Positions 1 through 64,000 of a stretch of 64,000 nucleotides of DNA are shown here, in pieces. The notes beneath the pieces are model-generated. The model had not been told where the DNA came from and did no database searches. It saw only the letters and a list, made by a program, of their open reading frames with translations. The stretch is from Escherichia phage IME178. The stretch is from sequence record NC_104190.1, one strand, 5' to 3'. Position numbers and translations under genes: made by a program. Every line of letters begins with the position of its first letter. The stretch's first letter is position 1.

Positions 1-21
1 CTATTTGCAAGAATATATACT

Positions 22-738
22 TTATATAGTGACATTCTTTCTAGCCTTGAGTTTGATACCGAGAGATGCGAAGTAGATATAAGTTGCTAAATAGGACATA
101 GCAGATCCTGTCTCTTCGTAAGACAGAGTTCCTTTCACGTACCGCTCATATTCTGGCTCTAGATTAATAATCGTAGTACTTGGCAATCCTAGCGAATTAC
201 ATAATGATTTGAAAGTTTCTTTATCTCTATGAATCGCATAGTGAATGGCTTTCTCTGTAGGAGTTAATTCTAGATCTTTGGTAATGGCTACGTGCAAACT
301 CGCTATAGTCATGCCAATTCCACGATACGTTTCTTCCTTATTAAGAGAAGGTTTCTGTTTCTCTAGCTCAGGAAGATGTGCAAATTCTCCCTTCTTTCTC
401 GGAATCTTATTATCACTAAGTAATGCTGTTAAGAAATCTGTTTCTTCATAGGCTGGGAGCACTTCATCAATCAATACTAGAATAGAACTAGCATTGATGC
501 CTTTTGCACTAGGATCTAAAGATTTTAATGCTTTATTAGTTTCAACGTAGGAGCCTGCTAATACTACCTTTGAGCTATTCCTATCATATTTAATTTTATT
601 AGCTTCCCAACGTGCAGGACGATAATCTGACAGGAACATTACAGCATACTTCTGTTCATCAGTTAGCTTGGAGAAACATTTCTGGTTTGATTCTTTTGCT
701 AGCGCAATAAGATGTTTTAGTTTTTCTGCTTTATTCAT
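22..738 (-). CDS. hypothetical protein (238 aa)
   Basis: Long ORF in the minus-strand gene array; no motif recognised. Confidence 0.55.
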   Translation of the reverse strand: MNKAEKLKHLIALAKESNQKCFSKLTDEQKYAVMFLSDYRPARWEANKIKYDRNSSKVVLAGSYVETNKALKSLDPSAKGINASSILVLIDEVLPAYEETDFLTALLSDNKIPRKKGEFAHLPELEKQKPSLNKEETYRGIGMTIASLHVAITKDLELTPTEKAIHYAIHRDKETFKSLCNSLGLPSTTIINLEPEYERYVKGTLSYEETGSAMSYLATYIYFASLGIKLKARKNVTI

Positions 739-740
739 TG

Positions 741-1130
741 TTAAACCTCCTGAGCTTTATCTTCTGTATAGAAATCTTCGGTAGCTTGATAATGTAATGT
801 AAAGAATTCAAAAGACAGGCAATCTGATGCTGTATTTTGAATGTATCTTAATTCATTAATAAAGGATTCCTTGAAGATCTTACGGTTAGGTTTTAGTTCT
901 ATCAGTTGGTTAATAAGCTCACCGATTAATTCTATTGCATCATCTATGTACTCATTCATAAATACTGGGGATTCATAGATTATTTCTTCAACTCCGTTAG
1001 TAACTAAAGCGACTACAATTATCTCTCCAGCAGTTTCTTCAGGATAAAGATAATCTGCATCTACTTTACGAACAGTAACACGAGTTTGACTAGTAATTTG
1101 ACGATTTATAGCAATAATATAATGTAACAT
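741..1130 (-). CDS. hypothetical protein (129 aa)
   Basis: ORF tightly packed with neighbours on the same strand. Confidence 0.55.
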   Translation of the reverse strand: MLHYIIAINRQITSQTRVTVRKVDADYLYPEETAGEIIVVALVTNGVEEIIYESPVFMNEYIDDAIELIGELINQLIELKPNRKIFKESFINELRYIQNTASDCLSFEFFTLHYQATEDFYTEDKAQEV

Positions 1131-1191
1131 AATTTCTCCTAATATGCCTCCCCCAATAGAAGGTCTGGAGAGGCGTAGACCTATAAATTAA

Positions 1192-1806
1192 TTAGTAATC
1201 TCTTTTATCTTCATTAATGGCAGCTCCCAACGCCCCCATAATAGCATCCTCTAAACTTCCATGTTGACTAGGATTATTAAAATGAATAGTACAAACAGAA
1301 CTCCTAGAAACTCCAGCATCCGCAGGTGCTACGCTTCGCATATCAGATTCAAAAGCTTCTTGAGTATGTTTCAACTGTACAGAAGGGCCATAATCTTCCC
1401 CAAACTTATATGACTGCGTACTACTTACCACACCCCCACAAGGAACATTGTGCATATCCGACATTAATCTTTTATCGGAGTTATTCAGCATTGCGATTGG
1501 TCCGGACGGCCATGAATCTCGAATAGTTACTGGAGCACTAGGACGGTTCACCTCAGTCTTCACGAGTTTATAACCAGCATCGATCAGTGCATTAATCAGG
1601 TTATCAGCCGGGATGCGAGCCGTGCCAAAAATCTTACGAGCATCTTCGAGCTTACTCTCAAGTTCTTTACAGGCTTTAAGGTCGGTGTGTGCAAATGTTA
1701 GCTTCATAGATTTGAATTGTACAGTAGCAGTTAAATCTTTAAAGCTGTAATCCCATGTGTTCAGTTCATGGTCTGGTACTACTTGAATAGGCTGTTGTGT
1801 AAACAT
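1192..1806 (-). CDS. hypothetical protein (204 aa)
   Basis: Long ORF; start abuts the next gene. Confidence 0.55.
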   Translation of the reverse strand: MFTQQPIQVVPDHELNTWDYSFKDLTATVQFKSMKLTFAHTDLKACKELESKLEDARKIFGTARIPADNLINALIDAGYKLVKTEVNRPSAPVTIRDSWPSGPIAMLNNSDKRLMSDMHNVPCGGVVSSTQSYKFGEDYGPSVQLKHTQEAFESDMRSVAPADAGVSRSSVCTIHFNNPSQHGSLEDAIMGALGAAINEDKRDY

Positions 1807-1991
1807 TATTTATTCTCCAGTTTGTCTAACAGTTTATGGGCTGCTAAATTATATTGTTTAAGTTCACGGTTAAGGATTTGGTTCTCACACTTTAACTCTA
1901 GATTCTTGTTGTTAAGAATGTTGCAGATTAGTAGAAGTGCTAGTATTAGTAACAGAGAACCTACGAGCATTAAAAGAAAAAGAGTTTCCAT
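1806..1991 (-). CDS. small membrane protein (61 aa)
   Basis: Hydrophobic N-terminal segment then coiled-coil-like tail; end-to-end with neighbours. Confidence 0.4.
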   Translation of the reverse strand: METLFLLMLVGSLLLILALLLICNILNNKNLELKCENQILNRELKQYNLAAHKLLDKLENK

Positions 1992-2224
1992 TATTTGATT
2001 CCCATGTAACGTTTAAGATATACGATGAAGTCTTCTGCTGTATGCTCTACGCTACCTTGAGCTACGAATAGCTTGAGAGCTTCACGTTGTAACTTAAGAG
2101 CAGCCAACTCACCCCGTAATTTTACCAGATCTTCTGCTAGTTCTCTAGCTCTACGCATAATAGCAAAAGATACAAGTACTACGATGAATAACATAACTAC
2201 TAAAATAATTGCTATGATTTCCAT
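1991..2224 (-). CDS. small membrane protein (77 aa)
   Basis: N-terminal transmembrane-like stretch; tight packing. Confidence 0.4.
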   Translation of the reverse strand: MEIIAIILVVMLFIVVLVSFAIMRRARELAEDLVKLRGELAALKLQREALKLFVAQGSVEHTAEDFIVYLKRYMGIK

Positions 2225-2502
2225 ATTAACATCCAGCTTTTATCACACATTTGGGCATGATCTATCAGTTCATTCATTGATGTGTTGTTATCATAAATGC
2301 ACTCTAGTATATACTTTCTGTCAAATTCGTCAACCAAATATTCTATATTATTTATTACTACTTTATACAGATCTGGGACTAGAGAGCATGTATTTGGTAT
2401 GGGGCGACTGCTTAAGTCTATTTCATTATAGCCCCACGTTGTTTTAAATAGTTTGTTACTAAGTGCTGCTAATGGATTTGACCATATAATATAGCTACTC
2501 AC
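2212..2502 (-). CDS. hypothetical protein (96 aa)
   Basis: ORF in operon-like array. Confidence 0.45.
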   Translation of the reverse strand: MSSYIIWSNPLAALSNKLFKTTWGYNEIDLSSRPIPNTCSLVPDLYKVVINNIEYLVDEFDRKYILECIYDNNTSMNELIDHAQMCDKSWMLIWKS

Positions 2503-2941
2503 TATTTATCTCCATTCTTAACTTTGAAAACTTATTATACCAAACTATATGATTATCGTCAATTACAAATTTATGATAACATGCTGGTACGGTATAAGTT
2601 CCATAATCCGTGACACGCTGCACAACCTTGTGTGCACACAGTCGACAACCATGCCCTTCTAAATGAGATCTAGCAGTTTGCCAGTAATAACTATCATGAT
2701 CTGGACAATAGATCTCGACTTGCTGTTGCATTGTTTTATAATTTACACGCTCATATCCAAAGAAAGCTCCATGAACTGCAACAGCTTTCTTGATAAATAT
2801 AAGATTTAGTGCTTCTTGTTGAAAGTCGGGATGTAGCTGCTTAATCTTAGTTCTATTAATAGACCCATCCGATTTGATGAATCTATTTATTGGAAAGTTG
2901 TTAGCTTCCTCGATTAATAATTCATTTATTTTATCACGCAT
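2495..2941 (-). CDS. hypothetical Cys/His-rich protein (148 aa)
   Basis: Motifs CPDHD and HGCRLCAH suggest a metal-binding, possibly nuclease-like fold. Confidence 0.5.
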   Translation of the reverse strand: MRDKINELLIEEANNFPINRFIKSDGSINRTKIKQLHPDFQQEALNLIFIKKAVAVHGAFFGYERVNYKTMQQQVEIYCPDHDSYYWQTARSHLEGHGCRLCAHKVVQRVTDYGTYTVPACYHKFVIDDNHIVWYNKFSKLRMEINSE

Positions 2942-2942
2942 G

Positions 2943-3161
2943 TTACTTATTAAATAACTTATTTAGTTTACAGTATAAGTCTTTTGCTTGTTCTTCGGAT
3001 AGCCAAATAATATTGGGGGATGTTCCTCCACCTTTTTGAGCTAATCGTACTGTTTTATTTTTGCTTATTTCACAGGTTACAGCAGATTGATCTTCCGTAG
3101 GGCTATATCTAGCCTTTAGGTAGTTATCTAATGTTTTCATACTAAGTTCCTTGAAACACAA
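2943..3161 (-). CDS. hypothetical protein (72 aa)
   Basis: Small ORF in array. Confidence 0.4.
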   Translation of the reverse strand: MCFKELSMKTLDNYLKARYSPTEDQSAVTCEISKNKTVRLAQKGGGTSPNIIWLSEEQAKDLYCKLNKLFNK

Positions 3162-3194
3162 AAGGCCAGAACAATTAAGTCCTGGCCTCTAGAA

Positions 3195-3566
3195 TTAATG
3201 AAGTTGTTTACCACTTCTTAAAATAGTGGCCATTTCCATAAGATTTAACGTTGTATCACGCTTTTTGATTTGTTTGTCCAGTTCATCGGTACGTTTGCCG
3301 ATGTAAGCGTTAATAGCCATATTCATAGCTGAGGCGAGATCTTCTTTGGTTATCTCTTCATTATCTAAAGCTAATTTAGCTAAAGAATCGAAAGTACTAG
3401 AAAGTCCTATAAGATCTGAGGTTTCACTGGCCAAAATAGGGTTAATATTATCTATTGTTACTTCTAACATAGAGTTAACAATATCTTCACCGTCTATTAG
3501 GCCAGATTCAATATTACTCTCCCATTCCTTCATCTGCTCCAGCAATGGATTTTTCTTTTCTGTCAT
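3195..3566 (-). CDS. hypothetical acidic protein
   Basis: Start moved to ATG at 3566 (MTEKK) with AGGAAA RBS; longest ORF begins at TTG 3632. Confidence 0.45.
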   Translation of the reverse strand: MTEKKNPLLEQMKEWESNIESGLIDGEDIVNSMLEVTIDNINPILASETSDLIGLSSTFDSLAKLALDNEEITKEDLASAMNMAINAYIGKRTDELDKQIKKRDTTLNLMEMATILRSGKQLH

Positions 3567-3975
3567 GGTAAAGGTTTCCTGTATCTGTTGGTAAGAAGGA
3601 CGATTGAGCTTTAGGTGGATGTTGTTTAGCAATCCAGTTAAGAATCAGTACACGACTAGGAACAATATCAGTGTTGCACCAGAAATCATGAACCCACTGA
3701 CGAGCATCCTCAAACTTACCAAATTTATATGCTTTCTTAAACAGTTCAAACCCAAAACAATCTGGTGTGAAGTCTACTTCACGATACTGAATTACTTTAG
3801 AACCAGTTAGGTCTTGGATCGCTGCATTAATTTCTGTATGCGAGAATTTTGTTTCGTGAAACTTATTAAAGAATCGGTAGTTGAAGCGTCCGTTCGTTTC
3901 GACAAACAACTGGATGAAGAGATCGTTAAATTGGTTATCAAACCAGTAATTCTGTAGTTGTTGTAGTGCTGTCAT
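3514..3975 (-). CDS. hypothetical protein (153 aa)
   Basis: ORF; C-terminus overlaps the next gene in another frame. Confidence 0.45.
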   Translation of the reverse strand: MTALQQLQNYWFDNQFNDLFIQLFVETNGRFNYRFFNKFHETKFSHTEINAAIQDLTGSKVIQYREVDFTPDCFGFELFKKAYKFGKFEDARQWVHDFWCNTDIVPSRVLILNWIAKQHPPKAQSSFLPTDTGNLYHDRKEKSIAGADEGMGE

Positions 3976-4172
3976 TTACGAACTCCGTTAATTGCCACGA
4001 TGATGCCTTCGTACATAAAAGGAAGTAATTCAGAAGTGTAGAAGATATTTTCCGTTATTCCTAGATGTCGAAAAAGTATATTAAATAATGCTGTTAGAAA
4101 TACAATCTGAGGCAGTAATACAAAATACTCAGTTACAATCTTTGGTGCCTGATAAACAAGACGTTTTATCAT
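3972..4172 (-). CDS. small membrane protein (66 aa)
   Basis: Hydrophobic ORF; start overlaps neighbour stop. Confidence 0.4.
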   Translation of the reverse strand: MIKRLVYQAPKIVTEYFVLLPQIVFLTALFNILFRHLGITENIFYTSELLPFMYEGIIVAINGVRK

Positions 4173-4271
4173 TGTTTTTAAGTCTCCTTATTACTTTGGC
4201 CTGCTCCACAATAATAAAAACTGCGAGCACTAATAGTGCTAGTAGCCCCGCAGTAATTGATACTAAATCAA

Positions 4272-4598
4272 TCATGGGAGACGCCATACGTAATTAGCTG
4301 TCTGTAGAGTCTTAGCGGTATCATCATGGTACATTACTACAGACTTTGGTGAATAGCTATCAGCTAGTTCTTTACGAATCATTTCACACTCTTCACCAGT
4401 ATCAATATTTTTAACTATCACTTTCATGTTAAGTGGTGTTAATACAGAAAGTGGTTTCCAAGAGTCCTCAATTTCAATTCCTACCTTTTTCTCTATTAAC
4501 ATGAGAACTTCTAATGTATCATCTGGAATACTAATATTATTATTCACAAACTGTAATATCTCATGTAAGGTATTTAATTCATTAAAATTAAGCTTCAT
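4272..4598 (-). CDS. hypothetical protein (108 aa)
   Basis: ORF in array. Confidence 0.45.
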   Translation of the reverse strand: MKLNFNELNTLHEILQFVNNNISIPDDTLEVLMLIEKKVGIEIEDSWKPLSVLTPLNMKVIVKNIDTGEECEMIRKELADSYSPKSVVMYHDDTAKTLQTANYVWRLP

Positions 4599-4833
4599 CT
4601 TTAAGAATATCCTCTACCATATCACAAGACTGTTGCAATTCATCAGCAATACGTTTAATATCGGTTTTTGTTACTTTACCAATTAGCATTACCAGTAACA
4701 TAGAGAAGATAATGAAAGGTACTGGAATAACAAATAAAGCTACCTTAGCTACATTCTTTGGTGTCCATGTGTGGTACTTAGTAACCAGTACACCAACCAC
4801 AACTAAATAAAATGCGAGAATAAACATCATCAT
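4588..4833 (-). CDS. small membrane protein (81 aa)
   Basis: Two hydrophobic segments. Confidence 0.45.
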   Translation of the reverse strand: MMMFILAFYLVVVGVLVTKYHTWTPKNVAKVALFVIPVPFIIFSMLLVMLIGKVTKTDIKRIADELQQSCDMVEDILKDEA

Positions 4834-5111
4834 TTTTTAATCTCCGTAATTATCTGCGCACGCATTACTTTAGCAGGCAATTTATTGTTTCCAACTATTA
4901 CTTCAATATTATTTAACTTTTCTTTAAGAATATCTGAACGTCTTTGGGCCAGTTCAATATCTTGTTCTTGTTCTAGTAAACGGTGGTGCAATCCGCTGTT
5001 AGTAATGAGCATACCTTCCATATTTTTTCGTATGCTTACAATACCAATAATTCCACCAATCGCTGCTAGTGTCATAAGCACTAGCAGTCCAATAAGAATT
5101 TCAATTAACAT
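4830..5111 (-). CDS. membrane-anchored coiled-coil protein (93 aa)
   Basis: N-terminal transmembrane stretch plus charged helix. Confidence 0.45.
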   Translation of the reverse strand: MLIEILIGLLVLMTLAAIGGIIGIVSIRKNMEGMLITNSGLHHRLLEQEQDIELAQRRSDILKEKLNNIEVIVGNNKLPAKVMRAQIITEIKK

Positions 5112-5274
5112 TAAATACCCTTACATTTTTCGTTATTTGGAGTTACTTTGCAAATCTCTACATTTAGCTCATGGAGAGACTTGTCTACTTCAGTTAAGTG
5201 TATGTTAAGAGCAACCATATTATATATTAGTACTCCTATAAGGAATGACAGTATTGAAATTGATACTCTTTCCA

Positions 5275-5544
5275 TTATTTCTTACCTTTCAGTTGCTTAA
5301 CTTCACGCTCAAAAGATGCTGCACGACGTTCGGCAGTCGCTTGATGCTCTTTAGCAAAACGTGCTTCCTGTTTTGCAAGGTTGAATGCCATAGCATTCTT
5401 ATTCAGAGAATCATACATCTTTTTCATTGCCGGAATAGACATCTTCATGAGCTGACCCTCAAAACCCTGCATGTCGAGGAGAATTGCCAGAACGTTAGCC
5501 ATTTCATTTTTAGTCATGTTTTCCATTAGAATTTCCTCTCTCAT
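5275..5544 (-). CDS. hypothetical protein (89 aa)
   Basis: ORF directly downstream of a conserved promoter/leader motif. Confidence 0.5.
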   Translation of the reverse strand: MREEILMENMTKNEMANVLAILLDMQGFEGQLMKMSIPAMKKMYDSLNKNAMAFNLAKQEARFAKEHQATAERRAASFEREVKQLKGKK

Positions 5545-5600
5545 TAATTTATGAACTTATTATACAGAATTTTAAGGCTTAAAGCAACTGAATTTTTTAA
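5545..5600 (-). promoter_or_regulatory. T5-type sigma70 early promoter plus conserved leader
   Basis: Minus-strand TTGCTT, 17-bp spacer, TATAAT (5559-5564), then the conserved AATTAATGAGAG-type leader. Confidence 0.55.
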
Positions 5601-5604
5601 TTAC

Positions 5605-6036
5605 TTACCAATCGTTAACAACGCCAGAGAACTCAGAAGCAAAAACTTTTTCAAATTTCTCTGCAATTTCAGGATGATCTTTGCAGATCAGCTCAATACA
5701 GGCTTCTGGAGTCATTCCTTCATCTTCAGGATCACCATAGTATTTATCCCAAAGATCATCAGGAACGATATGCTCCGCCAAATCTTGGAAAGAGATTAAC
5801 TGATAACGTTCTGCCTCCTCAGGGATAAGAATTTCGCACAGATCTTTATCTATATCGCTACGATAATCCGCAATTAATAGGGCATTGCAAGCATGGCATT
5901 CCCAGACCATCAAACGTTCAGAGATAGGATTAGACTTATCCTGAACGTAAGACTGGAACAAGGTTCGGAAAGTTGCCTTAACTTGTTCAAACTTATCTGC
6001 TGCTGCGAAAACTAGAGCTTTATCAACTTTGTTCAT
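5605..6036 (-). CDS. hypothetical acidic protein (143 aa)
   Basis: ORF downstream of promoter motif. Confidence 0.5.
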   Translation of the reverse strand: MNKVDKALVFAAADKFEQVKATFRTLFQSYVQDKSNPISERLMVWECHACNALLIADYRSDIDKDLCEILIPEEAERYQLISFQDLAEHIVPDDLWDKYYGDPEDEGMTPEACIELICKDHPEIAEKFEKVFASEFSGVVNDW

Positions 6037-6054
6037 TTTGATTCCTTCTCATCA

Positions 6055-6105
6055 ATTTATAAAGTAATTATACAGAAACTTAAGCATTTTAGCAAATAAA
6101 ACTTT
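6055..6105 (-). promoter_or_regulatory. T5-type sigma70 promoter
   Basis: Minus-strand TTGCTA, 17 bp, TATAAT (6067-6072), conserved leader. Confidence 0.55.
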
Positions 6106-6203
6106 TAATTAAGATGCCTAATCCTGTACCAATAGCAATACAAATGATTATAAGTATTGCTATCGCTTGTATAATTCGTTTAATAATAGCCTCAGCTATA
6201 TAC

Positions 6204-6794
6204 TCAGACATTTATATCACCACGTAATACAGCAGCTACATCTTCCCCTATTTGTAATACTTCACCGGTAGTACAATTAACTACTCTGTCATAGCTAGTA
6301 AACTTACCAGACACAATATCCTCTAGTGGAACTGGAGTTTTACTCATTTCAAATGAGACATTAATATAACGTGGGTCACGTAAAGAAATAGTATGTACAT
6401 GTCCGTGAATATTTAGTTTGCCACGAAGTTCATTAGGATGTAAAGGGCAGTGAGATAGCCAAAACTTTTTGCCACCTCCAGTCTGTTTACCTAGAGTCTG
6501 AATATCATCATAAACTTCTGCTAAGTCCCTAATGCTCAGTCCTTGACGTTCCGCATCGTGGTTGCCCATTATAAGTTGGTTAGGAACATTGTGGATAACC
6601 GACTTTAATTTGGCCAGACCTTCACGACCTACTGCAATATCTCCTAGCAAGATAAGTTTTGTTCGTTTACCAATATGCTTGGACAAAGTATCTAGAATAT
6701 ACTCATCATGCTCTTTCATGTTCTTAAACCACGGGCGGAAACGCAACGCTCCAGGGTGGTCTAGGTGCAAGTCTGACCAGAATTTAACTTTCAT
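6204..6794 (-). CDS. calcineurin-like metallophosphoesterase
   Basis: Motifs DLHLDH, GDIAVGR, GNHD and GHVH typical of the metallophosphatase fold. Confidence 0.7.
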   Translation of the reverse strand: MKVKFWSDLHLDHPGALRFRPWFKNMKEHDEYILDTLSKHIGKRTKLILLGDIAVGREGLAKLKSVIHNVPNQLIMGNHDAERQGLSIRDLAEVYDDIQTLGKQTGGGKKFWLSHCPLHPNELRGKLNIHGHVHTISLRDPRYINVSFEMSKTPVPLEDIVSGKFTSYDRVVNCTTGEVLQIGEDVAAVLRGDINV

Positions 6795-7083
6795 TACTCT
6801 TTTCCTTATTCTGTATTAAACTGTCAACCCAAGAGGTTAATACTTTGGTTTTAAACTCCTCGGGAGTTTCTCCTTCCCTAAGGTCTACCTCATTAAGATA
6901 GGTAGTAAGCCTTGTTTCTATCTCTATTTCAGTAGGAGAATTAAAACAAAAATTGACTGCTATTCCAGAATATATTACTCCGGTATCTCCTTTGACGAAA
7001 GCATTAACTAATGCTCTCCAACGAAGGGCATCAATACGCATTGCTCGTAATTCTTCTCGTATTTCCTTCATTCTATCATTCAT
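6784..7083 (-). CDS. hypothetical protein (99 aa)
   Basis: ORF in array. Confidence 0.45.
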   Translation of the reverse strand: MNDRMKEIREELRAMRIDALRWRALVNAFVKGDTGVIYSGIAVNFCFNSPTEIEIETRLTTYLNEVDLREGETPEEFKTKVLTSWVDSLIQNKEKSNES

Positions 7084-7691
7084 TAAAGAATCCTCTGTAC
7101 ACCGCAGCTATTATTTTTGTCTGTGGTAAATGTGGTGATTTTGCCAGTTTCATCATTAACTTGCGCAACCGTCAACTGCCCGTTGAAAACACCGCCAGTA
7201 TCAAGGTAAACACGGTTTTTATAAAGAAGTGGGTAAGGTACTCCAGTATGCCCATGAAACACGAAATCTACCCCTTTAACTTCTGGCACTTCTACCATGT
7301 ATTTTTCTTTAAATCCTGAATAACGCTGGAAATACGGGTGTTCCTCACCATTTTTGGACAAGTAGAAGCCTATTTCTTGGATTACATCTCGATCCCATAA
7401 ATATGGTTCAATATGGTACCCAGGATGGTCATGTGGGTCTTCCTTAGCTGCTTCTACTTGTGCAATAAGATTATCCCATACTGGGGTTTCTACCTCATTA
7501 CCGCATTCTTTGTATGTAAAAGGTACACCACCGTGAACAACACCATACTTCTTACCACGATGTCTAACAGTTAGGAATACTGGCATTTTTTTCAGCCATA
7601 TCTTCGGCGATATTTTTAATGGTGTCTGCATCCAGCTCTTCCATAGCCCATATACCACCGTTATACATCCAATTAGCCCAATCTCCTGCAA
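7083..7691 (-). CDS. Ser/Thr protein phosphatase, C-terminal fragment
   Basis: VVHGGV and FVFHGHT resemble the C-terminal half of lambda-type PPP phosphatases; N-terminal half lies in another frame. Confidence 0.6.
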   Translation of the reverse strand: MQEIGLIGCITVVYGLWKSWMQTPLKISPKIWLKKMPVFLTVRHRGKKYGVVHGGVPFTYKECGNEVETPVWDNLIAQVEAAKEDPHDHPGYHIEPYLWDRDVIQEIGFYLSKNGEEHPYFQRYSGFKEKYMVEVPEVKGVDFVFHGHTGVPYPLLYKNRVYLDTGGVFNGQLTVAQVNDETGKITTFTTDKNNSCGVQRIL

Positions 7692-7959
7692 TCATAAATT
7701 GGTCGTGATTACCACGGACACTGATAAAATGTGGATTATATAGGAATTTGGCTAAAACTTGTAGGTTTTGTGTGCCTCGGTCAATTAAGTCACCAACACA
7801 TACTAAGCAATCTTTCTTGCTATTATACCCAGCTAATTTCAACGCATCTTCCAGCAAATCATTGCATCCATGAATATCACCGACGAAAAACAAGTTGGCG
7901 TCATCCGGCACTACTAGAGTTTTATGTATATTAAATTCTTTTTTCATAATTATTCCCAA
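7564..7959 (-). CDS. Ser/Thr protein phosphatase, N-terminal fragment
   Basis: GDIHG, GDLIDRG and GNHD PPP motifs; ORF ends just after an A7 run. Confidence 0.65.
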   Translation of the reverse strand: MGIIMKKEFNIHKTLVVPDDANLFFVGDIHGCNDLLEDALKLAGYNSKKDCLVCVGDLIDRGTQNLQVLAKFLYNPHFISVRGNHDQFMIAGDWANWMYNGGIWAMEELDADTIKNIAEDMAEKNASIPNC

Positions 7960-8195
7960 ATAACAGTTAAAATAGTTGTGCCATACTCATTAGATAGTTG
8001 GAGAGTATATCCCTCTTTATAGATGGCTTTTATAGCTTCATAACTAATTTCATCACGATTAAACTGTACAAAAGAACCTCCAATCTCCACAGAAGAAACT
8101 ATTCTCTTTTTAACATACTTATACGTTTTCTTCTTGCTCTTAAGGAGTGCAGCTCTATTTATCCTGGCTAAACGTTTTGCTTGTTCCGCTAACAT
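7950..8195 (-). CDS. hypothetical protein (81 aa)
   Basis: ORF in array. Confidence 0.4.
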   Translation of the reverse strand: MLAEQAKRLARINRAALLKSKKKTYKYVKKRIVSSVEIGGSFVQFNRDEISYEAIKAIYKEGYTLQLSNEYGTTILTVIWE

Positions 8196-8199
8196 TTAA

Positions 8200-8577
8200 T
8201 TATCTCCAGTGGTTAGTATGCTTCTCAGCTTCCTCATCGTTAGGCTCAAAGACAACATGGCAGTCAACTGCTTCCCAAAAAGCCTCACGGATTAAAGAGT
8301 TTTTAGCTGAAATGTCTAATTCTCCCCACTCTTCTAAAGTCTCTAGGTCTGTATCAACTTCGGTATCACAGCCAACCAGCCCCAAAGAAACAACAATAGT
8401 AACGCGATCTTCACGTTGTTCGGGATAAACATCAGCATATTCCCAAGCAGCTTCTTCAACATAATATTGTTGTTCCTTTTCTGGAAGTGACTTATACTTT
8501 TCTTCTGTAATACCCATCTCAACAGCACGAGTACCACAAACTACATTGTTATTAATAATTAGATATGCATAGTTCAT
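8200..8577 (-). CDS. hypothetical acidic protein
   Basis: Start moved to ATG 8577 with AGGAG RBS. Confidence 0.45.
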   Translation of the reverse strand: MNYAYLIINNNVVCGTRAVEMGITEEKYKSLPEKEQQYYVEEAAWEYADVYPEQREDRVTIVVSLGLVGCDTEVDTDLETLEEWGELDISAKNSLIREAFWEAVDCHVVFEPNDEEAEKHTNHWR

Positions 8578-8656
8578 CGTAATACTCCTATTTCTTGAGT
8601 GGCAAAGATGTCCATTAATATGGCTAAAATCCCTGCAAAGATAGATGATGTAATCA

Positions 8657-8911
8657 TTATCTCCACCGTGGATAGTCATTACAAGTATATTTAAATTCAA
8701 TTTTCTGAGTAGGAGTAAATATCATATCACCATTGGTGCTAATAGATGTAAGAGTAGTAGATACTGTTCGCATTTCTTGCGTTTGTACACAGTTCTGGGC
8801 TGCCATTTCTTGGGCATCCTTAGCTTTATAATAGGCTTGTACCACCACTAAAGCAGTAGCTACTATACCAAGTCCAACCACTACCTTACCTAAGTGATTA
8901 TATAATATCAT
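8657..8911 (-). CDS. small membrane protein (84 aa)
   Basis: N-terminal transmembrane segment; promoter motif just upstream. Confidence 0.45.
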   Translation of the reverse strand: MILYNHLGKVVVGLGIVATALVVVQAYYKAKDAQEMAAQNCVQTQEMRTVSTTLTSISTNGDMIFTPTQKIEFKYTCNDYPRWR

Positions 8912-8929
8912 TAATTAATCCTCTCATCA

Positions 8930-8972
8930 ATTTATATAAATATTATACCAAAATTTTTAGCAAAAAGCAAGT
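8930..8972 (-). promoter_or_regulatory. T5-type sigma70 promoter
   Basis: Minus-strand TTGCTT, 17 bp, TATAAT (8942-8947), conserved leader. Confidence 0.5.
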
Positions 8973-8978
8973 AAAATA

Positions 8979-9006
8979 AAAGCCTGATCTGCTAAGATCA
9001 GGCTTT
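8979..9006 (-). terminator. rho-independent terminator
   Basis: Perfect hairpin AAGCCTGATC/GATCAGGCTT followed by a T-run on the minus strand. Confidence 0.6.
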
Positions 9007-9027
9007 GTTTATTAGTCTTCTGGATTA

Positions 9028-9303
9028 TCATCCAGGAAATTTTTTAATAGCTTCGTGCATAGTTTCTTTACGAAGCTGACGTCCAATCAGAATATGATTA
9101 GCTTCTACTCGACCATTAGGTAAGCGATCTGCCAGAACTACTACAGGAACTTGGCGCACACCAAATTTCTGCATTAATTCTGTATTATCAGTCTCTTTGT
9201 GGACTTCCAAATTATAGTCATTGACTACTTTATCAAATACTGGCTCAAACATTTTGCAAGGGTTGCAAGTGGAACCTTTCAATAGATATACTAATTTACT
9301 CAT
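9028..9303 (-). CDS. thioredoxin/glutaredoxin-like protein
   Basis: CNPC active-site-like CxxC motif near the N-terminus, small size. Confidence 0.6.
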   Translation of the reverse strand: MSKLVYLLKGSTCNPCKMFEPVFDKVVNDYNLEVHKETDNTELMQKFGVRQVPVVVLADRLPNGRVEANHILIGRQLRKETMHEAIKKFPG

Positions 9304-9727
9304 AGTTATTAATGGCCTCTAAGAAGTTTTTCATAGTTTTTACGGTTGCGGTGCTCAGATCAAGATTTACACCCAAACACTCGGTTAATGCTTCCTGATA
9401 AGGAGCCTTTAATCTGCCTTCCGGGACTTCTACCTTCTTATATTCTTTATTTTTGACCTTTTTAATCATAGTCTCTAGTACAAGAAGCGGTAATTTAGCA
9501 CCTTCAATATCAGTACCCAAAAGTTCAGTTAAAATTTTATTAAGATCAAGACGAGTTAACTTTTTGCCCTTAGACATAGATGCACCTACCTTTGTATCAA
9601 TAGATTTTTCCGCTTTCTTTTCGAGCTTTTTGTACTCAGGAGAGTCATGATCACGGAGTGCAATGTTTAGCTCGTAATGTGGTATACGAAAATGTTCCGC
9701 CATTTGAGTATAGAAACGATCAGACAT
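9296..9727 (-). CDS. hypothetical protein (143 aa)
   Basis: ORF in array. Confidence 0.45.
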   Translation of the reverse strand: MSDRFYTQMAEHFRIPHYELNIALRDHDSPEYKKLEKKAEKSIDTKVGASMSKGKKLTRLDLNKILTELLGTDIEGAKLPLLVLETMIKKVKNKEYKKVEVPEGRLKAPYQEALTECLGVNLDLSTATVKTMKNFLEAINNYE

Positions 9728-9802
9728 AATATATACCTCTCTTAACTAATTTATGTATATATTATATAATAACTAGGGCTAAAAGTCAACTACTTTTTTA
9801 TC

Positions 9803-10219
9803 TTAATCTACTGCATGTATAAATTTTTTCCTAACTAGATACATAGTTATTGGGTAAATTGAGTACATAAGTATCGGGGAGAAAAGGGTGAAATACGCTG
9901 TAACTCCCCCAGCTAACATCAAAGGTATTAATGCTAGAGTAAGGGCCATAAGAATCATACCGAATGAAACAGCCAAAGCTATGGATATAGGATTCTCTAG
10001 TTCCATCCATAACCAACAATATTTCGTATCTCTATGGCAATTGCATTTACAAACGCCGAATGAACCCATAATTATATACTCTAGTCCGTGAATAACCTTT
10101 ATTAATAAGCTATTTCGGGTAGTTAATGCAATGATAGTAAAGACTATCATTAAAACGAATACTACTAGACTTATTTTCCAGATACCTAGCAGCATCATAG
10201 TGAATAGTTCTGCAAACAT
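9803..10219 (-). CDS. membrane protein (138 aa)
   Basis: Multiple hydrophobic segments; downstream of endolysin. Confidence 0.45.
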   Translation of the reverse strand: MFAELFTMMLLGIWKISLVVFVLMIVFTIIALTTRNSLLIKVIHGLEYIIMGSFGVCKCNCHRDTKYCWLWMELENPISIALAVSFGMILMALTLALIPLMLAGGVTAYFTLFSPILMYSIYPITMYLVRKKFIHAVD

Positions 10220-10296
10220 GGCTTTCTCCTATCTTCAAAAATTATTAAAGCCCCCTTTGCCTAAAAAGGCGGGAGTATTCCCGCCTAAGTTATTAA

Positions 10297-10710
10297 TTAA
10301 ACTAGTTCGACATGACCGCCATCATAGGTACCACGTTTTATTTCATCGTGATAGTCTCCAGAATTATTCCAATCAGCACCAAAACGAAGTTTAATACCTA
10401 GTTCTTTACCCGCTTGTTCAAAAGCCTTTTTAACCGCCCAAAATGCTTCTAAGTCATTCCAATCAATTTTGCCATTAATATATGGAGCAAAATCAAGCGC
10501 ATCCCCAGTAATATGCTTGCTTTTACTAGGATCTTTTAAAAATGAAGTACCATTAGCAATATTCTGGGCACTTTGTGCTACTGTACGGATACCCTGTACG
10601 ATTGTGAAATCATATGGGGATAATTCTAAAGCTCTACGAGCTACTTTTTGTAGCTCTGGCTTAACGGTAGCTAATTGTTTTTCGCTATTTTTACCAAATT
10701 TAAAACTCAT
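10297..10710 (-). CDS. lys: endolysin, L-alanyl-D-glutamate peptidase (M15-like)
   Basis: 137 aa, the size I recall for T5 endolysin; zinc-peptidase-like H and D residues. Confidence 0.75.
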   Translation of the reverse strand: MSFKFGKNSEKQLATVKPELQKVARRALELSPYDFTIVQGIRTVAQSAQNIANGTSFLKDPSKSKHITGDALDFAPYINGKIDWNDLEAFWAVKKAFEQAGKELGIKLRFGADWNNSGDYHDEIKRGTYDGGHVELV

Positions 10711-10994
10711 ATTGATCTACCTAAAGATCTCTGTTGTGGGGAACAGAGCTTTGTTAAATATTCCTTAAATTTCTCAGAATCGGCTGCATCTACAGGATTA
10801 TCTTTCCAAGCAATACCAATATATCCAGCATAGATATTGTTTAGATTGAAATATGGACAAGTGTATATGTAATTAAAAGTAACGTTCTTAAACGCAGGTA
10901 TATTTAACCCCGTATATTTATTTACTCTTACACTTAAATCCGATGCGTAGTTAAAGCCCTCTAAGTGACGTCTGTATAGCTCAGACGTTTTTAT
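10707..10994 (-). CDS. holin-like protein, C-terminal fragment (no start codon)
   Basis: About 95 open codons ending at a TGA that overlaps the lys ATG; no ATG/GTG/TTG; frame offset from upstream ORF at an A5 run. Confidence 0.4.
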   Translation of the reverse strand: MKTSELYRRHLEGFNYASDLSVRVNKYTGLNIPAFKNVTFNYIYTCPYFNLNNIYAGYIGIAWKDNPVDAADSEKFKEYLTKLCSPQQRSLGRSI

Positions 10995-11364
10995 TTACTG
11001 CTTTATCGGCCAAGTCAGCCCTATCTAATTGCGCATTGCTTTCCCATGCAATAATGTTAGAATAATCATTAATGGCATCGGGTTTATACTTGACTACAAA
11101 AACAGCATCCGCACCCGTTTGAGAAAAGAGTACCATGCTCTTTTCTCTAGCTACATTAGGAAAGTTATCTATCCTTTGAGTTTGAACATCCTGTAGAACC
11201 GCAGACGTGGAGAAAGTCTTTAAGAATGACATCACCTCGCTAGTATTACTAACAAATAAGAAAATAATGACAGCAACTAAGATAGTTAGCAGACGTTTAA
11301 GAAGCGATGCTGGATCTTTCGCTTCTTGGAGCAGTACCGTTAATAATTGTAAGAACTTTTCCAA
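10981..11364 (-). CDS. holin-like membrane protein, N-terminal fragment
   Basis: Transmembrane segment; directly upstream of endolysin; frame breaks at the A5 run. Confidence 0.5.
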   Translation of the reverse strand: MEKFLQLLTVLLQEAKDPASLLKRLLTILVAVIIFLFVSNTSEVMSFLKTFSTSAVLQDVQTQRIDNFPNVAREKSMVLFSQTGADAVFVVKYKPDAINDYSNIIAWESNAQLDRADLADKAVNKNV

Positions 11365-11479
11365 TTGTAACCTCCTCTAACTAGTACCATTATACTAATT
11401 TTGGAGGAAAATTACAATGTATTTTTAAAGATTTTCTTTGGAGCACAAAATTTTGTCGTTGTCAAGAAGAATTTTAGAT

Positions 11480-11512
11480 AAAAGAAAAGCCAGGGTCGTT
11501 AAACCCTGGCTT
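11480..11512 (-). terminator. rho-independent terminator
   Basis: Hairpin GCCAGGG/CCCTGGC followed by a T-run on the minus strand. Confidence 0.6.
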
Positions 11513-11520
11513 AAAATTAC

Positions 11521-12120
11521 TTACTCTTCGTTGTGCTCCTCGGATTGAGGTAACTGGGCTTTATTATATTGCTCAGATCGATATTTTGCCAAGATTTCAA
11601 TACGCTTATGGATTTCTTTGCTATCTAGATAGATATTTTTGTTGTCTTTTACCATCTCGTCGATTTCGTCTATTGAGAAGAACGGATAGTAGACATCTAG
11701 CATCATATCTTCTACGAACTTGTTGTAAGATTCATAGGCTTTCTTGATTTCTTGACCTTTCTCACAGAACCCACCAGAGAATGTATGTCCCATTAGTGTA
11801 GCATGTGGATGTACCACCCATCCATGACAAGATAGGAAAATTGTGCAGTAAGCAGAAGCACTAGGACCAACCAGATGTCCTATAACTGTTCCACGGCAAT
11901 TAGCAATTAAGTTAGATAACTGTGCAGCAGTATCAACATAACCACCAGGGCCATTAATCATCAGATTAATTTCGTCGTCCTCATTTGCTTGCATAAGTAC
12001 CATTGATAAATCACGGTATTCATCCGGCGGGCCTAATTCTTCATCAAAGAAAAAGGTATACTCATTAGATTGGCGAATGGAGTGAAACAGGTTAGTCTTT
12101 TCTTCTTTTTTATTAGTCAT
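11521..12120 (-). CDS. ClpP-like serine protease
   Basis: NGPGG motif and overall ClpP/crotonase-like pattern. Confidence 0.65.
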   Translation of the reverse strand: MTNKKEEKTNLFHSIRQSNEYTFFFDEELGPPDEYRDLSMVLMQANEDDEINLMINGPGGYVDTAAQLSNLIANCRGTVIGHLVGPSASAYCTIFLSCHGWVVHPHATLMGHTFSGGFCEKGQEIKKAYESYNKFVEDMMLDVYYPFFSIDEIDEMVKDNKNIYLDSKEIHKRIEILAKYRSEQYNKAQLPQSEEHNEE

Positions 12121-12132
12121 AGCGATCCTTGA

Positions 12133-12885
12133 TTATCCAACTAGTGGTTCTAGCTCTAAGTCACAGAAGTTATAAACTTCTAGTTTAAGGTTATTGATAC
12201 CATCGAATTTATTAACTAATTCGTGAGTAATATATTTTGCAGGAATACCACTTTCAGATGGATGATCTGATTTAATAGTGAACTTCTGCTCAGCGGGTAC
12301 TACATTTACTATCAAAGAATCCATATCTAAATGGTTTGTTTCTCTGAGTAACTCTCCTTCATTGGGGAATCTAACATCTGTTATTACGGCGACATCTGGG
12401 TCGTCTTTAGCGATGGATTGCTCCAGAATTATGAGCCAAATGCGTTCATGCACCAGCTGCCTTCCTAGCTCTGTCCCTACGAGCTGTAACATTTTTCTCG
12501 GAGAAATAAATAAACTATAAAGTCCGTCTTCTTTATTCTCTGAGATAAGTTGTTGGGGATTAAGATATTTTTCCTCAAAAATAGGCCAAACGTACGAGAA
12601 GTCTTCAAACTTATCGATACCGTACTTAAACCACACATCCCTGGCTCGCTCCAACTGAGATTGTGTGACCGTAAACCATTGGTCAATCTCTTTTCCCCTG
12701 CGCCCTCCTAGAAACTCTGGAGTTACACCGAGGATTACGGATGCAAGTTCATAAACGGGCTTAGCAAAACTATAACGACGAGATAAACACGTTGGATACG
12801 TGTCATTACACCAATCGATAATTAATTTTGCAACGGTATCTTTTCCCGAACCAGCTTCACCATGTAAACCGACTAATACTGACAT
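12133..12885 (-). CDS. dnk: deoxynucleoside monophosphate kinase
   Basis: P-loop GEAGSGKDT near the N-terminus; 250 aa, the size I recall for T5 dNMP kinase. Confidence 0.75.
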   Translation of the reverse strand: MSVLVGLHGEAGSGKDTVAKLIIDWCNDTYPTCLSRRYSFAKPVYELASVILGVTPEFLGGRRGKEIDQWFTVTQSQLERARDVWFKYGIDKFEDFSYVWPIFEEKYLNPQQLISENKEDGLYSLFISPRKMLQLVGTELGRQLVHERIWLIILEQSIAKDDPDVAVITDVRFPNEGELLRETNHLDMDSLIVNVVPAEQKFTIKSDHPSESGIPAKYITHELVNKFDGINNLKLEVYNFCDLELEPLVG

Positions 12886-12900
12886 TAATCTTTCCTATTG

Positions 12901-13239
12901 TTAATTGGTGGATAGTAAACTAAGCAACGTTTTTTCTTGTAAATCTTGGCGATAGAAGCAAACCATACCAGTCAGTCGTGAAATATATGAGTATTCTGCC
13001 TCACGGCATTTTGCCAACATATTCCAATCTTTATATGGTACAACAACTACTACGCCATCTTCTCCATTTGTAGCTAATTTCTTTTCAAACTTAAAGTCAA
13101 AGCTACACGGTTGAAGTCCTTTAGGCCAGTCTACATGAGCTTGCTTTAACTCATGAGATGGCTCTGGTTTTATTTCTTCTGCACAGCCTGTGATTGTGAT
13201 TGCGGCTGCGAGCAGTATTCCAAGTTTCCAGTTAAACAC
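12901..13239 (-). CDS. putative lipoprotein
   Basis: Signal peptide with lipobox ITGC. Confidence 0.55.
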   Translation of the reverse strand: MFNWKLGILLAAAITITGCAEEIKPEPSHELKQAHVDWPKGLQPCSFDFKFEKKLATNGEDGVVVVVPYKDWNMLAKCREAEYSYISRLTGMVCFYRQDLQEKTLLSLLSTN

Positions 13240-13619
13240 GCTAATCTTTCCTCGAACTCTTTACTCTGCTTTTTAGCAATTAATGTTACCAATCCAGGCT
13301 TTGCAGCTATAATATCTTGGCGACTAAGTGCTTTATCTAACTGCTTAATCTTTTTGTCTAGATCTGCTTGAGAAATATTATTCATCGTGAAATACTGATT
13401 CATTCTAGTCTCACGAAGTTCGCTTTCAGCTTTCACCTTATTAAGCGAAGTCTCTAGAGAAGAGATCTTTTTAGTAGCTACTGCAAGATCACCTGCTAGA
13501 GTCTCCACTTTATCTACTAAATGATAAGCACCAAACCCGATGCCTATCGCTAGACCTGCTCCCAGGATATACCACTTACCGTGCCATATTCCTGAAAGAA
13601 GTTTTTGTATCAAATCCAT
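13170..13619 (-). CDS. membrane-anchored coiled-coil protein
   Basis: N-terminal transmembrane segment followed by charged helices. Confidence 0.45.
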   Translation of the reverse strand: MDLIQKLLSGIWHGKWYILGAGLAIGIGFGAYHLVDKVETLAGDLAVATKKISSLETSLNKVKAESELRETRMNQYFTMNNISQADLDKKIKQLDKALSRQDIIAAKPGLVTLIAKKQSKEFEERLACLTGNLEYCSQPQSQSQAVQKK

Positions 13620-14274
13620 GCGCTGCTAACCTGTCTTTATCTGATACTTTAATCATATCAGGCTCACCAGTTCCTAGTACTCCAAAGATATACTGTTCGA
13701 GAACTTGGTGTAAACGGTATAAGTTACTTTCAATTTCCTGCCACGGAATACCTGACTGATGGAAACGAATGTTAGTCTGAATCACGAAGTTACGAACATC
13801 ATCGTTATCGTTCTTTTTAATACCTTTCACATATGCAATCGGTACACGCAGTTCGGATAAGATACGTTCTGCTTTAGGTTTTGCTTCAGCGAGCAAATCA
13901 CGCATTGTTTCACGAACATCTCCGCGACTCTTATCCATTAAGTAAGAACGAGCATGCAATCCCATCTCTTCCATTTTATCGAACATAGTGTCGAGATTAA
14001 ACGTTTTGAAGCTAAATGCTGGATGCCAGCAGTATAGCTCGTGTAACCAGTAAACTTCACCTGCAACAAATAGTGGGTTTACAAAATATTCGAAATCACC
14101 ACGGAAAGATAGCGAACCATCACGAAATACCTGGCGAGTGTGCACAATGTTCTTTTCTGCATCATCGGTTACTTTAACCAGCAACTCTTCAGTTTTACGT
14201 TCCCAAACACGATCTGGGTCGAACAAACTGTTCTGCAAATCATACACATCAGCGAACTTAGAAATAATCCTCAT
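13576..14274 (-). CDS. hypothetical protein (232 aa)
   Basis: Long ORF downstream of promoter motif. Confidence 0.5.
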   Translation of the reverse strand: MRIISKFADVYDLQNSLFDPDRVWERKTEELLVKVTDDAEKNIVHTRQVFRDGSLSFRGDFEYFVNPLFVAGEVYWLHELYCWHPAFSFKTFNLDTMFDKMEEMGLHARSYLMDKSRGDVRETMRDLLAEAKPKAERILSELRVPIAYVKGIKKNDNDDVRNFVIQTNIRFHQSGIPWQEIESNLYRLHQVLEQYIFGVLGTGEPDMIKVSDKDRLAAHGFDTKTSFRNMAR

Positions 14275-14294
14275 ATTTAATCCTCTTGCCTCAA

Positions 14295-14345
14295 TCTATA
14301 AACATATTATACAAAAGTTTGGGCATCTAAGCAACTAAAATTTTA
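14295..14345 (-). promoter_or_regulatory. T5-type sigma70 promoter
   Basis: Minus-strand TTGCTT, 17 bp, TATAAT (14306-14311), conserved leader. Confidence 0.5.
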
Positions 14346-14349
14346 TTAT

Positions 14350-14386
14350 AAAAATAGCCCAGTCGCAACTTTGCAGGCTGGGCTTT
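14350..14386 (-). terminator. rho-independent terminator
   Basis: Hairpin AGCCCAG/CTGGGCT with T-run on the minus strand. Confidence 0.55.
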
Positions 14387-14429
14387 GTCATTATTTGCTT
14401 TTGCTAGTAAGTTGATTTTAATATCAATC

Positions 14430-14810
14430 TTATGTAATATTAGTTTCTCTAGCTTTGCGTAGTACCCCTGCATTTCTCCACAATTTGATGTCAGCAACTG
14501 TTTCTTTATATGGGGCAATGGTAGAACCAATTGGGCCAGCAACTAATAGTCCAAAGAACCCTACAATACGCATGTAGAACAAGCATTCTTTGGCTGTCAT
14601 ATTATTTACTGCTTTTTTCTGCTTTTCATCTTTAAACTTCTGTTCTTGATCATCAATACGTAGATACTTAACAAACCATTCAGCAGAATATTCGTCCAGA
14701 TGTCTAATAATAGCTATCGCATATCCAGCACCGATTAAAAACCAAGTTGTAACAAGAATTAGTAATGTAGTCATATTATCTCCAGTTATGGCTAGCAGCC
14801 ACCTCACCAC
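14430..14810 (-). CDS. membrane protein (126 aa)
   Basis: Several hydrophobic segments. Confidence 0.45.
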   Translation of the reverse strand: MVRWLLAITGDNMTTLLILVTTWFLIGAGYAIAIIRHLDEYSAEWFVKYLRIDDQEQKFKDEKQKKAVNNMTAKECLFYMRIVGFFGLLVAGPIGSTIAPYKETVADIKLWRNAGVLRKARETNIT

Positions 14811-14884
14811 TTACCGCACTAAGGGGCACGACTCCCTTATCCGTAACAGCTGCAGGTGACGCAACTCGGTCCTACGCGAGTTCT

Positions 14885-15169
14885 TTAGGTATTCTGCATT
14901 TCAGCTTTAAATTTTTTCATATTACGAGTCTTTCTATAAAAGAAAAATACAGATGTTGGGCCTAGAAGAATATCCACAATAAATATCATAGATCTAGCAC
15001 ATCTGAGTAATGTTTTATCATCAAGAGGAGGCAGATCTAACGGTCGAGTTTTATGTATAACGTATAATATTACATCTTTATTCTTAGAAATATACAGATC
15101 ATCAACCAAGCTGTAAATAGCTACTATAGATCCAATGACGAACCAAAGAGCAAATGGAGAGATAATCAT
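14885..15169 (-). CDS. membrane protein (94 aa)
   Basis: Hydrophobic segments. Confidence 0.45.
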   Translation of the reverse strand: MIISPFALWFVIGSIVAIYSLVDDLYISKNKDVILYVIHKTRPLDLPPLDDKTLLRCARSMIFIVDILLGPTSVFFFYRKTRNMKKFKAEMQNT

Positions 15170-15462
15170 TTCAGATCCTTTTCATTAATTAGAATATTAG
15201 TAAACAGTGGAGTAACTCCTAGACTCATAGTAGGTCCAAACGTATTCATGGCTACCCACAATTGCATAGTAATCATCCCATCTTTAATCTCTGGATCTTT
15301 ATATTCTTCGATACGTTTTTTAGCAAAGGCAACTACATCTGGAGTACTACCGTTCTTTACAACATGATCATGCCAAAACTGAGCGTTTTCACTCCGTAGG
15401 AATGTTAAAACATCCTTAGTTGCTGGAATCTGCACTGTGCTATTGATGTTTAGTCTTTTCAC
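15166..15462 (-). CDS. hypothetical protein (98 aa)
   Basis: ORF in array. Confidence 0.45.
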   Translation of the reverse strand: MKRLNINSTVQIPATKDVLTFLRSENAQFWHDHVVKNGSTPDVVAFAKKRIEEYKDPEIKDGMITMQLWVAMNTFGPTMSLGVTPLFTNILINEKDLK

Positions 15463-15859
15463 GTTCTTCTCTCCGACGTTTAGATTCTTTCATCATATGA
15501 GCTGCTACAACTTCGTGGTAGTAGTCATTAATGTTATCTTCTGGCAAGAAATGCTTAATAGTCTCTAGCTGACAAATAACTCGATGAAGATGGTTATTTG
15601 GTAGACACAATTTTATACCTGCAACAAATCCAGAGAAGCCTGGAACACTGAACATGGGTTGGGCTTCTACTCTACCTTCAGAGTTGATATTAAGCTCAAT
15701 TGAGATACCCATTTTCATACTATAAAGCTGGCAATATTCTCCATTACCAGACCTTGACCAAACAGTGAAATCCTCATCAATTTGATCTTGGATTTCTGTA
15801 ATTGCAAATTTAATTCTAGGGTCTAAATTATTCATCTTCACCTTCAAAGTCGCAATCAT
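15440..15859 (-). CDS. hypothetical protein (139 aa)
   Basis: ORF in array. Confidence 0.45.
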   Translation of the reverse strand: MIATLKVKMNNLDPRIKFAITEIQDQIDEDFTVWSRSGNGEYCQLYSMKMGISIELNINSEGRVEAQPMFSVPGFSGFVAGIKLCLPNNHLHRVICQLETIKHFLPEDNINDYYHEVVAAHMMKESKRRREEREKTKHQ

Positions 15860-16133
15860 AACGACAAGTAAAAGAGCTGGAGCTATTAGTACGTTGAGTG
15901 GTTATTTCACCACGTTTGCCAATAGTAACGGCTGGAGTAGAGAAGTTTTTATTAGTATAGATTTCTACTTTACCATTACGTTCTTTAACATCGCGAACTT
16001 TACCATACTCGGTAATAATACCGTTCTGTTGGACTTTAACATTACCATTTTTCATAGAAACTTTGGTAGACGCCAGAGAACCGAAACTAACTGCGGAGAT
16101 CATCAGTGCAATAATAAACTTATTCATCTTCAT
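15828..16133 (-). CDS. secreted protein with signal peptide
   Basis: Start moved to internal Met (MKMNKFIIALMISAVSFGSLAS), which gives a classic signal peptide. Confidence 0.45.
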   Translation of the reverse strand: MKMNKFIIALMISAVSFGSLASTKVSMKNGNVKVQQNGIITEYGKVRDVKERNGKVEIYTNKNFSTPAVTIGKRGEITTQRTNSSSSFTCRYDCDFEGEDE

Positions 16134-16401
16134 CCTCCCCACTACAATCACGACATACATCATAATCGTTGAAAGAACGTTCGTGAGCTTCACACCACCA
16201 AGAACAAGAATCGCAGAGGAACATTTCGGTTTTCTCCAGTGCTTGACCTAAAAGATCATCAGCTTCCTCAGCAGTAATCTTCAATCCGCACACATCTGCC
16301 ACACGTTCTTTAATTAAACGACCTGCTTCATGGTAGGACATACAGGTTCCCGCAACATCATGCTCAAGAACATGAACAGCACAGTCTAGACGAGTTTTCA
16401 T
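16120..16401 (-). CDS. Cys-rich hypothetical protein (93 aa)
   Basis: CDSCSWWC and CRDC motifs suggest zinc binding; promoter upstream. Confidence 0.45.
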   Translation of the reverse strand: MKTRLDCAVHVLEHDVAGTCMSYHEAGRLIKERVADVCGLKITAEEADDLLGQALEKTEMFLCDSCSWWCEAHERSFNDYDVCRDCSGEDEDE

Positions 16402-16419
16402 TTCAAACCTCTCTCATCA

Positions 16420-16470
16420 ATTTATAAACATATTATAGCAAGAAAAGAGAGGTTTAGCAAATGAATTATT
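16420..16470 (-). promoter_or_regulatory. T5-type sigma70 promoter
   Basis: Minus-strand TTGCTA (16455-16460), 17 bp, TATAAT (16432-16437), conserved leader. Confidence 0.55.
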
Positions 16471-16477
16471 TCAGAAT

Positions 16478-16825
16478 TTAGTCATAGCACCACCATAACC
16501 CACGCTTACGCATGTCATGATCGCGATTATAATCGTAATTTTCTGGATCTTTCATCACGCGGTGGAGTTCTTGACGATTACCTTGACGAACCATCTTATT
16601 AGAGTGCCACTTAACATTCTTACTAATAGAATTCCAGTTATAACCATCCTTTTTCTCATTACGAATGGTTGCTTCCTTCATTTCTTTTTTGATGTCGTCC
16701 CAGGATTTGGCATAAATAACACGAATCCAGTAGCCATTTTCTTTGAAGAAAGAATATTCTTGAGAGAAGTGTTCTTTAGACTTCCACCACTGATCACCAG
16801 ATTGTTTACGATAAGTACGGCTCAT
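16478..16825 (-). CDS. hypothetical protein (115 aa)
   Basis: ORF in array. Confidence 0.45.
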   Translation of the reverse strand: MSRTYRKQSGDQWWKSKEHFSQEYSFFKENGYWIRVIYAKSWDDIKKEMKEATIRNEKKDGYNWNSISKNVKWHSNKMVRQGNRQELHRVMKDPENYDYNRDHDMRKRGLWWCYD

Positions 16826-16903
16826 ATTACCTCCATTAAGTCTTTTAAATTAACCTAATGTGGATGAATTTTATTATACATATATTATGTACCTTTATAC
16901 AGA

Positions 16904-16940
16904 AAAACCCCAGACTACTTATTCAATAGCTGGGGTTTGT
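16904..16940 (-). terminator. rho-independent terminator
   Basis: Hairpin ACCCCAG/CTGGGGT followed by a T-run on the minus strand. Confidence 0.55.
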
Positions 16941-16946
16941 TATTAA

Positions 16947-17261
16947 TTACAGGTCGGGGCGTTCATCTTCTAAACAGCCTGAGCTGATTCCTTCTCCGAA
17001 TCCTACAAAGCCATCAAATTCATCATTTGAGATGCCCATAATCATCGCTTCCATTTTCCTGATCTCCGAGGTTTTCATGCCTGCTTTACTATTCTTATAG
17101 TACTTGCGAGGGTTCCCACACATCCAACAAGAACAGATGCAAGGAGTAGTAGTGATAATACCTAACCGCTTAGGGCTTTCTTCATGTGGAAAGACTGTCC
17201 AGTACTTCTTGCGGTTGTTCTTTACACGTTGCCTGTGATGACGTCTTAATGCTCGATCCAC
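16947..17261 (-). CDS. Cys-rich hypothetical protein (104 aa)
   Basis: PCICSCWMC cysteine cluster. Confidence 0.45.
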   Translation of the reverse strand: MDRALRRHHRQRVKNNRKKYWTVFPHEESPKRLGIITTTPCICSCWMCGNPRKYYKNSKAGMKTSEIRKMEAMIMGISNDEFDGFVGFGEGISSGCLEDERPDL

Positions 17262-17342
17262 ACATTTCTCCTAAAACTTGGGAGATAAACGGAGTTTGCT
17301 CGACTACCTTGCGTAGCTGGGAGAAATCGTACCCAAACCCCA

Positions 17343-17711
17343 TTACATCGCCTGAGTAAATGTACGACTAATAACGTCGTTCTGTTGTTCACGAGTCAGT
17401 GCATTAAATCGAACAGCGTACCCTGAAACACGGATAGTTAATTGAGGGTATTTTTCAGGATGTTTCTGCGCATCCAAAAGCTGATCACGGCTTAATACAT
17501 TGACATTTAGGTGCTGACCACCTTCGATTTGAGGAACCACTTCCACATCTACAATGCGAAAGGCCTCAGGGTCAAAGTGAGGTGTGATACCTTCTAGATC
17601 TTCAACTAGAACTTTCTGTTTAAGTTCACCATTATCGGAATATAGCTGAATGATCTGATTATTATGAACAATATTAATTACGCCAGATTTAAGGTTTTGA
17701 TATGCTTTCAT
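17343..17711 (-). CDS. grcA: autonomous glycyl radical cofactor (GrcA/YfiD-like)
   Basis: C-terminus [10 protein letters not shown]...[17 protein letters not shown]...TFT matches the glycyl-radical domain of E. coli GrcA and PFL. Confidence 0.8.
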
Positions 17712-17753
17712 TAGATCTCCCCGATGTTAGAATTTGGCTCAGCTATTTATTCT

Positions 17754-17948
17754 TTATACTTTTCCATAGTATACGGAAACTGTCTTACCAGTTTGGTTCA
17801 TGACATATGCTACTTCATCTTCTTTTAAAAAGATGGCTTGGTCTACTCCAACTATAGCCAGTCTTTTATTTCTAGGATTAAAGCTTACACTTTTGCCTGT
17901 ATGAATCTGTTCCCCATTCTTGGCTGACATTATTTTAATTGTTAACAT
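17754..17948 (-). CDS. hypothetical protein (64 aa)
   Basis: Small ORF. Confidence 0.4.
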   Translation of the reverse strand: MLTIKIMSAKNGEQIHTGKSVSFNPRNKRLAIVGVDQAIFLKEDEVAYVMNQTGKTVSVYYGKV

Positions 17949-17985
17949 AGCTGCTCCTAAAGTTAGCTATCTCTAGCTCTTTTAA

Positions 17986-18061
17986 TGGTAGTTAGTAGTG
18001 GATTTGAACCACTGTAGTCGCTCCGTATGAAGGAGGTGCATAACCACTCTGCCAACTAACT
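17986..18061 (-). tRNA. tRNA with CAU anticodon (Met or Ile2)
   Basis: Hand-folded cloverleaf, acceptor AGTTAGT/ACTAACT, loop TTCATAC, encoded CCA. Confidence 0.65.
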
Positions 18062-18157
18062 ATTATGTTTTACTAGACTAAGTAAGTATTCTTTATACTC
18101 TTTAGACCAATTAGCTTTTTTAAACTTTCCTGGACGCATAGTCTTAATTCCTAAATT

Positions 18158-18234
18158 TGGTACTCCGGGAGGGATTTAAACCCCCGATCTCTCGGTTATC
18201 AGCCGAGTGCTTTAGATCGCTAAGCTACCGAAGC
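18158..18234 (-). tRNA. tRNA-Ile (anticodon GAU)
   Basis: Hand-folded: anticodon stem CTCGG/CCGAG, loop CTGATAA, encoded CCA. Confidence 0.7.
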
Positions 18235-18235
18235 A

Positions 18236-18463
18236 TTAACATTTTGCAGCAGAACGTTTGCCATTTCTAGGTGCACCTGGAAGTCGTGCACGTTCTGTCA
18301 TTCTTCGCTTAATCTTTGAGATATTATCTAGTGTTTGTTCTTCAGGCTTAATACCTGAAACACTACACCACTGATTACCATCCCATGCGGTAATGATCAT
18401 AACACCATTACTCATGATCTTTTCTGTAAAAGTAATCCTCATTATAGCAACTCGTCTAAGCAA
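18236..18463 (-). CDS. hypothetical protein (75 aa)
   Basis: Small ORF between tRNA genes. Confidence 0.35.
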   Translation of the reverse strand: MLRRVAIMRITFTEKIMSNGVMIITAWDGNQWCSVSGIKPEEQTLDNISKIKRRMTERARLPGAPRNGKRSAAKC

Positions 18464-18735
18464 GAGGTATATTTAAGTTTACCATCTTTATCTACTTTGA
18501 TTTCGACTTCCGCTCGTGGTACTTGACGAACTACACCATGAATCATCTTATAGCGAATGCCTTTAGCTGGTTCACGCTCTTTTGGAAATACTTGCTTAAC
18601 CGTTACTACCTTAAAACCCTCACGCGGTGTTAACACTACTACTTGATCACCTTCTTTGATCTTCCAAGAGCCAGGAAATTCGTAAGTATAGCGTTGACCA
18701 CCAGTTTGGAACACAACAGAAAGATAACGTTTCAT
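18442..18735 (-). CDS. hypothetical protein (97 aa)
   Basis: ORF downstream of promoter motif. Confidence 0.45.
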   Translation of the reverse strand: MKRYLSVVFQTGGQRYTYEFPGSWKIKEGDQVVVLTPREGFKVVTVKQVFPKEREPAKGIRYKMIHGVVRQVPRAEVEIKVDKDGKLKYTSCLDELL

Positions 18736-18744
18736 TTGGCTTCC

Positions 18745-18800
18745 CTCTCATTAATTTATATAAATATTATAACAATAAATAAGAGAGAAAGCAAATGAAT
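18745..18800 (-). promoter_or_regulatory. T5-type sigma70 promoter
   Basis: Minus-strand TTGCTT, 17 bp, TATAAT (18766-18771), conserved leader. Confidence 0.5.
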
Positions 18801-18802
18801 TT

Positions 18803-18970
18803 TTAATAAAGTTTAGTCACTTCATAAACTATACTACGAGATTCTTTATTACGTTCTATTAAATTAGCATATGCTTTTTCAGCTTCATTTTTAGTATTAA
18901 AGTCTATAACGTGGGAGGTATTAGCTCTGTTTGATTGACTATACCAGATAACTACTAGGAGTTTAAACAT
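18803..18970 (-). CDS. hypothetical protein
   Basis: Start moved to internal Met so the ORF does not overlap the adjacent tRNA. Confidence 0.35.
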   Translation of the reverse strand: MFKLLVVIWYSQSNRANTSHVIDFNTKNEAEKAYANLIERNKESRSIVYEVTKLY

Positions 18971-18984
18971 AATAGTCCTTAAAT

Positions 18985-19071
18985 TGGTGCTGGGCACAGG
19001 ATTCGAACCTGCAATGGGATTACTCCTCCTGATTACAAATCAGGTGCATTCAACCATTCTGCCAACCCAGC
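18985..19071 (-). tRNA. tRNA with long variable arm; anticodon ambiguous (UGU or GUA)
   Basis: Acceptor GCTGGGT/GCCCAGC, T-arm GGTTCGAATCC, 15-nt variable region, loop TTTGTAA. Confidence 0.55.
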
Positions 19072-19236
19072 AAAACCCGTTATTTCAACGGGATTTCTTT
19101 TTCAATAACAGGAGACTTGTCAGCCATAACTGTCATTGCCATTTGTTGTAGAAATTCAAAAGTGAAGGCTACACGTTCTTCACCAATCTCTACTTCTACA
19201 CGTTTCTTTTGTTTATCAATCTTGACTTTTAGGTTA

Positions 19237-19488
19237 TCAGCCATTAGAGAGTACAGTACTGGTAGTTGGCAATACTACAGATGGAGCAACAGTGTTTAAA
19301 TGCTTTCTCCAGTCTAGGTTAAATTGTTTTCGAAACTCTTCATAAGGTTCTTCTGGATAAAAGCTAAAACCTCCTTTCTCATCATTCAGGATAACGGAGC
19401 CGTCAGTTTGTTCGTATGCTCGGTATGTTTCTCCAATAATAATAACTCGTTTATCGGTACTTTTATTACGAAACTCAAAAACGTGCAT
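19237..19488 (-). CDS. hypothetical protein (83 aa)
   Basis: ORF between tRNA genes. Confidence 0.4.
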   Translation of the reverse strand: MHVFEFRNKSTDKRVIIIGETYRAYEQTDGSVILNDEKGGFSFYPEEPYEEFRKQFNLDWRKHLNTVAPSVVLPTTSTVLSNG

Positions 19489-19504
19489 AACGTTTCCTTA
19501 AAGT

Positions 19505-19580
19505 TGGAGCGGCTAGAGGGAATCGAACCCTACTCAGCGAGGCTTGGAAGGCCTGCGACACAACCCGTGTGCTTAACCGC
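19505..19580 (-). tRNA. tRNA-Gly (anticodon UCC), tentative
   Basis: Hand-folded: acceptor GCGGTTA/TAGCCGC, loop CTTCCAA, encoded CCA. Confidence 0.55.
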
Positions 19581-19588
19581 TTATTATT

Positions 19589-19664
19589 TGGCTGGAGAAG
19601 GAGGAATCGAACCTACCATTAACGGAGTCAAAGGCCGTTGTGCTAACCGTTACACTACTCTCCA
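19589..19664 (-). tRNA. tRNA-Gln (anticodon UUG)
   Basis: Starts with U and ends CCAGCCA like E. coli tRNA-Gln; loop CTTTGAC. Confidence 0.6.
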
Positions 19665-19670
19665 ATTATT

Positions 19671-19746
19671 TGGCTGGGATGCCACGGATCGAACGTGGAA
19701 CCTTCGGAGTCAGAGGCCGACGATCTGCCAATTGATCTACATCCCA
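19671..19746 (-). tRNA. tRNA-Gln (anticodon CUG)
   Basis: Acceptor TGGGATG/CATCCCA, loop CTCTGAC, 3-prime end GCCA. Confidence 0.6.
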
Positions 19747-19758
19747 ATAATTTTTATT

Positions 19759-19953
19759 CTACGGAAAAATTGTTGTTGGCTCAGATTCTTCCAAACGTTT
19801 GCCTTCATGATCTACTCGAATAACTCCGCATCCCTCGCAAATCACAACAGCACCGTAGCCTTCTTTAACTTCAGCTTCTGTAATCAAACCAGAAAGATCA
19901 CCAGTATCTCTGCCCCACATATCAATGGAGCATTGTTTGCAGAAATCAGCCAT
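19759..19953 (-). CDS. Cys-rich hypothetical protein (64 aa)
   Basis: CxxC pairs (CKQC, CEGC). Confidence 0.4.
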   Translation of the reverse strand: MADFCKQCSIDMWGRDTGDLSGLITEAEVKEGYGAVVICEGCGVIRVDHEGKRLEESEPTTIFP

Positions 19954-19977
19954 ATTTATTTCCTATTTAAGTTAATT

Positions 19978-20054
19978 TGGGGTGGCTAGTGGAATTCGAA
20001 TCCACATAGGCCTGATTCACAATCAGGATCATTAACCAATTATGATATAGCCAC
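19978..20054 (-). tRNA. tRNA-His (anticodon GUG)
   Basis: Acceptor GTGGCTA/TAGCCAC, anticodon arm CCTGA-TTGTGAA-TCAGG, encoded CCA. Confidence 0.7.
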
Positions 20055-20420
20055 AATTGAAAACTCGCAGGGTTAGCGAAACCTTCCTCAATTAGCATGT
20101 TCTAGAATACTAATCAAGTTATCTCCTATTGCGCGCAGCTCAAGACGAGTACGAATTTTCAATTGTGGCGGCTCTCAGAAACTCTTCTACTCTAGTCTTA
20201 GCAGCTTACTCCCGAACGCATGTCGGGGAAGTCTTACCAAGAGCATCAAATAGCACCGTTACACTTTGAGCCATAGATGTATCAAGAAGCAGAAGGACTT
20301 GAACCTTCACGAGATAGACCATTTATCTCAGCCGCTTTATGAGGTATGTTGCAGGGAGTGGATGTTCCCTATAAACCTTTTAGGCAGCCCCGTCTACCGA
20401 TTCCGGCATACTTCAAGATT

Positions 20421-20515
20421 TGGAGGTAGGTAAGGGGATCGAACCCTTACACCGTATCACTACGATCAACCGATTTCAAGTCGGAGTCCAGCGCCAGCCA
20501 TTGGATTGACCTACC
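20421..20515 (-). tRNA. tRNA-Ser (anticodon UGA), type II
   Basis: Acceptor GGTAGGT/ACCTACC, loop CTTGAAA, long variable arm, encoded CCA. Confidence 0.65.
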
Positions 20516-20527
20516 ATATAAATTGTT

Positions 20528-20618
20528 TGGCGGAAGAGGAGAGATTTGAACTCTCAAGCCGTTTTACCAGTCAGCCACTTTCCAAGCGGTTTTCGTCGCC
20601 AATTCGATTTGCTCTTCC
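20528..20618 (-). tRNA. type II tRNA, probably Ser (anticodon GGA)
   Basis: Acceptor GGAAGAG/CTCTTCC, T-arm GAGAGTTCAAATCTCTC, long variable arm. Confidence 0.55.
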
Positions 20619-20654
20619 AATAATAAGATGATGCCTCTATCACACCAGGCAGTT

Positions 20655-20730
20655 ACGCCCCGCTGGGATTCGAACCCATTAAAACAGCTCAACCGAGATA
20701 GTAGGTTTAATTTACTCTGACCATCAAATT
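20655..20730 (-). other. tRNA-like element, possible pseudo-tRNA
   Basis: Perfect T-arm-like GGGTTCGAATCCC but no acceptor stem could be paired by hand. Confidence 0.3.
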
Positions 20731-20807
20731 TGGTGCGTGACAAGGGATTCGAACCCTCAAAACCCGACTTCTAAGGACGGTATGTATGCCCATTCCATCA
20801 ATCACGC
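20731..20807 (-). tRNA. tRNA with UAG anticodon loop (Leu-type) but short variable arm
   Basis: Acceptor GCGTGAT/GTCACGC, loop CTTAGAA, 77 nt with CCA; one T-T mismatch in anticodon stem. Confidence 0.5.
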
Positions 20808-20812
20808 GTATT

Positions 20813-20891
20813 TGGTGGAGAATAACGGAATCGAACCGTTCTGATGTCCTCGGTGCAAGCGAGGTGTCCACTCCATGCAGACCCATTCCCC
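20813..20891 (-). tRNA. tRNA-Ala (anticodon UGC)
   Basis: Anticodon arm CCTCG-CTTGCAC-CGAGG, encoded CCA. Confidence 0.65.
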
Positions 20892-21150
20892 AAATTCTTT
20901 AGTTTACTAAGGCTATTAGCTCGGCGTAACTACAGCACCTTCGCTTAGAGCGGAAGGAACTACGTCATCTCGCAAACCCAATACACTATTCAGTTGCCGC
21001 TGAATCTAGTGGACCAATCTAGAACTTCTCCCGAATCGTAGGGATCGTGCTTTTTGGCAGCCAGTCCTAGGTCGAGCTAATACCTTAGTGAACTATGATG
21101 AGGATTTCTCCTCATCAATTTATATAAATATTATAACAAGAAATTAAGCA

Positions 21151-21510
21151 TCAAGCAAGTACATTTTTGCAGACTTCTTGTATTTCCTTAACATCGCTAA
21201 TGAAAAGGTAATCGGAACTTCCAGAGTGCATACTAGACATTAGTACACCACTATCTGGTGCATCTTCTTTTAACGTAATGCCTAACCAGAACTCGGCAAA
21301 ACTAGGTGTTACCTCACCTTGACTTGCCTTGAATACATCGGCTTCTGTGATCTCCTGACCAGTAGAAAGTCCCATGTACGGTACGTTCAGATCAATATCT
21401 TTGTAGAACTCAGCTAAATCTTGTTCGAAGTCCCAACCTTTAGAGATAGCGAACTCCATTGTCACATGACCGAAATAACCTTGAATCTTGCTTGATAATT
21501 GCATTTGCAA
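21151..21510 (-). CDS. hypothetical protein (119 aa)
   Basis: ORF between tRNA blocks, promoter motif upstream. Confidence 0.45.
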   Translation of the reverse strand: MQMQLSSKIQGYFGHVTMEFAISKGWDFEQDLAEFYKDIDLNVPYMGLSTGQEITEADVFKASQGEVTPSFAEFWLGITLKEDAPDSGVLMSSMHSGSSDYLFISDVKEIQEVCKNVLA

Positions 21511-21529
21511 TTCCTTATTTTGAGTTAAT

Positions 21530-21603
21530 TGGTACCCGGTGATAGAATCGAACTATTTCAACCGCCATGTAAAGACGGGGTTCTCCCATTAAACTAACCG
21601 AGC
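21530..21603 (-). tRNA. tRNA-Val (anticodon UAC)
   Basis: Anticodon arm CCGTC-TTTACAT-GGCGG, encoded CCA. Confidence 0.6.
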
Positions 21604-21607
21604 AAAT

Positions 21608-21686
21608 TGGTAGATCGCCTGGGACTTGAACCCAGAACCTTCCGATTAAAAGTCGGATGCTACTAAACCTATTGAGCTAGCGATCT
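21608..21686 (-). tRNA. tRNA-Lys (anticodon UUU)
   Basis: Anticodon arm TCCGA-CTTTTAA-TCGGA, T-arm GGGTTCAAGTCCC, CCA. Confidence 0.65.
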
Positions 21687-21687
21687 A

Positions 21688-21855
21688 TTAGTAACCATTG
21701 TATACTTCTTTAATAGAGTGAACTTTCAAGTAAGGGTGATTAGTACTAAACTCTGCCATTACTTCATCCCAATTTCTACCATAATGAGCAAGTAAGGATT
21801 TTGATGTATTCTTACCTAAGCGTTTGTCACTTACTACTAATCGAAATACTTTCAT
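21688..21855 (-). CDS. small hypothetical protein (about 55 aa)
   Basis: ATG with GAGGAT RBS between tRNA genes; below the ORF-track size cutoff. Confidence 0.3.
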   Translation of the reverse strand: MKVFRLVVSDKRLGKNTSKSLLAHYGRNWDEVMAEFSTNHPYLKVHSIKEVYNGY

Positions 21856-21875
21856 TTCGAAATCCTCTATTAAAA

Positions 21876-21952
21876 TGGAAGCGGGTGCAGGAATCGAACC
21901 TACCTCTTTCTAGCTTATGAGACTAGCGATCTCTACCAGAGATCTAACCCGC
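21876..21952 (-). tRNA. tRNA with CAU anticodon (Met or Ile2)
   Basis: Anticodon arm CTAGT-CTCATAA-GCTAG, encoded CCA. Confidence 0.6.
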
Positions 21953-21959
21953 AATTGTT

Positions 21960-22037
21960 TGGTCTCCGTGGGAGGATTTGAACCCCCGACCCTATCGCCC
22001 CAAACGAAACGCTCTGGCCAAACTGAGCTACACGGAG
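21960..22037 (-). tRNA. tRNA-Pro (anticodon UGG), tentative
   Basis: D-arm TAGCTCAGTTTGG, acceptor CTCCGTG/CACGGAG, loop TTTGGGG. Confidence 0.55.
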
Positions 22038-22041
22038 AATA

Positions 22042-22200
22042 TTATTTCTTCAACCACAACAAAGATAAGCCAAGCATACTAAAGCCACTAACTAATCCGA
22101 TACATTTTTCTTCTATAGTAAAAGTATCTAGATTAAATGCTGTTATAGCTATTGGCATACACCATAATGCCATAAAAACTTGAGCTATCTTGTGTTTCAT
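22042..22200 (-). CDS. small hydrophobic protein (52 aa)
   Basis: ATG with AGAAGGAAAG RBS and conserved promoter/leader at 22205-22270. Confidence 0.35.
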   Translation of the reverse strand: MKHKIAQVFMALWCMPIAITAFNLDTFTIEEKCIGLVSGFSMLGLSLLWLKK

Positions 22201-22653
22201 TTTGCTTTCCTTCTCTTCACTTTATAAAATATATTATACAGATAATTAAGAGAAATAGCAAATGAATTTTTAATAAATTTACTTATTGTGTAGGCCACCT
22301 GGAGGCTACCAACCCCACGGCTGACAAAGAAGTTTGCGAGACCTCTCTTAAATGCCAGAATAGACCCGCCGATCTATCGGAACCTACATAATAAGTAAAC
22401 TTTATAGTGTCATTCTAGACAGGACTCGAACCTATTATCACTTGTGCGGACTTACGAGAACCATTCTTTCACTCGAATCGAACGAGCTTCTGCCCTAGCC
22501 AAGCTGGTTTCCCCATCAACCACGCTAGAATGTTTGATTGTTTTCAGTGCAAGAGTCCGAGTCTTGGACACGACCGCTTTGCAAGTACATAGGCAGCTTA
22601 TCATGAGTCAGCACTTCCGAATTGCTAGCTCCGTGTTCTGCACTGAAATTTTA

Positions 22654-23001
22654 TTAGTTTAACCTTAAAGTATTATCTACTTCACCATTAATTGTTCGGC
22701 ATTCCTCTGGAATTGCTGGAGTAGCCTTGTATTCCCACCACTCAGCTCCATCATATTCCCCACGTTCTAGCCAGGTTCCATCGGCAAACCATACATTACC
22801 ATAAAGTAGTTGTCCACCATAACCAGAATCATACTCAAAGTCTAGGTTATTAAGAAAATCCCCAATATCTTCTTCTGTATACCCCAGAGGTAATACCCAA
22901 ACTTTTTTGTCCCCATAATACCCGAATTCTATTTTAATACACTTAACTTCAGAATTAGTATTTTTTAAGGCAAGTAACAACTCTTCTTTAGCATTACGCA
23001 T
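22654..23001 (-). CDS. hypothetical protein (115 aa)
   Basis: ORF between tRNA blocks. Confidence 0.45.
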   Translation of the reverse strand: MRNAKEELLLALKNTNSEVKCIKIEFGYYGDKKVWVLPLGYTEEDIGDFLNNLDFEYDSGYGGQLLYGNVWFADGTWLERGEYDGAEWWEYKATPAIPEECRTINGEVDNTLRLN

Positions 23002-23027
23002 AGTATATTTCTCGTGCTAGTTTAGTT

Positions 23028-23103
23028 TGGTACACCCACTAGGACTTGAACCTAGAACCCTCCGCTTAAGAGGCGGTAGCTCTAACCATTGAGCTATGGA
23101 TGT
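23028..23103 (-). tRNA. tRNA-Lys (anticodon CUU), tentative
   Basis: D-stem GCTC/GAGC, loop CTCTTAA, T-arm CTAGGTTCAAGTCCTAG, CCA. Confidence 0.55.
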
Positions 23104-23281
23104 ATTAAATTACTTTTTCCAGTTCATCAGCTATGGCTTTGATTTTTTCAAAGTTTACATCACTAATAATGATACCTTCCAGTGACAGAGATATTCTAGC
23201 ATTTTTTCGTAGCAGATTCTTTTATCTGCTCTATCTCTTCTGGAGTAAACTCTCTACGTTCCATAGCTAACCTACATTATT

Positions 23282-23358
23282 TGGCGCGACCGATGGGATT
23301 CGAACCCACATTCTCTCCCGTGACAGGGGAGTACCCTTACCAAGCCAGCCCCGGTCGC
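23282..23358 (-). tRNA. tRNA-Asp (anticodon GUC)
   Basis: Acceptor GCGACCG/CGGTCGC, anticodon arm CTCCC-CTGTCAC-GGGAG, CCA. Confidence 0.7.
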
Positions 23359-23367
23359 ATAATTCAT

Positions 23368-23553
23368 TTACTCAGCTTTGAGTTTTTCAATAGCTGCATT
23401 AAGTTCTTTAAGAAACTCTTTCCGTACATTAAGCTCTCGAATACTCATTAAAAGATCAGCCTTTCGAGCTTCAATATCTTTTTGTCGGCACTTAATGTTA
23501 TTAGCTGTGTTATCACGATGAACTTCTAGCTGTGCAATTACATTCTTGGACAT
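23368..23553 (-). CDS. coiled-coil hypothetical protein (61 aa)
   Basis: Small charged helical ORF. Confidence 0.4.
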   Translation of the reverse strand: MSKNVIAQLEVHRDNTANNIKCRQKDIEARKADLLMSIRELNVRKEFLKELNAAIEKLKAE

Positions 23554-23655
23554 GCTTGTTTCCTCAGTTATTAATGAAAATGGTATCTGTGGCTGAATTC
23601 GATATCAGCAATGATAGCTGGTTGGCTACCGGTTTACTTAACTCTACACAGAATT

Positions 23656-23738
23656 TGGCGGGCCGTGTAGGATTCGAACCTACGTTGTCTTTCGACATGG
23701 ATTAACAGTCCACCGCCAAACCGCTTGGCTAACGACCC
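23656..23738 (-). tRNA. tRNA with GUU anticodon (Asn-type) and extended variable arm
   Basis: Acceptor GGGTCGT/ACGGCCC, loop CTGTTAA, 13-nt variable region, CCA. Confidence 0.55.
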
Positions 23739-23890
23739 TAAATTTATATTGCTGACTAGGATTTTCACCTAGACGGAGTTAGCACCGTAGCGTGTAGCGG
23801 CATACCTCTCCAAACCGTGCCTCATCTTTCAATTACGGAGACAGTGTTCCTACGCGTGCCTGAATTGATTTAACAATTCTTTCAGCAAAT

Positions 23891-23966
23891 TGGACGACCG
23901 CATGAGATTTGAACTCACATAAAAAGGATTTGCAATCCTTCGCCTAAGCCATTCAGCCAACGGTCG
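23891..23966 (-). tRNA. tRNA-Cys (anticodon GCA)
   Basis: Anticodon arm AAGGA-TTGCAAA-TCCTT, encoded CCA. Confidence 0.65.
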
Positions 23967-23971
23967 ATTTA

Positions 23972-24259
23972 TTATCTTTCATAATGTATAGCTACATGGT
24001 CGGAACCACAATTGCTACACACTTTCTTACCTGTTTTAGAGTAGTAATCTTGATCACCACATTCATAACAGATACATAATTCTTTTTCTTGTTTTTCGAG
24101 ATCTTCAAATTCTAGATCATTGAAGTCCCCTAGAGTACGGGTGTAAAACCCATCTCCTGAGTCATAGCCTGATTTACCACAATCACACATTTTAAATTCA
24201 CGAAGATGTGTGAAAATGTGCTTGGAACCACAACACTTAAATCTAACTAATCGTTTCAT
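23972..24259 (-). CDS. zinc-ribbon hypothetical protein (95 aa)
   Basis: Several CxxC pairs (CDCG, CYECG, CSNCG). Confidence 0.45.
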   Translation of the reverse strand: MKRLVRFKCCGSKHIFTHLREFKMCDCGKSGYDSGDGFYTRTLGDFNDLEFEDLEKQEKELCICYECGDQDYYSKTGKKVCSNCGSDHVAIHYER

Positions 24260-24498
24260 TTAACACGCTCCGGTAGATCTTCTAGTTTATATTCAGTAGC
24301 CACATTAGCAGCATCTAAAAGTAATCCCATGTGTTTAAGGATTTTAGTGATAGATTCGCCTTCGGCTTCTTCTACGAAAGAACGTAAATGAACAAAGTCA
24401 ATTCCACCGTCCATACCAGAGAAAATATTTAGTAAGCGAAGCATTACCAGCTTACGTTCATTCAATTCTTGTTCTGTCATGTTGCTTCTCCAGTTCAA
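24256..24498 (-). CDS. hypothetical protein (80 aa)
   Basis: ORF downstream of promoter motif at 24500-24545. Confidence 0.45.
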   Translation of the reverse strand: MNWRSNMTEQELNERKLVMLRLLNIFSGMDGGIDFVHLRSFVEEAEGESITKILKHMGLLLDAANVATEYKLEDLPERVK

Positions 24499-24547
24499 TT
24501 TATGTAATTATTATACAGAACTTTTAGAAACTAAGCAACTACATTTT

Positions 24548-24826
24548 TTAAGAATTTGATGCCTTTTTTTTTTTTTTTTTCTTCTTATACTTCCACGTTA
24601 ATGGATTCTGTCGATTGTGAACGCTTGAGATCTTTGTCTCGTCAAAGTTCTTCAATACCATGTAATCACAAGATAATTGTTCTAATGGAATGTGATCACC
24701 GTCAAAAGCGTATACATAAGGCTGTTGACTAGCACTATAATGATAGACTTTGTTAATTCTACGTTTCAGCAACTTATCCGCGCAGTAAATAAAGAAGTTT
24801 TCAGGATGCATCAGCAGCTCCCTCAA
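24548..24826 (-). CDS. hypothetical protein with C-terminal poly-Lys encoded by an A17 tract
   Basis: ORF runs through a 17-nt homopolymer giving KYKKKKKKKK before the stop. Confidence 0.4.
   Translation of the reverse strand: MRELLMHPENFFIYCADKLLKRRINKVYHYSASQQPYVYAFDGDHIPLEQLSCDYMVLKNFDETKISSVHNRQNPLTWKYKKKKKKKKASNS
24564..24580. repeat. 17-nt T/A homopolymer
   Basis: Uninterrupted T17 on the plus strand inside the 3-prime end of a minus-strand ORF. Confidence 0.9.
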
Positions 24827-24828
24827 TT

Positions 24829-24903
24829 TGGTGCACCCTGTTCGTATCGAACGAACCTCTCAAGCTCTTCAGGCAAGCGCTAATCCATCTCAGCTAAAGG
24901 TGC
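24829..24903 (-). tRNA. tRNA-like gene, possibly Phe (anticodon GAA) with mismatched anticodon stem
   Basis: Good acceptor and T-arm (GTTCG-TTCGATA-CGAAC); loop CTGAAGA; two U-U mismatches in anticodon stem. Confidence 0.4.
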
Positions 24904-24909
24904 AAATTT

Positions 24910-24980
24910 TGGCAGGGGTAAAGGTATTCGAAACCTTTTCATGGGTTTTGGAGGCCCATTTGCAACCTATGCGTACCCCA
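24910..24980 (-). tRNA. tRNA-Trp (anticodon CCA)
   Basis: T-arm AAGGT-TTCGAAT-ACCTT, loop CTCCAAA, encoded CCA. Confidence 0.55.
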
Positions 24981-24989
24981 ATTATTAAT

Positions 24990-25064
24990 TGGCACACCCA
25001 ACGAGGATCGAACTCGTGTTCCCACTGTGAAAGAGTGATGTCCTAACCGCTAGACGATAGGTGC
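24990..25064 (-). tRNA. tRNA-Glu (anticodon UUC)
   Basis: Anticodon arm TCACT-CTTTCAC-AGTGG, T-arm ACGAG-TTCGATC-CTCGT, CCA. Confidence 0.6.
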
Positions 25065-25071
25065 ATTAATT

Positions 25072-25159
25072 TGGTGGGCGTTAATGGAGTCGAACCACTC
25101 GAGTCGCAATGACCAGGGATTTACAATCCCCTCCGCTACCACTTACGGAATAAACGCCC
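25072..25159 (-). tRNA. tRNA-Tyr (anticodon GUA), type II
   Basis: Acceptor GGGCGTT/AACGCCC, anticodon arm GGGGA-TTGTAAA-TCCCT, long variable arm, CCA. Confidence 0.7.
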
Positions 25160-25289
25160 ATATTTAGAAGTATTCAAAAATTTTCATTTAAACACTTTTA
25201 AATATGTTTCCAAATTAGATAAATATTATACCAAGTTTTAAGGCACTGAGCAAGTCAAATTTTAAAGAACTTGCTCAGTACTGTATTAG

Positions 25290-25565
25290 TTAGTCGAACT
25301 TAGGAGTGACAGTTAAGGAGAATGGAAGTTCGAAAACTTCTTCACCCTCATCACTAACAGTAATTACACGGCCTTTAAGTTCAGACATTGAAATATCAAT
25401 ATCAGCTTTTGCATCTGGAGCCATTCCAGCTTCAACACATTTAGCTTTAACTTCCGGCAGAAGTTCTACATCGTAGAAATAAAGCCATTCAATCTCACCT
25501 TCCCAGCCTTCCCAGGATTTACAGATTGCACTTTCAATACCAGTTGCTATAACACGATTTTGCAT
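25290..25565 (-). CDS. hypothetical acidic protein (91 aa)
   Basis: ORF downstream of promoter motif. Confidence 0.45.
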   Translation of the reverse strand: MQNRVIATGIESAICKSWEGWEGEIEWLYFYDVELLPEVKAKCVEAGMAPDAKADIDISMSELKGRVITVSDEGEEVFELPFSLTVTPKFD

Positions 25566-25655
25566 TAGTTAACTCCTTCATCAATTTATATAACTATTAT
25601 ATCAGAAATTTAAAGCAAAAGGCAAGTACATTTTTAAAAATTCTATTTGGAGGAG

Positions 25656-25862
25656 CTAAACTCCAGATTCTTCAGCCAAGTCTAGACTAATAAGAGATAT
25701 AGCCATAATTGCTGCTGCGTGCTCTTTTTCTCCAGTCTCTTTAGCTAGAGTTATAATATCAAGAATTTGCTTATGAAAGTCTGCAACCTCTTGAGTCATA
25801 CCTGCTTCAGCAATCATGCCTTTAAGCATGAAACGTTGTGCGGTAATTTCAGGATTAGCCAT
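25656..25862 (-). CDS. hypothetical protein (68 aa)
   Basis: Small ORF. Confidence 0.4.
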   Translation of the reverse strand: MANPEITAQRFMLKGMIAEAGMTQEVADFHKQILDIITLAKETGEKEHAAAIMAISLISLDLAEESGV

Positions 25863-26037
25863 GTTGTTTCTCCAGTTTCATCTTTAATAGTCTACAAATA
25901 AAATCAATGTCTTCATCCGTGCCTAAATCTCTATCTTCAAGAGTTGCCTTGAAGTTTTTAGTCAATTCCATGAGGATAACTTCTCTAGAACGACGTGTTG
26001 GCGGAGGTGGAGGTCTATACATCTTATTTCCTTAATT

Positions 26038-26114
26038 TGGTAGGGGTGGTGGGATTCGAACCCACAAAACCTGAATTTTAAGTCCAGTACCTATGCCAAT
26101 TCGATTACACCCCC
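26038..26114 (-). tRNA. tRNA with UAA anticodon loop (Leu-type) but short variable arm
   Basis: Acceptor GGGGGTG/CACCCCT, anticodon arm CTGGA-CTTAAAA-TTCAG, T-arm GTGGG-TTCGAAT-CCCAC, 5-nt variable loop, CCA. Confidence 0.55.
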
Positions 26115-26215
26115 ATGTAATCAGTTTATTAGTTGATACATATTATAGCCTAGTGAAAATCCTACTACTAGTCCCACAAACCAACCAATATAATAATCTT
26201 TTAGTTTCACAGGTA

Positions 26216-26401
26216 TTATCCTCTTTCAATATCTAGAGAAATACCACAGCTAGGATTAATACCTGTACCCTTGCAATTTGGGCAAACCCAGATATTGCAA
26301 AAAGTATCTCCTGCTTCTGCATCAGAACTTTCACCGATCCCCCTACACTCAGGGCAGGCACATTCTTCTAGCTCTTGCTTGAGTTCTTGAAACTTAGACA
26401 T
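26216..26401 (-). CDS. zinc-ribbon hypothetical protein (61 aa)
   Basis: CPEC...CPNC cysteine pairs. Confidence 0.4.
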   Translation of the reverse strand: MSKFQELKQELEECACPECRGIGESSDAEAGDTFCNIWVCPNCKGTGINPSCGISLDIERG

Positions 26402-26410
26402 ATAGTCTCC

Positions 26411-26599
26411 TTAGTCAATTACTTTTGAGGCTTCAAGGTAATCGATATAGTGTACGTTTTCTACCGTAATCATATAATCTGCCACTTTATCCATAGCTTG
26501 GGCTTCAGAGGTAGCTCTGGCTAACCTATATCCTTTTTTATATTCATCAGGGTATTCTCTATCTTGAATAAACACAACATAAACTATGTATAATTCCAC
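26411..26599 (-). CDS. hypothetical protein (about 62 aa, GTG start)
   Basis: Track ORF trimmed to GTG 26599 with AGGGGA RBS so it no longer overlaps two tRNA genes. Confidence 0.35.
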   Translation of the reverse strand: MELYIVYVVFIQDREYPDEYKKGYRLARATSEAQAMDKVADYMITVENVHYIDYLEASKVID

Positions 26600-26619
26600 T
26601 TGTAATCCCCTAATTAAGT

Positions 26620-26697
26620 TGGTGGCTCCCCGAGGATTCGAACCTACGTACCTTCCGGTTATGAGCCGGGTGCTCATACCATATGAGCTTGAGAACC
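26620..26697 (-). tRNA. tRNA with CAU anticodon (Met, fMet or Ile2)
   Basis: D-stem GCTC/GAGC, anticodon arm CCGG-CTCATAA-CCGG, CCA; T-stem weak. Confidence 0.5.
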
Positions 26698-26703
26698 AAA
26701 ATC

Positions 26704-26792
26704 TGGCGGAAGAAGTGGGAATCGAACCCACAAGGCTATATTTCAAACCGACAGATTAGCAATCTGCTGCAATACCGTTATGCTATTCTTCC
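26704..26792 (-). tRNA. tRNA-Ser (anticodon GCU), type II
   Basis: Acceptor GGAAGAA/TTCTTCC, loop TTGCTAA, long variable arm, CCA. Confidence 0.65.
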
Positions 26793-26813
26793 GAATTTAT
26801 AAGATATATTATA

Positions 26814-27332
26814 TTAGAAATTTAGCTTCATAGCAAGAAAATTTTTCAAGTTTTCGGTAGACATCTCATCCACATCTACGGGAGAAACAAAGCCGTTTAA
26901 TTTTCTAGCAAATTTTTCACCATCGGGATCATTGTCACCAATAGCTATCAATTTAAAAGGTAGTAATTTCAGTTGCTTTAATAATGCTTTTCCCGGAGAA
27001 GAACCCAACATTGCTAGGGCGGGATAACCAGCGTTATGTAACGCAACTGCCTTAAATACAGATTCAGCAATCAATACTACTTTTTCATCTCCATTGAGAG
27101 TTTCTAGCCCCCATACACACTGTGTAGTAGAATGGGTAAAATATTTAGCTTCAAATGGGCACTTACCCTGCCTTTTGGGAGCAGAGGGATTATAAGTCTG
27201 ATAGCCTCTCAACATCCCAGAGAAGTCATACAACGGGACTGTTAGCCATCCTTCCGGACTTAACCAGCAATGATATTTATCTGTATCAAATCCCCTAGAT
27301 AAGAGGTGCTGTATTAGCTCATCAACATTCAT
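26814..27332 (-). CDS. Toprim-domain protein
   Basis: Start moved to ATG 27332 (AGGAGA RBS); conserved Glu in VVLIAES and DxD in IAIGDNDPDG. Confidence 0.55.
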   Translation of the reverse strand: MNVDELIQHLLSRGFDTDKYHCWLSPEGWLTVPLYDFSGMLRGYQTYNPSAPKRQGKCPFEAKYFTHSTTQCVWGLETLNGDEKVVLIAESVFKAVALHNAGYPALAMLGSSPGKALLKQLKLLPFKLIAIGDNDPDGEKFARKLNGFVSPVDVDEMSTENLKNFLAMKLNF

Positions 27333-27371
27333 ATTTGATCTCCTAGTTAGATTTACAAATACATTATATAG

Positions 27372-27406
27372 AAAAGCCCTGCGCTCTCCAGGGAACGCAG
27401 GGCTCA
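27372..27406 (-). terminator. rho-independent terminator
   Basis: Hairpin GCCCTGCG/CGCAGGGC followed by a T-run on the minus strand. Confidence 0.55.
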
Positions 27407-27428
27407 CTTCAGATGTTACGTGCGGATA

Positions 27429-28376
27429 TTATTTATTACGCATATCCATGATCATTTGACCATCGTAGCCAGTACCTACCACAGTCTGAGGCACACCACC
27501 TTGATACTTCTGAGCACGGATCATTTCAACTTCCAGTTGCTTCCAGCGAATCATCTCAGGAGTAATGGTACGTTGCAATGCGGCGTTAGCTTCAGCTTCT
27601 TTCTTAGCTGCGTACAATTTAGCATCTGCGTCACGTTCATTAGCAATAGCTTGGTTGTTGCGAGCTTCACGATCTGCTTCTGCTTGTTTAACTTTTTGCT
27701 GTGCTTCCTGTTCAACACGAGCTAATTCAGCTTTAGCAGCATTAACTTGCTCTTCACGAACTTTGGTATTCTGTACCTGTTCCATGATTACCGGTGGCAA
27801 AGTAATATCCTGAAGGAACACCTGCTTAACTGTGTAACCATATGGGCGTGCATACTCTTCAACTTCCTGTTGAATTGCAGTTTGCAATTGAGCCTGAATT
27901 TTAGCATCAAACAAATCTTGTGCTTTAGGTACAGACTTACCAAACTCACGAATAGTAGACAGTAATTTTTCAGTTACATATTTGTCTAACGCTTGATCCT
28001 GAGTACCTGCATTAATACGGTTAATCGGTGCTTTAGAACCATCAAACTGCAACATAACAGTCAGGTCAACAGTGGATTTAAACTTATCCTGACTAGGAAC
28101 CTGAAGTTTATCTAATTTCAGAGCAATATCTTTAGTACTAAAAGTATCAAAAGAAGCAAAAGGATTTACAATATGAAAGCCCGGCAATACAGGGTTAGGA
28201 TCAACTTTACCCAAGAAAGTCTGGGTCTTAACAGTACCGTCTTGAACAACGGTATAGGAGTTAAGAGCTAGAACTAAACCTGCTAAACCAACTACAGCAC
28301 CAATACCCCAACGTTTAATAGTGCGAATTACTTTTTGCTCAGAAGTCAATTCTTTCATATTTTTAGTATTAAACAT
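27429..28376 (-). CDS. SPFH/band-7 (prohibitin/HflC-like) membrane protein
   Basis: N-terminal transmembrane anchor, SPFH-like core, long Ala/Glu/Gln-rich coiled coil. Confidence 0.65.
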   Translation of the reverse strand: MFNTKNMKELTSEQKVIRTIKRWGIGAVVGLAGLVLALNSYTVVQDGTVKTQTFLGKVDPNPVLPGFHIVNPFASFDTFSTKDIALKLDKLQVPSQDKFKSTVDLTVMLQFDGSKAPINRINAGTQDQALDKYVTEKLLSTIREFGKSVPKAQDLFDAKIQAQLQTAIQQEVEEYARPYGYTVKQVFLQDITLPPVIMEQVQNTKVREEQVNAAKAELARVEQEAQQKVKQAEADREARNNQAIANERDADAKLYAAKKEAEANAALQRTITPEMIRWKQLEVEMIRAQKYQGGVPQTVVGTGYDGQMIMDMRNK

Positions 28377-28410
28377 ATATTTCCTTTGTTTTAGCTACAG
28401 TTAATAAAAT

Positions 28411-28485
28411 TGGCCGAGGTGACAGGATTCGAACCTGCATAAAGGAATTTAGAAGACTCCTGCCTCTCCCTTAGACTACACCCCG
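28411..28485 (-). tRNA. tRNA-Arg (anticodon UCU)
   Basis: T-arm GCAGG-TTCGAAT-CCTGT, anticodon arm AGGAGT-CTTCTAA-ATTCCT, CCA. Confidence 0.65.
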
Positions 28486-28984
28486 TTTAAGTATTTTTAA
28501 GAACTCTCGTAAAAACTCTTAAAAATACAGACGATACCGGGAGAGTCATAAGTCTCACTCATTAAGTATTTCAAGACAAAATACAGTAACGTCTATTATT
28601 TTCCAGTTTAAGTCAGGGTGACTTAGTGGTTATGTCCTGCGGTATATTGAGGACTCGGTTAGGCTTGGGGTCATGACTTCCCGCCTTTTGCTGCTACTCA
28701 ACAGGAGTTATCGCGAATTACCTGTGCTATTGTGCACCATTAGTGGCATCTCTCATGCCAGCATTTCCCACTTTATGGATAGCTTGAAAAACTACTCCGA
28801 TATGGAGGAAAAACTTCACTATCTAGAATACCTTCTAAAGTTCTTCTTTAGCCTGGACATAGTTAAATCGTAATAAAACTATTCAGCAGACTGGTTGGTT
28901 AGTCTGGAACCAACTACCGCGTGGTTTAGGCAGTGCGCAACTAACCTCGGAAGCTTTTACGTTAAAAGCATCAGTTATCCAGTT

Positions 28985-29066
28985 CTTACCGACCGTAGGA
29001 TTCGAACCTACATCTTCCACCAGTTACGGCTTGATAATACCAATTATACTAGGACGGCAGTGTTAC
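28985..29066 (-). other. tRNA-like element, possible pseudo-tRNA
   Basis: T-arm GTAGG-TTCGAAT-CCTAC and D-arm-like AGTATAATTGG, but no anticodon stem found and no CCA. Confidence 0.3.
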
Positions 29067-29104
29067 TACATAAGTGATTTCCACACCCCACTATTTATAA
29101 ATTA

Positions 29105-29165
29105 GAGAGTAATTTCTATCTAATTTATGAATATATTATACAGAATTTATAAGCATTTAGCAAAT
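29105..29165 (-). promoter_or_regulatory. T5-type sigma70 promoter upstream of the tRNA cluster
   Basis: Minus-strand TTGCTA, 17 bp, TATAAT (29135-29140), conserved leader. Confidence 0.5.
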
Positions 29166-29171
29166 GAATTT

Positions 29172-29606
29172 TTAGAAAAATTCGCTAGCAATCAAAGCAG
29201 TTGTTTTACCATCATAACGCCCTGGAAACTCTGCCTTAATGGTTTTCATTAAGAGAGCTTTGGTGATACCGGGGTTTAGCTTAACCAGTTCTGCAAAATA
29301 CTTACGAATTTCAGTTTCAGTCAGTTGACTTGGCTGATACTCTTGCAGCATGGAATAAAGCAGTTGCTCATAGTCTACATCAGCAGGAACTTTCGTACCA
29401 ACTTTAATAGTGCGCTGTTTTGCATTTTCTAAAGCCTTAATCTGAGCTTTCAGATAGGCTACGAACTCGGTTCGAGTAATAATGTCTTTATCAATACGTT
29501 GCAAATCACCAATCATGGTCTGAAGATTAAGCGCCCGCTCTTTATCACCGTGAGTACGTGCTAGACTAAGCAGTCCACGAAGGGTCATTAGGATATTTTC
29601 ACCCAT
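29172..29606 (-). CDS. hypothetical protein (144 aa)
   Basis: ORF; ATG overlaps the stop of the upstream small ORF. Confidence 0.5.
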   Translation of the reverse strand: MGENILMTLRGLLSLARTHGDKERALNLQTMIGDLQRIDKDIITRTEFVAYLKAQIKALENAKQRTIKVGTKVPADVDYEQLLYSMLQEYQPSQLTETEIRKYFAELVKLNPGITKALLMKTIKAEFPGRYDGKTTALIASEFF

Positions 29607-29776
29607 TATTTCATCCCCAATGCTTGGTTAAAAGATTGCTCTGTCATAACTGCTGAGACTTTGGCGAAATCAAACTTTTTAGGGTTCGTAGTGATTTCAG
29701 CAACGTTAGAAGTTTTAACAGTTTTCGTAGTACGAATACCGCGAGTGTTAACACCAATAATTACAACTGATTTCAT
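29606..29776 (-). CDS. small hypothetical protein (56 aa)
   Basis: ATG 29776 with GAGAGGAAG RBS in the conserved leader; stop overlaps next gene's ATG. Confidence 0.4.
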   Translation of the reverse strand: MKSVVIIGVNTRGIRTTKTVKTSNVAEITTNPKKFDFAKVSAVMTEQSFNQALGMK

Positions 29777-29844
29777 ATTTCGCTTCCTCTCATTAATTTA
29801 TGGAAGTATTATACGGAAATTTAAGTATTTAAGCAAGTAAATTT

Positions 29845-30312
29845 TTAAGTTTTAGTGACAACAGGTTTATAAAACGTATGTCCCTTAATCTTAGTTGTTT
29901 TCTTAAATTTCTTTGTCCAGTAAGGTTTATCTTTACCACTATGGAAGTATAGTGCTCCATGTGTAGGATCTTGTGGTAAATCAACGTAGTATATCACTCT
30001 AGCTAAATTCTTAGCGGTTTGCCAAGCCTCATCAGTTTTATCAACTTTTGGTCTCTTAGATACCCAAGAGAACTGGTTAGACTGATATACTACTTTACAG
30101 TAGGAATCTGGGAATTTACCGGAGTTTACACGGTTTTTAGTAACATGTGCAATCGCCGTCATCCCCTTTATGCCCTCACCACGACTTTCGAAATAGATAT
30201 TTTTAGCAATGCAATCTATTTCTTTTGCATCGTGCGATGCCTGACTACTAAAGCTGAAGGTAAGGGCAGCTACTAAAAGCAAAGCTGCCTTCATTCTTTT
30301 TACTCCTGCCAA
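29845..30312 (-). CDS. secreted cell-wall hydrolase (SleB-like)
   Basis: Signal peptide MKAALLLVAALTFSFSSQA; body resembles SleB/hydrolase-2 family by memory. Confidence 0.55.
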   Translation of the reverse strand: MAGVKRMKAALLLVAALTFSFSSQASHDAKEIDCIAKNIYFESRGEGIKGMTAIAHVTKNRVNSGKFPDSYCKVVYQSNQFSWVSKRPKVDKTDEAWQTAKNLARVIYYVDLPQDPTHGALYFHSGKDKPYWTKKFKKTTKIKGHTFYKPVVTKT

Positions 30313-30617
30313 TCATATTCAACACGATTGGGGTTTTCTTTATACCCTAAGTCAAGCAAATCATTACGCATAGTTTGCTTAGCTACTGGGTTCGAGGTTA
30401 CTAGTACCACTTTCTTTGGTCTCTGCCCAAATTCTAAGAGTAAACGAAGAATTTGATAACCTTCCATACCATCTACAGCCAAGTCATTATCCATATAAAC
30501 GAAATGGCCTGTGGTATCAGTTTTATTCAGAAACTCTATAGCGGCTTCTGGGGTTCGAATGATAATGTCCATTCCGTGAAGATTACGCACATCATCAATC
30601 AAAATATGAAAAGTCAT
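30300..30617 (-). CDS. stand-alone receiver-like (CheY/REC-like) domain protein
   Basis: Alternating beta/alpha pattern with DD (LIDDV), D (YMDNDL) and T (VVLVTS) at REC positions. Confidence 0.45.
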   Translation of the reverse strand: MTFHILIDDVRNLHGMDIIIRTPEAAIEFLNKTDTTGHFVYMDNDLAVDGMEGYQILRLLLEFGQRPKKVVLVTSNPVAKQTMRNDLLDLGYKENPNRVEYDWQE

Positions 30618-31059
30618 AATAGCCTCGTTTCATCAATTTAAAAATATATTATACAGATAACTTAGTAAATTAGCAAATACATTTTTAAATTGTGAAACTA
30701 GTAAACCGATAAACAGCCTAGAGGCGCCACAGGCCATATCTTATGAGCCATGTACCTTTAATCTAGGGTTTGAATCATCAACGAATACTTTGCATCTTTT
30801 AGCTTTAGAAGTTTAGAAGTTTGAGTTCTTTAAACTTTTCAGCTTTCATACTTAAATGTTGATCTTTGAAGTTGTGTCGGTAATATCAACGACGCTTTGT
30901 TCTTACGTGTCAGCTTAAAAGGCTGGTGTAATAAACATAATCTCCAATAGATTATACTTTATAGTATGGTCAGCGGTCCTATTTAACCTCGTATTTCAAC
31001 CGCTGCTGCGAGGTAAGATGCTTGGGCTTTCGTCTACCGATTTACTAGCTTTTAAATTA

Positions 31060-31413
31060 TTACTCTACTTCAATGAAGGTAGAGGCGTTAGACTCGGACA
31101 GAACAAAGTCAACATTTGTTGCAAAGTCCTGATATTCCTCGTCATGCTGCTTAATCAGCTTTTCCAGTTCCAGCGGATCAATCAAGAATGGAGTATTCTT
31201 GAGTTCCAGCAGGTTGAGCTGCATTTTAACTTCATCTTCGGAAGTTTTTCTTATCGCGGGTAGCCATGCTATCCTGCAAACGCTCATATTTAGCATCAAA
31301 CTGTGCTTTCTGCGTATTAAACTTAACCGTGGCGGCATGGAACTGCTTACGCATGTTAGCCAGCAGTTGGGCTTTAAGTTCCATAGAACGCTTAGCTTCA
31401 ATTGCTTCCGCAA
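31060..31413 (-). CDS. hypothetical protein, probable C-terminal fragment
   Basis: Overlaps the upstream ORF by 182 nt in another frame; frames meet at an A5 run. Confidence 0.4.
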   Translation of the reverse strand: MRKQLKLSVLWNLKPNCWLTCVSSSMPPRLSLIRRKHSLMLNMSVCRIAWLPAIRKTSEDEVKMQLNLLELKNTPFLIDPLELEKLIKQHDEEYQDFATNVDFVLSESNASTFIEVE

Positions 31414-31699
31414 CAGTCATCTTACGAGAGCCAATCTCAACGATTGTTTCCGCATTGCTTTTAATCAGAGCAGCTTTGATACGATCACGCTGGGACATCA
31501 TATCCAGCAGAGACTGGAAATCAGTCTTAATACGAGTAGACAGATCAGCTACTTCGATTGCAGCGCCAACTACAACCTGGTTTTTATCCTTACCTTCACC
31601 AACAGCGATCAGAAGCTGCTGTTCAGTAGCTTTACGGATTTTAGCTTCCAGAGATTTGATAGTTGCCAGAGCGCGAGTTTTAGAAATACGAGTAGTCAT
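31232..31699 (-). CDS. hypothetical coiled-coil protein (155 aa)
   Basis: ORF with charged helical composition. Confidence 0.5.
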   Translation of the reverse strand: MTTRISKTRALATIKSLEAKIRKATEQQLLIAVGEGKDKNQVVVGAAIEVADLSTRIKTDFQSLLDMMSQRDRIKAALIKSNAETIVEIGSRKMTVAEAIEAKRSMELKAQLLANMRKQFHAATVKFNTQKAQFDAKYERLQDSMATRDKKNFRR

Positions 31700-31752
31700 T
31701 ATTTGCTTCCTTATATGAAGTTTGAGATTTGAATTTGTTTAAAGTTGGCCTA

Positions 31753-31935
31753 TTACAGACCAATTGCCAGCAGAGTGCGCAGAACAGTATCATTACTGTT
31801 ATCAATTTTAGGATTAGCACGATTTAGCAGATCAAAGATTTTCTGGATACCTGATTGACGTTCAGCCATACAACGGATACCCAGATTACGAGTAGCTTTC
31901 TTACCATTTTTACGAACATTTTTAGATACTGGCAT
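31753..31935 (-). CDS. small basic protein (60 aa)
   Basis: Lys/Arg-rich ORF. Confidence 0.4.
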   Translation of the reverse strand: MPVSKNVRKNGKKATRNLGIRCMAERQSGIQKIFDLLNRANPKIDNSNDTVLRTLLAIGL

Positions 31936-32005
31936 ATATGTTTTCCTTTTATTGTTTTCTCAAATTTATGAATATATTATACAGAATTTTGGGGCCGGAA
32001 GCAAA

Positions 32006-32707
32006 TCAAATTTTCATTTTTTCGATCATAGCTGCAACACAATAGCTTTCAACTAAGGCATCAAATGCAGGGTCATGCTTAGCTGGATAGATCCCATAAC
32101 GAATAGTGTCCATCTTCTCCATTTTAGCTATTGCCCAGCTAATACCTTCGGTCTCTAGAGCTTTATAACTGTACCCAGCTTGCATCCAGAGATTACGAAG
32201 AGATCGAACATTACCCAAATTCCAGAATTTCCACGGAACTACCTCTTCATTAGTTCCAGCATGGAACGTGTTTGCAGAGTAGATAGTCATATCAAACTCT
32301 GGACCATTGCCATAATACAAAGCATTTTCGCCTAGAGCCAACTCCATAATATTTTGAGCCATAGAGAAGGCAGCATAGTTTGAGCCAAATTTATTAGTGC
32401 AATTATGTTTACCATTTTGGAAGGCAATCAGTTTTGGATTACGTTCTTTCATGGCTTCCATAATGTGGATAGCAGACGGGCTATTTTTAGCTTGATCCAT
32501 CCAGAATGCTAGAGTAGATGCTGTAACTTTGGCACCAGAATTAAGCTGATCCTGCACATCCAAAGTAGCAAATACTAAGTCAGGGTCTTTATCAATCCCA
32601 TGCATAGCCACAAAAGCGAAAGAAGGCATTACGATATGAGTAGTACCACAATCTCCTGGAGTTCCTAGAGATTCAATATCTAGCATACCAAATGGTTTTA
32701 CTTTCAT
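32006..32707 (-). CDS. DEDD-type 3-prime to 5-prime exonuclease (DexA-like)
   Basis: N-terminal MLDIESLG (Exo I-like DxE) and C-terminal H/D motifs, like T4 DexA. Confidence 0.55.
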   Translation of the reverse strand: MKVKPFGMLDIESLGTPGDCGTTHIVMPSFAFVAMHGIDKDPDLVFATLDVQDQLNSGAKVTASTLAFWMDQAKNSPSAIHIMEAMKERNPKLIAFQNGKHNCTNKFGSNYAAFSMAQNIMELALGENALYYGNGPEFDMTIYSANTFHAGTNEEVVPWKFWNLGNVRSLRNLWMQAGYSYKALETEGISWAIAKMEKMDTIRYGIYPAKHDPAFDALVESYCVAAMIEKMKI

Positions 32708-32735
32708 AACTTATCCTTTATTGTGTAGAAAACTA

Positions 32736-32972
32736 TTAAAGAGCTGTCTCTTTAATAGACTCCCACTTCTTGGGGTCTTTAAAACCAGGAAGCATATCCT
32801 CACTGACATCCCAGTTCTCTTCCATAGAGAAGTCGGGCCAGTCATTCCAGCTACCTTCCAGCTCTTCATAACAGGTATCCATTACTTCATGACTAGAAAG
32901 TCGTGTATAATCCCTAGCGGACTTATGGGTGCTAGCACGGTTAAAATCATTCTTTGCTACAAAATTACGCAT
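32736..32972 (-). CDS. hypothetical acidic protein (78 aa)
   Basis: ORF in array. Confidence 0.4.
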   Translation of the reverse strand: MRNFVAKNDFNRASTHKSARDYTRLSSHEVMDTCYEELEGSWNDWPDFSMEENWDVSEDMLPGFKDPKKWESIKETAL

Positions 32973-32984
32973 AGTTTCTCCAAA

Positions 32985-33006
32985 TAAGAGGGGCTTTCGC
33001 CCCTAT
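32985..33006 (-). terminator. rho-independent terminator
   Basis: Hairpin GAGGGGC-TTTC-GCCCCT flanked by a T-run on the minus strand. Confidence 0.55.
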
Positions 33007-33013
33007 TTATCTA

Positions 33014-33529
33014 TTACTTCGCTTTACGCTTGCGAGCTGGTTTAGCAGATTTACGAGCGGAATCACCCGTGAACTTAATGCCTACACCATAACACAGAGC
33101 ACGAACATTATCTTTACTATACTCTACACCAAAGATATTTGGCTTAACAGAACCAAACTGTCCACGAGTATCACGCAATACATCTGCTGTTGGTTTACGC
33201 TTCTGGTTAACTGCCTTCTCATAGTCTTTCATAGACATACCATTACGAGAGAACAATTCAGCCCCAGCATTGAAGCTCAGGGAAACTGGGACAGATTTAT
33301 GGCCGTAATTTTCTACATACATAACCATTTTGTAGGATTTACGGGTGGCATTTTTAGCTTTAGGCTTCTTACGAATCGGAGCCGGATTATTCAGTGCTTG
33401 CGCAGCCTGAGCATCGGTAGGATGCTTACGCAGGTGACGTTCCAGACGAGCTTTGCGATTAGCCTCGGTCTGCGGGAAAGTTTTAACTGCCGGAGCTGCT
33501 TGAGTTTTTGCGTTTTTCTGCTTAGCCAT
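33014..33529 (-). CDS. basic hypothetical protein (171 aa)
   Basis: Lys/Ala-rich termini; promoter motif upstream. Confidence 0.5.
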   Translation of the reverse strand: MAKQKNAKTQAAPAVKTFPQTEANRKARLERHLRKHPTDAQAAQALNNPAPIRKKPKAKNATRKSYKMVMYVENYGHKSVPVSLSFNAGAELFSRNGMSMKDYEKAVNQKRKPTADVLRDTRGQFGSVKPNIFGVEYSKDNVRALCYGVGIKFTGDSARKSAKPARKRKAK

Positions 33530-33544
33530 TATTTATTTTCCTTT

Positions 33545-33605
33545 TTGTTTATCAATTTATGAAATATATTATACGAGAATTTGAAACGTTTAGCAAATGA
33601 ATTTT
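33545..33605 (-). promoter_or_regulatory. T5-type sigma70 promoter
   Basis: Conserved TTGCT -35 / TATAAT -10 / leader motif family. Confidence 0.5.
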
Positions 33606-33612
33606 TTAAAAA

Positions 33613-33891
33613 TTATCTACCAACCATCTTAGCTTGTTCAGCATCTGAGACATATTGATACGCTCCTTTATTATACGCCGGAGCAGTACACATTTTCTTA
33701 CGCTCAATCTCTTCTTGAGCTTTTCTTTCGCGTTCAGCTAATTCTTCGTCCAGATAAACTAAACGTTGTTCTGGAGGGGGTGGAAGACGTGTTTCTGGCT
33801 CACCAATATTAGCCTTTCTTATTTGACGAGGTGATTGTGCACGTTTTCTCAATGGTTTAAATCCTAGTGAATTTGAGTTATAAATTCGCAT
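33613..33891 (-). CDS. hypothetical protein (92 aa)
   Basis: ORF in array. Confidence 0.45.
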   Translation of the reverse strand: MRIYNSNSLGFKPLRKRAQSPRQIRKANIGEPETRLPPPPEQRLVYLDEELAERERKAQEEIERKKMCTAPAYNKGAYQYVSDAEQAKMVGR

Positions 33892-33967
33892 AAAGCCCTC
33901 CTCACTTTCAATACGAATATTATACTAAATTAGAGGGCTTTAAGCAAGAAAATTTTTAATTTATTTA

Positions 33968-34444
33968 TCACATCTCAGCCATTTCAGCTTCAGTAATAAC
34001 TGTATTACATAAGGCATCTACAGCTTCATTACCACTGATACCAGAATGTCCTTTAACCTTAATAAAGGTAGGGTTAGTATTATGAAAGTTGATATACTGC
34101 TGTGTTAATTTAAATGCTTCCTGCCAAAGTTCTAGATTAAGAGGGACTTCACCATCTGCTTTCTTCCAACCTTTCCTTTGCCAAGAAAACATCCAACTTT
34201 CCATACCATTTTTGCAATAAGCAGAGTCAGTATATATAGCAATTGGTCTATTATCTTTTTTAACAGACCAACGTAGGGCTTCTACGATAGCTGTGAGTTC
34301 CATCTCATTATTTGTAGTTTTAGGATTATAACCAGATTTAGAACCTAAACGATCGTCGTTATCATCATAGACAATAAAACCCCAAGCACCTGGACCTGGA
34401 TTAGACTTACAAGCACCATCTGTGTAAATGTGGAAAACCGACAT
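33968..34444 (-). CDS. rnhA: ribonuclease H
   Basis: RNase HI motifs: TDGAC, NNEMEL and KVKGHSG...NEAVD. Confidence 0.85.
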   Translation of the reverse strand: MSVFHIYTDGACKSNPGPGAWGFIVYDDNDDRLGSKSGYNPKTTNNEMELTAIVEALRWSVKKDNRPIAIYTDSAYCKNGMESWMFSWQRKGWKKADGEVPLNLELWQEAFKLTQQYINFHNTNPTFIKVKGHSGISGNEAVDALCNTVITEAEMAEM

Positions 34445-34707
34445 TATTTTTCACCTTCTGTTACAACTCTAGTTTTTGGCGGAATTGGAGGCATTGGTGG
34501 AACTCTTGGGTACTTTCTTTGTGGACCATTTGATGCTAAAGACGGCTCAGGAGGCTTAGGTTTTATAGCCTCTAATTCCCTATCCAAGAATTCCTCTATT
34601 GCTCTATCTACAAAGTAGTCATAAGGTAAATGATAGTATTCTGATAGAGTAAGAAGTTTGTGTTCTTGCCTTTCTGTTAAATAAATTTTCTTTCTAAAGA
34701 GTCCCAT
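34444..34707 (-). CDS. hypothetical Pro-rich protein (87 aa)
   Basis: ORF; stop overlaps rnh start. Confidence 0.4.
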   Translation of the reverse strand: MGLFRKKIYLTERQEHKLLTLSEYYHLPYDYFVDRAIEEFLDRELEAIKPKPPEPSLASNGPQRKYPRVPPMPPIPPKTRVVTEGEK

Positions 34708-34802
34708 ATGTGTACCTCCAATTTATAAAATATATTATATTTAAATTTCACTAAATAAGCAAATGAAATTTAAATATAATAGCCCCGAAGGGGCTATTTG
34801 AG

Positions 34803-35156
34803 CTAAATTATAATTAAGATTATGAGAGCATAGGTTAAGTAATGGAGTAACTGATCAAATCCTAAAGCTATCCAAAACCTGGAATCACTTATATCGTATT
34901 TACAACATTGTGCTTTCCAGTAATCTATGATAAAGTGTAGGATTAATTCCATTATAACTAAAGTTATAGCCATTCCTAGTGATGTGAACATAGTAAGGAT
35001 TATAAAGGTTAATCCAGCATGTACTAGAGAATGAGTTAGTAATGGAAGTTTCCATCCTATTTTGTGAGTCTTCCTTAACATGTATGGGGTTTGGAGGGGA
35101 TAATCAGCCATAAAATGTTTTAGGAAGAATATAACAAATAATAATATTGTAAACAT
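34803..35156 (-). CDS. membrane protein (117 aa)
   Basis: Multiple transmembrane segments. Confidence 0.5.
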   Translation of the reverse strand: MFTILLFVIFFLKHFMADYPLQTPYMLRKTHKIGWKLPLLTHSLVHAGLTFIILTMFTSLGMAITLVIMELILHFIIDYWKAQCCKYDISDSRFWIALGFDQLLHYLTYALIILIII

Positions 35157-35159
35157 ATA

Positions 35160-36014
35160 TTATACCGTAAAGGGGTATGCAATAGCGGGGTGATGTTCGT
35201 AACCACGAACAGTAAAATCATCCTTACTTACCCAGATCAATACATCCTCTAGAGTTCGGATATTTGGGTTGATTTCTAGAGTAGGAGGTGCAAAAGGTTC
35301 ACGATCGAATTGCTTATGCTCCATCAAAACATTATACTGATCCTCATAGATATGAAGATTGATAATCTTCTGGCGTGCAATTCCTGGTTTAAGGCCTGTA
35401 ATCTGTGCCATTAATGCTAGAAGCGTATAGCACTGAACCATGTTAAATACTTGGCCTAGCAGGAAGTCATTAGATCTCTGGAAAGAGTTCAGGTATAATG
35501 TATCTCCCAAAATAGAGAACTGATGAGTGTGCATACATGGACGTAAGCAACCCTTTGAGAACTCCCCCGGATTCCAGAACGTTAGAATTTCCCCACGATC
35601 ATCAATGCCCTTCTTCAGGTTATGGTAAATCTTGGCTAGCTGGTCAAACATAAGACCATCGGAATTAGTCCACTGACGTCCTTGAACACCATAGACTCGT
35701 CCCATATCATCCTCACCTTTACGGTATGGATTGTCTAGCCAAGCTAAGTTTTCATTTGCATTAGCATTCCATGTGTTAACACCAATAGCGCGGAATTGTG
35801 CTGCTGAATCATACCCACGTAGATACCCAATCATTTCCATTATTGCTTGTTTTGCAAACGCCTTACGGGTAGTAATAAGTGGAAATTCACCTGCACCTAC
35901 GTTAAAAGTAAAATCTGCGTCAATAATGGTGAGGCAACGAACCCCTGTTCTAGGATTCGTTACCCACTGACCTTCTGATAGAATACGTTTTCCAACTTCG
36001 ATATACTGATTCAT
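35160..36014 (-). CDS. thyA: thymidylate synthase
   Basis: ThyA-like sequence throughout; sits beside DHFR and RNR genes. Confidence 0.85.
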
Positions 36015-36547
36015 TAATAAGTAACCAATTCCTGTACAAATCGCAGGCTGTTATCACTGTTTGCGCCAGTTGCGTAAACTAAACGAGTAGATTCATAATT
36101 GTAATCTAGAATCGTATTATCCAGATGTACATCTGCCTCTAGTTTTTGATTACTAAAGATTGTGGATACGAAAGCACTTTCAATATGTCCATGAATATAC
36201 ATTTCATACAGTAATGTTGCGCCACCTAAAACCACTGTCTGTTGATCTTTTAAGAATGTAGGCAATGTATCCCCAATCTTAGAAATTGGGGTGTAAATAT
36301 CATGCGTAATATCGTCTGGCAGTGGACGATCAGCACGAATAAATAGGTCAGAAGCTCCAATCATACGTTCCCTAACGGCGTATGGAAGAGCTAAATAAGT
36401 ACCAGCACCAATGATGATGTTATCCGGATTCAACATGTCCAGTTGAGAATAGAAAGCATCTAGTTCTTCTTTGAAGGAACCCCATGGAAGTTTACCGTGG
36501 AGGCCGAACTCCCCATTCGGCCCAACTGCATACATTGCTGTAATCAT
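36014..36547 (-). CDS. frd: dihydrofolate reductase
   Basis: DHFR N-terminal motif [11 protein letters not shown]...LPW; size and position between thyA and nrdB. Confidence 0.8.
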
Positions 36548-37689
36548 AAGAAATCTCCAAATTCATTACCCAGATCTTTCAGAGTATCAGTAGAGGTTTC
36601 GGTGACTTGACCTACACGATATGCTGCACCAATCTGGATTTCTTGTGGAGCAGGCTGTAAAGAAGTGGTATCCAACCAGTTCATGATCCACGGAATAGGG
36701 TTTTTGGTGATTACTGGTAAATGACTAGGCCATTCTACACCAATGTGCATAAATGCATTACGCCCCACAAAGTACAGATATTCTTCTAGAAGTTCTGCAT
36801 TCAAGCCAATCAGACTACGACCTTTGAAAATGAAATGACCCCATTCAATTTCAGTTTTCAAAGTTTTCAGGAGCTGTGCTGGTGCTTTAGCCACTGCTTC
36901 ATCTACCAGATCTTTGTCAAATTGCTGAAACATAATCTGGATGATTGCTTTGGACATCTGAGTGTGCAGAGCTTCATCTTTAGCGATTAATTGCAGATTT
37001 TTAGCAATACCTTGCAGAATATCGTTCTCTGCTAATGCAAAGGTACATGCAAAGGATGCGTAAAACTGCATTGCTTCCAGACCATAGATCGCAAAGTAAG
37101 CGTCTAATAGTTTAGCCTGAGTTTCACGTTTAACTTCAGGGAACTCAGTTTCTGGGTATGTATTGTCGCCACGATGATCGCGTACTGCGATGAAATACTG
37201 ACCTAACTGGTACAGTTCATCGAATAGTTCAACAGAATCAGCGATACGTGCGAATGCTTCTTGGTTTTTGGTTACAGAATCAATAAATTCTGCTGGATCA
37301 GTCAGCACATTACGAATAATATTGCTATAAGCACGACTATGTAGGTCTTCAAAATAGCTCCACTGTTTGAGCATACCTTCCAATTCTGGACGACTTACAA
37401 GCGGCATAATAGCCGCTTCAGGGGCACGACTGATAAAGGAATCAGTTTGAGTTTGCCATGCTAAGTTCAGGAGTGTAATTTCCTGAATTTCTCGTGGGAG
37501 ATTAGGCCATTGTTTCTTATCTGCTTCCAGACTGATTTCAGTTTCAGTCCAAAATTGAGAGCGTTGCAGAAGTGCCAGACGTTCTAGTTCTGGGTGTGCT
37601 ACACGTACGTAATCTGCGATACCGAGAGAATCTCCCAGGAAAAGGTCAGCGTTAGTATGATCCCAATTCAGGTTTAGTAAAGTAGTCAT
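36544..37689 (-). CDS. nrdB: ribonucleotide reductase class Ia small subunit
   Basis: Ferritin-like di-iron radical subunit pattern; adjacent to nrdA. Confidence 0.85.
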   Translation of the reverse strand: MTTLLNLNWDHTNADLFLGDSLGIADYVRVAHPELERLALLQRSQFWTETEISLEADKKQWPNLPREIQEITLLNLAWQTQTDSFISRAPEAAIMPLVSRPELEGMLKQWSYFEDLHSRAYSNIIRNVLTDPAEFIDSVTKNQEAFARIADSVELFDELYQLGQYFIAVRDHRGDNTYPETEFPEVKRETQAKLLDAYFAIYGLEAMQFYASFACTFALAENDILQGIAKNLQLIAKDEALHTQMSKAIIQIMFQQFDKDLVDEAVAKAPAQLLKTLKTEIEWGHFIFKGRSLIGLNAELLEEYLYFVGRNAFMHIGVEWPSHLPVITKNPIPWIMNWLDTTSLQPAPQEIQIGAAYRVGQVTETSTDTLKDLGNEFGDFL

Positions 37690-37764
37690 TGATTTTCCTC
37701 TTTCTCACTATTTCAGGAATATTATAGCAAATCTGGTAGCGATTAGCAAGTAAAATTTCAAAGA

Positions 37765-37795
37765 AAAAGGAGACCCGAAGATCTCCTTGTTTTTA
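37765..37795 (-). terminator. intergenic hairpin terminator (T-runs on both sides)
   Basis: Hairpin AAGGAGA/TCTCCTT between nrdA and nrdB. Confidence 0.45.
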
Positions 37796-40126
37796 TTAAA
37801 TAGTACAACCGCCTGATGCACAACCGGCTGCTTCCTCTCCTGCACCTCCACCATTTGCGGTATTGAAGTTAGCATAATAGAAAGTTTTCCACCCGTATTT
37901 AACAGCAGTCATGAAATCACGAACTACTACTGGGCCAGGAATAACTTCATTCTCAAACTTGGTGTAGTCGTAGTACATATTCGTACTGATAGACTGACTG
38001 AAGAATTTCTGCATAGTTGCTACCCATTTGATCAACTCGATACGATCTACATCATAAGCCAGTTTATAGCTCATTAACGTTTCCCAATCGGTTGCACCCG
38101 GGGCAATTGCAATTACTTTATTTACTGCACTACCCTTGATAGATACAATCTTACGAGGCGGTTCAATAGAGTTAGTAACACCTAACAGAACAGAAGAACT
38201 TTCTCCCGGCATCTGAGCAGTCAGAACAGAGTTACGCATACCGTATTTCAGAATATCTGCACGCAGAGACTCCCAATCCATTTCTAGACCTACGGATACC
38301 AGTTCATCAACAGTTTTCTTATACGTGTCGATTACTAGAATTCCTTTAGATGGTTTAGTACGATCAAACCACTCACATGCGCCCTGTTCTTTAGCCAGGC
38401 GTACAGAGGCTTTATGCAGGAAGTAAGACAGTTTTTCAGCCTCACGGTGAATCCAGTTACGGGCTTCAATACCTTCGTAAGCCAGACCTTCTGCTGCCAT
38501 TGCACCCGCTGCGTTCATCAGGCCAATACCAACATTACGACGTTTCTTAGCCGTATATTCCATAGTTGGGAACGGATAATCCTGAATTTCAATAATTGTG
38601 TCAACAAATTTCAGAAGGATGTAGCAAGTTTTTTCCCACTCAGCCAGAGATTCCATGCGTCCAAGTACAACACCACCTAAGTTACATAGAGATACTTCAC
38701 CAATATCCTCCGGCTTCATTTGATCAAGCTGCTCTTTTGTCTTATACAGCTCTGTAATGTGGTGGAATGGACGTGTAGGCTGAGTAATTTCAACACAAAG
38801 GTTTGTCATACGGATCGGATCAAGGAAGTTACCGTGACGGTTAGATTCCCCAATGTGGTGAGCATACATACGTCCTGTTTCCATCCTGATACGTAGCCAA
38901 GTATCTAGGATTTCTTTTGCAGAGACCCTAGGAGCTGCTGGAACTGTTTTTCCTTCGTGGTCGATCTTTGTAAGAGATGCCACACGTTTCTCCGCTGCCA
39001 CGTAGATTTCTTCAAATTTAGCCTCGTCATCACTATAAAACGCTTCATGAACTTCTGGAGCATAGAAGTATGACATTAGCGTAATATCTTCGTTTTTAAG
39101 ATAACGTTTTAACAAAAGATTGTTAAAGCTCAGAGAATAATCCATCTTATCGATTTTATTCTCATCTGTAGCACGTTGTTGCTTAACCTGCATTAATTGA
39201 ATGATTTCAGGGTCGAAGTATGGATAAGACACTGTAGCAGAACCACCACGAGTTTGCTGGGTATTGGCCTTTACTGAGCGATCAATGTGTCGATAATATG
39301 GCAGTTTTCCGGAATGCGGGAATGCCCCATTTCGCACCGGATCAGCAATTGATCGGCTTTCAAGATGATACCCGATTCCCGCTCTGGCTGCAACCATTTT
39401 GAAGACGATGTGCTCGGCGGTGTCGATTGAATCCAACGTGTCAGTGGAATCCACGAGGCAGCAACTAGCAAATCCACGATCACTAGAGCGCAGACCAACC
39501 AGTGGCGGCGTAGGAACGTTGATTTTGTGGAGTGACATTGCGTTGTAGAGGTCGATTGCATCTAGAATTGTCCAGTTAGGTTGAGATAGCATCGCCATTG
39601 CCATACCCATGTAGGCGAATTGCGGGGTTTCATAAATTTCACCAGTAGCTATATTACGACGGGAATACTTATCAAAGAACTGCTTCAGCCCACCACTAGT
39701 AAAAAGACGGTCACGATCATGGTCGATAACCTGATTCAGAGCTTCAAATTGCTCATCTGTAATCCATGCACTCATATCTTCCCATGCACCTACGCTAACC
39801 ATGTGATCATGGAAGAAGCGTAAAGAAGGTGGTTCGAAAGAATCATAAAGGCGTTTACGCATTTGCGCAAGACGTAATTCCTTTGCTGGCACATCGTATG
39901 CTGGATTATCTTTGATAAGACTTTCAGCAGCTTTAATTAATGCATCCATCAGAGTGTCGGAATCTACAACCCCTTTAGGTAGGGTTTTTTGAGCAGCCAT
40001 AGTAATGGCTGACCAGCTTACATCAACTGTTTTGCAACCATACTCTGCCCAACCATTGAGTTTTTCAGGAGCAAAGTCTTCTACAGTACCGTCACGTTTA
40101 ATTACTTTTTCAATGCGATGGCTCAT
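37796..40126 (-). CDS. nrdA: ribonucleotide reductase class Ia large subunit
   Basis: ATP-cone start MSHRIEKVIKRDG and NrdA-like core; start moved to ATG 40126 with AAGGAAA RBS. Confidence 0.85.
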   Translation of the reverse strand: MSHRIEKVIKRDGTVEDFAPEKLNGWAEYGCKTVDVSWSAITMAAQKTLPKGVVDSDTLMDALIKAAESLIKDNPAYDVPAKELRLAQMRKRLYDSFEPPSLRFFHDHMVSVGAWEDMSAWITDEQFEALNQVIDHDRDRLFTSGGLKQFFDKYSRRNIATGEIYETPQFAYMGMAMAMLSQPNWTILDAIDLYNAMSLHKINVPTPPLVGLRSSDRGFASCCLVDSTDTLDSIDTAEHIVFKMVAARAGIGYHLESRSIADPVRNGAFPHSGKLPYYRHIDRSVKANTQQTRGGSATVSYPYFDPEIIQLMQVKQQRATDENKIDKMDYSLSFNNLLLKRYLKNEDITLMSYFYAPEVHEAFYSDDEAKFEEIYVAAEKRVASLTKIDHEGKTVPAAPRVSAKEILDTWLRIRMETGRMYAHHIGESNRHGNFLDPIRMTNLCVEITQPTRPFHHITELYKTKEQLDQMKPEDIGEVSLCNLGGVVLGRMESLAEWEKTCYILLKFVDTIIEIQDYPFPTMEYTAKKRRNVGIGLMNAAGAMAAEGLAYEGIEARNWIHREAEKLSYFLHKASVRLAKEQGACEWFDRTKPSKGILVIDTYKKTVDELVSVGLEMDWESLRADILKYGMRNSVLTAQMPGESSSVLLGVTNSIEPPRKIVSIKGSAVNKVIAIAPGATDWETLMSYKLAYDVDRIELIKWVATMQKFFSQSISTNMYYDYTKFENEVIPGPVVVRDFMTAVKYGWKTFYYANFNTANGGGAGEEAAGCASGGCTI

Positions 40127-40268
40127 TTGGCTTTCCTTTTTATAGTTATCAGGATTTAAGGAATATTCTACTTTATTATCGGTCATTAGGCAAATAAAAT
40201 TTTCTGATAGAAAAGGCCCGAGTATTTTCATACCCAGGCCCTGTATATTACCAGTCTAGCTTTTTAGC

Positions 40269-40490
40269 TTATTCAATTACTTTAGCTCTAGCTACTTCTT
40301 TTAATAGAATATCTATGGAGGTGCTCAGCTCGTTATAATTGAATGGTTTATTTGGATTTGAGGTTACAATTTTCCACGCTAGGGTTGTCTTAGGACTTTC
40401 TTCCCCTTCCTTACGTGTAATCATATTAGCAGCACTCAGTGAAGTACGATGTATTTTAGTTTTACGGCTCAGATGAACGACGTTTCCCAT
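40269..40490 (-). CDS. hypothetical protein
   Basis: Start moved to ATG 40490, directly after the phoH stop. Confidence 0.4.
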   Translation of the reverse strand: MGNVVHLSRKTKIHRTSLSAANMITRKEGEESPKTTLAWKIVTSNPNKPFNYNELSTSIDILLKEVARAKVIE

Positions 40491-40491
40491 A

Positions 40492-41244
40492 TTACACCTT
40501 CCCCATGTCTTTAAAGATGTCATAGAATGCTTTAGACTCAACAGAACGAACGTTATCAATCAATTCGATCATTGAGAATGGGGCATTTTCGTATTTCTCA
40601 TAGACTTCCATAAGGAGTGCTAGACCTGAGTCACCTTTAATGTCTTTCTGAGCTATATCTCCGCAGATAATTAAACGGCAGTCTTGCCCTACACGAGTTA
40701 GAAGACAAATCATTGCCTCAACGGAAATATTCTGAGCTTCATCGACAATTACATAGGAGTTGTTGAAAGTTCTGCCACGAGCATGTTCGACAGCCAAAAA
40801 TTTAATTTTCTGACGTTCGACGTATCCCTTATAGGCATGATCGCCGATGGCCCATTTCATACCATCAGCTATTGGCTCCAACCAAGGCTCTAGCTTTTCT
40901 GCTAGATCACCAGGAAGCATACCAAGAGACTTACCTAGAGGTTCATTAGGACGTACGAGGATCACTTGCTCAATATCTGAGTGAATGTCTACGAGTTCCT
41001 GAGCTGCAAGAACGGACGGGATAAAGGTTTTACCAGTACCTGGCTCACCAATACCCACAGTCACTGTGTTGTTCTTGATCATATTGATATATGATTTTTG
41101 CTCGCGGTTTTTACCTACTAGGGATTTAGCAACTGGGTTAGCGTAATCATTAGAAAAATCAGCCTGAATTACGTTATTCTCATACTTGTTGCCACGCTTT
41201 CTTGAACCATTGCGGTTCTCTCTTTTTTGACGTGCTTTTCCCAT
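40492..41244 (-). CDS. phoH: PhoH-like ATPase
   Basis: Walker A GEPGTGKT and PhoH-like core; start moved to ATG 41244 with AGGAG RBS. Confidence 0.8.
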   Translation of the reverse strand: MGKARQKRENRNGSRKRGNKYENNVIQADFSNDYANPVAKSLVGKNREQKSYINMIKNNTVTVGIGEPGTGKTFIPSVLAAQELVDIHSDIEQVILVRPNEPLGKSLGMLPGDLAEKLEPWLEPIADGMKWAIGDHAYKGYVERQKIKFLAVEHARGRTFNNSYVIVDEAQNISVEAMICLLTRVGQDCRLIICGDIAQKDIKGDSGLALLMEVYEKYENAPFSMIELIDNVRSVESKAFYDIFKDMGKV

Positions 41245-41299
41245 AAATAACACTCCTATAGTGTACTTCGCTAACAGAGGATCAACAAAAAGATCTTGT

Positions 41300-41350
41300 T
41301 TATCAACTTACAAATATATTATACCAATATATACAGTAAAAAGCAACTAC
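41300..41350 (-). promoter_or_regulatory. T5-type sigma70 promoter for the phoH/nrd operon
   Basis: Minus-strand TTGCTT (41341-41346), 17 bp, TATAAT (41318-41323), conserved leader. Confidence 0.5.
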
Positions 41351-41538
41351 AATTTTAAATAAGCCTATGATATTGCATTTAAATAAAAAATTTGCTTGCT
41401 TTTAACGTGAGATGTGTGATACTAGATAATCATTTTATATCGCGTGCACGAGTGCGTGATTATACAATTTTTAATAGAAATTGGCAAATAAAATTTTTTG
41501 ACTCAGATCATGTTACAGAACTTTATAGTAAAATATTG

Positions 41539-41567
41539 TTGACATCCGCCCTCGAATGAGTTATAAT
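41539..41567 (+). promoter_or_regulatory. consensus sigma70 promoter upstream of nrdD
   Basis: TTGACA (41539-41544), 17-bp spacer, TATAAT (41562-41567). Confidence 0.6.
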
Positions 41568-41596
41568 AGTAGTCTTAGTTAGAGAAGGAGAGTATA

Positions 41597-43471
41597 ATGA
41601 ATCGCAATGAAGAACTAAAGTATAAAGAAATGCAGGCGTTAATTAGAAACTGCAAAGAGATTATCGAAGGGTCAGCAGATGAAGAGCTGCTGTTTAATAA
41701 TGCCAATAAACCCTCAGAACGTTTCCCTACACAAAGGGATATGCTTGCAGGTGAATTGAGTAAATATCTGATTCTAGAAGAAATGCCAATTCAGATTCGA
41801 AATGCTCATATGATTGGGGATATTCATTTCCATGATGCTGATTATGCTGCATTAGGCATGACTAACTGTTGTCTGGTAGCTCTGGAAGATATGTTGAAGA
41901 ATGGTATGAAGGTTGGTAATGCTGAAATTAGCACTCCAAACTCTATCACTACTGCGGCGGCTATTACTGCTCAGATTATCACTCAAGTTAGCTCCCATCA
42001 GTATGGTGGTACTTCTGTAGACCGCCTTGATGAAGTATTAGCCCCTTATGTTCGTAAATCCTATGACAAAAATCATGCGTTTGCAAAACGTTGGACTAAG
42101 GATGAAGCCAAAGCATCCGTAATGGCTACGGAAATGACTGAGAAAGAAGTCTATGACGCTTGTCAGGGTTTAGAATATGAAATCAATACCATGTTCAACT
42201 CTAATGGTCAGAGTCCATTTATTACCTTTGGTTTTGGTCTAGGAACTTCTTGGGAGGCACGTCTAGTACAGAAAGCAATACTAAAAGTACGTATGGATGG
42301 TTTAGGTATCAATAAACGTACAGCTATCTTCCCGAAACTAGTATTTGTGCTTCGTGATGGCGTTAACATGAAACCAGGAGATGTTAATTATGACATCAAG
42401 AAGTTAGCTATGAAATGTACGTCTGAACGTATGTATCCAGATTATATCAGCTATGATAAGGTTGTGGAAGTTACTGGAGACTATAAAGTTTCTATGGGCT
42501 GCCGTTCATTCCTAGCTGCTACAGAAGATGGTGAAACTGCTGGTCGTAATAACTTAGGTGTTGTTTCTGTAAACTTGCCTAGAATTGCTATCGAAGCTGA
42601 AGGAAATATTGACCTATTCTTTGATTTGCTTGAGCTACGTGTGGATACAGCGTTAAAAGCATTGGAGTGGAGAGTTGATCGCTTAAAATACATCCAAGCT
42701 AAAGCTGCACCCATCCTCTATATGTCAGGAGCCTTTGGGTTACGCTTGGGGCCTGATGAGTATGTATTCGATCATTTCTATAACCGTGCTTCTGTATCTC
42801 TAGGGTATATTGGTTGCCATGAAATGCTACAGTTCATGTTTGGCAAAGATGTAGACACAATGTCCGAGACCTGCATCAAGTTTGTTCAGCGTGTATTGCA
42901 GTACATGCGGGATAGAGTCGATCAGAAGAAGGAAGAAACTAAGTTAGGTTATAGCCTGTATGCTACACCATCAGAATCCCTATGTGATCGTTTTTGTCGT
43001 CTAGACCGTGAATATTTCCCGGAGCATGAAGATATTCTATCCAAAGGATACTATACTAATTCTCATCACCTTGATGTGGAACGTAAAGTTGCTCCCAATG
43101 TGAAATTTGATTATGAGTCTAACTTTACGCCGATCGCTTCTGGTGGATGTATTTCCTATGTAGAGCTACCAGATATGAAACGATTCCCAGATGCACTGGA
43201 ATGGGTTATTAATTATGCTGCTAGTAAAGTTCATTACTTCGGTATTAATACTCCAGTGGATTCTTGTGGTAAATGTGGATTCTTAGGTGAAACAATAGCA
43301 TCCGAAGATGGATTTAAGTGCCCTATCTGTGGTAATCATGACCCCGAAACTCTTGAAGTAACTCGTCGAGTTTGTGGGTATCTTGGAAATCCTGGTGCTC
43401 GTCCATTTAACCCAGGCAAACAGCATGAGGTTATGGGCAGGGTGAAACATCAGGATATTCGAGCTAAATAA
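41597..43471 (+). CDS. nrdD: anaerobic ribonucleoside-triphosphate reductase (class III)
   Basis: C-terminal glycyl-radical motif RVCGYLG; Cys-rich zinc site CGKCG...CPICG. Confidence 0.85.
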   Translation: MNRNEELKYKEMQALIRNCKEIIEGSADEELLFNNANKPSERFPTQRDMLAGELSKYLILEEMPIQIRNAHMIGDIHFHDADYAALGMTNCCLVALEDMLKNGMKVGNAEISTPNSITTAAAITAQIITQVSSHQYGGTSVDRLDEVLAPYVRKSYDKNHAFAKRWTKDEAKASVMATEMTEKEVYDACQGLEYEINTMFNSNGQSPFITFGFGLGTSWEARLVQKAILKVRMDGLGINKRTAIFPKLVFVLRDGVNMKPGDVNYDIKKLAMKCTSERMYPDYISYDKVVEVTGDYKVSMGCRSFLAATEDGETAGRNNLGVVSVNLPRIAIEAEGNIDLFFDLLELRVDTALKALEWRVDRLKYIQAKAAPILYMSGAFGLRLGPDEYVFDHFYNRASVSLGYIGCHEMLQFMFGKDVDTMSETCIKFVQRVLQYMRDRVDQKKEETKLGYSLYATPSESLCDRFCRLDREYFPEHEDILSKGYYTNSHHLDVERKVAPNVKFDYESNFTPIASGGCISYVELPDMKRFPDALEWVINYAASKVHYFGINTPVDSCGKCGFLGETIASEDGFKCPICGNHDPETLEVTRRVCGYLGNPGARPFNPGKQHEVMGRVKHQDIRAK

Positions 43472-43477
43472 GCTAAT

Positions 43478-43512
43478 CAGCCGGGTTGCTAGTCGACCTG
43501 GCTTTTATTTTA
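43478..43512 (+). terminator. rho-independent terminator
   Basis: Imperfect hairpin AGCCGGG/CCTGGCT followed by a T-run. Confidence 0.45.
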
Positions 43513-43570
43513 TTTGCTTTCAGCCAAAAATTTATATATAATAGATTTATAAATTTGATAGGAGAAAGCT

Positions 43571-43783
43571 ATGAGAGTTCACAAGGTAGATAAAGAACGT
43601 ATCTATTTTATTATGGATTCTGGGGCATATGGTTCCATTCTCCGTGAGGATATAACTAAATTATGTTTAGTAAATACTTGGATGGACGAAGGGAAGATTG
43701 ATCCTAGGGTGGGATTGTGCTTATCTGAGCCCTCCCTTTCTATTGCTAGTGCAGAAATTGAAATGTTTGAGGAACAAGAATGA
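43571..43783 (+). CDS. hypothetical protein (70 aa)
   Basis: ORF with GGAGA RBS. Confidence 0.45.
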   Translation: MRVHKVDKERIYFIMDSGAYGSILREDITKLCLVNTWMDEGKIDPRVGLCLSEPSLSIASAEIEMFEEQE

Positions 43784-43983
43784 AAAACGTAAAACATCTT
43801 AAATATCGCTTAATTTACAATGGGCGTATGGAGACAGAAGATCTGGCCCAGTTAGCTATTAACTCTAATGAGGTTACAGTGCGTGCGCTGGCAATTGAAA
43901 AGTTGCGTGCCTCTTATGAAAATCGTGTTATGGAACTAGAGGAGAAACTTTATGGACTTCTTGAATCAGAATCTACCAGATAA
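43780..43983 (+). CDS. hypothetical protein (67 aa)
   Basis: Start overlaps upstream stop. Confidence 0.45.
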   Translation: MKNVKHLKYRLIYNGRMETEDLAQLAINSNEVTVRALAIEKLRASYENRVMELEEKLYGLLESESTR

Positions 43984-44173
43984 GGGTTTAAACTCCGCTT
44001 TGGAAAACGCATTAATACAGTACTGGGAAACTGGTTATAAGGATGGTGTTGAATCCTGCGCTACTATGCTAGAAGTTATTGCTAATACCTTAATGGAGAA
44101 AGGCAATAAAGAATTAGCTGAGCTATTAGACAGTATTGGGCAAAACTTCAGAGAACAGGTGAAAAATGCGTAG
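43952..44173 (+). CDS. hypothetical protein (73 aa)
   Basis: ORF in plus-strand array. Confidence 0.4.
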   Translation: MDFLNQNLPDKGLNSALENALIQYWETGYKDGVESCATMLEVIANTLMEKGNKELAELLDSIGQNFREQVKNA

Positions 44174-44981
44174 ATTAATTATTATTAGCGGTGCAGGTTT
44201 GAGTGTTGAAAGTGGTGTACGAGCTTTTCGTACTGATACTGCTAGTGGTAAAGCATTGTGGGATGATTATGATCTAGAGGAAGTATGTAATATTCATGCC
44301 TTTCGTGGTAATTTTTATCATAAAACCCATATGTTTTACAACAACCGTCGTGAAGAGCTAAAAACTGTTGAACCCAATCTTGCGCATTTGCGTATTGGTG
44401 AATGGTATAAACAATATCCAGGTCAAGTAGTAAACTTGACCACTAACGTTGATGACCTTATTGAGCGTGCTGGCGTTCCACATAGTGACATTCTACACAT
44501 TCACGGATATTTGAAAGAGGTTGTTGTAGCTGATAGCTACAATAGTAGCAATAAACGGATTATTGATGTAGGATACAGTTCTATTGATCCAGATGATTAT
44601 AAATGGGTTAAGCCTAATGTAATCTTCTTTGGAGAGCATGCCCCTGCATACGCAGAAATGTATAATGTTTTTGATGGTATTACCAGTCAAGATATGATCA
44701 TTGTGGTTGGTTGCTCTAACCAAGTAATTAACTTCTACTGGGAATTATTTCCTGTTCTTAATAGGACTGCTGCGAAATTTATGGTAGTTAACTACTATGA
44801 TAGTGCCCTAGCAGCAGAGCCAGGCTATCAAGGTATGACTCGTAGTGAGATGTACCAGTTGGAAGAACGCGGTGTCCCTTACTGGAGTAAAGGTGCGGTA
44901 GATGCTTTCAGTGACCCTGATTTTATTGCTCGTGTAGAAGCTCATTTAGAGGGTAGACCTTATGTGTCAGGAAATAAGTAA
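44166..44981 (+). CDS. Sir2-family NAD-dependent protein
   Basis: Sirtuin motifs GAGLSVESGVRAFR, TTNVDDL and HIHG; no Zn-ribbon CxxC pairs seen. Confidence 0.65.
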   Translation: MRRLIIISGAGLSVESGVRAFRTDTASGKALWDDYDLEEVCNIHAFRGNFYHKTHMFYNNRREELKTVEPNLAHLRIGEWYKQYPGQVVNLTTNVDDLIERAGVPHSDILHIHGYLKEVVVADSYNSSNKRIIDVGYSSIDPDDYKWVKPNVIFFGEHAPAYAEMYNVFDGITSQDMIIVVGCSNQVINFYWELFPVLNRTAAKFMVVNYYDSALAAEPGYQGMTRSEMYQLEERGVPYWSKGAVDAFSDPDFIARVEAHLEGRPYVSGNK

Positions 44982-45474
44982 TACTCCAATTATTTTTCTA
45001 GATATTGATGGGGTGCTCAATTCGAGCATCTCCCACCATCATGCACCTGATAATGAAAAGATTTTCTTTGGGAGTGACTGGGTTTTCAAACCGCTTCTCA
45101 AGGCTTTTCAAGATTTTATTCGTCCTTCCTCGATAATGATTGTTGGGGTATCCTCATGGTTCTCTGTCAGGAATGAGATGGAGAACGTTCAGATTATGAC
45201 CGGATTAGGTCTTATCGATCGTTTTCTTGGTACAACGGATTTTACTGGGGGTGGGCTATCTAGAGGTAATTCTGTTCTCCGTTTCGTTGAAAAGCATAAG
45301 CTCAAACATTGGTGTGTACTTGATGATGCGGGTGCTATGATGTATCAGTACCCAACGGTTATAGTCAACGGTAGGACTGGGATAAATCTTCAGGATTTAA
45401 GAGCTGTTAGCTATATGCTAGAATTTAGCCCAGATCTTGAAATGTGTAAATCCTTACAACAATTTAAGGTGTAA
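44962..45474 (+). CDS. HAD-like phosphatase/hydrolase
   Basis: HAD motif I FLDIDGVL near the N-terminus, later VLDD acidic motif. Confidence 0.5.
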   Translation: MCQEISNTPIIFLDIDGVLNSSISHHHAPDNEKIFFGSDWVFKPLLKAFQDFIRPSSIMIVGVSSWFSVRNEMENVQIMTGLGLIDRFLGTTDFTGGGLSRGNSVLRFVEKHKLKHWCVLDDAGAMMYQYPTVIVNGRTGINLQDLRAVSYMLEFSPDLEMCKSLQQFKV

Positions 45475-45486
45475 ATATGTTCAATA

Positions 45487-45903
45487 ATGTATTCTCTAAA
45501 GAAGCTAACCCAGTTTTGGTTAACTTTTGGCGTACTCTCCCAGCTAGTGTATAATGAGGCTATTAACTCTTTGAAAATATGGTGTGAGAATAACGAAATC
45601 TCCTTTGCTTTTAAAGATGATATTGATGAGGCCCCCTGTATTGGTTTAATTGTGCAGGTAGAGGATGGCCTTGAAGAGATTGTGGGCTGGAAAGAGTTAG
45701 ACGAAATGGGCTTAGTTTTTGCGTTAAACTATAAGCTGTTTATGCCTGCTAAGCATCGCCTCGTTGTTAACTATAAAAATAGTGAATCTCCTGGTTTTCA
45801 GGTTAATGAACGTTATGGTTGGTCTTACTTACCGGAAGAAGTAAATGAGGGGATTCAGAAACTTCGACGTTTCGGGTATATGATCCCAGGTTTAACTGCT
45901 TAA
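45487..45903 (+). CDS. hypothetical protein, paralog A
   Basis: Shares PCIG, W-x-EL-x-MGL and C-terminal G-Y-x-PGL motifs with the next ORF. Confidence 0.5.
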   Translation: MYSLKKLTQFWLTFGVLSQLVYNEAINSLKIWCENNEISFAFKDDIDEAPCIGLIVQVEDGLEEIVGWKELDEMGLVFALNYKLFMPAKHRLVVNYKNSESPGFQVNERYGWSYLPEEVNEGIQKLRRFGYMIPGLTA

Positions 45904-45912
45904 GGAGGCAGA

Positions 45913-46302
45913 ATGGAACAAGTATACTGGCGTCAGATTGACCCTAGTTTGGTGAAGCGTGCGGAGAAGCTGCTACAACGTTGGTTGGGGGTAAGACAAG
46001 CCTCCTTCACTTTTCCTGAGCAGCAAACAGATGATCCCTGTATTGGTGTTTTCCTATCCGGCTACGCCGGGGAATGGGAGATGGACTGGAATGAATTGTC
46101 CGCTATGGGTTTAATTGTTGCCCTAAACTTCTCTATATTCCATCCACGTGGTTTGGCCATATGTCGTGTGCCTGATGACGGTTGTTCGCCCCATCTTTTA
46201 CAGGTGGAAGATGATACTTGGGAGTATACTCCGGATATTCTTAAAGAAGCTAAAGAACAATTAAACCGTGTTGGGATCTATGTTCCGGGATTAAATGACT
46301 AA
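45913..46302 (+). CDS. hypothetical protein, paralog B
   Basis: Tandem duplicate of the preceding ORF by shared motifs. Confidence 0.5.
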   Translation: MEQVYWRQIDPSLVKRAEKLLQRWLGVRQASFTFPEQQTDDPCIGVFLSGYAGEWEMDWNELSAMGLIVALNFSIFHPRGLAICRVPDDGCSPHLLQVEDDTWEYTPDILKEAKEQLNRVGIYVPGLND

Positions 46303-46328
46303 TGATTTTTATTAGCTGAACTATGATT

Positions 46329-46356
46329 ACCGAGTCATTTTGGCTCGGTTTTATCC
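46329..46356 (+). terminator. rho-independent terminator
   Basis: Hairpin CCGAG/CTCGG followed by TTTTAT. Confidence 0.45.
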
Positions 46357-46396
46357 GTACTCAAGACCAATGATAGCACCATCCGGAAAATTTTAC

Positions 46397-46425
46397 TTGC
46401 AGGATGCCCAAAATCTTGATATAAT
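46397..46425 (+). promoter_or_regulatory. T5-type sigma70 promoter
   Basis: TTGCAG -35-like, 17 bp, TATAAT (46420-46425), conserved leader. Confidence 0.5.
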
Positions 46426-46925
46426 ATTTATATTGAATTGAGAGACATTAGTAAAAATTGATTTTGCTAATTTTTCTTGTTTACAATCCGCGATACGGAA
46501 CAGTTAGGCTGCCCCATTAAGGGTTGTTTTAACTGTTACATGTTAGTTTTTAAACAAATAGTTAATAGAATACTTAGCGATCTGCGCCCCATAGGAACCC
46601 TGGTAAGGCCTCGAAGCAACCTAGTATGAGGTGGTTGTGAAGTGAGATGGGAGGAGTGAAAAACTACCGAGACGTGATTCTGTAAGTTATATTGCATCTA
46701 GTATGAGCTAGTATATGAAGCATTAGGTGAGCAAATCTGGCTTAGCGGCCATCCTCAAGGATTTGTGCGATATAGCAAAGCAGCAGCGCAGCGTGAAAGT
46801 GGAAGTTGCCACCCCACTTCAGTATTTGCGATTAATTTGTTGAGAAATTGACAGTAACAGTTGTTCTATTCTTTCTGAATAGTCCTAAAGAAAATTTATT
46901 TCATTTCCAACACAGGAGTATTGTT

Positions 46926-49715
46926 GTGTTCTCAATCCTACAAGGTCATGCAGGATTTCATCGCGATTTAGCCACAGGCAATTGGCGAGAAGTTAAAGCA
47001 GAAGATTATCTTTTTGCTAAAAGATTTTCCTCAAAGCATCCTGAAGGTAAACCAGCTTCAATGCCCTTCAAGTTTGATGTAATTGATGAAGTTGATCCTC
47101 AAACCCTAGTAGAAATGCTTCCTCTTATGAGACGTTTAACGTCTGACCCTCATATCGTTGCGGTACGAGGTAGATGTCTTGCACCTAAAAATAATGTGCG
47201 ACGTAAGAAGGGCAACTTTAATGTATCTAACCCAAGTCATATAATTGCAATGGACGTGGATGGTATTGTGGATACAGGTGGTTGTAACAAGTTTGATCTT
47301 GTTGGCATGGCTCGACATATTATTAGAATGTTAAATAGTATTAGTGAGGATATGTTTCCTCTTGATGCAGGGTTTATCGCTCATGCATCGTCTTCGGCTG
47401 GGCTAAAACCAGGTATCCGAATGCACTTAATACTAGAATCTAATGTTAAAGTAACTCAGGGTCAAATCAAATTCTTATTTACATCTATCAATGAAAGTAG
47501 TAGACAAAAGTATGGCTTTGATATTGCCGACTTAGCTTATTACTCTTCCGTACAGCTCCATTATTTTGCAGATCCGTTATTTACCGATGGTATAGTAGAT
47601 CCGTTTAAAGCGGAGGGTGCTTCACGTCTGGTATTTGTTAAAGGTTCTAAAGTAAATTTACCAAATAATCTGGTTGACTATGAAACAACTAGAGGTGAGT
47701 TTAAGGAGGAGTTTTACTCTTTACTCGATCAAATTAAAGGTAAAAAAGCTGCCTCTGATAAAGTAGAGGAAACTATCAGCGAACTAGAAGAAGCTGAGGA
47801 TGGGGTGTACTTGCGTATTATCCCCAAACTATACCATAGAGCATTAGAGGATGGTGTTGATTTTGCATGGCTAGAAAAAGAAATCCGTCCAGCCTTATCA
47901 GAATATATCGCAACTAAAGATAACAGTCGTAATATTCAAGATTACTTTAATAACGGTCGTAAACAGGCTCTGAAAGCATTTGTTAATAATTCTAAACGCG
48001 ATATACCTGATGTTTTAAAAGGTATTCCACTTAAAAAGCTAGAAACTAACTCCCTAGAAACTGATAACTTCTTGAAATTAAATACTGTGCCACCAGAAGG
48101 TTATATGACTTTTGTAAAAGCAAGTCTAGGTACAGGTAAAACCACGGCGGTTGTGCGTTGGTTAGATTCAGGAGTTATTAAAGGTAATTTCTTAGCAATT
48201 ACCAATACTAGAGCGCTGGTGTCTTCAAATGCTAAGAAATTCAGTGCAGGACAATATGATAAGTCTGTAGATATGCTTAATTTTAAGCGTGGTGCTATTG
48301 ACCGTATGTCCACAACTATTCACTCTTTGCATAAGTTCAAGAGTTTTATTGGTCAAATTGATGCAATCTTTATCGATGAATGTGATGCTGTAATGAATGA
48401 CCTGTTATTCGCCCCGGTTGTTAAACAACGTCGTGAGTGTATTCAGGTTCTTCGGGATATTCTTGCAACTGCAAAAATCATTATATTATCAGATGGTGAT
48501 ATTAGTGCAGAAACAATTGAAGCATATGGTTCCTTGATTGAGTTTGATAAACCGGTTGCATTTTATAATCACCACCGTAAGATGTTGTCAAAAGCTCATG
48601 CTTATGAGTTCCCTGATGAATCCAGTATTTGGGTTGCACTTCAGACTTCTCTAGAGATGGGTGAGAAATCTATTCTGGTATCTGACTGTGGCCCTGATGA
48701 GCTGAATGAGAAGGGCATGGCATTACGTCGTAATACGGGTGCGTTAGTTAAGGAAATCCACTCAAACTCTACGTCTGATGTAGATATTCGACGTATTCTG
48801 GATTACACAACTAATGAGCTAATTGACCAACAAATTGATTGCTTATTATGTAGTCCATCCGTAACTAGTGGTGTTGACTTCAACTATTTTGATAACGTAT
48901 TCGTTATTACTAGAACCAGCAACCAAGCGCCAAACATGCGTTTCCAAGCAATCAGGCGCGACCGTGGTGCTCAGAACATCTATTATTTTATTGATAAATC
49001 TACGAGTGGATTCTCCGCAGGTTCTGAACAATATAACATTGATGAAGGTTGGCTGGAGTTAGCACAGCAATTATACGCACGTCGCAGGGAGCTGGAATCT
49101 AGGAACTATACTAGTACTTTACGTTATTACTTGCTTGATCAGGGTGCAACTATTGATATTTTCAGTGAAAGCTGGGGAACTATCGAAGGTGCAGGCAAAG
49201 AGTATACAGAAGAGCGAATCAAAGCCATTTTGTATTCAACTCCTGATTATTGCGCTCCACGTCATGCGGATGCGTATGAAGCTAAACTACTTCTTGTTCG
49301 CTACTATCATCTTGAGTCTATTAAAGATGTAACAGTTGAGCATGTTGAACAATATATCAAGGATAAACCGAATGATCGAGCTGCATTCTTCCATAAAATG
49401 CACGAGATGTTCTGGGAAGATATTAAGAAGTGTTCAAACGTCACTATCAAACCATTCATAGAAGCTCTGAAAGGTAAGAAGAAAGATTTCTTCCTTAAAA
49501 CAGGTCAGAGTGCTAACCCAAAATATGCGAGAATGTATCTTGGTATGATGGGTATTGGTAAGGATATGAACACTGAAAATATTGTAGACTGGTACAGAAC
49601 CTATTGTAAAATCGAGTGTATGCCAATCCCATATAAGTTTATGACTGATGAGGAGAAACATATGCATGATGAAGCAATGGCAGAGCTAGGTGCTAGAAAT
49701 GACAGTGAAGAATAA
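46926..49715 (+). CDS. primase-polymerase (AEP-like) / P-loop helicase fusion, origin-binding-type replication protein
   Basis: N-terminal IIAMDVDG and GIRMHLIL (AEP-like); Walker A GTGKTT and Walker B IFIDECD; start set to GTG 46926 after AGGAG RBS. Confidence 0.6.
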   Translation: MFSILQGHAGFHRDLATGNWREVKAEDYLFAKRFSSKHPEGKPASMPFKFDVIDEVDPQTLVEMLPLMRRLTSDPHIVAVRGRCLAPKNNVRRKKGNFNVSNPSHIIAMDVDGIVDTGGCNKFDLVGMARHIIRMLNSISEDMFPLDAGFIAHASSSAGLKPGIRMHLILESNVKVTQGQIKFLFTSINESSRQKYGFDIADLAYYSSVQLHYFADPLFTDGIVDPFKAEGASRLVFVKGSKVNLPNNLVDYETTRGEFKEEFYSLLDQIKGKKAASDKVEETISELEEAEDGVYLRIIPKLYHRALEDGVDFAWLEKEIRPALSEYIATKDNSRNIQDYFNNGRKQALKAFVNNSKRDIPDVLKGIPLKKLETNSLETDNFLKLNTVPPEGYMTFVKASLGTGKTTAVVRWLDSGVIKGNFLAITNTRALVSSNAKKFSAGQYDKSVDMLNFKRGAIDRMSTTIHSLHKFKSFIGQIDAIFIDECDAVMNDLLFAPVVKQRRECIQVLRDILATAKIIILSDGDISAETIEAYGSLIEFDKPVAFYNHHRKMLSKAHAYEFPDESSIWVALQTSLEMGEKSILVSDCGPDELNEKGMALRRNTGALVKEIHSNSTSDVDIRRILDYTTNELIDQQIDCLLCSPSVTSGVDFNYFDNVFVITRTSNQAPNMRFQAIRRDRGAQNIYYFIDKSTSGFSAGSEQYNIDEGWLELAQQLYARRRELESRNYTSTLRYYLLDQGATIDIFSESWGTIEGAGKEYTEERIKAILYSTPDYCAPRHADAYEAKLLLVRYYHLESIKDVTVEHVEQYIKDKPNDRAAFFHKMHEMFWEDIKKCSNVTIKPFIEALKGKKKDFFLKTGQSANPKYARMYLGMMGIGKDMNTENIVDWYRTYCKIECMPIPYKFMTDEEKHMHDEAMAELGARNDSEE

Positions 49716-49932
49716 AAAATGGGAAACAAGGAAGTTTCCAGTAAAAGAACGTAAAGTTCCTGTTTACGACACTTCGGAAAAGCTATGTAGGGTGGTACCG
49801 CATAGACTAGCTGGCATCCCTAACATATCCGAGTGGTTACTTAAACAACGGAAAACTAACGTGTCTCTTCGCGTAGGCTTTGAGTTAGATAAAGTCTATG
49901 CTGAACTTGCTTCTTTGCTCAAGGAATCGTAA
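49690..49932 (+). CDS. hypothetical basic protein (80 aa)
   Basis: ORF overlapping the end of the upstream gene; true start may be ATG 49699. Confidence 0.4.
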   Translation: MLEMTVKNKKWETRKFPVKERKVPVYDTSEKLCRVVPHRLAGIPNISEWLLKQRKTNVSLRVGFELDKVYAELASLLKES

Positions 49933-49949
49933 AAATTTATTTGCATAGT

Positions 49950-49985
49950 GCAAAAAATTTCTGTATAATAGATTCATAAATTTGA
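49950..49985 (+). promoter_or_regulatory. T5-type promoter/leader
   Basis: TATAAT (49974-49979) followed by conserved AAATTTGAGAGAGGAG leader. Confidence 0.45.
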
Positions 49986-50000
49986 GAGAGGAGTTTAAAT

Positions 50001-50705
50001 ATGGCTGGTTCTCGTAGAAAGAAACATATCCATGAAATCCCGGATGAAGTCTTTAAAAAGGTTATAGAGCATCTGGAGAACGGTGGTACTAAGAAAGCAG
50101 CATGTGAAATGCTCGGCGTATCGTCCAATCCAACTATGGAAAGGATGATTGAAGAATGGCAAGACCGCCAGATTCAGGTTGCCGAAATGAAGAAAAAGAA
50201 ACGTGGCACTCTCATTGAAGGCATTGAGTTAGCCAACGTTATTGAGCAGTATTTATCTGGTGATTCTTTTGAAGAAATTGCCGATCGTAATTATCGCTCT
50301 GTAGCAATGGTTAAATCTGTTCTGGAACGATATGGTGCTCTACTTCGTTTGAACGATATTGTAGATCCATTGAATCCTCCAATTATTCCTGATGATGCTG
50401 TAGCAGAAGAATTTGCAGTTGGTGAGCTTGTTTGGGTTCCTGGATACCAGTGTATCGGTGAAATCAAAAAAGCAATGGATAATCCTGTTGGTTGTTACCG
50501 TGTATGGCTTCTATCAGAAGGCAAACAACAGAACGTTCATTATATGAATTACGAGTTGGCCTCTGTTAAACATCTGGAAAAGTTAGGGGTTGACGTAAAA
50601 TCTCTAGGATATAAATGGACTAGTGAAGAAATTATTACGTTGATTAACGAAGCTGTTAAGGCTGCCCTGAAACTTGATAAAGAAAAAGGAAAACGCCGTG
50701 AGTAA
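50001..50705 (+). CDS. putative HTH DNA-binding protein (234 aa)
   Basis: N-terminal helix-turn-helix-like segment (GGTKKAACEMLGVS). Confidence 0.5.
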   Translation: MAGSRRKKHIHEIPDEVFKKVIEHLENGGTKKAACEMLGVSSNPTMERMIEEWQDRQIQVAEMKKKKRGTLIEGIELANVIEQYLSGDSFEEIADRNYRSVAMVKSVLERYGALLRLNDIVDPLNPPIIPDDAVAEEFAVGELVWVPGYQCIGEIKKAMDNPVGCYRVWLLSEGKQQNVHYMNYELASVKHLEKLGVDVKSLGYKWTSEEIITLINEAVKAALKLDKEKGKRRE

Positions 50706-50961
50706 GCTAACAGATTTGCTTAAAGATGGAGATGTAAAATATCTCCAGCGGGATAGCTGGGGTAATTGGGATGCTCGTACTTATTACTCTACTATTATAA
50801 AAGTAGATGTTGATAATAATGATATTATCGAGTTTACCTGGTGGCCCAATGAAGATGGGTATACCAAGTTCGATATAAAAGACGCAACATGGAAGACCAC
50901 CTCCCTAACCCTAGAAGAAGCTCTGGCGGATGATTGGGAGATCGTTGAGCTAGATGTATAG
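50698..50961 (+). CDS. hypothetical protein
   Basis: Start moved to GTG 50698 with AAGGAAAA RBS. Confidence 0.4.
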   Translation: MSKLTDLLKDGDVKYLQRDSWGNWDARTYYSTIIKVDVDNNDIIEFTWWPNEDGYTKFDIKDATWKTTSLTLEEALADDWEIVELDV

Positions 50962-51067
50962 CAGTTATCGAAAAATTTCAGTTGCTTAATCCTATAATTC
51001 TTGATATAATATTCTCATAGTTTGAAAGAACTATTCTGTTTAATTCTTAATTAAGGAAATATAAAAT

Positions 51068-51478
51068 ATGACTACTCCAACTCAGTGGACTGATGAACTG
51101 TTCGAAAAAATGTCTTCCGAATACGTTGCTCGTATGGAACAATTCCCAGAGGATGAACGTCCTGGTGTTAGCATGGAAATTGTTAGCGAAATTGCCCAGG
51201 AAAATGGTGTAACTCCGAACGGTTTTCGTATGAAGCTAACTAAAGCAGGTTTGTATATCAAGAAAGCTGCTGGCTCTGCTTCTAAATCTAGTGCATCTAC
51301 TGGAGAAAAAGCTTCTGGTGGTTCTCGCACTTCTAAAGCTCAAGCTCATGCCGACCTTCGTTCAGCATTCTCTGATGCTGGCCTAGCACCAGATTTTCTG
51401 GATGATGCAATTATCGACAAACTGACCGGTAAAGCGGCTGCTCATCTGGCAGAAGCAATCCGAGCTATCACTAAGTAA
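51068..51478 (+). CDS. hypothetical Ala/Ser-rich protein (136 aa)
   Basis: ORF with promoter/leader motif at about 51000. Confidence 0.5.
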   Translation: MTTPTQWTDELFEKMSSEYVARMEQFPEDERPGVSMEIVSEIAQENGVTPNGFRMKLTKAGLYIKKAAGSASKSSASTGEKASGGSRTSKAQAHADLRSAFSDAGLAPDFLDDAIIDKLTGKAAAHLAEAIRAITK

Positions 51479-51514
51479 TTTTTAGATAAATCCACCAACA
51501 AAAGGAACACAGTT

Positions 51515-51811
51515 ATGACCAAAGCTGAAATTATCGCACAATGTGAAAAATTTGGTGAGTTTTATCTTCATTACGAGAAACTTCGTCAGAAAGGAACCAC
51601 ATACCTTCAGGGTACGATGGAATTTGATCCAGCCCAAGATAAATATCTAGCTGAGCGTATTAAACGTGAACGTATTCGTAAAGCGAAAGATGATGAGATC
51701 CTTGTCTTCTCTCGTACTAATGATAGTTTCCGTTTTATTCCTGTCGAGAAAGTCCGTCGTGTGACTAGCCTCCAATCAGAGTTAGATCGTGCTTCTCCAG
51801 TAGGCCGATAA
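51515..51811 (+). CDS. hypothetical protein (98 aa)
   Basis: ORF with AAAGGAA RBS. Confidence 0.5.
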   Translation: MTKAEIIAQCEKFGEFYLHYEKLRQKGTTYLQGTMEFDPAQDKYLAERIKRERIRKAKDDEILVFSRTNDSFRFIPVEKVRRVTSLQSELDRASPVGR

Positions 51812-51819
51812 GAAACCAA

Positions 51820-51846
51820 TTAGCCCCTATATGGGGCTTTTTGTGT
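51820..51846 (+). terminator. rho-independent terminator
   Basis: Hairpin AGCCCC-TATAT-GGGGCT followed by a T-run. Confidence 0.6.
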
Positions 51847-51861
51847 ATTTGGAATATGTAA

Positions 51862-52170
51862 ATGAGCGAACAGGTAAATCAAAACTATGAAGGACACGTT
51901 GATGACCAGTCCATCATACTTTGGGAGAAGGAGGGAGAACAAGTAAGATTAACAGTATCTGAATTTCGTGGGAATCTATACATGGGTATTCGTTACTGGC
52001 TTCTTGATATTAATGATGAATGGTTTCCAACGAAATCTGGCTTCTCTTTTCCTTACACCCTAGAAACAACATCACAGCTTTTCTATGCGTTTACACAGAT
52101 TCTTAGCGAATCTGAGGTTTTACATGAAGTACAGAAACGAGCTGAAGAACTCAAAGCCAAGAATGCCTAG
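51862..52170 (+). CDS. hypothetical protein (102 aa)
   Basis: ORF between two terminators. Confidence 0.5.
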   Translation: MSEQVNQNYEGHVDDQSIILWEKEGEQVRLTVSEFRGNLYMGIRYWLLDINDEWFPTKSGFSFPYTLETTSQLFYAFTQILSESEVLHEVQKRAEELKAKNA

Positions 52171-52186
52171 TTCTTGGCTTTTTCTT
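52156..52186 (+). terminator. rho-independent terminator
   Basis: Hairpin AGCCAAGAA/TTCTTGGCT followed by TTTTTCTTT. Confidence 0.6.
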
Positions 52187-52197
52187 TATAAATGTAT

Positions 52198-52226
52198 TTG
52201 CTTTCAACTCAGTTTTATTATATAAT
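52198..52226 (+). promoter_or_regulatory. T5-type sigma70 promoter
   Basis: TTGCTT (52198-52203), 17 bp, TATAAT (52221-52226), conserved leader. Confidence 0.55.
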
Positions 52227-52257
52227 ATTTATATAAATTGATGAGAGATATAAATAA

Positions 52258-52857
52258 ATGACTAATGTAAAAGACTTTATTAAACGCTGTCAAGAAGCAT
52301 ATTATCAAGGTATGTCTTTAATCTCTGACGAAGAATATGATCGTCTGATTAAAAGATTTCCATTAGAAGAAGAGATCGGGCCTAAGGGTGATATTCCACA
52401 TCTGTATCGTATGTATTCTTTACAGAAAGTTTATTATAATCGTGGAGATAAACCTCCGTTCAACCCGTTAGGTCAGGTAGAAACTGATAAGTTAGATGGT
52501 TGTGCGATTTCTCTGTTATATATTAATGGAGAATTTGTTCAAGCACTAACTCGTGGTAATGGTATTCTAGGGAATGATGTCACAAGCAACGTAAGATTGC
52601 TGAATATCCCTAAAAAGATTTCCCAAAAAGTACCTACTCAAATCACTGGTGAAGTTCTAATTACAAAAGAAGTAGAAAATAAACGTAACTTTGCCTCTGG
52701 TGCTATTAACCTCAAAGATAGCGATGATTTCGTACAACGTATTGGGGAAGGTGGTTTAATCTTCGTTGCATATGGTATCCAGTGTTCTGCTGAATCTGTA
52801 GGTATTACAGAAGCGTACTTAAAAGATATGCTCTGGCTGGAGAATGAGACTTCTTAA
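52258..52857 (+). CDS. lig: NAD-dependent DNA ligase, adenylation-domain piece
   Basis: KxDG adenylation motif ([10 protein letters not shown]) and LigA-like N-terminal Ia/NTase sequence. Confidence 0.8.
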
Positions 52858-52868
52858 CAGTTGTTAAT

Positions 52869-53228
52869 GTGCGTTCCTTCTTTAAGTGGATTCCGACGGA
52901 TGGTAAAGTTGTTCGTATTAATGACAACAACAAATTCTTCCGTGAAGGCTGGACTAATAAATTTCCTCGTGGAGCATTCGCTATTAAAGAAGATGAAGAA
53001 GGCGAGATTACAACTCTTACTAAAGTTGAATGGCAGGTAGGGGCTTCTGGTAAAGTAACTCCAGTTGGTTATTTCGAATCGGTAATTATTGATGATGCTA
53101 CAATTGTTAAGGCGACTCTTAATAACGTTGATTATATTAACTCTCTTGATCTAGAGATCGGTTGCCAGATTCGAGTAATTCGTGCTGGTGGTGTAATCCC
53201 GTGCATAGTAGAGCGAGTATACGATTAA
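52869..53228 (+). CDS. lig: NAD-dependent DNA ligase, NTase motif IV-V plus OB-fold piece
   Basis: Aligns by eye to E. coli LigA DIDGVVIK...PRWAVAFKF...VEFQVGRTG...RAGDVIP; GTG start without RBS. Confidence 0.7.
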
Positions 53229-53280
53229 TATATGTAACCCTTTGCTACCCATCTACCATATAGGAATTATAAAGTGGTTA

Positions 53281-53309
53281 TTGACATTTTCGCCGCTTAG
53301 GTATATACT
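53281..53309 (+). promoter_or_regulatory. consensus sigma70 promoter inside the ligase locus
   Basis: TTGACA (53281-53286), 17 bp, TATACT (53304-53309). Confidence 0.5.
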
Positions 53310-53373
53310 ATTATCATTCAGTTGAGGGATAGAAAGTTATGGCGAGGGTAAGCAAAGTTAGTTAAAATTGTAG

Positions 53374-53402
53374 TTGCTAAATGCTTAAATACTTGCTATA
53401 AT
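53374..53402 (+). promoter_or_regulatory. T5-type sigma70 promoter
   Basis: TTGCTA (53374-53379), 17 bp, TATAAT (53397-53402), conserved leader with AAGGAAG RBS. Confidence 0.55.
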
Positions 53403-53429
53403 ATTTATATAAATTGATAAGGAAGAAAT

Positions 53430-54203
53430 TTGATGAAAATCGAAATTCCAACACAATGTCCCTCTTGTGGTTCTAAGCTAGATCTTGTCAATGGACAATT
53501 ATTCTGTCGTAATAAGTCCAACTGTCCAGCGCAATCAAGTAAGTTAATTGAGAACTTCTGTACAAAAATGAAGTTAAAGGGCTTTGGTCCAAAAACTATT
53601 GAGAAGCTGGAGCTGACGAAGATTTCAGAACTATTTTACCTAACCGAACAAGATTTGGTTAGAGCCGTGGGTAGCAAGGTTGCCGCTAAGTTAATTAGCG
53701 AATTAAATACTAAAGTTCGCGGAGACATTGACTTTGGTTCAGTTCTCGGTTCTTTAGGAATCCCTCTAATAGGAGAGGTTGCAGCAAAGAAATTATCCCA
53801 AAATTGCAACAGCTTCCATGATGTGAAGGCTGACGGCAAGGCTGGAGAAAACTATAAAGCCTGGCTAAATTCCCCACAAGGCAAGGATGTTATCGAACTA
53901 CCGTGGAAATTCTCAACTGGTGCTAAAGCTAAAACCGTCGTTACTGATGATTTAGTTGCCCAGCCAAATGGAATCGCGGTATGTATTACCGGGTCTTTGC
54001 AAGACTTTGCAAATAGAACGGATGCAACAAACTATTTAGAAGGTCTAGGATATACGGTTAAGAAATCCGTTACCAAAGACGTCAAATACCTGATCTGTGA
54101 GGATGAATCAAAACGTTCTTCCTCATCTTATAAGAAAGCCGAAACGAATGGGATAGAAATCCTGTCGATTAAAGAACTATTGGAGAAAAATAATAATGTC
54201 TAA
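53430..54203 (+). CDS. lig: NAD-dependent DNA ligase, Zn-finger/HhH/BRCT piece
   Basis: CPSCGS...CRNKSNCPAQ zinc finger, helix-hairpin-helix region, C-terminal BRCT-like domain. Confidence 0.8.
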   Translation: MMKIEIPTQCPSCGSKLDLVNGQLFCRNKSNCPAQSSKLIENFCTKMKLKGFGPKTIEKLELTKISELFYLTEQDLVRAVGSKVAAKLISELNTKVRGDIDFGSVLGSLGIPLIGEVAAKKLSQNCNSFHDVKADGKAGENYKAWLNSPQGKDVIELPWKFSTGAKAKTVVTDDLVAQPNGIAVCITGSLQDFANRTDATNYLEGLGYTVKKSVTKDVKYLICEDESKRSSSSYKKAETNGIEILSIKELLEKNNNV

Positions 54204-54963
54204 ACTGAACTGGAACGTAGAAGGTGTAACCGAGTCTCTGAAAGCAAAAGCCACTGCTCTGGGTGTTTCTGTAATCTCTCAAGAACAAGTAGCTGCTATC
54301 GCTGCTGAACTGGCTGCTGAAACTGGCAAAGATGTTACTGCTCGCTCTGTTGGCTCTAAACTGCGTAAAGAAGGTTTTGAAGTACAGAAAGCTAACGAAG
54401 TACAGAAATCCCCGTGGACTCCTGAGCAGGAAGCTGAACTGGTTGATTTCCTGAACGCTCATGCTGGTCAGTATACCTATGCTGAAATCGCTGCTGCTGT
54501 AGCTGGTGGTCAGTTCGGTGCTAAGCAGGTACAGGGTAAGATTCTGAGCCTGGAAATGACCGCTTCTGTTAAGCCAACCGAAAAAGCTGCTGCTGTTCGT
54601 TCCTTCACTCCGGATGAAGAAACTGATTTTGTTAATCAGGTTGTTGCTGGTGCTACTATTGAAGCTATCGCTGCTCACTTCGGTCGTAATATCAAGCAGA
54701 TCCGTGGTAAAGCTCTGAGCCTGCTTCGTGAAGGTCGTATCGCTGCTATGCCGGTACAGGAAACTTCAAGTGCTAAAACTCGTGAAGATTTGTTAGAAGG
54801 TCTGGATCTGGTTAACATGACTGTTGCTGAGATCGCTGAGAAAACTGGTAAGTCTGAGCGCGGTGTTAAATCTATGCTGTCTCGTCGTGGTCTGGTTGCT
54901 AAGGACTATGATGGTGCCGCTAAGCGTGCTAAACTGGATGCAAAAGCTGCGGCTGCTGAATAA
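54196..54963 (+). CDS. abundant DNA-binding protein with internal repeats (D5-like)
   Basis: Three HTH-like repeats; codon usage of highly expressed genes (GCT/CTG/GGT-rich); 255 aa. Confidence 0.55.
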   Translation: MSKLNWNVEGVTESLKAKATALGVSVISQEQVAAIAAELAAETGKDVTARSVGSKLRKEGFEVQKANEVQKSPWTPEQEAELVDFLNAHAGQYTYAEIAAAVAGGQFGAKQVQGKILSLEMTASVKPTEKAAAVRSFTPDEETDFVNQVVAGATIEAIAAHFGRNIKQIRGKALSLLREGRIAAMPVQETSSAKTREDLLEGLDLVNMTVAEIAEKTGKSERGVKSMLSRRGLVAKDYDGAAKRAKLDAKAAAAE

Positions 54964-54979
54964 TCTGGTAAATTAAACC

Positions 54980-55012
54980 TAAGGGGAGGGGGCTATGCTC
55001 CTTCCCCTTTTT
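54980..55012 (+). terminator. rho-independent terminator
   Basis: GC-rich hairpin AAGGGGAGG/CCTTCCCCTT followed by a T-run. Confidence 0.6.
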
Positions 55013-55045
55013 GCATTTAGAAGGCACGAAAGCGTGCAAAGGAGA

Positions 55046-56518
55046 ATGACCTTGTTTAACGTGCAAGCTGTAGTGTTGAAGATGCTTCTAGCTTCTGAAC
55101 AGAAGCAAATAGCATTGGAAACATTCTCAAAACTGCATAAAGATCATTTTAATGACGCTTTCTCCTCAATTTACCAAGCCGTCCAGAATTATTATAAAAA
55201 ATATAACACAATGCCGTCCATTGACGCACTGATGCTTGAAGCTAATAGGAACGCCCGCCTTTCTCAAGCTCTAGTCGTCTTAGCTAACACTCAAATTCCA
55301 GAAGTGAGCATGGAACAGGCACTTGAAGTCCTAGAGGCTGAATATACACAGGATTTATTCCTGAAGCTTCTAGAAACAGACGTGCTTCAAGATTTAACAA
55401 TGCTGGATCAGGGAGAAATTCTCAACCGAGTTGCCTCCCTTCACTTAAAATTAGAAGAGAAAGTAACGAATACTGGAAAAGTATTCAACGCAGATAACAT
55501 GCGTATTTTCCAGAGAGAAGAAGATACCAAACTGAACCTAATCGCTCTTGGTATTTGTAATGAGTTTGACGCTCAAATTGGTTTAGCTCGCACAGAAACG
55601 TTACTGCTTGGTGGTTGGCGTGGTACTGGTAAATCCATTATCTGTTCAAACATACAGGTTCAGCAATATTTGAATGGAGATATTGCTCCATACTTCTCAA
55701 TTGAGATGAAAGAACATGAAGTATTTAGACGTAATCTAGCCATGTTAGCTGGTGTATCCGCACTAGCAATGCGTAATAATACTCTAGAAGGTGCAGCTCT
55801 GCTGAGATTAGCCAGAACTAGAGCTAGAATGTTTAATGGCGGTGAAGAGCTTTTCGATAACTTCGTTAAACAGTACACAATGGCTAAGATGAGTGATTTC
55901 TACGATATGGAGAGTAAACTAATAGAAGGGTATGAACTACATACTCCTATGATTATCGTTTATGACCCTGAACTGTCCATTACAACAGTTGATGTAGAAT
56001 TAAATAAATTAGTTGCTAGATATGGTGATAAAGTTACAGTAGCTTTATTGGACTATATTAACCAAACCCGACTTCCAGACTCTAAAACCATTGATATGTA
56101 TGACTGGAAAGAACAGATGGTTGTTAGCTCGTCTTTCAAATCTATCTGCCAGAAACATAACGTGGCTGGCGTAGCTCCTTACCAGATCGATCAAGATGGT
56201 AGAACACGTATGTCAAAGGGTATTCTTGATTCCGCAGACATGGCTGCTAATCTTAATGCTGCAAAAGCTGATAATGGTCAAGGTGCTATTATGTTTGACT
56301 TCGTTAAGACTCGTTCTTCTGATAGCGTGAAGTTTATGCCTAAAATGAACTGGGAAACCTTGCGGATGGATAACACTACCAACCTAGCGATGGAAGATAT
56401 ATCTCAAATGGAAGCTGAGTTCGTTATCCCTATTGAGAAGGATAAGCCGGCTCAACCTAAACGTGCTAAGAAAGACAAAACCGAAAATTCAACAGGTGAA
56501 CAGGCCAGCGATATATGA
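55046..56518 (+). CDS. DnaB-like replicative helicase
   Basis: RecA-fold Walker A GGWRGTGKS; longest-ORF start sits inside the terminator hairpin so start moved downstream (55046-55082 uncertain). Confidence 0.65.
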   Translation: MTLFNVQAVVLKMLLASEQKQIALETFSKLHKDHFNDAFSSIYQAVQNYYKKYNTMPSIDALMLEANRNARLSQALVVLANTQIPEVSMEQALEVLEAEYTQDLFLKLLETDVLQDLTMLDQGEILNRVASLHLKLEEKVTNTGKVFNADNMRIFQREEDTKLNLIALGICNEFDAQIGLARTETLLLGGWRGTGKSIICSNIQVQQYLNGDIAPYFSIEMKEHEVFRRNLAMLAGVSALAMRNNTLEGAALLRLARTRARMFNGGEELFDNFVKQYTMAKMSDFYDMESKLIEGYELHTPMIIVYDPELSITTVDVELNKLVARYGDKVTVALLDYINQTRLPDSKTIDMYDWKEQMVVSSSFKSICQKHNVAGVAPYQIDQDGRTRMSKGILDSADMAANLNAAKADNGQGAIMFDFVKTRSSDSVKFMPKMNWETLRMDNTTNLAMEDISQMEAEFVIPIEKDKPAQPKRAKKDKTENSTGEQASDI

Positions 56519-57294
56519 GTAGAATAACAGAACTACTTGATCTGAAAGGCATTGAATATAAAGACACAGGTGGGGACATCCTCATCTGTTGTCTCAATCC
56601 AGATCATGACGATAAACACCCAAGTTTGCGTATTGATCCTGAAACAGGTATTATGCACTGCTTGAGTTGTGGCTTCGGTAAAGGTATACCGAGCATTTAC
56701 CATTATTTTAATGAGACTCAGTACCGACAGTCCCCAAGGCTATCGCAAGTACGTAAAAAGATTTCAGAGATTAGGAATGGGTCAACGAATCTTGCAATTC
56801 CTGAATCTGCTTACCTTTTCGAAGGTGATTTCCGAGGTATAAGTTCTAAGACCTTGAAGAAATATTTTGCTTTCCAACACCAAGCAGACTGGGAAGGCAG
56901 AATTGTATTCCCAATCACAGATGCTGTTGGACGCAATATCCTATTTTTGGGTCGTTCTATAAACAGTTCTGCCCCTCCTAAATACTTAGTAAAACCAAAA
57001 CAAGTTTCACCACCAATTTTTCCTGTACGATATAATACCCCAATTCTTATTCTAGTTGAAGGTATCTTTGATATGCTGAATCTAGAGGATAATGGTATAG
57101 ACTATGCTTCTTGTTGCTTCGGTACACATCAGTTTACTTCAGATAACATTGCAGATAAGTTTAGTCCGTATATTATTGCTGGTGTTAAAGTTGTTGTTAT
57201 CTTACTAGATAATGATGCTTCTGGTAATAAAGCTGCACAAGCACTGGCTAAGCTAATTCGTACAAAAAACGCGTTTAACACCTGTAGTTGCTAA
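56515..57294 (+). CDS. DnaG-like DNA primase (zinc-binding plus TOPRIM), truncated by frameshift
   Basis: Zn ribbon CCLNPDH...HCLSCGFG, TOPRIM ILVEGIFD and LLDNDASG; ORF stops just after an A6 run. Confidence 0.75.
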   Translation: MSRITELLDLKGIEYKDTGGDILICCLNPDHDDKHPSLRIDPETGIMHCLSCGFGKGIPSIYHYFNETQYRQSPRLSQVRKKISEIRNGSTNLAIPESAYLFEGDFRGISSKTLKKYFAFQHQADWEGRIVFPITDAVGRNILFLGRSINSSAPPKYLVKPKQVSPPIFPVRYNTPILILVEGIFDMLNLEDNGIDYASCCFGTHQFTSDNIADKFSPYIIAGVKVVVILLDNDASGNKAAQALAKLIRTKNAFNTCSC

Positions 57295-57406
57295 CTTTCT
57301 TCTGCCTGAAGGTAAAGACCCAGGTGACTTAAGTAAAGAAGAAATTGATATGTTAGCAAAACGTATTGAAATTTTAGTTGCTGAATCGCTTAAAGATTTG
57401 GTATAA
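57257..57406 (+). CDS. DNA primase C-terminal fragment (+1 frame)
   Basis: +1 frame after the A6 run encodes the canonical TOPRIM tail LPEGKDPGDL. Confidence 0.6.
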   Translation, partial: FVQKTRLTPVVANFLLPEGKDPGDLSKEEIDMLAKRIEILVAESLKDLV

Positions 57407-57455
57407 TAGTCCTAAATAACTGAGGAGCTACTATGGAATATGTATATATATTTAT

Positions 57456-57764
57456 GTGGATGTTCCAGTGTATGATAGTATAACACACAAAGAGGTTAAA
57501 CTAGAGCGGTTTACAACACTGGAGTCCCTTAATAAACGAAAGAATTTCCATTTATTTGGTGATCCTAAATTACCTGCATCTTATATTTACTTTAAAGTAA
57601 AAGATACAGGTCAAGAGGTATACCTAACATATGATTGGGCTGTTGTAGAAAATACTGAGCAATCTATGAAAGCGCTAGATGCTTTTCTGCGTATAGATGA
57701 AGAATTTCGGGTACTAGAAAAGCAGCGCAATGAAATGCGTAAATTACTTCACACCTATAAATAG
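57456..57764 (+). CDS. hypothetical protein (102 aa)
   Basis: GTG start without RBS; overlapped by a 16-codon ORF (57433-57483) that has a strong GAGGAG RBS. Confidence 0.4.
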   Translation: MDVPVYDSITHKEVKLERFTTLESLNKRKNFHLFGDPKLPASYIYFKVKDTGQEVYLTYDWAVVENTEQSMKALDAFLRIDEEFRVLEKQRNEMRKLLHTYK

Positions 57765-57767
57765 TAT

Positions 57768-57796
57768 TTGCTATTATCCCAATATTTTGATATAAT
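57768..57796 (+). promoter_or_regulatory. T5-type sigma70 promoter upstream of DNA polymerase
   Basis: TTGCTA (57768-57773), 17 bp, TATAAT (57791-57796). Confidence 0.55.
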
Positions 57797-57857
57797 ATAT
57801 TGGTAAGTTAGAGAAGAAACACTGAAGTTATACTTACTTACCAAGAGGAGATTAAAT

Positions 57858-60425
57858 TTGAAAATCGCAGTAGTTGATAAAGCTCTAAATAACACTCGTT
57901 ATGATAAACATTTCCAGCTATACGGCGAGGAAGTTGATGTATTCCATATGTGTAACGAGAAGTTATCTGGTCGTTTGCTTAAAAAGCACATTACTATTGG
58001 AACACCAGAAAACCCATTTGATCCGAATGATTATGATTTTGTTATACTAGTAGGTGCTGAACCTTTCCTGTATTTCGCAGGTAAGAAAGGCATTGGTGAC
58101 TATACTGGTAAACGTGTAGAGTATAATGGATATGCTAACTGGATTGCGAGTATCAGCCCAGCCCAGTTACACTTTAAACCTGAAATGAAACCAGTTTTCG
58201 ATGCAACAGTAGAAAATATCCACGATATTATCAATGGTCGTGAGAAGGTTGCAAAAGCTGGTGATTATCGTCCTATTACTGACCCTGAGGAGGCAGAAGA
58301 ATATATCAAGATGGTGTATAATATGGTTATCGGACCTGTCGCATTCGACTCCGAAACCTCAGCACTATACTGTCGAGATGGTTATCTGCTTGGTGTTTCT
58401 ATGTCTCACCAAGAGTATCAGGGTGTGTATATCGATTCTGATTGTCTCACAGAGGTTGCAGTATATTATCTCCAGAAAATTCTGGACAGTGAAAACCACA
58501 CTATTGTTTTTCACAACTTGAAGTTCGATATGCACTTTTATAAGTACCATCTGGGGCTTACTTTTGATAAAGCGCATAAAGAACGCAGGCTCCATGATAC
58601 CATGTTGCAGCACTATGTTCTAGATGAGCGTCGTGGTACTCATGGCTTAAAATCTCTAGCTATGAAGTACACCGATATGGGTGACTATGACTTCGAACTA
58701 GATAAGTTTAAAGATGATTACTGCAAAGCACATAAAATTAAGAAAGAAGATTTCAGCTATGATCTGATTCCTTTTGATATTATGTGGCCATATGCTGCAA
58801 AAGATACAGATGCTACTCTACGTCTTCATAACTTCTTCTTACCAAAAATTGAGAAGAATGAAAAACTTTGCAGTCTGTATTATGATGTTCTAATGCCTGG
58901 TTGTGTATTTCTCCAGCGTGTTGAGGATCGTGGTGTACCTATTTCTATTGATCGTTTAAAAGAAGCTCAGTACCAGTTAACCCATAATCTGAATAAAGCT
59001 CGTGAAAAGCTGTATACTTATCCAGAAGTCGTTCAGCTAGAGAAAGATCAGAACGAAGCATTTAATCCTAACTCTGTTAAGCAGCTACGTGTTCTTCTGT
59101 TTGACTATGTTGGCTTAACTCCAACAGGTAAACTGACGGATACTGGAGCAGACTCTACAGATGCAGAAGCTCTGAACGAATTGTCTACGCAGCATCCAAT
59201 TGCTAAGACTCTACTAGAGATTCGTAAGCTGACTAAGCTGATCTCTACTTATGTTGAGAAAATTCTTCTGAGCATTGATGCAGATGGTTGCATTCGTACT
59301 GGCTTCCACGAACACATGACTACTTCTGGTCGTCTGAGTTCTTCTGGTAAACTGAACCTGCAACAGTTACCTCGTGATGAATCTATTATCAAGGGTTGTG
59401 TAGTAGCTCCTCCGGGGTACCGTGTAATCGCGTGGGACTTAACAACTGCGGAAGTTTATTATGCTGCTGTTCTATCTGGTGATAGAAATATGCAACAGGT
59501 ATTTATCAACATGAGAAATGAACCTGATAAATACCCGGACTTCCACTCTAACATCGCACACATGGTATTTAAGCTCCAATGCGAACCCCGTGATGTTAAA
59601 AAGCTGTTCCCAGCTTTGCGTCAAGCAGCTAAAGCAATCACCTTTGGTATTCTGTATGGTTCTGGCCCAGCTAAAGTAGCTCATTCTGTTAACGAAGCTC
59701 TTCTGGAACAGGCTGCTAAGACAGGCGAACCGTTTGTAGAATGTACGGTTGCAGATGCTAAAGAGTATATCGAAACTTACTTCGGTCAGTTCCCACAGCT
59801 TAAGCGTTGGATTGATAAGTGCCACGATCAGATCAAGAATCATGGATTTATCTATAGTCACTTTGGTCGTAAGCGTCGTCTGCACAATATCCACTCCGAA
59901 GACCGTGGTGTTCAGGGTGAGGAAATCCGTTCTGGATTTAACGCAATCATTCAGTCTGCTTCTTCTGATAGTCTCCTTTTAGGTGCTGTAGATGCAGATA
60001 ATGAGATCATTTCTCTTGGCCTAGAACAAGAGATGAAGATTGTTATGCTAGTTCACGACTCCGTAGTTGCTATTGTTCGTGAGGATTTGATCGACCAATA
60101 CAATGAAATCTTGATTCGTAATATTCAGAAAGACCGCGGTATTAGTATTCCTGGCTGTCCGATTGGTATTGATTCAGATTCTGAAGCTGGAGGTTCTCGC
60201 GACTACTCTTGTGGTAAGATGAAGAAACAGCACCCATCAATCGCTTGTATTGATGATGATGAATATACTCGTTATGTCAAGGGTGTATTACTTGACGCAG
60301 AATTCGAGTATAAGAAACTAGCTGCAATGGATAAAGAGCATCCAGATCATAGCAAATACAAGGATGATAAGTTTATTGCTGTATGTAAAGATTTGGATAA
60401 CGTGAGAAGGATTCTCGGTGCTTGA
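57858..60425 (+). CDS. DNA polymerase (family A, T5-type)
   Basis: 855 aa, the size I recall for T5 polymerase; 3-prime to 5-prime exo motifs (AFDSET) and Pol A motifs; TTG start after AGGAG RBS. Confidence 0.85.
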   Translation: MKIAVVDKALNNTRYDKHFQLYGEEVDVFHMCNEKLSGRLLKKHITIGTPENPFDPNDYDFVILVGAEPFLYFAGKKGIGDYTGKRVEYNGYANWIASISPAQLHFKPEMKPVFDATVENIHDIINGREKVAKAGDYRPITDPEEAEEYIKMVYNMVIGPVAFDSETSALYCRDGYLLGVSMSHQEYQGVYIDSDCLTEVAVYYLQKILDSENHTIVFHNLKFDMHFYKYHLGLTFDKAHKERRLHDTMLQHYVLDERRGTHGLKSLAMKYTDMGDYDFELDKFKDDYCKAHKIKKEDFSYDLIPFDIMWPYAAKDTDATLRLHNFFLPKIEKNEKLCSLYYDVLMPGCVFLQRVEDRGVPISIDRLKEAQYQLTHNLNKAREKLYTYPEVVQLEKDQNEAFNPNSVKQLRVLLFDYVGLTPTGKLTDTGADSTDAEALNELSTQHPIAKTLLEIRKLTKLISTYVEKILLSIDADGCIRTGFHEHMTTSGRLSSSGKLNLQQLPRDESIIKGCVVAPPGYRVIAWDLTTAEVYYAAVLSGDRNMQQVFINMRNEPDKYPDFHSNIAHMVFKLQCEPRDVKKLFPALRQAAKAITFGILYGSGPAKVAHSVNEALLEQAAKTGEPFVECTVADAKEYIETYFGQFPQLKRWIDKCHDQIKNHGFIYSHFGRKRRLHNIHSEDRGVQGEEIRSGFNAIIQSASSDSLLLGAVDADNEIISLGLEQEMKIVMLVHDSVVAIVREDLIDQYNEILIRNIQKDRGISIPGCPIGIDSDSEAGGSRDYSCGKMKKQHPSIACIDDDEYTRYVKGVLLDAEFEYKKLAAMDKEHPDHSKYKDDKFIAVCKDLDNVRRILGA

Positions 60426-60915
60426 TTTCAAATTGCCCGTATATGCTTTACGGGCTTTTGTATCAATTGAGCAAGAAGGTGATTATTCCGTAATTACAAC
60501 AAGATATAATAAATATGTGCTAGATAACAGGAAGTTGCCTGGCACTTTTTCTCAACGTAGGCTTATTCTATTTGAGAAACGGAAAGAATTACCATATAAG
60601 CTCTATCCTATTAGAGGTAGAATATCAATGTTGTCTCAATTAGTTGGGTCAAAGCGTAGCCAATTTATAGATTCTGATGGAAATCTTATTAACTGGAAGA
60701 AAACTACGTTCTATGATGTTGTCACCTCTAAAGTTTTGCATTCAGCTAGAATTTATAACGGAAAATACCAATGCTATGTAGCTAAAGTTCCGTATCCATT
60801 TGTATTATCCTATGTTCCAGCTTATATAAGCTATATTCTGGTAAATAATAGCCCTGTTATTTATCAAGTCCATCAAGAGGAGCCTGAAATTCCTAGACTT
60901 AGAATAAAATTATGA
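60418..60915 (+). CDS. hypothetical protein (165 aa)
   Basis: ORF between polymerase and helicase. Confidence 0.5.
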   Translation: MLDFKLPVYALRAFVSIEQEGDYSVITTRYNKYVLDNRKLPGTFSQRRLILFEKRKELPYKLYPIRGRISMLSQLVGSKRSQFIDSDGNLINWKKTTFYDVVTSKVLHSARIYNGKYQCYVAKVPYPFVLSYVPAYISYILVNNSPVIYQVHQEEPEIPRLRIKL

Positions 60916-62264
60916 AGGTTGTTATATCTAATAAAGCCTATTTCAAGCCCGATGATGAACTTTGGGATTATTGTAGTAAGCAAACCACTTATCACATAGA
61001 GACAATGACTAGTAAATACCCTATTATGTATAAGAATAGTGGTGTTGTTGCCAAAGAGATTAAGTGGATTCCTATTACACGTCTGGACTTACTAGATGCT
61101 AAAGGAGTAAAATACGAATTAGTAGATAAACGTACATTAGCTCCGGTAGATATACCAAAACCTAAGTTCAAGCTGCGTGAAGAAGACCAGCTCCCAATAT
61201 ATGAAGAGTGCGATGATACCTGTATTATTAATGGTAAGCCTGGGTTTGGTAAAACTATCCTAGCCCTTGCACTTGCGTATAAATTTGGCCAGAAAACTTT
61301 GGTAATCTGTACGAATACATCCATTCGTGAAATGTGGGCGGCAGAAGTTCGTAAATGGTTTGGGTTTGAACCGGGCATTATAGGTTCTGGGAAATACAAT
61401 ATTGATCCACCAATTGTGGTCAGTAATATTCAAACAGTGAATAAACATGCGAATAATCTTTCTAAAGTATTCGGTACTGTTATAGTTGATGAAGTTCACC
61501 ATTGTGTGGCTACAACTTTCACTAACTTCCTAGAAATATCATGTGCTCGCTATAAAATTGGACTATCCGGCACATTAAAACGGAAAGATGGTCTACAAGT
61601 TATGTTCAAAGATTTCTTTGGATATAAGATCTTTAGCCCCCCGGTTAATAATACTGTTGCACCTACAATCCATAGGTACTCCGTACCTGTTGAGTTATCA
61701 GGAAACCAAAACGTACCATGGGCATTACGTGCTAACGATGTGTATAATCATCCTAAATATCGAGAGACTATTATAAACCTGGCACATTTATACGTGAATA
61801 TGGGGCATAAAGTACTCATTGTAAGTGATAGAACAGAGTTAATCCAAACAGTATTAGAAGCTCTTGCACAGCGTGGTGTTACAACATATGAAATTATAGG
61901 GGCAACCCACTTAGATGACCGATTAAAAATTCAGGAAGATATAGCAAAAGGTGGACCTTGTGTACTTGCAGCAGCTCAAAGCATCTTCTCTGAAGGTATT
62001 TCTCTTAATGAGTTGTCTTGTTTAATAATGGGAAGTCTCATTAATAATGAGTCTCTCATTGAACAGCTTGCAGGTCGTGTTCAACGTATTGTCGATGGTA
62101 AACTCGACCCTATTGTTGTAGATCTAATTATGAAAGGTGGCACTGGACTAAGACAGGCTTCTGGACGTATGGCAGTATATCGTAACAACGGGTGGAAAAC
62201 TATTACCATGACTCCTGAGAAAGCAGTTCAATTAGCTAAAATTGCATTTGGCAACAGCTCATAA
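60912..62264 (+). CDS. SF2 DNA helicase (D10-like)
   Basis: Walker A GKPGFGKT, DEVH box VIVDEVHH, C-terminal helicase domain motifs. Confidence 0.75.
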   Translation: MKVVISNKAYFKPDDELWDYCSKQTTYHIETMTSKYPIMYKNSGVVAKEIKWIPITRLDLLDAKGVKYELVDKRTLAPVDIPKPKFKLREEDQLPIYEECDDTCIINGKPGFGKTILALALAYKFGQKTLVICTNTSIREMWAAEVRKWFGFEPGIIGSGKYNIDPPIVVSNIQTVNKHANNLSKVFGTVIVDEVHHCVATTFTNFLEISCARYKIGLSGTLKRKDGLQVMFKDFFGYKIFSPPVNNTVAPTIHRYSVPVELSGNQNVPWALRANDVYNHPKYRETIINLAHLYVNMGHKVLIVSDRTELIQTVLEALAQRGVTTYEIIGATHLDDRLKIQEDIAKGGPCVLAAAQSIFSEGISLNELSCLIMGSLINNESLIEQLAGRVQRIVDGKLDPIVVDLIMKGGTGLRQASGRMAVYRNNGWKTITMTPEKAVQLAKIAFGNSS

Positions 62265-62485
62265 ATGATGTATAATATACACATAAATTTGAGAGAGAAA
62301 GTTTCGGATTGATAAGAAAGTCCGAAGCAGAAAAATAAAAAATTTTAGTTGCTAAATTCTCTCGAAATCTAGTATAATATATACATAAATTCGAGGAGAA
62401 AATAAAAATTAAATTCTTCGATTATGAAAAGCTATACTTACTAGCTAGAGGAAATTCCGACCTAATTATTAAGCTATTCAAAAGA

Positions 62486-62770
62486 ATGCTTACAGAGCCT
62501 GATGCTCACCAATTATTGGTCGGTTCCTCATTCATTTTGAATGAATCAACAATAGTTGATAATCCAAATAAATTGTCTAATAGACAACTGGCAGAATATC
62601 TAGGAATTTTAAGTCTACGAAATTATGCCGAATACAAGTTTACAAACGATCCTAGTTTGGACATACAATATGTTCCAGTATGGATACCACGTTTAGTAAT
62701 CGACACTAACCCACTAATCGCAATTAACAAATCGAAATTAATCTTTAAAGAGGAAATAAAATATGGCTAA
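62486..62770 (+). CDS. hypothetical protein (94 aa)
   Basis: ORF downstream of two tandem promoter motifs (62265-62300, 62370-62400). Confidence 0.45.
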   Translation: MLTEPDAHQLLVGSSFILNESTIVDNPNKLSNRQLAEYLGILSLRNYAEYKFTNDPSLDIQYVPVWIPRLVIDTNPLIAINKSKLIFKEEIKYG

Positions 62771-63536
62771 GTCTTGGGGCGAAACTACTGGCGGTTCTAA
62801 CGATAAAATCGAATTCCTGAAGTTCAACAACGGTATCACTCGTGTTCGTATCGTTTCTGGTGTTCTTCCACGTTATGTCTATTGGCTGACTAATAAAGAG
62901 GGTAATGTAGCTCCTTTCGAATGTCTCCGTTTTAACCGTGACAAAGAGAGCTTTGTTCGTGGTAAAGCTGATCCGGTTCATGAGATGGGCTTTTTCGAGA
63001 AAGAGCTGGATAAAGACGGTAATCGTGTTCCGCTGAAACCGAAGAAAAACTATATCGCTTTTGTTATCGACCGTTCTGATAACAAACTGAAAGTAATGGA
63101 AGTCAAGGCTACTATTCTGAAAGGCATCCAGTCTATCATGAAGCAGTTGAATCTGGCAACTCCGTTTGATATTGATATTTCTATCGAGAAAAAAGGTAAA
63201 GGTTTCGATACTGAGTATGATGTACAGCAGATTGCTGCTATGCAGTTCCAGATTAAGCTGCAAGATCCCAACAGTGCAGAATCTAAGCAATACGCTGCAG
63301 ATGTAGATCTGATCGGTGAAGCTATGTGTGATGGAGATGGCGACATCATTAAGTTCGAAAAAGTTCCTTCTCTGGAACAAACTTATCCGGTTCCTACCTA
63401 TGAAGAGCAGAAAGAAGCAATTCAAGCCTTCATGGAGGGTCGTGAGAATAAAGATGATGATGCCAAATCTGGTAATAGCAATGCAGGCTCCCAGAAAGGT
63501 ATTGACACAGAAGCTGCAAGCGATCTGGACGACTAA
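62763..63536 (+). CDS. abundant acidic-tailed protein (257 aa)
   Basis: Strong E. coli-like high-expression codon usage; acidic C-terminal tail. Confidence 0.5.
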   Translation: MAKSWGETTGGSNDKIEFLKFNNGITRVRIVSGVLPRYVYWLTNKEGNVAPFECLRFNRDKESFVRGKADPVHEMGFFEKELDKDGNRVPLKPKKNYIAFVIDRSDNKLKVMEVKATILKGIQSIMKQLNLATPFDIDISIEKKGKGFDTEYDVQQIAAMQFQIKLQDPNSAESKQYAADVDLIGEAMCDGDGDIIKFEKVPSLEQTYPVPTYEEQKEAIQAFMEGRENKDDDAKSGNSNAGSQKGIDTEAASDLDD

Positions 63537-63542
63537 TAAATA

Positions 63543-63568
63543 GAGGGGCTTCGGCCCCTTTCTTTTTA
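63543..63568 (+). terminator. rho-independent terminator
   Basis: Hairpin AGGGGC-TTCG-GCCCCT followed by a T-run. Confidence 0.65.
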
Positions 63569-63572
63569 ACCA

Positions 63573-64000
63573 ATGAGAATATTATTTAGTGCTGATCATC
63601 ATATCAAACTAGGACAAGATAAAGTTCCAAAGGAATGGCAGAAGCGTCGCTTCCTGATGCTGGGAGAACGGTTAAATGATATATTCCATAATCATAACTG
63701 TGATCTTCATATTGCTGGTGGTGATATACTTGATGTTGCCGATCCGTCGTCAGAAGAAATAGAACTGCTTGAACAGTTCATGTCAAGACTTGACCATCCA
63801 GGCAAAATCTTTACTGGAAATCATGAAATGTTAACGAAAACTATTTCATGCCTATATCATTATGCGGGGGTTATTAATAAAGTAACGAGTGGGAAGTGGG
63901 AAGTAGTTACCAAACCATATCGTTCCCCTGAATTTGATATTGTTCCGTATGATGAAATCCATAAGTCTAAGTGGAAACCATCTGAATCAAAACTATGTTT
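63573..64000 (+). CDS. Mre11/SbcD-like nuclease subunit (5-prime partial, runs off window)
   Basis: Calcineurin-like nuclease motifs DHH, GGDILD and GNHE. Confidence 0.65.
   Translation, partial: MRILFSADHHIKLGQDKVPKEWQKRRFLMLGERLNDIFHNHNCDLHIAGGDILDVADPSSEEIELLEQFMSRLDHPGKIFTGNHEMLTKTISCLYHYAGVINKVTSGKWEVVTKPYRSPEFDIVPYDEIHKSKWKPSESKLC

What the first reader, a model, noticed from the sequence alone, without database searches (positions are those of the whole stretch)
46303..46925. 600-bp GC-richer untranslated region upstream of the primase-helicase gene
After a promoter at 46397-46425, about 480 nt precede the start codon with no ORF longer than 30 codons and locally higher GC with many short complementary segments (for example GCGCCCCATAGGAACCCTGG..., GGCTTAGCGGCC...). 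This is far longer than other leaders in the window and could be a structured regulatory RNA or a replication origin beside the origin-binding-type protein.
Basis: seen in the sequence. Interest (0 to 1): 0.5.

Follow-up and report, generated by a model that had tools for sequence, protein, structure and literature searches.

The report
Conserved structured RNA before replication helicase
The 620-bp gene-free gap in front of this T5-like phage's replication helicase gene (D2) encodes a large folded RNA whose base pairs are kept by compensating mutations across many T5-like phages; it is missing from the Rfam RNA-family database and from T5 genome annotations, and its job is still unknown.

Summary
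The window is a T5-like phage. Positions 46303-46925 lie between a DUF7415 gene and the D2 helicase gene, often annotated "replication origin binding protein" (GTG start at 46926).

An upstream terminator and a conserved early promoter are followed by a ~490-nt leader. Its core (46571-46820) forms a multi-helix domain, P3-P8, sitting on a ~40-bp long-range stem. One hairpin loop, CUUAGCGG, is invariant.

A covariance model trained only on the window's own allele finds full-length matches at the same place and strand in phages that were held out of training:
- DU_PP_V, E 4e-27
- My1, E 2e-17
- Klebsiella-type phages, E 1e-9
- T5 itself, E 1e-4, although blastn sees no similarity there

Of 68 modelled pairs, 54 show compensatory changes, against 24±3 in shuffles.

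The small ORFs are not conserved. Rfam has no match. Three T5 reference records leave the stretch blank. There are no iterons or DnaA boxes.

So this is a real, unannotated structured RNA family. I think it most likely acts in cis on the replication gene or operon, possibly after RNase III processing. An excised stable RNA or an origin transcript remain open.

The parts
46329..46354 (+). Intrinsic terminator of the upstream operon: ACCGAGTCA/TGGCTCGGT hairpin followed by TTTTAT.
   Evidence: Read from the sequence (I17, 101). The homologous site is annotated as a terminator in HASG4 and in T5 records.
46397..46425 (+). Early sigma-70 promoter: -35 TTGCAG, 17 nt, extended -10 TGATATAAT. The start site is inferred at about 46432.
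   Evidence: Annotated promoter at the homologous place in AKFV33 and in three T5 records ('T5P32'). Conserved in Klebsiella-, Pectobacterium- and Serratia-phage lineages. Activity was not measured here.
46440..46478 (+). P1, a 5' hairpin (UUAGUAAAA / UUUUGCUAA). It is dispensable or variable: some relatives replace it or interrupt it with a ~90-nt insertion.
   Evidence: Folds. Replacement in L013/L035. Triplicated GCTAATTTT in phage oselot.
46492..46518 (+). P2 hairpin, GAUACGGAACAGUUAGGCUGCCCCAUU. Its sequence is conserved in most lineages.
   Evidence: Compensatory GG/CC to AG/CU and GAU/AUU to GCAU/AUGC in the Klebsiella-type lineage.
46529..46574 (+). 5' strand of PL, the long-range closing stem. 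It pairs with 46821-46863 to give about 39 bp with a few bulges.
   Evidence: Duplex energy -38.4 kcal/mol, z = -6.6. Equivalent stems with unrelated sequences occur in 6 of 7 lineages, z about -6. Within-lineage pair counts are in helices 5 and 6.
46571..46820 (+). Core domain modelled by covariance model R2 (helices P3 to P8, 68 base pairs). It falls inside the exchangeable 'allele' cassette, 46567-46852.
   Evidence: R2 scores 299.5 bits here. Held-out lineages give full-length matches. 54 of 68 pairs covary. The cassette is a divergence island against T5.
46577..46587 (+). P3 5' strand, GCG-AU-CUGCGC. It pairs with 46786-46794 (GCGCAG-CGU).
   Evidence: 7 of 9 pairs show both-side changes (helix 1). 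The span between the two strands is 206-214 nt in seven lineages.
46588..46651 (+). P4 sub-domain: closing helix CCCAU/AUGGG with three inner hairpins.
   Evidence: Helices 2-5. Helices 8-11.
46653..46687 (+). P4c hairpin followed by the conserved junction GAGACGUGAUUCUGUAAGU.
   Evidence: Helix 6. The motif GAGA(A/C)GUG...CUGUAAGU is shared by the window allele and the Klebsiella-, Pectobacterium- and Serratia-phage lineages.
46688..46774 (+). P5 helix (46688-46695 with 46767-46774), enclosing P6 (46696-46728) and P7 (46731-46766).
   Evidence: Helices 7-11.
46731..46766 (+). P7 hairpin: a variable outer stem, an inner stem NNCU-UAGC-GGNN carrying the invariant CUUAGCGG (46741-46748), and a 3' internal loop.
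   Evidence: Covariance model R1 gives a single hit in the 64-kb window, 25 bits. All 100 cells are paired and 8 of 9 outer pairs covary. The hairpin is also present in Providence, Proteus and Aeromonas phage lineages.
46775..46785 (+). J5/3 junction, GCAAAGCAGCA, containing the conserved RAAG.
   Evidence: Manual comparison of lineages.
46797..46819 (+). P8 hairpin, AAGUGG-AAGUUGCCACC-CCACUU, with a conserved loop.
   Evidence: 6 of 6 pairs covary (helix 12). UA changes to GC within the window's own lineage (helix 18).
46821..46863 (+). 3' strand of the long-range stem PL.
46866..46882 (+). P9 hairpin, CUAUUC-UUUCU-GAAUAG. It has no U-tract, so it is not a classical terminator.
   Evidence: No terminator was called in the leader.
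46909..46930 (+). Translation-initiation region: the Shine-Dalgarno AGGAG (46914-46918) and the GTG start (46926) sit in a weak local hairpin (AACACAG / UUGUGUU).
   Evidence: Pairing probability about 0.75. Accessibility of the Shine-Dalgarno site is inconsistent across lineages.
46926..49715 (+). The downstream gene, an ortholog of T5 D2 ('replication origin binding protein'). It has an SF2 helicase core and an N-terminal domain with DxD...H motifs.
   Evidence: Pfam Herpes_ori_bp matches residues 394-533. PDB UL9-type chains match. PHROG 3712 matches. Walker A at residues 399-406, as reported for D2. Invariant D110/D112/H167.

Best explanation
The interval carries no gene. It is transcribed from the conserved early promoter (46397-46425) as the ~490-nt 5' leader of the D2 helicase mRNA, and it acts as RNA.

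The leader folds into a defined architecture:
- Two 5' hairpins, P1 and P2.
- A ~40-bp long-range stem, PL.
- On top of PL, a ~250-nt multi-helix domain (P3 to P8), whose P3-enclosed part keeps a fixed span of about 210 nt.
- A few invariant single-stranded motifs: the P7 loop CUUAGCGG, GAGA(A/C)GUG, CUGUAAGU, RAAG, and the P8 loop GUUGCCAC.

Shown here: the RNA structure, its conservation, its strand, its fixed position ahead of D2, and that it is a family not present in Rfam 15.

Inferred: the folded domain is a binding platform for a phage or host factor, or for a small ligand, that sets the expression of D2 and the replication genes behind it. That could work through translation, mRNA stability or read-through. 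The long stem is a likely RNase III site that would separate the domain from the D2 message.
For: Homology in structure:
- Covariance model R2 was trained only on the window's allele plus one 68%-identical relative.
- It gives full-length, same-place, + strand matches in held-out lineages: DU_PP_V 89.9 bits, My1 59.5 bits, Klebsiella-type 36 bits, T5-type 18.5-22 bits. E-values run from 4e-27 to 4.5e-4.
- blastn sees no similarity between the window and T5 in the core.

Covariation:
- On the R2 alignment, 54 of 68 pairs change on both sides. Shuffles give 24.4±2.8, and slid controls give 13-19. 96% of cells are paired.
- Within the window's own lineage, using its purely thermodynamic fold, 24 pairs change on both sides against 7.8 in shuffles.
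- P7 is 100% paired.
- The long-range stem recurs with unrelated sequences.

Strand:
- 27 of 162 pairs in the fold are G-U.
- The + strand folds 27.6 kcal/mol better than the - strand.

Transcription context:
- Terminator, then promoter, then leader, then gene, with no terminator in the leader.
- A long ORF-free stretch precedes the D2 homolog in every family member examined, even where the upstream neighbours differ.

Not coding.

Not previously described, as far as I could check:
- No Rfam match.
- Blank in three T5 records.
- Nothing found in the literature searches.
Against: - No expression platform was found. There is no attenuator terminator, and predicted masking of the Shine-Dalgarno site or start codon differs between lineages.
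- In Proteus phage Stubb, a second perfect consensus promoter lies between the P7-bearing region and the D2 homolog. There the RNA need not be part of the D2 message.
- Transcription, RNase III cleavage and any binding partner are untested.
- R2 does not detect the Providencia, Proteus, Serratia, Aeromonas or Vibrio lineages, so the fold is not shown to be family-wide.
- The covariance-model alignments are fitted to the model, and the model E-values are rough.
Confidence: 0.5

Rival explanations
1. It is a stand-alone stable non-coding RNA. RNase III cuts the ~40-bp stem and releases the ~300-nt domain, much as rRNA is cut out of its precursor. The released RNA then acts in trans, for example as a decoy, sponge or scaffold for a host or phage protein, possibly against a host defence.
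For: - A long-range duplex encloses the whole domain in 6 of 7 lineages.
- The distance between the two P3 strands inside the domain is fixed at 206-214 nt.
- In Proteus phage Stubb a separate promoter for the D2 homolog lies after the RNA.
- The core is a sharply bounded cassette, 43-47% identical to T5 while its flanks are 78-97% identical. It is reshuffled relative to its flanks, for example in L015. That is the pattern expected of a locus under diversifying selection.
- There is no consistent link to the ribosome-binding site.
Against: - No terminator or other 3'-end signal of its own was found.
- It is always next to, and on the same strand as, the D2 homolog.
- No target is known. A 10-nt complement of the P7 loop at 54916-54925 is within chance expectation.
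Confidence: 0.2
2. It is a replication-origin transcript. Transcription from the early promoter through the AT-rich stretch and into the G-rich structured region would activate an origin next to the initiator gene. The RNA would form an R-loop or primer, or recruit the D2 primase-helicase, in the manner of ColE1 RNA II, T4 oriF/oriG or the T7 primary origin.
For: - It sits directly upstream of the only initiator-like helicase gene.
- The promoter is followed by a 32% GC stretch and then a G-rich segment, with GC skew up to +0.30.
- The locus lies at 48.9% of the T5 genome. From memory, not checked here, electron-microscopy studies placed a preferred origin near the middle of T5 DNA; the paper could not be opened.
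- The D2 paper argues that D2 is a replication initiator.
Against: - No iterons, tandem repeats or DnaA boxes.
- The cumulative GC-skew minimum is near 41-42 kb, at the switch in gene orientation, not here.
- No antisense promoter was called inside the leader.
- R-loop origins do not need about 68 covarying pairs. ColE1 RNA II is structured, so this point only weakens the idea.
- The 'origin-binding' name rests on the helicase core only.
Confidence: 0.15
3. It is a DNA-level element only, such as an origin or protein-binding site, a cruciform or single-strand hairpins, or a recombination or homing hotspot. On this view the RNA structure is incidental.
For: - Homing-endonuclease genes and a ~90-nt insertion sit at the 5' edge in some relatives.
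- The core behaves as an exchangeable cassette.
Against: - 17% of the pairs are G-U. On the other strand, or in a cruciform, these would be A-C mismatches.
- The + strand folds 27.6 kcal/mol better than the - strand.
- A five-branch fold with conserved junction nucleotides is not what duplex-DNA sites look like.
- The insertions lie outside the covarying core.
Confidence: 0.04
4. It holds one or more small protein-coding genes, as automatic annotation of several relatives suggests.
For: Mechanical ORFs of 33-53 codons exist. Some records annotate 'hypothetical proteins' here.
Against: - ORF lengths and stop positions differ among near-identical relatives, and 1-nt indels occur.
- Substitutions show no third-position excess.
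- No PHROG family matches.
- The T5-type allele shares no detectable sequence with the window's allele but keeps the RNA helices.
Confidence: 0.01

Closest known systems
RNase III processing stalks: the rRNA operon stems flanking 16S and 23S, the T7 early-mRNA R sites, and the lambda N-leader site
   Same: A long duplex formed by sequences on either side of a folded RNA, placed close to the promoter in a phage early transcript. The ~39-bp stem meets the length that RNase III needs.
   Different: Cleavage was not tested. The T7 and lambda sites are single hairpins that do not enclose a 250-nt conserved domain. There is no sequence or Rfam relationship.
Structured leaders of replication-initiator mRNAs, such as IncFII/IncB repA CopT leaders, and the autoregulatory operators of T4 genes 32 and 43
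   Same: A structured 5' leader directly ahead of a replication gene, where folding could set initiator dosage.
   Different: No antisense RNA promoter was called in the leader, and no conserved small ORF such as a leader peptide was found. The element is far larger than the T4 operators. Its invariant loops match none of them.
Origin transcripts: ColE1 RNA II, the T4 oriF/oriG R-loop RNAs, and the T7 phi1.1A/B primary origin
   Same: A promoter followed by an AT-rich and then a G-rich segment, beside replication genes. RNA II is also about 500 nt and needs its fold.
   Different: No RNA I-type antisense partner and no mapped origin. The GC-skew minimum is elsewhere. None of the defining biochemical steps could be tested.
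Large ornate phage-associated RNAs, ROOL and GOLLD
   Same: Phage-borne, several hundred nucleotides, many covarying helices with few invariant nucleotides, and unknown function.
   Different: No match to any Rfam model, even at E up to 10. The element is smaller. It sits ahead of a helicase gene rather than among the tRNA genes. It was found only in T5-like phages.
Large riboswitch aptamers, such as the cobalamin, M-box and T-box leaders
   Same: A ~210-nt junction-rich domain in a 5' leader, with variable helices and conserved junction nucleotides.
   Different: No terminator or consistent Shine-Dalgarno-masking expression platform. No known aptamer model matches. The core swaps between two very different alleles, which is unusual for a ligand pocket.

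Membership tests
Any described RNA family (Rfam 15, 4227 models, including ROOL, GOLLD, riboswitches, group I/II introns and ribozymes) | A covariance-model match at or near the family's gathering score | tested here: not met
   No match with E up to 10 in window 45500-47500. Only tRNAs in the whole window at gathering score. In nine relatives, one spurious sub-threshold hit outside the core: 28.7 bits against a gathering score of 100.
New 'D2-leader' RNA family, defined here by model R2 | A full-length match to the P3-P8 model, upstream of and co-oriented with the D2 homolog | tested here: met
   Window 46571-46820, 299.5 bits. 42 further loci from at least six lineages all matched at the same position and strand.
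New 'D2-leader' RNA family, defined here by model R2 | Base pairs maintained by compensatory change | tested here: met
   54 of 68 pairs against 24.4±2.8 in shuffles and 13-19 in slid controls. 24 pairs against 7.8 within one lineage, using an independent thermodynamic fold.
RNase III-processed leader or processing stalk | A double-stranded stem of about 20 bp or more, formed by the sequences flanking the domain | tested here: met
   About 39 bp with bulges, -38.4 kcal/mol, z = -6.6. Comparable stems occur in 6 of 7 lineages.
RNase III-processed leader or processing stalk | Cleavage by RNase III in vivo or in vitro | not testable with these tools
   Needs 5'/3'-end mapping in rnc+ and rnc- hosts.
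Transcription-attenuation riboswitch or leader | An intrinsic terminator between the promoter and the start codon, with an alternative anti-terminator | tested here: not met
   No terminator-like site on the + strand within 46433-46925. P9 lacks a U-tract.
Translational riboswitch or repressor operator | Conserved sequestration of the Shine-Dalgarno site or start codon by the regulatory domain | tested here: inconclusive
   The probability that the Shine-Dalgarno site is unpaired ranges from 0.01 to 0.77 between lineages, and its partners differ.
Iteron- or DnaA-type replication origin | Repeated initiator-binding sites or DnaA boxes next to an AT-rich unwinding element | tested here: not met
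   No direct-repeat family beyond chance-level two-copy matches. No tandem repeats. No DnaA-box match within 46303-46925. Only the AT-rich stretch is present.
ColE1 RNA II-type primer transcript | A persistent RNA-DNA hybrid at the origin, RNase H processing, and control by an antisense RNA I | not testable with these tools
   Only the antisense promoter could be looked for, and none was called inside the leader.
Primase-helicase, the label given to the downstream gene | A helicase core plus a recognisable primase domain | tested here: inconclusive
   The helicase core is confirmed. The N-terminal 390 aa has no Pfam or NCBIfam domain. Invariant DxD, SxSxG...H and D residues fit an archaeo-eukaryotic primase signature from my own knowledge. 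The single-sequence structure model was unusable, with a confidence score (pLDDT) of 34.7.

The most novel reading that the evidence does not exclude
The RNA is a working part of T5 replication initiation. On this reading the folded transcript is recognised by the D2 primase-helicase encoded just downstream, or primes for it. The promoter, RNA and D2 would together form the long-sought T5 origin module, and the two exchangeable RNA 'alleles' would be specificity variants. This would be an RNA-dependent initiator system of a kind not described for tailed phages.
Probability: 0.12. Interest if true: 0.85.

Novelty: new variant of a known kind. Interest (0 to 1): 0.62.

Why it matters
T5 is a classical model phage, yet its replication origin and the control of its replication genes are still undefined. 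This finding adds a large, precisely foldable RNA at the head of the D2 gene, at mid-genome. It recurs in T5-like phages of Escherichia, Salmonella, Klebsiella, Pectobacterium and Erwinia/Pantoea.

It gives a concrete object to delete, probe and pull down. It corrects spurious 'hypothetical protein' calls in many deposited genomes. It also offers a natural experiment: two alleles with the same fold and length but unrelated sequence, exchanged among phages.

If the RNA proves to bind D2 or to be cut out by RNase III, it would link RNA structure to phage replication control.

Tried and rejected
- Rfam at permissive thresholds, on the window and on nine relatives: nothing.
- Small-ORF hypothesis: rejected.
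- Iterons, tandem repeats and DnaA boxes: none.
- E. coli genomes and plasmids: no match.
- Scan of bacterial genomes with the P2 motif: 91 hits in unrelated taxa. By my own estimate about 70 would be expected by chance, so this is uninformative.
- MAFFT could not align the alleles. I used N-padding for a short model. For the longer manual alignment MAFFT broke the padding, so R2 was trained on one lineage and the other lineages were used as a hold-out.
- R1 and R2 do not find the element in Vibrio, Serratia (Kamaji) or more distant relatives, even with filters off. Motif greps there were also negative.
- An anti-Shine-Dalgarno reading of the P7 internal loop (UCCU in some lineages) was dropped because it is not conserved.
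- A possible P7-loop to UUGCUAA long-range contact is present in only some lineages.
- Unbiased within-lineage counting of G-U against A-C variants was only weakly informative: 9 against 6.
- Structure prediction of the D2 N-terminal domain failed, with pLDDT 34.7.
- Eight literature searches found no description of this region. The 1976 T5 origin-mapping paper could not be opened.

Full report
**Context.** The window is a T5-like phage of the family Demerecviridae. It carries 22 tRNA genes on the minus strand at 18.0-28.5 kb. The interval matches 533 phage records, almost all of them Salmonella, Escherichia and Klebsiella T5-like phages.

Positions 46303-46925 lie between the second of two DUF7415 paralogs (45913-46302) and a 929-aa gene that starts with GTG at 46926. 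That gene is the ortholog of T5 D2, annotated T5.108 'replication origin binding protein'. Pfam Herpes_ori_bp matches residues 394-533. Solved UL9-type origin-binding proteins match the same stretch. The Walker A motif sits at residues 399-406, exactly as published for D2. The match covers only the helicase core.

The 'primase' label rests on invariant DxD / SxSxG...H / D residues in the N-terminal 300 aa, which I read as an archaeo-eukaryotic primase signature from general knowledge. A single-sequence structure model was too poor to test this.

**Checking the observation.**
- The upstream operon ends with a hairpin plus T-run at 46329-46354.
It aligns with equivalent promoters in distant lineages.
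- All three T5 records leave the next ~470 nt blank.
- The gap is the longest ORF-free stretch outside the tRNA cluster.
- The higher GC content is confined to the core: 47.8% at 46575-46825, in the top 2% of windows. The 5' part is AT-rich.
- ORFs of 33-53 codons exist mechanically. Their stops and lengths differ among near-identical relatives, 1-nt indels occur, substitutions show no codon-position bias, and none has a PHROG family.

**Two alleles with one fold.** blastn shows that the flanks (query positions 1-264 and 551-623) are shared by all Tequintavirus and Epseptimavirus genomes. The central 285 nt (46567-46852) is replaced in T5 and many others by a stretch of the same length with no detectable similarity.

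Against T5, identity is 78-97% in the flanks and falls to 43-47% across the core. Phage L015 combines Epseptimavirus-like flanks with the window-type core, so the core moves as a cassette. About 160 public records carry the window-type allele, and about 260 carry the T5-type allele.

Despite this divergence, independent folds of each allele predict the same layout. A short motif, GCUUAGCGGC, is present in every lineage inside a hairpin whose stem differs each time.

**Anatomy in the window.**
- P1: 46440-46478.
- P2: 46492-46518.
- Long-range stem PL: 46529-46574 pairing with 46821-46863.
- P3: 46577-46587 pairing with 46786-46794.
- P4 sub-domain: 46588-46651.
- P4c and the junction GAGACGUG...CUGUAAGU: 46653-46687.
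- P5: 46688-46695 pairing with 46767-46774. It encloses P6 and P7.
- P7: 46731-46766, with the loop CUUAGCGG at 46741-46748.
- Junction GCAAAG...: 46775-46785.
- P8: 46797-46819.
- P9: 46866-46882.
- A weak hairpin holding the Shine-Dalgarno site and start codon: 46909-46930.

**Statistical support.**
1. Thermodynamics. The + strand folds at -133.7 kcal/mol (z = -2.7). The - strand folds at -106.1 kcal/mol (z = -1.8). 27 of 162 predicted pairs are G-U. Both results argue for an RNA read from the + strand rather than a duplex-DNA feature.
2. Within the window's own lineage (19 distinct sequences), using the window's thermodynamic fold only, 24 pairs change on both sides. Shuffles give 7.8±1.5, and slid controls give 2-9.
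3. Small model R1 of the P7 hairpin gives one hit in the whole 64-kb window. It also recovers two lineages that were not in its seed. Its seed is 100% paired, with 8 of 9 outer pairs covarying.
4. Model R2 (249 positions, 68 pairs) was trained only on the window-type allele plus one 68%-identical relative from an Erwinia/Pantoea-phage-like contig.
   - It finds full-length matches at the homologous position, always on the + strand, in Pectobacterium phage DU_PP_V (89.9 bits, E 4e-27), My1 (59.5 bits, 2e-17), Klebsiella-type phages (36 bits, 1e-9) and the T5-type allele (18.5-22 bits, 2e-5 to 4.5e-4).
   - On that alignment (27 distinct sequences), 54 of 68 pairs show compensatory changes. Shuffles give 24.4±2.8, and slid controls give 13-19. 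96% of cells are paired.
   - The alignment is fitted to the model and the E-values are rough. The hold-out design and the within-lineage result do not depend on that.
5. The long-range stem PL is predicted with unrelated sequences in 6 of 7 lineages, at -29 to -43 kcal/mol and z about -6 in five of them (-2.7 in L074). The two P3 strands are always 206-214 nt apart.
6. A manual helix table across eight lineages gives 298 Watson-Crick pairs, 39 G-U pairs and 1 A-C pair. 37 of 42 helix positions show compensatory change. This table is supportive only, because I chose the helices myself.

**Distribution.**
- Full core: Escherichia and Salmonella T5-like phages (both alleles), Klebsiella-type phages, Pectobacterium phages My1 and DU_PP_V, and an Erwinia/Pantoea-phage-like contig.
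- P7 hairpin only: Providencia-type phages, Proteus phage Stubb, and Aeromonas TS3, which has two copies in a 1.5-kb ORF-free stretch.
- Not detected: Serratia phage Kamaji and the Vibrio phages, although every Demerecviridae locus examined has a long ORF-free stretch ahead of the D2 homolog.
- Absent from E. coli genomes and plasmids. A motif scan of bacterial genomes gave only hits at about the chance level I estimated.

**What it does.**

Shown: a conserved, strand-specific, multi-helix RNA fold, placed immediately after an annotated early promoter and immediately before D2, with no intervening terminator in the Tequintavirus lineage.

Inferred: function. I rank a cis role on D2 or replication-operon expression first, at about 0.5. 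This rests on the fixed adjacency and shared orientation despite changing upstream neighbours, and on the pattern of conserved junction and loop nucleotides with variable helices, which is typical of a binding platform. The ~39-bp stem makes RNase III processing likely.

Against a simple riboswitch, there is no attenuator, and masking of the Shine-Dalgarno site is inconsistent.

A free, excised RNA acting in trans (about 0.2) is favoured by the enclosing stem, by the second consensus promoter between the RNA and the D2 homolog in Stubb, and by the cassette-like, fast-diverging core.

An origin transcript (about 0.15) fits the neighbourhood, the promoter/AT-rich/G-rich order and the mid-genome position (48.9% of T5). 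But iterons, DnaA boxes and tandem repeats are absent. The GC-skew minimum lies near 41-42 kb. No sequence-level origin map was available.

Pure DNA-level or coding explanations are unlikely.

**Novelty.** I found no Rfam family, no annotation in the T5 reference genomes, and no mention in eight full-text searches or in the T5 and BF23 papers I opened. It is a new RNA family of a known general kind, a large structured phage leader or ncRNA. Its unusual feature is two interchangeable alleles of the same fold.

Noticed in passing
window 46567-46852, compared with L024 (T5), L015 and L029: The RNA core behaves as an exchangeable cassette. It has the same length (285 nt) in the window-type and T5-type alleles, is 43-47% identical between them while the flanks are 78-97% identical, and is recombined independently of its flanks in some phages.
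   Followed up: partly
L045 (Proteus phage Stubb) 1705-1733 and 2435-2464: Two perfect consensus sigma-70 promoters bracket a ~700-nt ORF-free region that holds the P7-type hairpin. The second promoter sits just ahead of the D2 homolog, so the RNA may be a separate unit there. A second, degenerate GCCUUAGCCG motif lies at about 2412.
   Followed up: partly
L042 (Aeromonas phage TS3) about 720-2308: About 1.5 kb without annotated genes or ORFs of 70 aa or more lies ahead of the D2 homolog. It holds two hairpins with the CUUAGCGG loop, at 1198 and 1442.
   Followed up: no
window 54916-54925: A perfect 10-nt complement (GCCGCTAAGC) of the invariant P7 loop motif lies inside the 3' end of ORF 54196-54963, on the same strand as that mRNA. 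About 0.1 such match is expected by chance, and its conservation was not checked.
   Followed up: no
window 46462-46470 and equivalent sites in relatives: UUUGCUAAU, the 3' strand of P1, is complementary to the P7 loop (UUAGCGG). It is conserved in the window-type, T5-type, My1 and DU_PP_V lineages, but not in the Klebsiella- or Providencia-type ones. It could be a long-range contact or a switch, but this is unproven.
   Followed up: partly
L003/L016 (AKFV33) 1016-1468; S132 (H32); L013, L026, L035: Homing-endonuclease genes (HNH or putative) or a ~90-nt insertion occupy the 5' edge of the intergenic region in some relatives, between the DUF7415 gene and the promoter or just after P1. They always lie outside the covarying core.
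   Followed up: partly
L004 (Salmonella phage oselot) about 1659-1689: GCTAATTTT is triplicated within the P1 hairpin region, and is annotated as a repeat_region in the record.
   Followed up: no
window about 40000-43000: The cumulative GC skew reaches its minimum here, and the sign of the skew flips with the switch from minus- to plus-strand genes. A 343-bp ORF-free gap lies at 41254-41596.
   Followed up: no
window 30642-31017: Another ORF-free gap of 376 bp, outside the tRNA cluster. Not examined.
   Followed up: no
window 45487-45903 and 45913-46302: Two adjacent paralogous genes, each with two DUF7415 repeats (T5.106 and T5.107 homologs), lie directly upstream of the RNA. A Sir2-like gene lies before them.
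   Followed up: no
window 26623-26697 and 28987-29058 (minus strand): Rfam's tRNA model calls two tRNA-like sequences that ARAGORN did not list. ARAGORN in turn lists tRNAs at 20813-20891 and 25072-25159 that are absent from the Rfam table.
   Followed up: no
Public records WP85, Stubb and others: Several deposited genomes annotate two or three 'hypothetical proteins', or even a 'tail tube protein', across this leader. These calls are very probably spurious.
   Followed up: partly

Follow-up and report, generated by a model that had tools for sequence, protein, structure and literature searches.

The closest described systems are the two-gene ligases of T5-like phages. PMC1684257, which cites Wang et al. 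2005, names the DNA ligase of T5 as split and NAD+-dependent, and the supplement of PMC11879866 places T5 ligA at 65364-66335 (972 nt) and ligB at 66538-67317. Hundreds of genomes of T5-like phages carry the ligA/ligB split in their annotation, the literature has a name for it, and a structure has been solved in a relative. The PDB entries 9HU3 and 9I5I contain a chain A, "DNA ligase (NAD(+))", aligning to residues 4-323 of the LigA discussed below (E = 3e-104), and a chain B, "DNA ligase subunit B", aligning to residues 1-252 of LigB (E = 6e-81); thus the relative was solved as a two-chain enzyme. In the literature that we searched, we found neither a paper describing 9HU3/9I5I nor a biochemical study of T5 LigA/LigB. 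For LigN, another NAD+-dependent ligase, the literature shows that a fragment made of the Ia, NTase and OB domains self-adenylylates, while ligation requires the ZnF/HhH/BRCT part. By analogy, this is the division of labour that would be expected between LigA and LigB.

We analysed a window of 64,000 nucleotides from Escherichia phage IME178 (NC_104190.1) and, within it, the region 52258-54203, which belongs to a Tequintavirus (T5-like) genome. This region matches 513 phage records, nearly all of them from Tequintavirus or other Demerecviridae, with Salmonella, Escherichia and Klebsiella as hosts; none of the 513 is identical to it. The best match is Salmonella phage SA001 (98.3% identity over the locus, 97.7% over 20 kb). 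The order of the genes in the window (T5.115 homologue, ligA, ligB, D5, DnaB-like helicase) is that of T5-type ligase loci, and the features are collected in Table 1. In some T5-like genomes, an extra 64-aa ORF (phrog_8267, function unknown) separates ligA from its promoter and overlaps the start of ligA (coordinates 1657-1851 of the locus fetched for DaisyDussoix); the window lacks it. Several other matching records show length differences of +180 to +270 bp, similar to the case of DaisyDussoix.

Table 1. Positions of the features of the ligase locus in the window and the evidence for each of them
Feature	Positions	Strand	Evidence
Terminator-like hairpin (intrinsic) at the end of the upstream gene (T5.115 homologue)	52153..52181	+	Terminator annotated at the same place in AKFV33
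ligA promoter, TTGCTT-17-TATAAT, T5 early-promoter consensus	52198..52226	+	Read from sequence; AKFV33 promoter annotated at the homologous position (locus 1599-1628)
5' fragment of ligA with domain Ia and, of the NTase motifs, I (K78) and III; 199 aa from ATG, premature TAA from the frameshift	52258..52857	+	ORF list, Pfam, motif positions
ligA 3' fragment, -1 frame: NTase motifs IV (D215) and V (K244), OB domain	52848..53228	+	ORF list, Pfam, motif positions
One-base deletion private to the window (relatives GAGAAC, window GAGAC), codon 198 of ligA	52849..52850	+	Alignment with relatives
First spacer promoter, TTGACA-17-TATACT, 11/12	53281..53309	+	Invariant in 19 T5-like loci; kept in phiR2-01, Eos, DU_PP_V, KEY, Kamaji
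Second spacer promoter (ligB promoter), TTGCTA-17-TATAAT with TG before it, 10/12	53374..53402	+	Annotated in AKFV33; kept across genera, including Vibrio phage phi 3
ligB RBS, AAGGAAG, 7 nt 5' of the ATG	53419..53425	+	Read from sequence
ligB: C4 Zn finger (C9, C12, C25, C31), HhH region, BRCT	53433..54203	+	Pfam; match to PDB 9HU3 chain B (E = 5.7e-81); alignment to E. coli LigA from residue 402
D5 homologue, with an 8-nt overlap at the ligB stop; part of the transcription unit of ligB and a marker of synteny	54196..54963	+	ORF list, AKFV33 annotation

An earlier note on this DNA had described a ligase in three separate ORFs, carrying respectively the KxDG adenylation domain, motifs IV-V with the OB fold, and the Zn finger, HhH and BRCT modules. 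The ORF list, the Pfam matches and the positions of the motifs agree with this description, and the features of an NAD+-dependent ligase of the LigA family, EC 6.5.1.2, are indeed present at the sequence level: a KxDG adenylation domain, an OB fold and C4 Zn finger/HhH/BRCT modules. In the numbering of LigA, motif I is KLDG at 78-81, motif III is GEV at 131, motif IV is DGKVV at 215 and motif V is AIKE at 242. The 5' fragment of ligA is 99.5% identical to residues 1-197 of SA001 LigA, and PF01653 (adenylation) scores 72 bits on it as against 85 bits on intact LigA. The residues of domain Ia that bind NMN and confer NAD+ specificity (YH/YY ... D..YD) may correspond to AYYQG at 14 and SDEEYD at 23, which align with YY...SDAEYD of T. 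filiformis, in a stretch that scores only 3.2 bits with HMMER. The ORF of the 3' fragment, to which PF03120 (ligase OB) gives 77 bits, extends over 52869-53228 (119 aa), and its sole possible start is a GTG at 52869. As had been stated, the first two ORFs lie 11 nt apart in different frames, and the second has no ribosome binding site: we looked for a Shine-Dalgarno-like sequence in the gap (52858-52868) and found none.

The third ORF is listed at 53430-54203, with 257 aa from a TTG; the true start of ligB is most likely the ATG at 53433, which gives 256 aa and is the start annotated in relatives. The BRCT domain (PF00533) scores 32.7 bits in ligB, above the cutoff, and HHH_2 scores 24.8 bits, just under its cutoff of 27. 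The protein aligns to residues 402-530 of 2OWO and to residues 400-653 of 1DGS. The overlap of 8 nt between ligB and the D5 homologue (54196-54203, ATGTCTAA) is the same in relatives and suggests a translational coupling of ligB and D5.

The earlier note had surmised that one of the two breaks is natural, T5-like ligases being made of two subunits. This turned out to be the case: the two-gene layout is found in T5, AKFV33, SA001, DaisyDussoix and distant genera, and more generally in T5 and every genus of Demerecviridae that we sampled. In AKFV33, SA001 and DaisyDussoix, ligA is a single CDS of 972 nt, followed by about 200 bp containing an annotated promoter of T5 consensus and then by a ligB of 771 nt; among the annotated relatives, ligB measures 771-780 nt and lies about 200 bp 3' of ligA. 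We searched 5.8 billion proteins for homologues of LigA and examined the best 120, down to 46% identity. They are stand-alone proteins of 310-337 aa with PF01653 and PF03120, the one exception being a 240-aa partial protein from a contig of 723 bp; those with a name come from phages of Yersinia, Erwinia, Serratia, Pectobacterium and Vibrio. In the six loci that we fetched (from phages of Yersinia, Pectobacterium, Erwinia, Serratia and Vibrio, and from phage Eos), a separate ligB with a BRCT domain (249-263 aa) is always present downstream, the gap being of about 190-200 bp or containing one or two unrelated ORFs. When aligned with the LigA proteins of E. coli and T. filiformis, the phage LigA ends at E. 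coli residue ~390 (the end of the OB fold) and LigB starts at ~402 (the Zn finger); therefore the split falls exactly at a domain boundary. The break between the OB fold and the Zn finger is the natural, conserved and already known ligA/ligB split.

The same note had placed the third ORF behind a spacer of about 200 bp with two promoters and its own ribosome binding site, and these elements are all there (Table 1). The spacer (53229-53432) carries two sigma-70-like promoters. The separate ligB ORF of the window begins at the Zn finger and has a promoter and an RBS of its own. Over 53262-53432, the 19 T5-like loci differ at one base in about 170 nt, whereas the adjacent coding DNA has about 5 variable sites per 80 nt. 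When loci are aligned across genera, the conserved blocks are both pairs of -35 and -10 hexamers with their flanks, and the stretch between the promoters is variable. As the stretch of about 60 nt transcribed from the first promoter varies across genera, a conserved small RNA is unlikely. An intron or insertion signature in 53229-53429 was looked for with Rfam and with the spacer alignments, and there is none: no Rfam match is obtained at E <= 1 in 52000-54400, and the ORF list contains no ORF of 30 aa or more lying wholly inside the spacer. We rejected an intron or structured RNA in the spacer, Rfam being empty and the conservation across genera being promoter-shaped only. Nor did we find, at the split, an intron RNA, a Hint domain or an endonuclease ORF that would be the signature of a group I/II intron, an intein or a homing-endonuclease insertion; a homing endonuclease as the cause of the split was also rejected, for the ORFs inserted at the junction in KEY, Kamaji and Vibrio phage phi 3 give no endonuclease matches. 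The spacer is a tandem-promoter module, with an RBS, for ligB and D5, and not an intron remnant or an insertion scar.

The ORFs just mentioned form a cargo between ligA and the ligB promoter in Vibrio phage phi 3 (3965-4797 of the fetched locus), Erwinia phage KEY (3477-3803) and Serratia phage Kamaji (3576-4190). In phi 3 they encode a DprA-like protein of 190 aa and a protein of 73 aa; PHROGs labels the latter "DNA ligase", and, as its translation contains neither a ligase domain nor a Zn finger, this label is probably wrong. The leaders of ligA and ligB also share an identical block of 22 nt (TATAATATTTATATAAATTGAT), at 52221-52242 and 53397-53418, which covers the -10 hexamer as well as the initially transcribed region and fits the conserved architecture of T5 early promoters.

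The other break, inside ligA, is of a different kind. It had been proposed that one base inserted near 52848 would fuse the first two ORFs, and this is exact: where relatives read GAGAAC, the window reads GAGAC, and restoring one A yields a clean ligA ORF of 972 nt (LigA of 323 aa). As written, the window has no single ORF of about 320 aa with Ia, NTase and OB domains; such an ORF exists only once the base common to all relatives is put back. An alignment with three relatives places the missing base at 52849/50, and this site falls between motifs III and IV. The extra A is present in 25 of the 25 loci that we fetched, and the alignment to the T5 ligase genes shows that T5 itself has it, with ligA as one 972-nt CDS; the references have two ligase ORFs, and three conserved ones were not seen in them. 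An 81-nt query across the deletion matches 176 phage records, none of them at 99% identity or more, and all 30 of the matches listed span 82 bases. Neither IMG/VR nor the metagenome contigs nor the genome contigs contain an exact match to a 24-mer with the deletion, while the intact 25-mer has 20 matches in IMG/VR. Looking for another carrier, we found that a 40-mer of the deleted form has no match in IMG/VR and that an exact look-up of the 199-aa protein is also empty; altogether, four sequence collections yield no exact match to the GAGAC form. The deletion is private to this sequence. The restored ligA differs from that of SA001 at 17 positions, 15 synonymous and 2 non-synonymous, and only 3 substitutions are private to the window. 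There is therefore no decay, and the lesion, if it is real at all, is extremely recent.

The two possibilities can be compared by considering the rest of the window. The translations of 32 CDSs annotated in SA001 and PS3-1 were set against the window and against 14 loci of other relatives. Six of 30 reference CDSs are disrupted in frame in the window, against 1 of 125 in the relatives (Fisher p = 2e-4). Four genes of the window are split between frames (ligA, primase, Ser/Thr phosphatase, holin) and two are truncated by a frameshift (thioredoxin, o-spanin); the 14 loci of the relatives contain 124 intact genes and one split gene, a small hypothetical one. When at least three relatives were required to cover the site, seven private indels were called in the window, at 7586, 9040, 10988, 12930, 45548, 52849 and 57264, and an eighth, +T at 31245, was deduced from the ten best records, each of which is shorter by one base in that stretch. 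The indel at 45548 is a private deletion of 2 nt near the start of an MGA_99 homologue. The private +1 indels in A/T homopolymers stand at 7586, 9040, 10988, 12930, 31245, 57264 and 62337; the genes that they break or truncate are those of Ser/Thr phosphatase, thioredoxin, holin, o-spanin and primase and an orf083-like gene, and one of these indels is intergenic.

The raw count of private indels was rejected as an error test because it is indecisive: the control genomes also carry from 0 to 4 of them per locus. For this reason we used the count of conserved genes broken in frame instead, and in the controls the tested genes are, with one exception, unbroken. Five of the seven private indels add one base to an A/T run of 4-6, a typical signature of sequencing error, and this looks like a systematic homopolymer error. 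It is unlikely that a plaque-forming phage would have frameshifts in holin, spanin, primase and ligase simultaneously, and the set of indels is explained most economically by an error of sequencing or assembly. The ligA indel is atypical of this set, since it is a deletion in a 2-base run while most of the others are insertions in longer homopolymers; it is so outside the dominant type of error. The idea that the other split is a lesion was right in that the deletion inside ligA exists in no relative, and, several other private frameshifts being found in conserved genes, an error in the sequence is therefore more likely than a biological lesion.

The main rival of this reading is a genuine and very recent loss of function, in which the frameshift would leave a 199-aa fragment of LigA without motifs IV and V and the OB fold, and the NAD+-dependent LigA of the host would join Okazaki fragments. 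Many phages do without a ligase of their own. The ligA deletion moreover lies outside long homopolymers, unlike the other private indels, and in CRISPRi-ART experiments in T5 the gene ligA is "Semi-Fit" while ligB and the primase gene are "Not Fit" (PMC11879866 supplement), the knockdown of ligA causing a partial fitness defect only and that of ligB none. Thus a phage truly lacking ligA function could be viable where the host has a LigA of its own. Because of these fitness classes and of the atypical indel, we leave the genuine knockout a minor but appreciable share of the probability. It nevertheless has to account for a deletion unique with respect to all relatives and to four collections, for the lack of relaxed constraint in ligA or ligB (the 15 synonymous and 2 non-synonymous differences), and for the frameshifts in holin, primase, phosphatase, o-spanin and thioredoxin, which are unlikely to be all real in a plaque-forming phage.

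It could also be imagined that the deletion is real and that the ligase works as three polypeptides: the N-half of the NTase domain, its C-half with the OB fold, translated by termination and reinitiation at the GTG at 52869, and LigB. In that case, an enzyme that was split already would have fragmented further by a spontaneous event. The 11 nt between the TAA and the GTG are short enough for translational coupling in principle, and the break stands just before the site of a 4-residue insertion in the 9HU3 homologue, which suggests a surface loop. However, this break divides a single catalytic domain, with motifs I and III on one side and IV and V on the other, seven residues (NFLTVVN) would be lost, and we see no RBS, no compensating changes and no other genome with this arrangement, so we hold a three-fragment enzyme to be very improbable. 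Even less credible, and indeed the least probable of the explanations considered, is a programmed -1 ribosomal frameshift or a transcriptional slippage restoring full-length LigA. It is true that the downstream frame is shifted by -1 with respect to the upstream one and that the two frames overlap at 52848-52857, but GAG ACT TCT TAA contains no slippery heptamer X XXY YYZ and no homopolymer on which RNA polymerase could slip, so that programmed recoding is unsupported. A slippery motif was looked for throughout 52840-52857 and none was found, the two-frame arrangement occurs in 0 of 25 fetched loci and 0 of 176 matching phage records, and all relatives encode LigA in one frame.

We therefore retain as the probable explanation a two-gene (ligA and ligB) NAD+-dependent ligase of T5 type, the additional break in ligA being a missing base and most probably an error of the record. 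LigA is normally a protein of 323 aa consisting of domain Ia, a nucleotidyltransferase domain and an OB fold; it would adenylylate itself at K78 with NAD+ and carry out the chemistry of nick sealing. LigB, predicted at 256 aa with its Zn finger, HhH region and BRCT domain, would supply the DNA-clamping half, which corresponds to the C-terminus of the one-chain bacterial LigA. By homology to the solved two-chain relative, the two proteins of this phage would associate non-covalently into a heterodimer. With its own tandem promoters and RBS, ligB would head a ligB-D5 unit. In this sequence alone, ligA appears cut in two, one A of GAGAAC at codon 198 being absent. The data show directly how the genes are laid out, that this layout is conserved, which domains the genes encode, that the deletion is private and that the window has other frameshifts in excess; we infer that the missing A comes from an error of sequencing or assembly. 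In the window, conserved genes are hit by at least seven private indels that shift the frame, and any annotation of this sequence, such as a three-part ligase, a split primase or a split holin, is suspect. The main use of the finding is hence a quality flag on this sequence, and it has little weight for biology.

Finally, the locus can be set beside the known systems. T5 ligA (T5.116) and ligB (T5.117) stand in the same synteny as in the window (T5.115, ligA, ligB, D5, D6 helicase); the T5 ligA of 972 nt equals that of the window once one base is restored, and the start of ligB is also the same. Measured from flank to flank in both cases, the spacer has 199 bp in T5 and 201 bp in the window, and the two are nearly identical in sequence. 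The differences are the A missing from codon 198 of ligA in the window and the length of ligB, 771 nt in the window and 780 nt in T5. The ligase of 9HU3/9I5I has the same split point and the same domain content as that of the window, but comes from a more distant relative, 53-60% identical (the closest cluster, P0058, is 53% identical to the T5-type LigA). In the LigA of bacteria, which is a single chain (E. coli 2OWO, T. filiformis 1V9P/1DGS), the order of domains and motifs is that of the phage pair; the bacterial enzyme is one polypeptide of about 670 aa whereas the phage has two, and the phage NTase domain is shorter by about 80 residues.

What the first reader, a model, noticed from the sequence alone, without database searches (positions are those of the whole stretch)
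56515..57406. DnaG-like primase broken by a +1 shift at an A6 run
The primase ORF ends at 57294 shortly after AAAAAA (57264-57269), but the +1 frame from 57257 to 57406 encodes LPEGKDPGDL, the canonical TOPRIM C-terminal motif. Removing one A fuses the two into a full-length primase. A phage that needs its primase is unlikely to carry a true knockout, so this is either a homopolymer assembly error or ribosomal/transcriptional slippage.
Basis: partly seen in the sequence, partly recalled or inferred. Interest (0 to 1): 0.6.

Follow-up and report, generated by a model that had tools for sequence, protein, structure and literature searches.

The report
Primase frameshift is a sequencing artefact
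The T5-like phage primase gene really is split by one extra A in this sequence, but the same record carries a dozen similar one-base errors that break other essential genes, so the split is almost certainly a sequencing or assembly mistake and not biology.

Summary
The primase ORF (56515-57294) ends 25 nt after an A6 run (57264-57269). The +1 frame (57257-57406) encodes the last TOPRIM motif, LPEGKDPGDL. Deleting one A gives a 296-aa protein that is 294-295/296 identical to the primases of Tequintavirus relatives.

The A6 is private to this window. All 34 related loci have A5. An exact A6 pattern has 0 hits in IMG/VR, JGI metagenomes and GTDB genomes.

The window also has 14 private 1-2 nt indels (12 insertions) in 58 kb. 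The same test gives 0, 1 and 3 for three relatives. Nine of the 14 are +1 extensions of homopolymers. Private indels also break the Ser/Thr phosphatase, holin, a T5.085-like gene, a small ORF and DNA ligase A, and shift two C-termini. A strictly lytic phage cannot carry all of these.

No recoding signals are present: no conservation, no slow A-site codon, no stimulatory structure, and no separate ORF for the tail.

Verdict: a homopolymer over-call in an error-prone assembly, confidence about 0.9. The true gene is an ordinary intact DnaG-type primase. Interest is low. Raw reads or resequencing would settle it.

The parts
56515..57294 (+). Truncated primase ORF as written (259 aa). It contains the CHC2 zinc ribbon, the DNAG_N core and the first two TOPRIM motifs (VEGIFDM, LLDNDASG). 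The last 9 codons (NAFNTCSC*) are out-of-frame junk.
57264..57269 (+). A6 run. It is A5 in every relative examined, and the extra A causes the frameshift.
57257..57406 (+). +1-frame continuation encoding the authentic primase C-terminus. It differs from relatives by a single S/N substitution.
57302..57331 (+). LPEGKDPGDL, the DnaG TOPRIM motif VI. It is reachable only in the +1 frame.
7586..7592 (-). Private T7 (T6 in PK7 and AKFV33). It breaks the Ser/Thr protein phosphatase gene: 300 open codons after repair, 202+140 as written.
9040..9045 (-). Private T6 (T5 in relatives). It shifts the last codons of the thioredoxin gene.
10988..10992 (-). Private T5 (T4 in relatives). It breaks the holin gene: 222 open codons after repair, 131+95 as written.
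12930..12935 (-). Private T6 (T5 in relatives). It shifts the C-terminus of the T5.044-like (o-spanin) gene.
23202..23207 (-). Private T6 (T5 in relatives), inside a small hypothetical gene (AKFV33 orf066 homologue).
31245..31249 (-). Private T5 (T4 in SA001, PK7 and AKFV33). It breaks the T5.085-like 212-aa gene into 155-aa and 117-aa ORFs.
52848..52852 (+). Private 1-nt deletion (GAGAAC/GAAGAC to GAGAC) that breaks DNA ligase subunit A. The gene is 323 aa in relatives and 199 + 119 aa here.
62337..62342 (+). Private A6 (A5 in relatives) in an intergenic region. It is the same error type as the primase A6.

Best explanation
The window is part of a Tequintavirus (T5-like) genome whose deposited sequence contains a scattering of base-calling or assembly errors, mostly over-calls of A/T homopolymers by one base. 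The extra A at 57264-57269 is one of them. The real phage almost certainly has A5 and makes an ordinary, uninterrupted 296-aa DnaG-type primase (zinc ribbon, DNAG_N core, TOPRIM) from a gene translationally coupled to the upstream DnaB-like helicase. The private status of the indel, the genome-wide pattern and the intact downstream frame are shown. The cause, a sequencing error as opposed to a real mutation, is inferred, because the reads are not available.
For: (1) A6 is unique. A5 is found in 34/34 related loci, 15 of them chosen without regard to the run. The exact A6 pattern has 0 hits in viral contigs, metagenome contigs and genome contigs, against 19 hits for A5 in viral contigs. None of the 30 best phage records spans 86 nt for the 86-nt query. 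The 259-aa product is not on record among 153 billion gene positions. All 10 contigs with the identical helicase protein have a 296-aa primase. (2) The window has 14 private 1-2 nt indels (12 insertions, 2 deletions) in 58.3 kb. The same method gives 0 for SA001, 1 for PK7 and 3 for AKFV33. Nine of the 14 are +1 extensions of homopolymers. (3) Reverting each indel restores full-length reference-size frames for the Ser/Thr phosphatase, holin, the T5.085-like gene, ligase A and the primase. Ligase A lacks a base that 17/17 relatives have. T5-like phages are strictly lytic, so a genome with all of these genes broken could not be propagated. (4) The out-of-frame tail is undegraded: the repaired protein is 294-295/296 identical to relatives. 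(5) No recoding apparatus is present.
Against: No reads or quality values are available, so the error is inferred and not observed. Large genes such as the DNA polymerase (855 aa) and helicase (507 aa) are intact, so the error rate is modest, about 2 per 10 kb. Phage DNA polymerases do slip at homopolymers in vivo (bioRxiv 10.1101/2025.10.21.683753), so any single one of these insertions could be a real minority or recent variant.
Confidence: 0.9

Rival explanations
1. The extra A is a real, recent slippage mutation. It is present in the sequenced DNA as a defective or minority genome, or as a contingency-locus-like variant, and knocks out the last TOPRIM motif of the primase.
For: Homopolymers of 6 or more bases in phages show indel frequencies around 3e-4 per site within populations (bioRxiv 10.1101/2025.10.21.683753). 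The tail is undegraded, as expected for a very recent event.
Against: A consensus assembly should not fix a variant present at 1e-4. The ancestral run is only A5. At least five other genes, including the holin and ligase A, are broken by the same kind of private indel, which no viable lytic phage could carry together. The cited paper finds such repeats under-represented in replication genes.
Confidence: 0.06
2. A6 is genuine, and full-length primase is made by recoding. Either the ribosome slips +1 on ACA-AAA-AAC (tRNA-Lys re-pairing from AAA 57265-57267 to AAA 57266-57268, giving exactly the wild-type ...TKTRL... sequence), or RNA polymerase drops one A from the transcript.
For: A +1 slip on the A run would regenerate the exact wild-type protein, by direct reading. 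The zero-frame context A-AAA-AAC is a slippery heptamer.
Against: The frameshift is not conserved in any relative, whereas programmed sites are conserved. A-AAA-AAC favours -1 slippage, which gives ...TKKRV* and does not rescue. There is no stop or rare codon in the A site (AAC), and no SD-like element in the upstream GCTAAGCTAATTCGTAC. The downstream fold is no better than shuffles (z = -0.73). From general knowledge, efficient transcriptional slippage needs runs of about 8-9 or more A/T. The same indel type also hits intergenic DNA (62337) and genes where no recoding makes sense.
Confidence: 0.02
3. The primase is naturally split into a 259-aa protein plus a separately translated small C-terminal peptide carrying motif VI.
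For: T5-like phages do have a naturally split ligase, with A and B subunits.
Against: No ATG/GTG/TTG-initiated ORF of 20 aa or more exists in the tail frame. The first start in that frame is downstream of the motif, and the longest peptide from it is MLAKRIEILVAESLKDLV, 18 aa. No relative has such an arrangement.
Confidence: 0.01

Closest known systems
Tequintavirus (T5) DNA replication primase, e.g. T5 pri YP_006949 and SA001 QKE54264 (296 aa)
   Same: After removal of one A the protein is 294-295/296 identical. The position is the same, between the DnaB-like helicase D6 and the DNA polymerase. The Pfam architecture is the same: Zn_ribbon_DnaG, DNAG_N and Toprim.
   Different: As written, the ORF is cut at codon 259 by a private extra A, and the last TOPRIM motif is out of frame.
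Bacterial DnaG primase catalytic core (Aquifex aeolicus 2au3, E. coli 1dd9/1eqn, 5vaz)
   Same: The RNA-polymerase core and TOPRIM align over residues 126-277 (E = 3e-11 to 1e-6). The EG(x)FD, DxD and LPEG.DP motifs are conserved.
   Different: The protein is much shorter. It has no C-terminal helicase-binding domain, and similarity is distant and limited to the core.
Homopolymer-length errors of flow-based or nanopore sequencing in deposited phage genomes
   Same: One-base length changes are concentrated in A/T runs of 4-7 bases. They are private to one record, hit coding and intergenic DNA alike, and break conserved genes whose downstream frames are intact.
   Different: The sequencing platform and the reads are unknown. 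A few private indels are not in homopolymers (43568, 45548, 53234).
Phage contingency loci (Gomez, Barrick and Waters, bioRxiv 2025, 10.1101/2025.10.21.683753)
   Same: A frameshift by a +1 change in a mononucleotide repeat that reaches 6 bases.
   Different: Those are reversible population-level variants in tolerated genes. Here the ancestral run is A5, the gene is a replication enzyme, relatives show no length variation at the site, and many other genes are hit at once.

Membership tests
DnaG-type primase | N-terminal CHC2 zinc ribbon | tested here: met
   PF01807 scores 28.2-28.5 bits against a cutoff of 24.9, residues 4-58. CxxH...CxxC is visible in ICCLNPDHDDKHPSLRIDPETGIMHCLSCG.
DnaG-type primase | DNAG_N catalytic core | tested here: met
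   PF08275 scores 27.7-28 bits against a cutoff of 26, residues 121-161. It aligns to 2au3, 1dd9 and 5vaz.
DnaG-type primase | TOPRIM fold with conserved Glu and DxD | tested here: met
   Toprim_2 and Toprim_4 score above their cutoffs. VEGIFDM and LLDNDASG align with VEGYFDL and LYDGDDAG of 2au3.
DnaG-type primase | Final acidic TOPRIM motif (LPEG.DP) in the same reading frame as the rest | tested here: not met
   As written, the motif lies in the +1 frame, and the truncated ORF covers only 1-70 of 88 Toprim_2 positions. The feature is met after deleting one A, and it is met in all relatives.
Programmed +1 ribosomal frameshift site (prfB/antizyme-like) | Frameshift conserved among homologues | tested here: not met
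   None of 34 related loci has it. Exact-pattern scans of three collections gave 0 hits.
Programmed +1 ribosomal frameshift site (prfB/antizyme-like) | Slow or stop codon in the A site, plus a stimulator (upstream SD-like element or downstream structure) | tested here: not met
   The A-site codon is AAC. No SD-like sequence lies upstream. The downstream 81 nt fold at -15.6 kcal/mol, z = -0.73.
Transcriptional slippage site | Long A/T run (about 8-9 or more, from general knowledge) that is conserved | tested here: not met
   The run is only 6 A and is 5 A in all relatives.
Phage contingency locus | Repeat-length heterogeneity among relatives or within the population | tested here: not met
   No length variation is seen among relatives. 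Within-population heterogeneity cannot be tested without reads.
Sequencing/assembly homopolymer artefact | Excess of record-private 1-nt indels, biased to homopolymers, in coding and non-coding DNA alike | tested here: met
   The window has 14 private indels against 0, 1 and 3 in three relatives. Nine are +1 in runs.
Sequencing/assembly homopolymer artefact | Several conserved or essential genes broken, with intact downstream frames | tested here: met
   The repair test restores the phosphatase, holin, T5.085-like gene, ligase A and primase to reference length.
Sequencing/assembly homopolymer artefact | Read-level disagreement or low quality at the site | not testable with these tools
   No reads or source record are available. 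The window's own proteins (truncated primase, DNA polymerase) are not on record.

The most novel reading that the evidence does not exclude
The A6 run is genuine in a viable phage. Functional primase would then be supplied by low-level +1 slippage on ACA-AAA-AAC, ribosomal or transcriptional, which would regenerate the exact wild-type sequence. Alternatively, the site behaves as a reversible contingency-type switch in a replication gene.
Probability: 0.03. Interest if true: 0.5.

Novelty: not a real feature. Interest (0 to 1): 0.06.

Why it matters
Its main value is as quality control. The record needs correction at about a dozen sites, and annotation pipelines would otherwise report a truncated primase, holin, ligase and phosphatase for this phage. 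If the A6 were real, the phage would either replicate without the last metal-binding TOPRIM motif of its primase or rely on unprogrammed slippage, which would be unusual. The genome-wide error pattern makes that very unlikely.

Tried and rejected
1. I looked for the source record, or for an independent assembly with A6. The exact-pattern scans of IMG/VR, JGI metagenomes and GTDB genomes found nothing. Exact-protein look-ups of the truncated primase and the DNA polymerase also found nothing, so the platform and the reads could not be identified.

2. I tested whether the +1 insertions are biased to sense-strand A runs, which could hint at a cDNA or transcription origin. All eight A/T cases are sense-strand A. 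However, 75% of A/T runs of 5 or more, and nearly all runs of 6 or more, are sense-strand A anyway. The chance value is p about 0.1, so this idea was rejected.

3. I tested for a split gene with a separate small ORF. No ORF of 20 aa or more exists in the tail frame, so this was rejected.

4. I tested for a downstream frameshift-stimulating structure and found none.

5. A literature search for T5 primase genetics gave nothing specific. PMC3632103 mentions primase only in its reference list.

6. The 2-nt deletion at 45548 changes only the predicted N-terminus of a small ORF and could not be classed as a break.

Full report
**What the window is.** Megablast of the primase region finds 442 phage records, nearly all Tequintavirus (T5-like, Demerecviridae) phages of Salmonella and Escherichia. 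The best is Salmonella phage SA001, at 98.7% identity over the whole query. The rest of the window is 95-99% identical to PK7, AKFV33, SA001 and others. No record is identical, so the window's own record is not in the collections I could search.

**Checking the observation.** The ORF 56515..57294 (259 aa) is real. Its ATG overlaps the stop of the upstream 507-aa DnaB-like helicase. A6 is at 57264-57269. The +1 frame is open from 57257 to 57406 and encodes ...TRLTPVVANFLLPEGKDPGDLSKEEIDMLAKRIEILVAESLKDLV*.

In SA001, BB1, Stp1 and BF23 the primase is a single 891-nt CDS. Alignment A1 shows that the only length difference inside the gene is one extra A in this run. Deleting one A gives a 296-aa protein that is 294-295/296 identical to the relatives.

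Pfam finds Zn_ribbon_DnaG, DNAG_N and Toprim domains. The truncated ORF covers only positions 1-70 of the 88-position Toprim_2 profile, while the repaired protein covers 1-86. Against solved structures, LPEGKDPGDL aligns with LPEGYDPDEF of Aquifex DnaG (2au3) and LPEGEDPDSL of 5vaz.

**Is A6 seen anywhere else?** It is not.
Fifteen of them were fetched without any reference to the run: five from the phage collection, and ten contigs that encode a helicase identical to the window's.
- All ten of those helicase-matched contigs, which come from NCBI, ENA and Logan assemblies, have a 296-aa primase.
- An exact A6 pattern has 0 hits in IMG/VR, JGI metagenomes and GTDB genomes. The A5 pattern has 19 hits in IMG/VR.
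- The 30 best records for an 86-nt query around the run all match over 85 nt.
- The 259-aa product is not on record.

**The decisive context.** I compared the whole window with SA001, PK7 and AKFV33. I listed 1-2 nt indels that are private to one genome, meaning that every other genome covering the site agrees against it and at least two genomes cover it. The window has 14 such indels (12 insertions, 2 deletions) in 58.3 kb. SA001 has 0 in 41.6 kb, PK7 has 1 in 58.6 kb, and AKFV33 has 3 in 31 kb.

Nine of the window's 14 are +1 extensions of a mononucleotide run:

| Window position | Run in window | Run in relatives |
|---|---|---|
| 7586-7592 | T7 | T6 |
| 9040-9045 | T6 | T5 |
| 10988-10992 | T5 | T4 |
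| 12930-12935 | T6 | T5 |
| 23202-23207 | T6 | T5 |
| 31245-31249 | T5 | T4 |
| 34790-34793 | G4 | G3 |
| 57264-57269 (the finding) | A6 | A5 |
| 62337-62342 (intergenic) | A6 | A5 |

In addition, ligase subunit A lacks one base at about 52850 that 17 of 17 relatives possess.

**Repair test.** I reverted each indel and measured the open frame across it. This shows the following breaks.
- 7586 splits the Ser/Thr phosphatase: 300 open codons after repair, 202+140 as written.
- 10992 splits the holin: 222 codons after repair, 131+95 as written.
- 31245 splits the T5.085-like gene into 155-aa and 117-aa ORFs.
- 23202 hits a small hypothetical gene.
- 52850 splits ligase A: 323 aa in relatives, 199 + 119 aa here.
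- 57264 splits the primase.
- 9045 and 12935 shift the C-termini of the thioredoxin and the T5.044-like (o-spanin) genes.

**Interpretation.** T5-like phages are strictly lytic, so a genome with broken holin, primase, ligase and phosphatase genes could not be propagated. The indels are one-sided (insertions), concentrated in homopolymers, and fall in intergenic as well as coding DNA. They leave the downstream frames undegraded. This is the signature of base-calling or assembly error and not of selection-filtered evolution. The primase A6 is one member of that series. I put this explanation at about 0.9. The remaining doubt exists only because the reads cannot be inspected.

**Rivals.**
- *A real recent slippage mutation or contingency-type variant.* Phage polymerases do slip at repeats of 6 or more bases, at about 3e-4 per site in populations (bioRxiv 10.1101/2025.10.21.683753). 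Such minority variants would not dominate a consensus. The ancestral run is A5. The same paper finds these repeats under-represented in replication genes. This reading also does not explain the other broken genes. Confidence about 0.06.
- *Recoding.* A +1 slip of tRNA-Lys on ACA-AAA-AAC would regenerate exactly the wild-type sequence. However, the shift is not conserved in any relative, and the A-site codon AAC is neither a stop nor a rare codon. There is no upstream SD-like element. The downstream RNA folds no better than shuffled sequence (z = -0.73). The A-AAA-AAC heptamer favours -1 slippage, which runs into a stop after three codons. Six A is also short for transcriptional slippage, on general knowledge. 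Confidence about 0.02.
- *A natural split gene.* No start-to-stop ORF of 20 aa or more exists in the tail frame, and no relative has such an arrangement. Confidence about 0.01.

**Comparison with what is known.** The underlying gene is the ordinary Tequintavirus replication primase, a short DnaG-type enzyme without a C-terminal helicase-binding domain. It sits between the D6 helicase and the DNA polymerase. Nothing about it is new. The feature flagged, the frameshift, is best classified as not a real biological feature.

**Limits.** Only three full-length relatives were used to polarise the indels. The platform and coverage of the source assembly are unknown. Only the 30 best hits and 34 fetched loci, out of about 440 related phage records, were inspected base by base at the run.

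Noticed in passing
window 52258-53228 (+): DNA ligase subunit A is split into 199-aa and 119-aa ORFs by a private 1-nt deletion at about 52850. All 17 relatives examined have the extra base. A private +2 insertion lies just after its stop, at 53234.
   Followed up: yes
window 7086-7985 (-), 10710-11375 (-), 31063-31737 (-): The Ser/Thr phosphatase, holin and T5.085-like genes are each broken by a private +1 T-run insertion (at 7586, 10992 and 31245). The thioredoxin (9045) and the T5.044-like o-spanin (12935) have shifted C-termini.
   Followed up: yes
window 57433-57456 (+): The small ORF after the primase has (TA)4 where six relatives have (TA)3. This puts its ATG (57433) and good RBS out of frame with the 102-aa body, which then starts at GTG 57456. 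The draft genome of Salmonella phage Stp1 (KY775453) shares the (TA)4, so this may be a real dinucleotide-repeat polymorphism or a recurrent error.
   Followed up: partly
window 24564-24580: A T17 tract sits where AKFV33 has CCTTTCTTTTTC, which is 8 nt shorter. It lies inside the homologue of AKFV33 orf070 on the minus strand, near its 3' end, where it would read as poly-A/poly-Lys and shift the frame. It may be another assembly artefact or a hypervariable tract.
   Followed up: partly
window 34782-34796: The private extra G (G4 against G3) turns AGCCCCGAAGGGCT into the perfect hairpin AGCCCC-GAA-GGGGCT in what looks like an intrinsic terminator. This private indel improves a structure where the others break genes, so it could be genuine.
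   Followed up: no
L026, L033, L035 (5521-6054) compared with window 56515: Some relatives carry an HNH homing-endonuclease gene (176-177 aa) inserted between the helicase and the primase (and the two-piece matches). The window lacks it.
   Followed up: no
window 57433-57764, compared with L027 and L029-L032: The roughly 109-aa ORF between the primase and the DNA polymerase is present in the window, SA001, BB1, BF23 and L028. It is absent from AKFV33-like relatives, where the polymerase starts 63 nt after the primase. It is an accessory-gene presence/absence polymorphism.
   Followed up: no
window 56515-56518: The primase ATG overlaps the helicase stop (ATGA), which suggests translational coupling of helicase and primase. 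The same arrangement is annotated in relatives.
   Followed up: no
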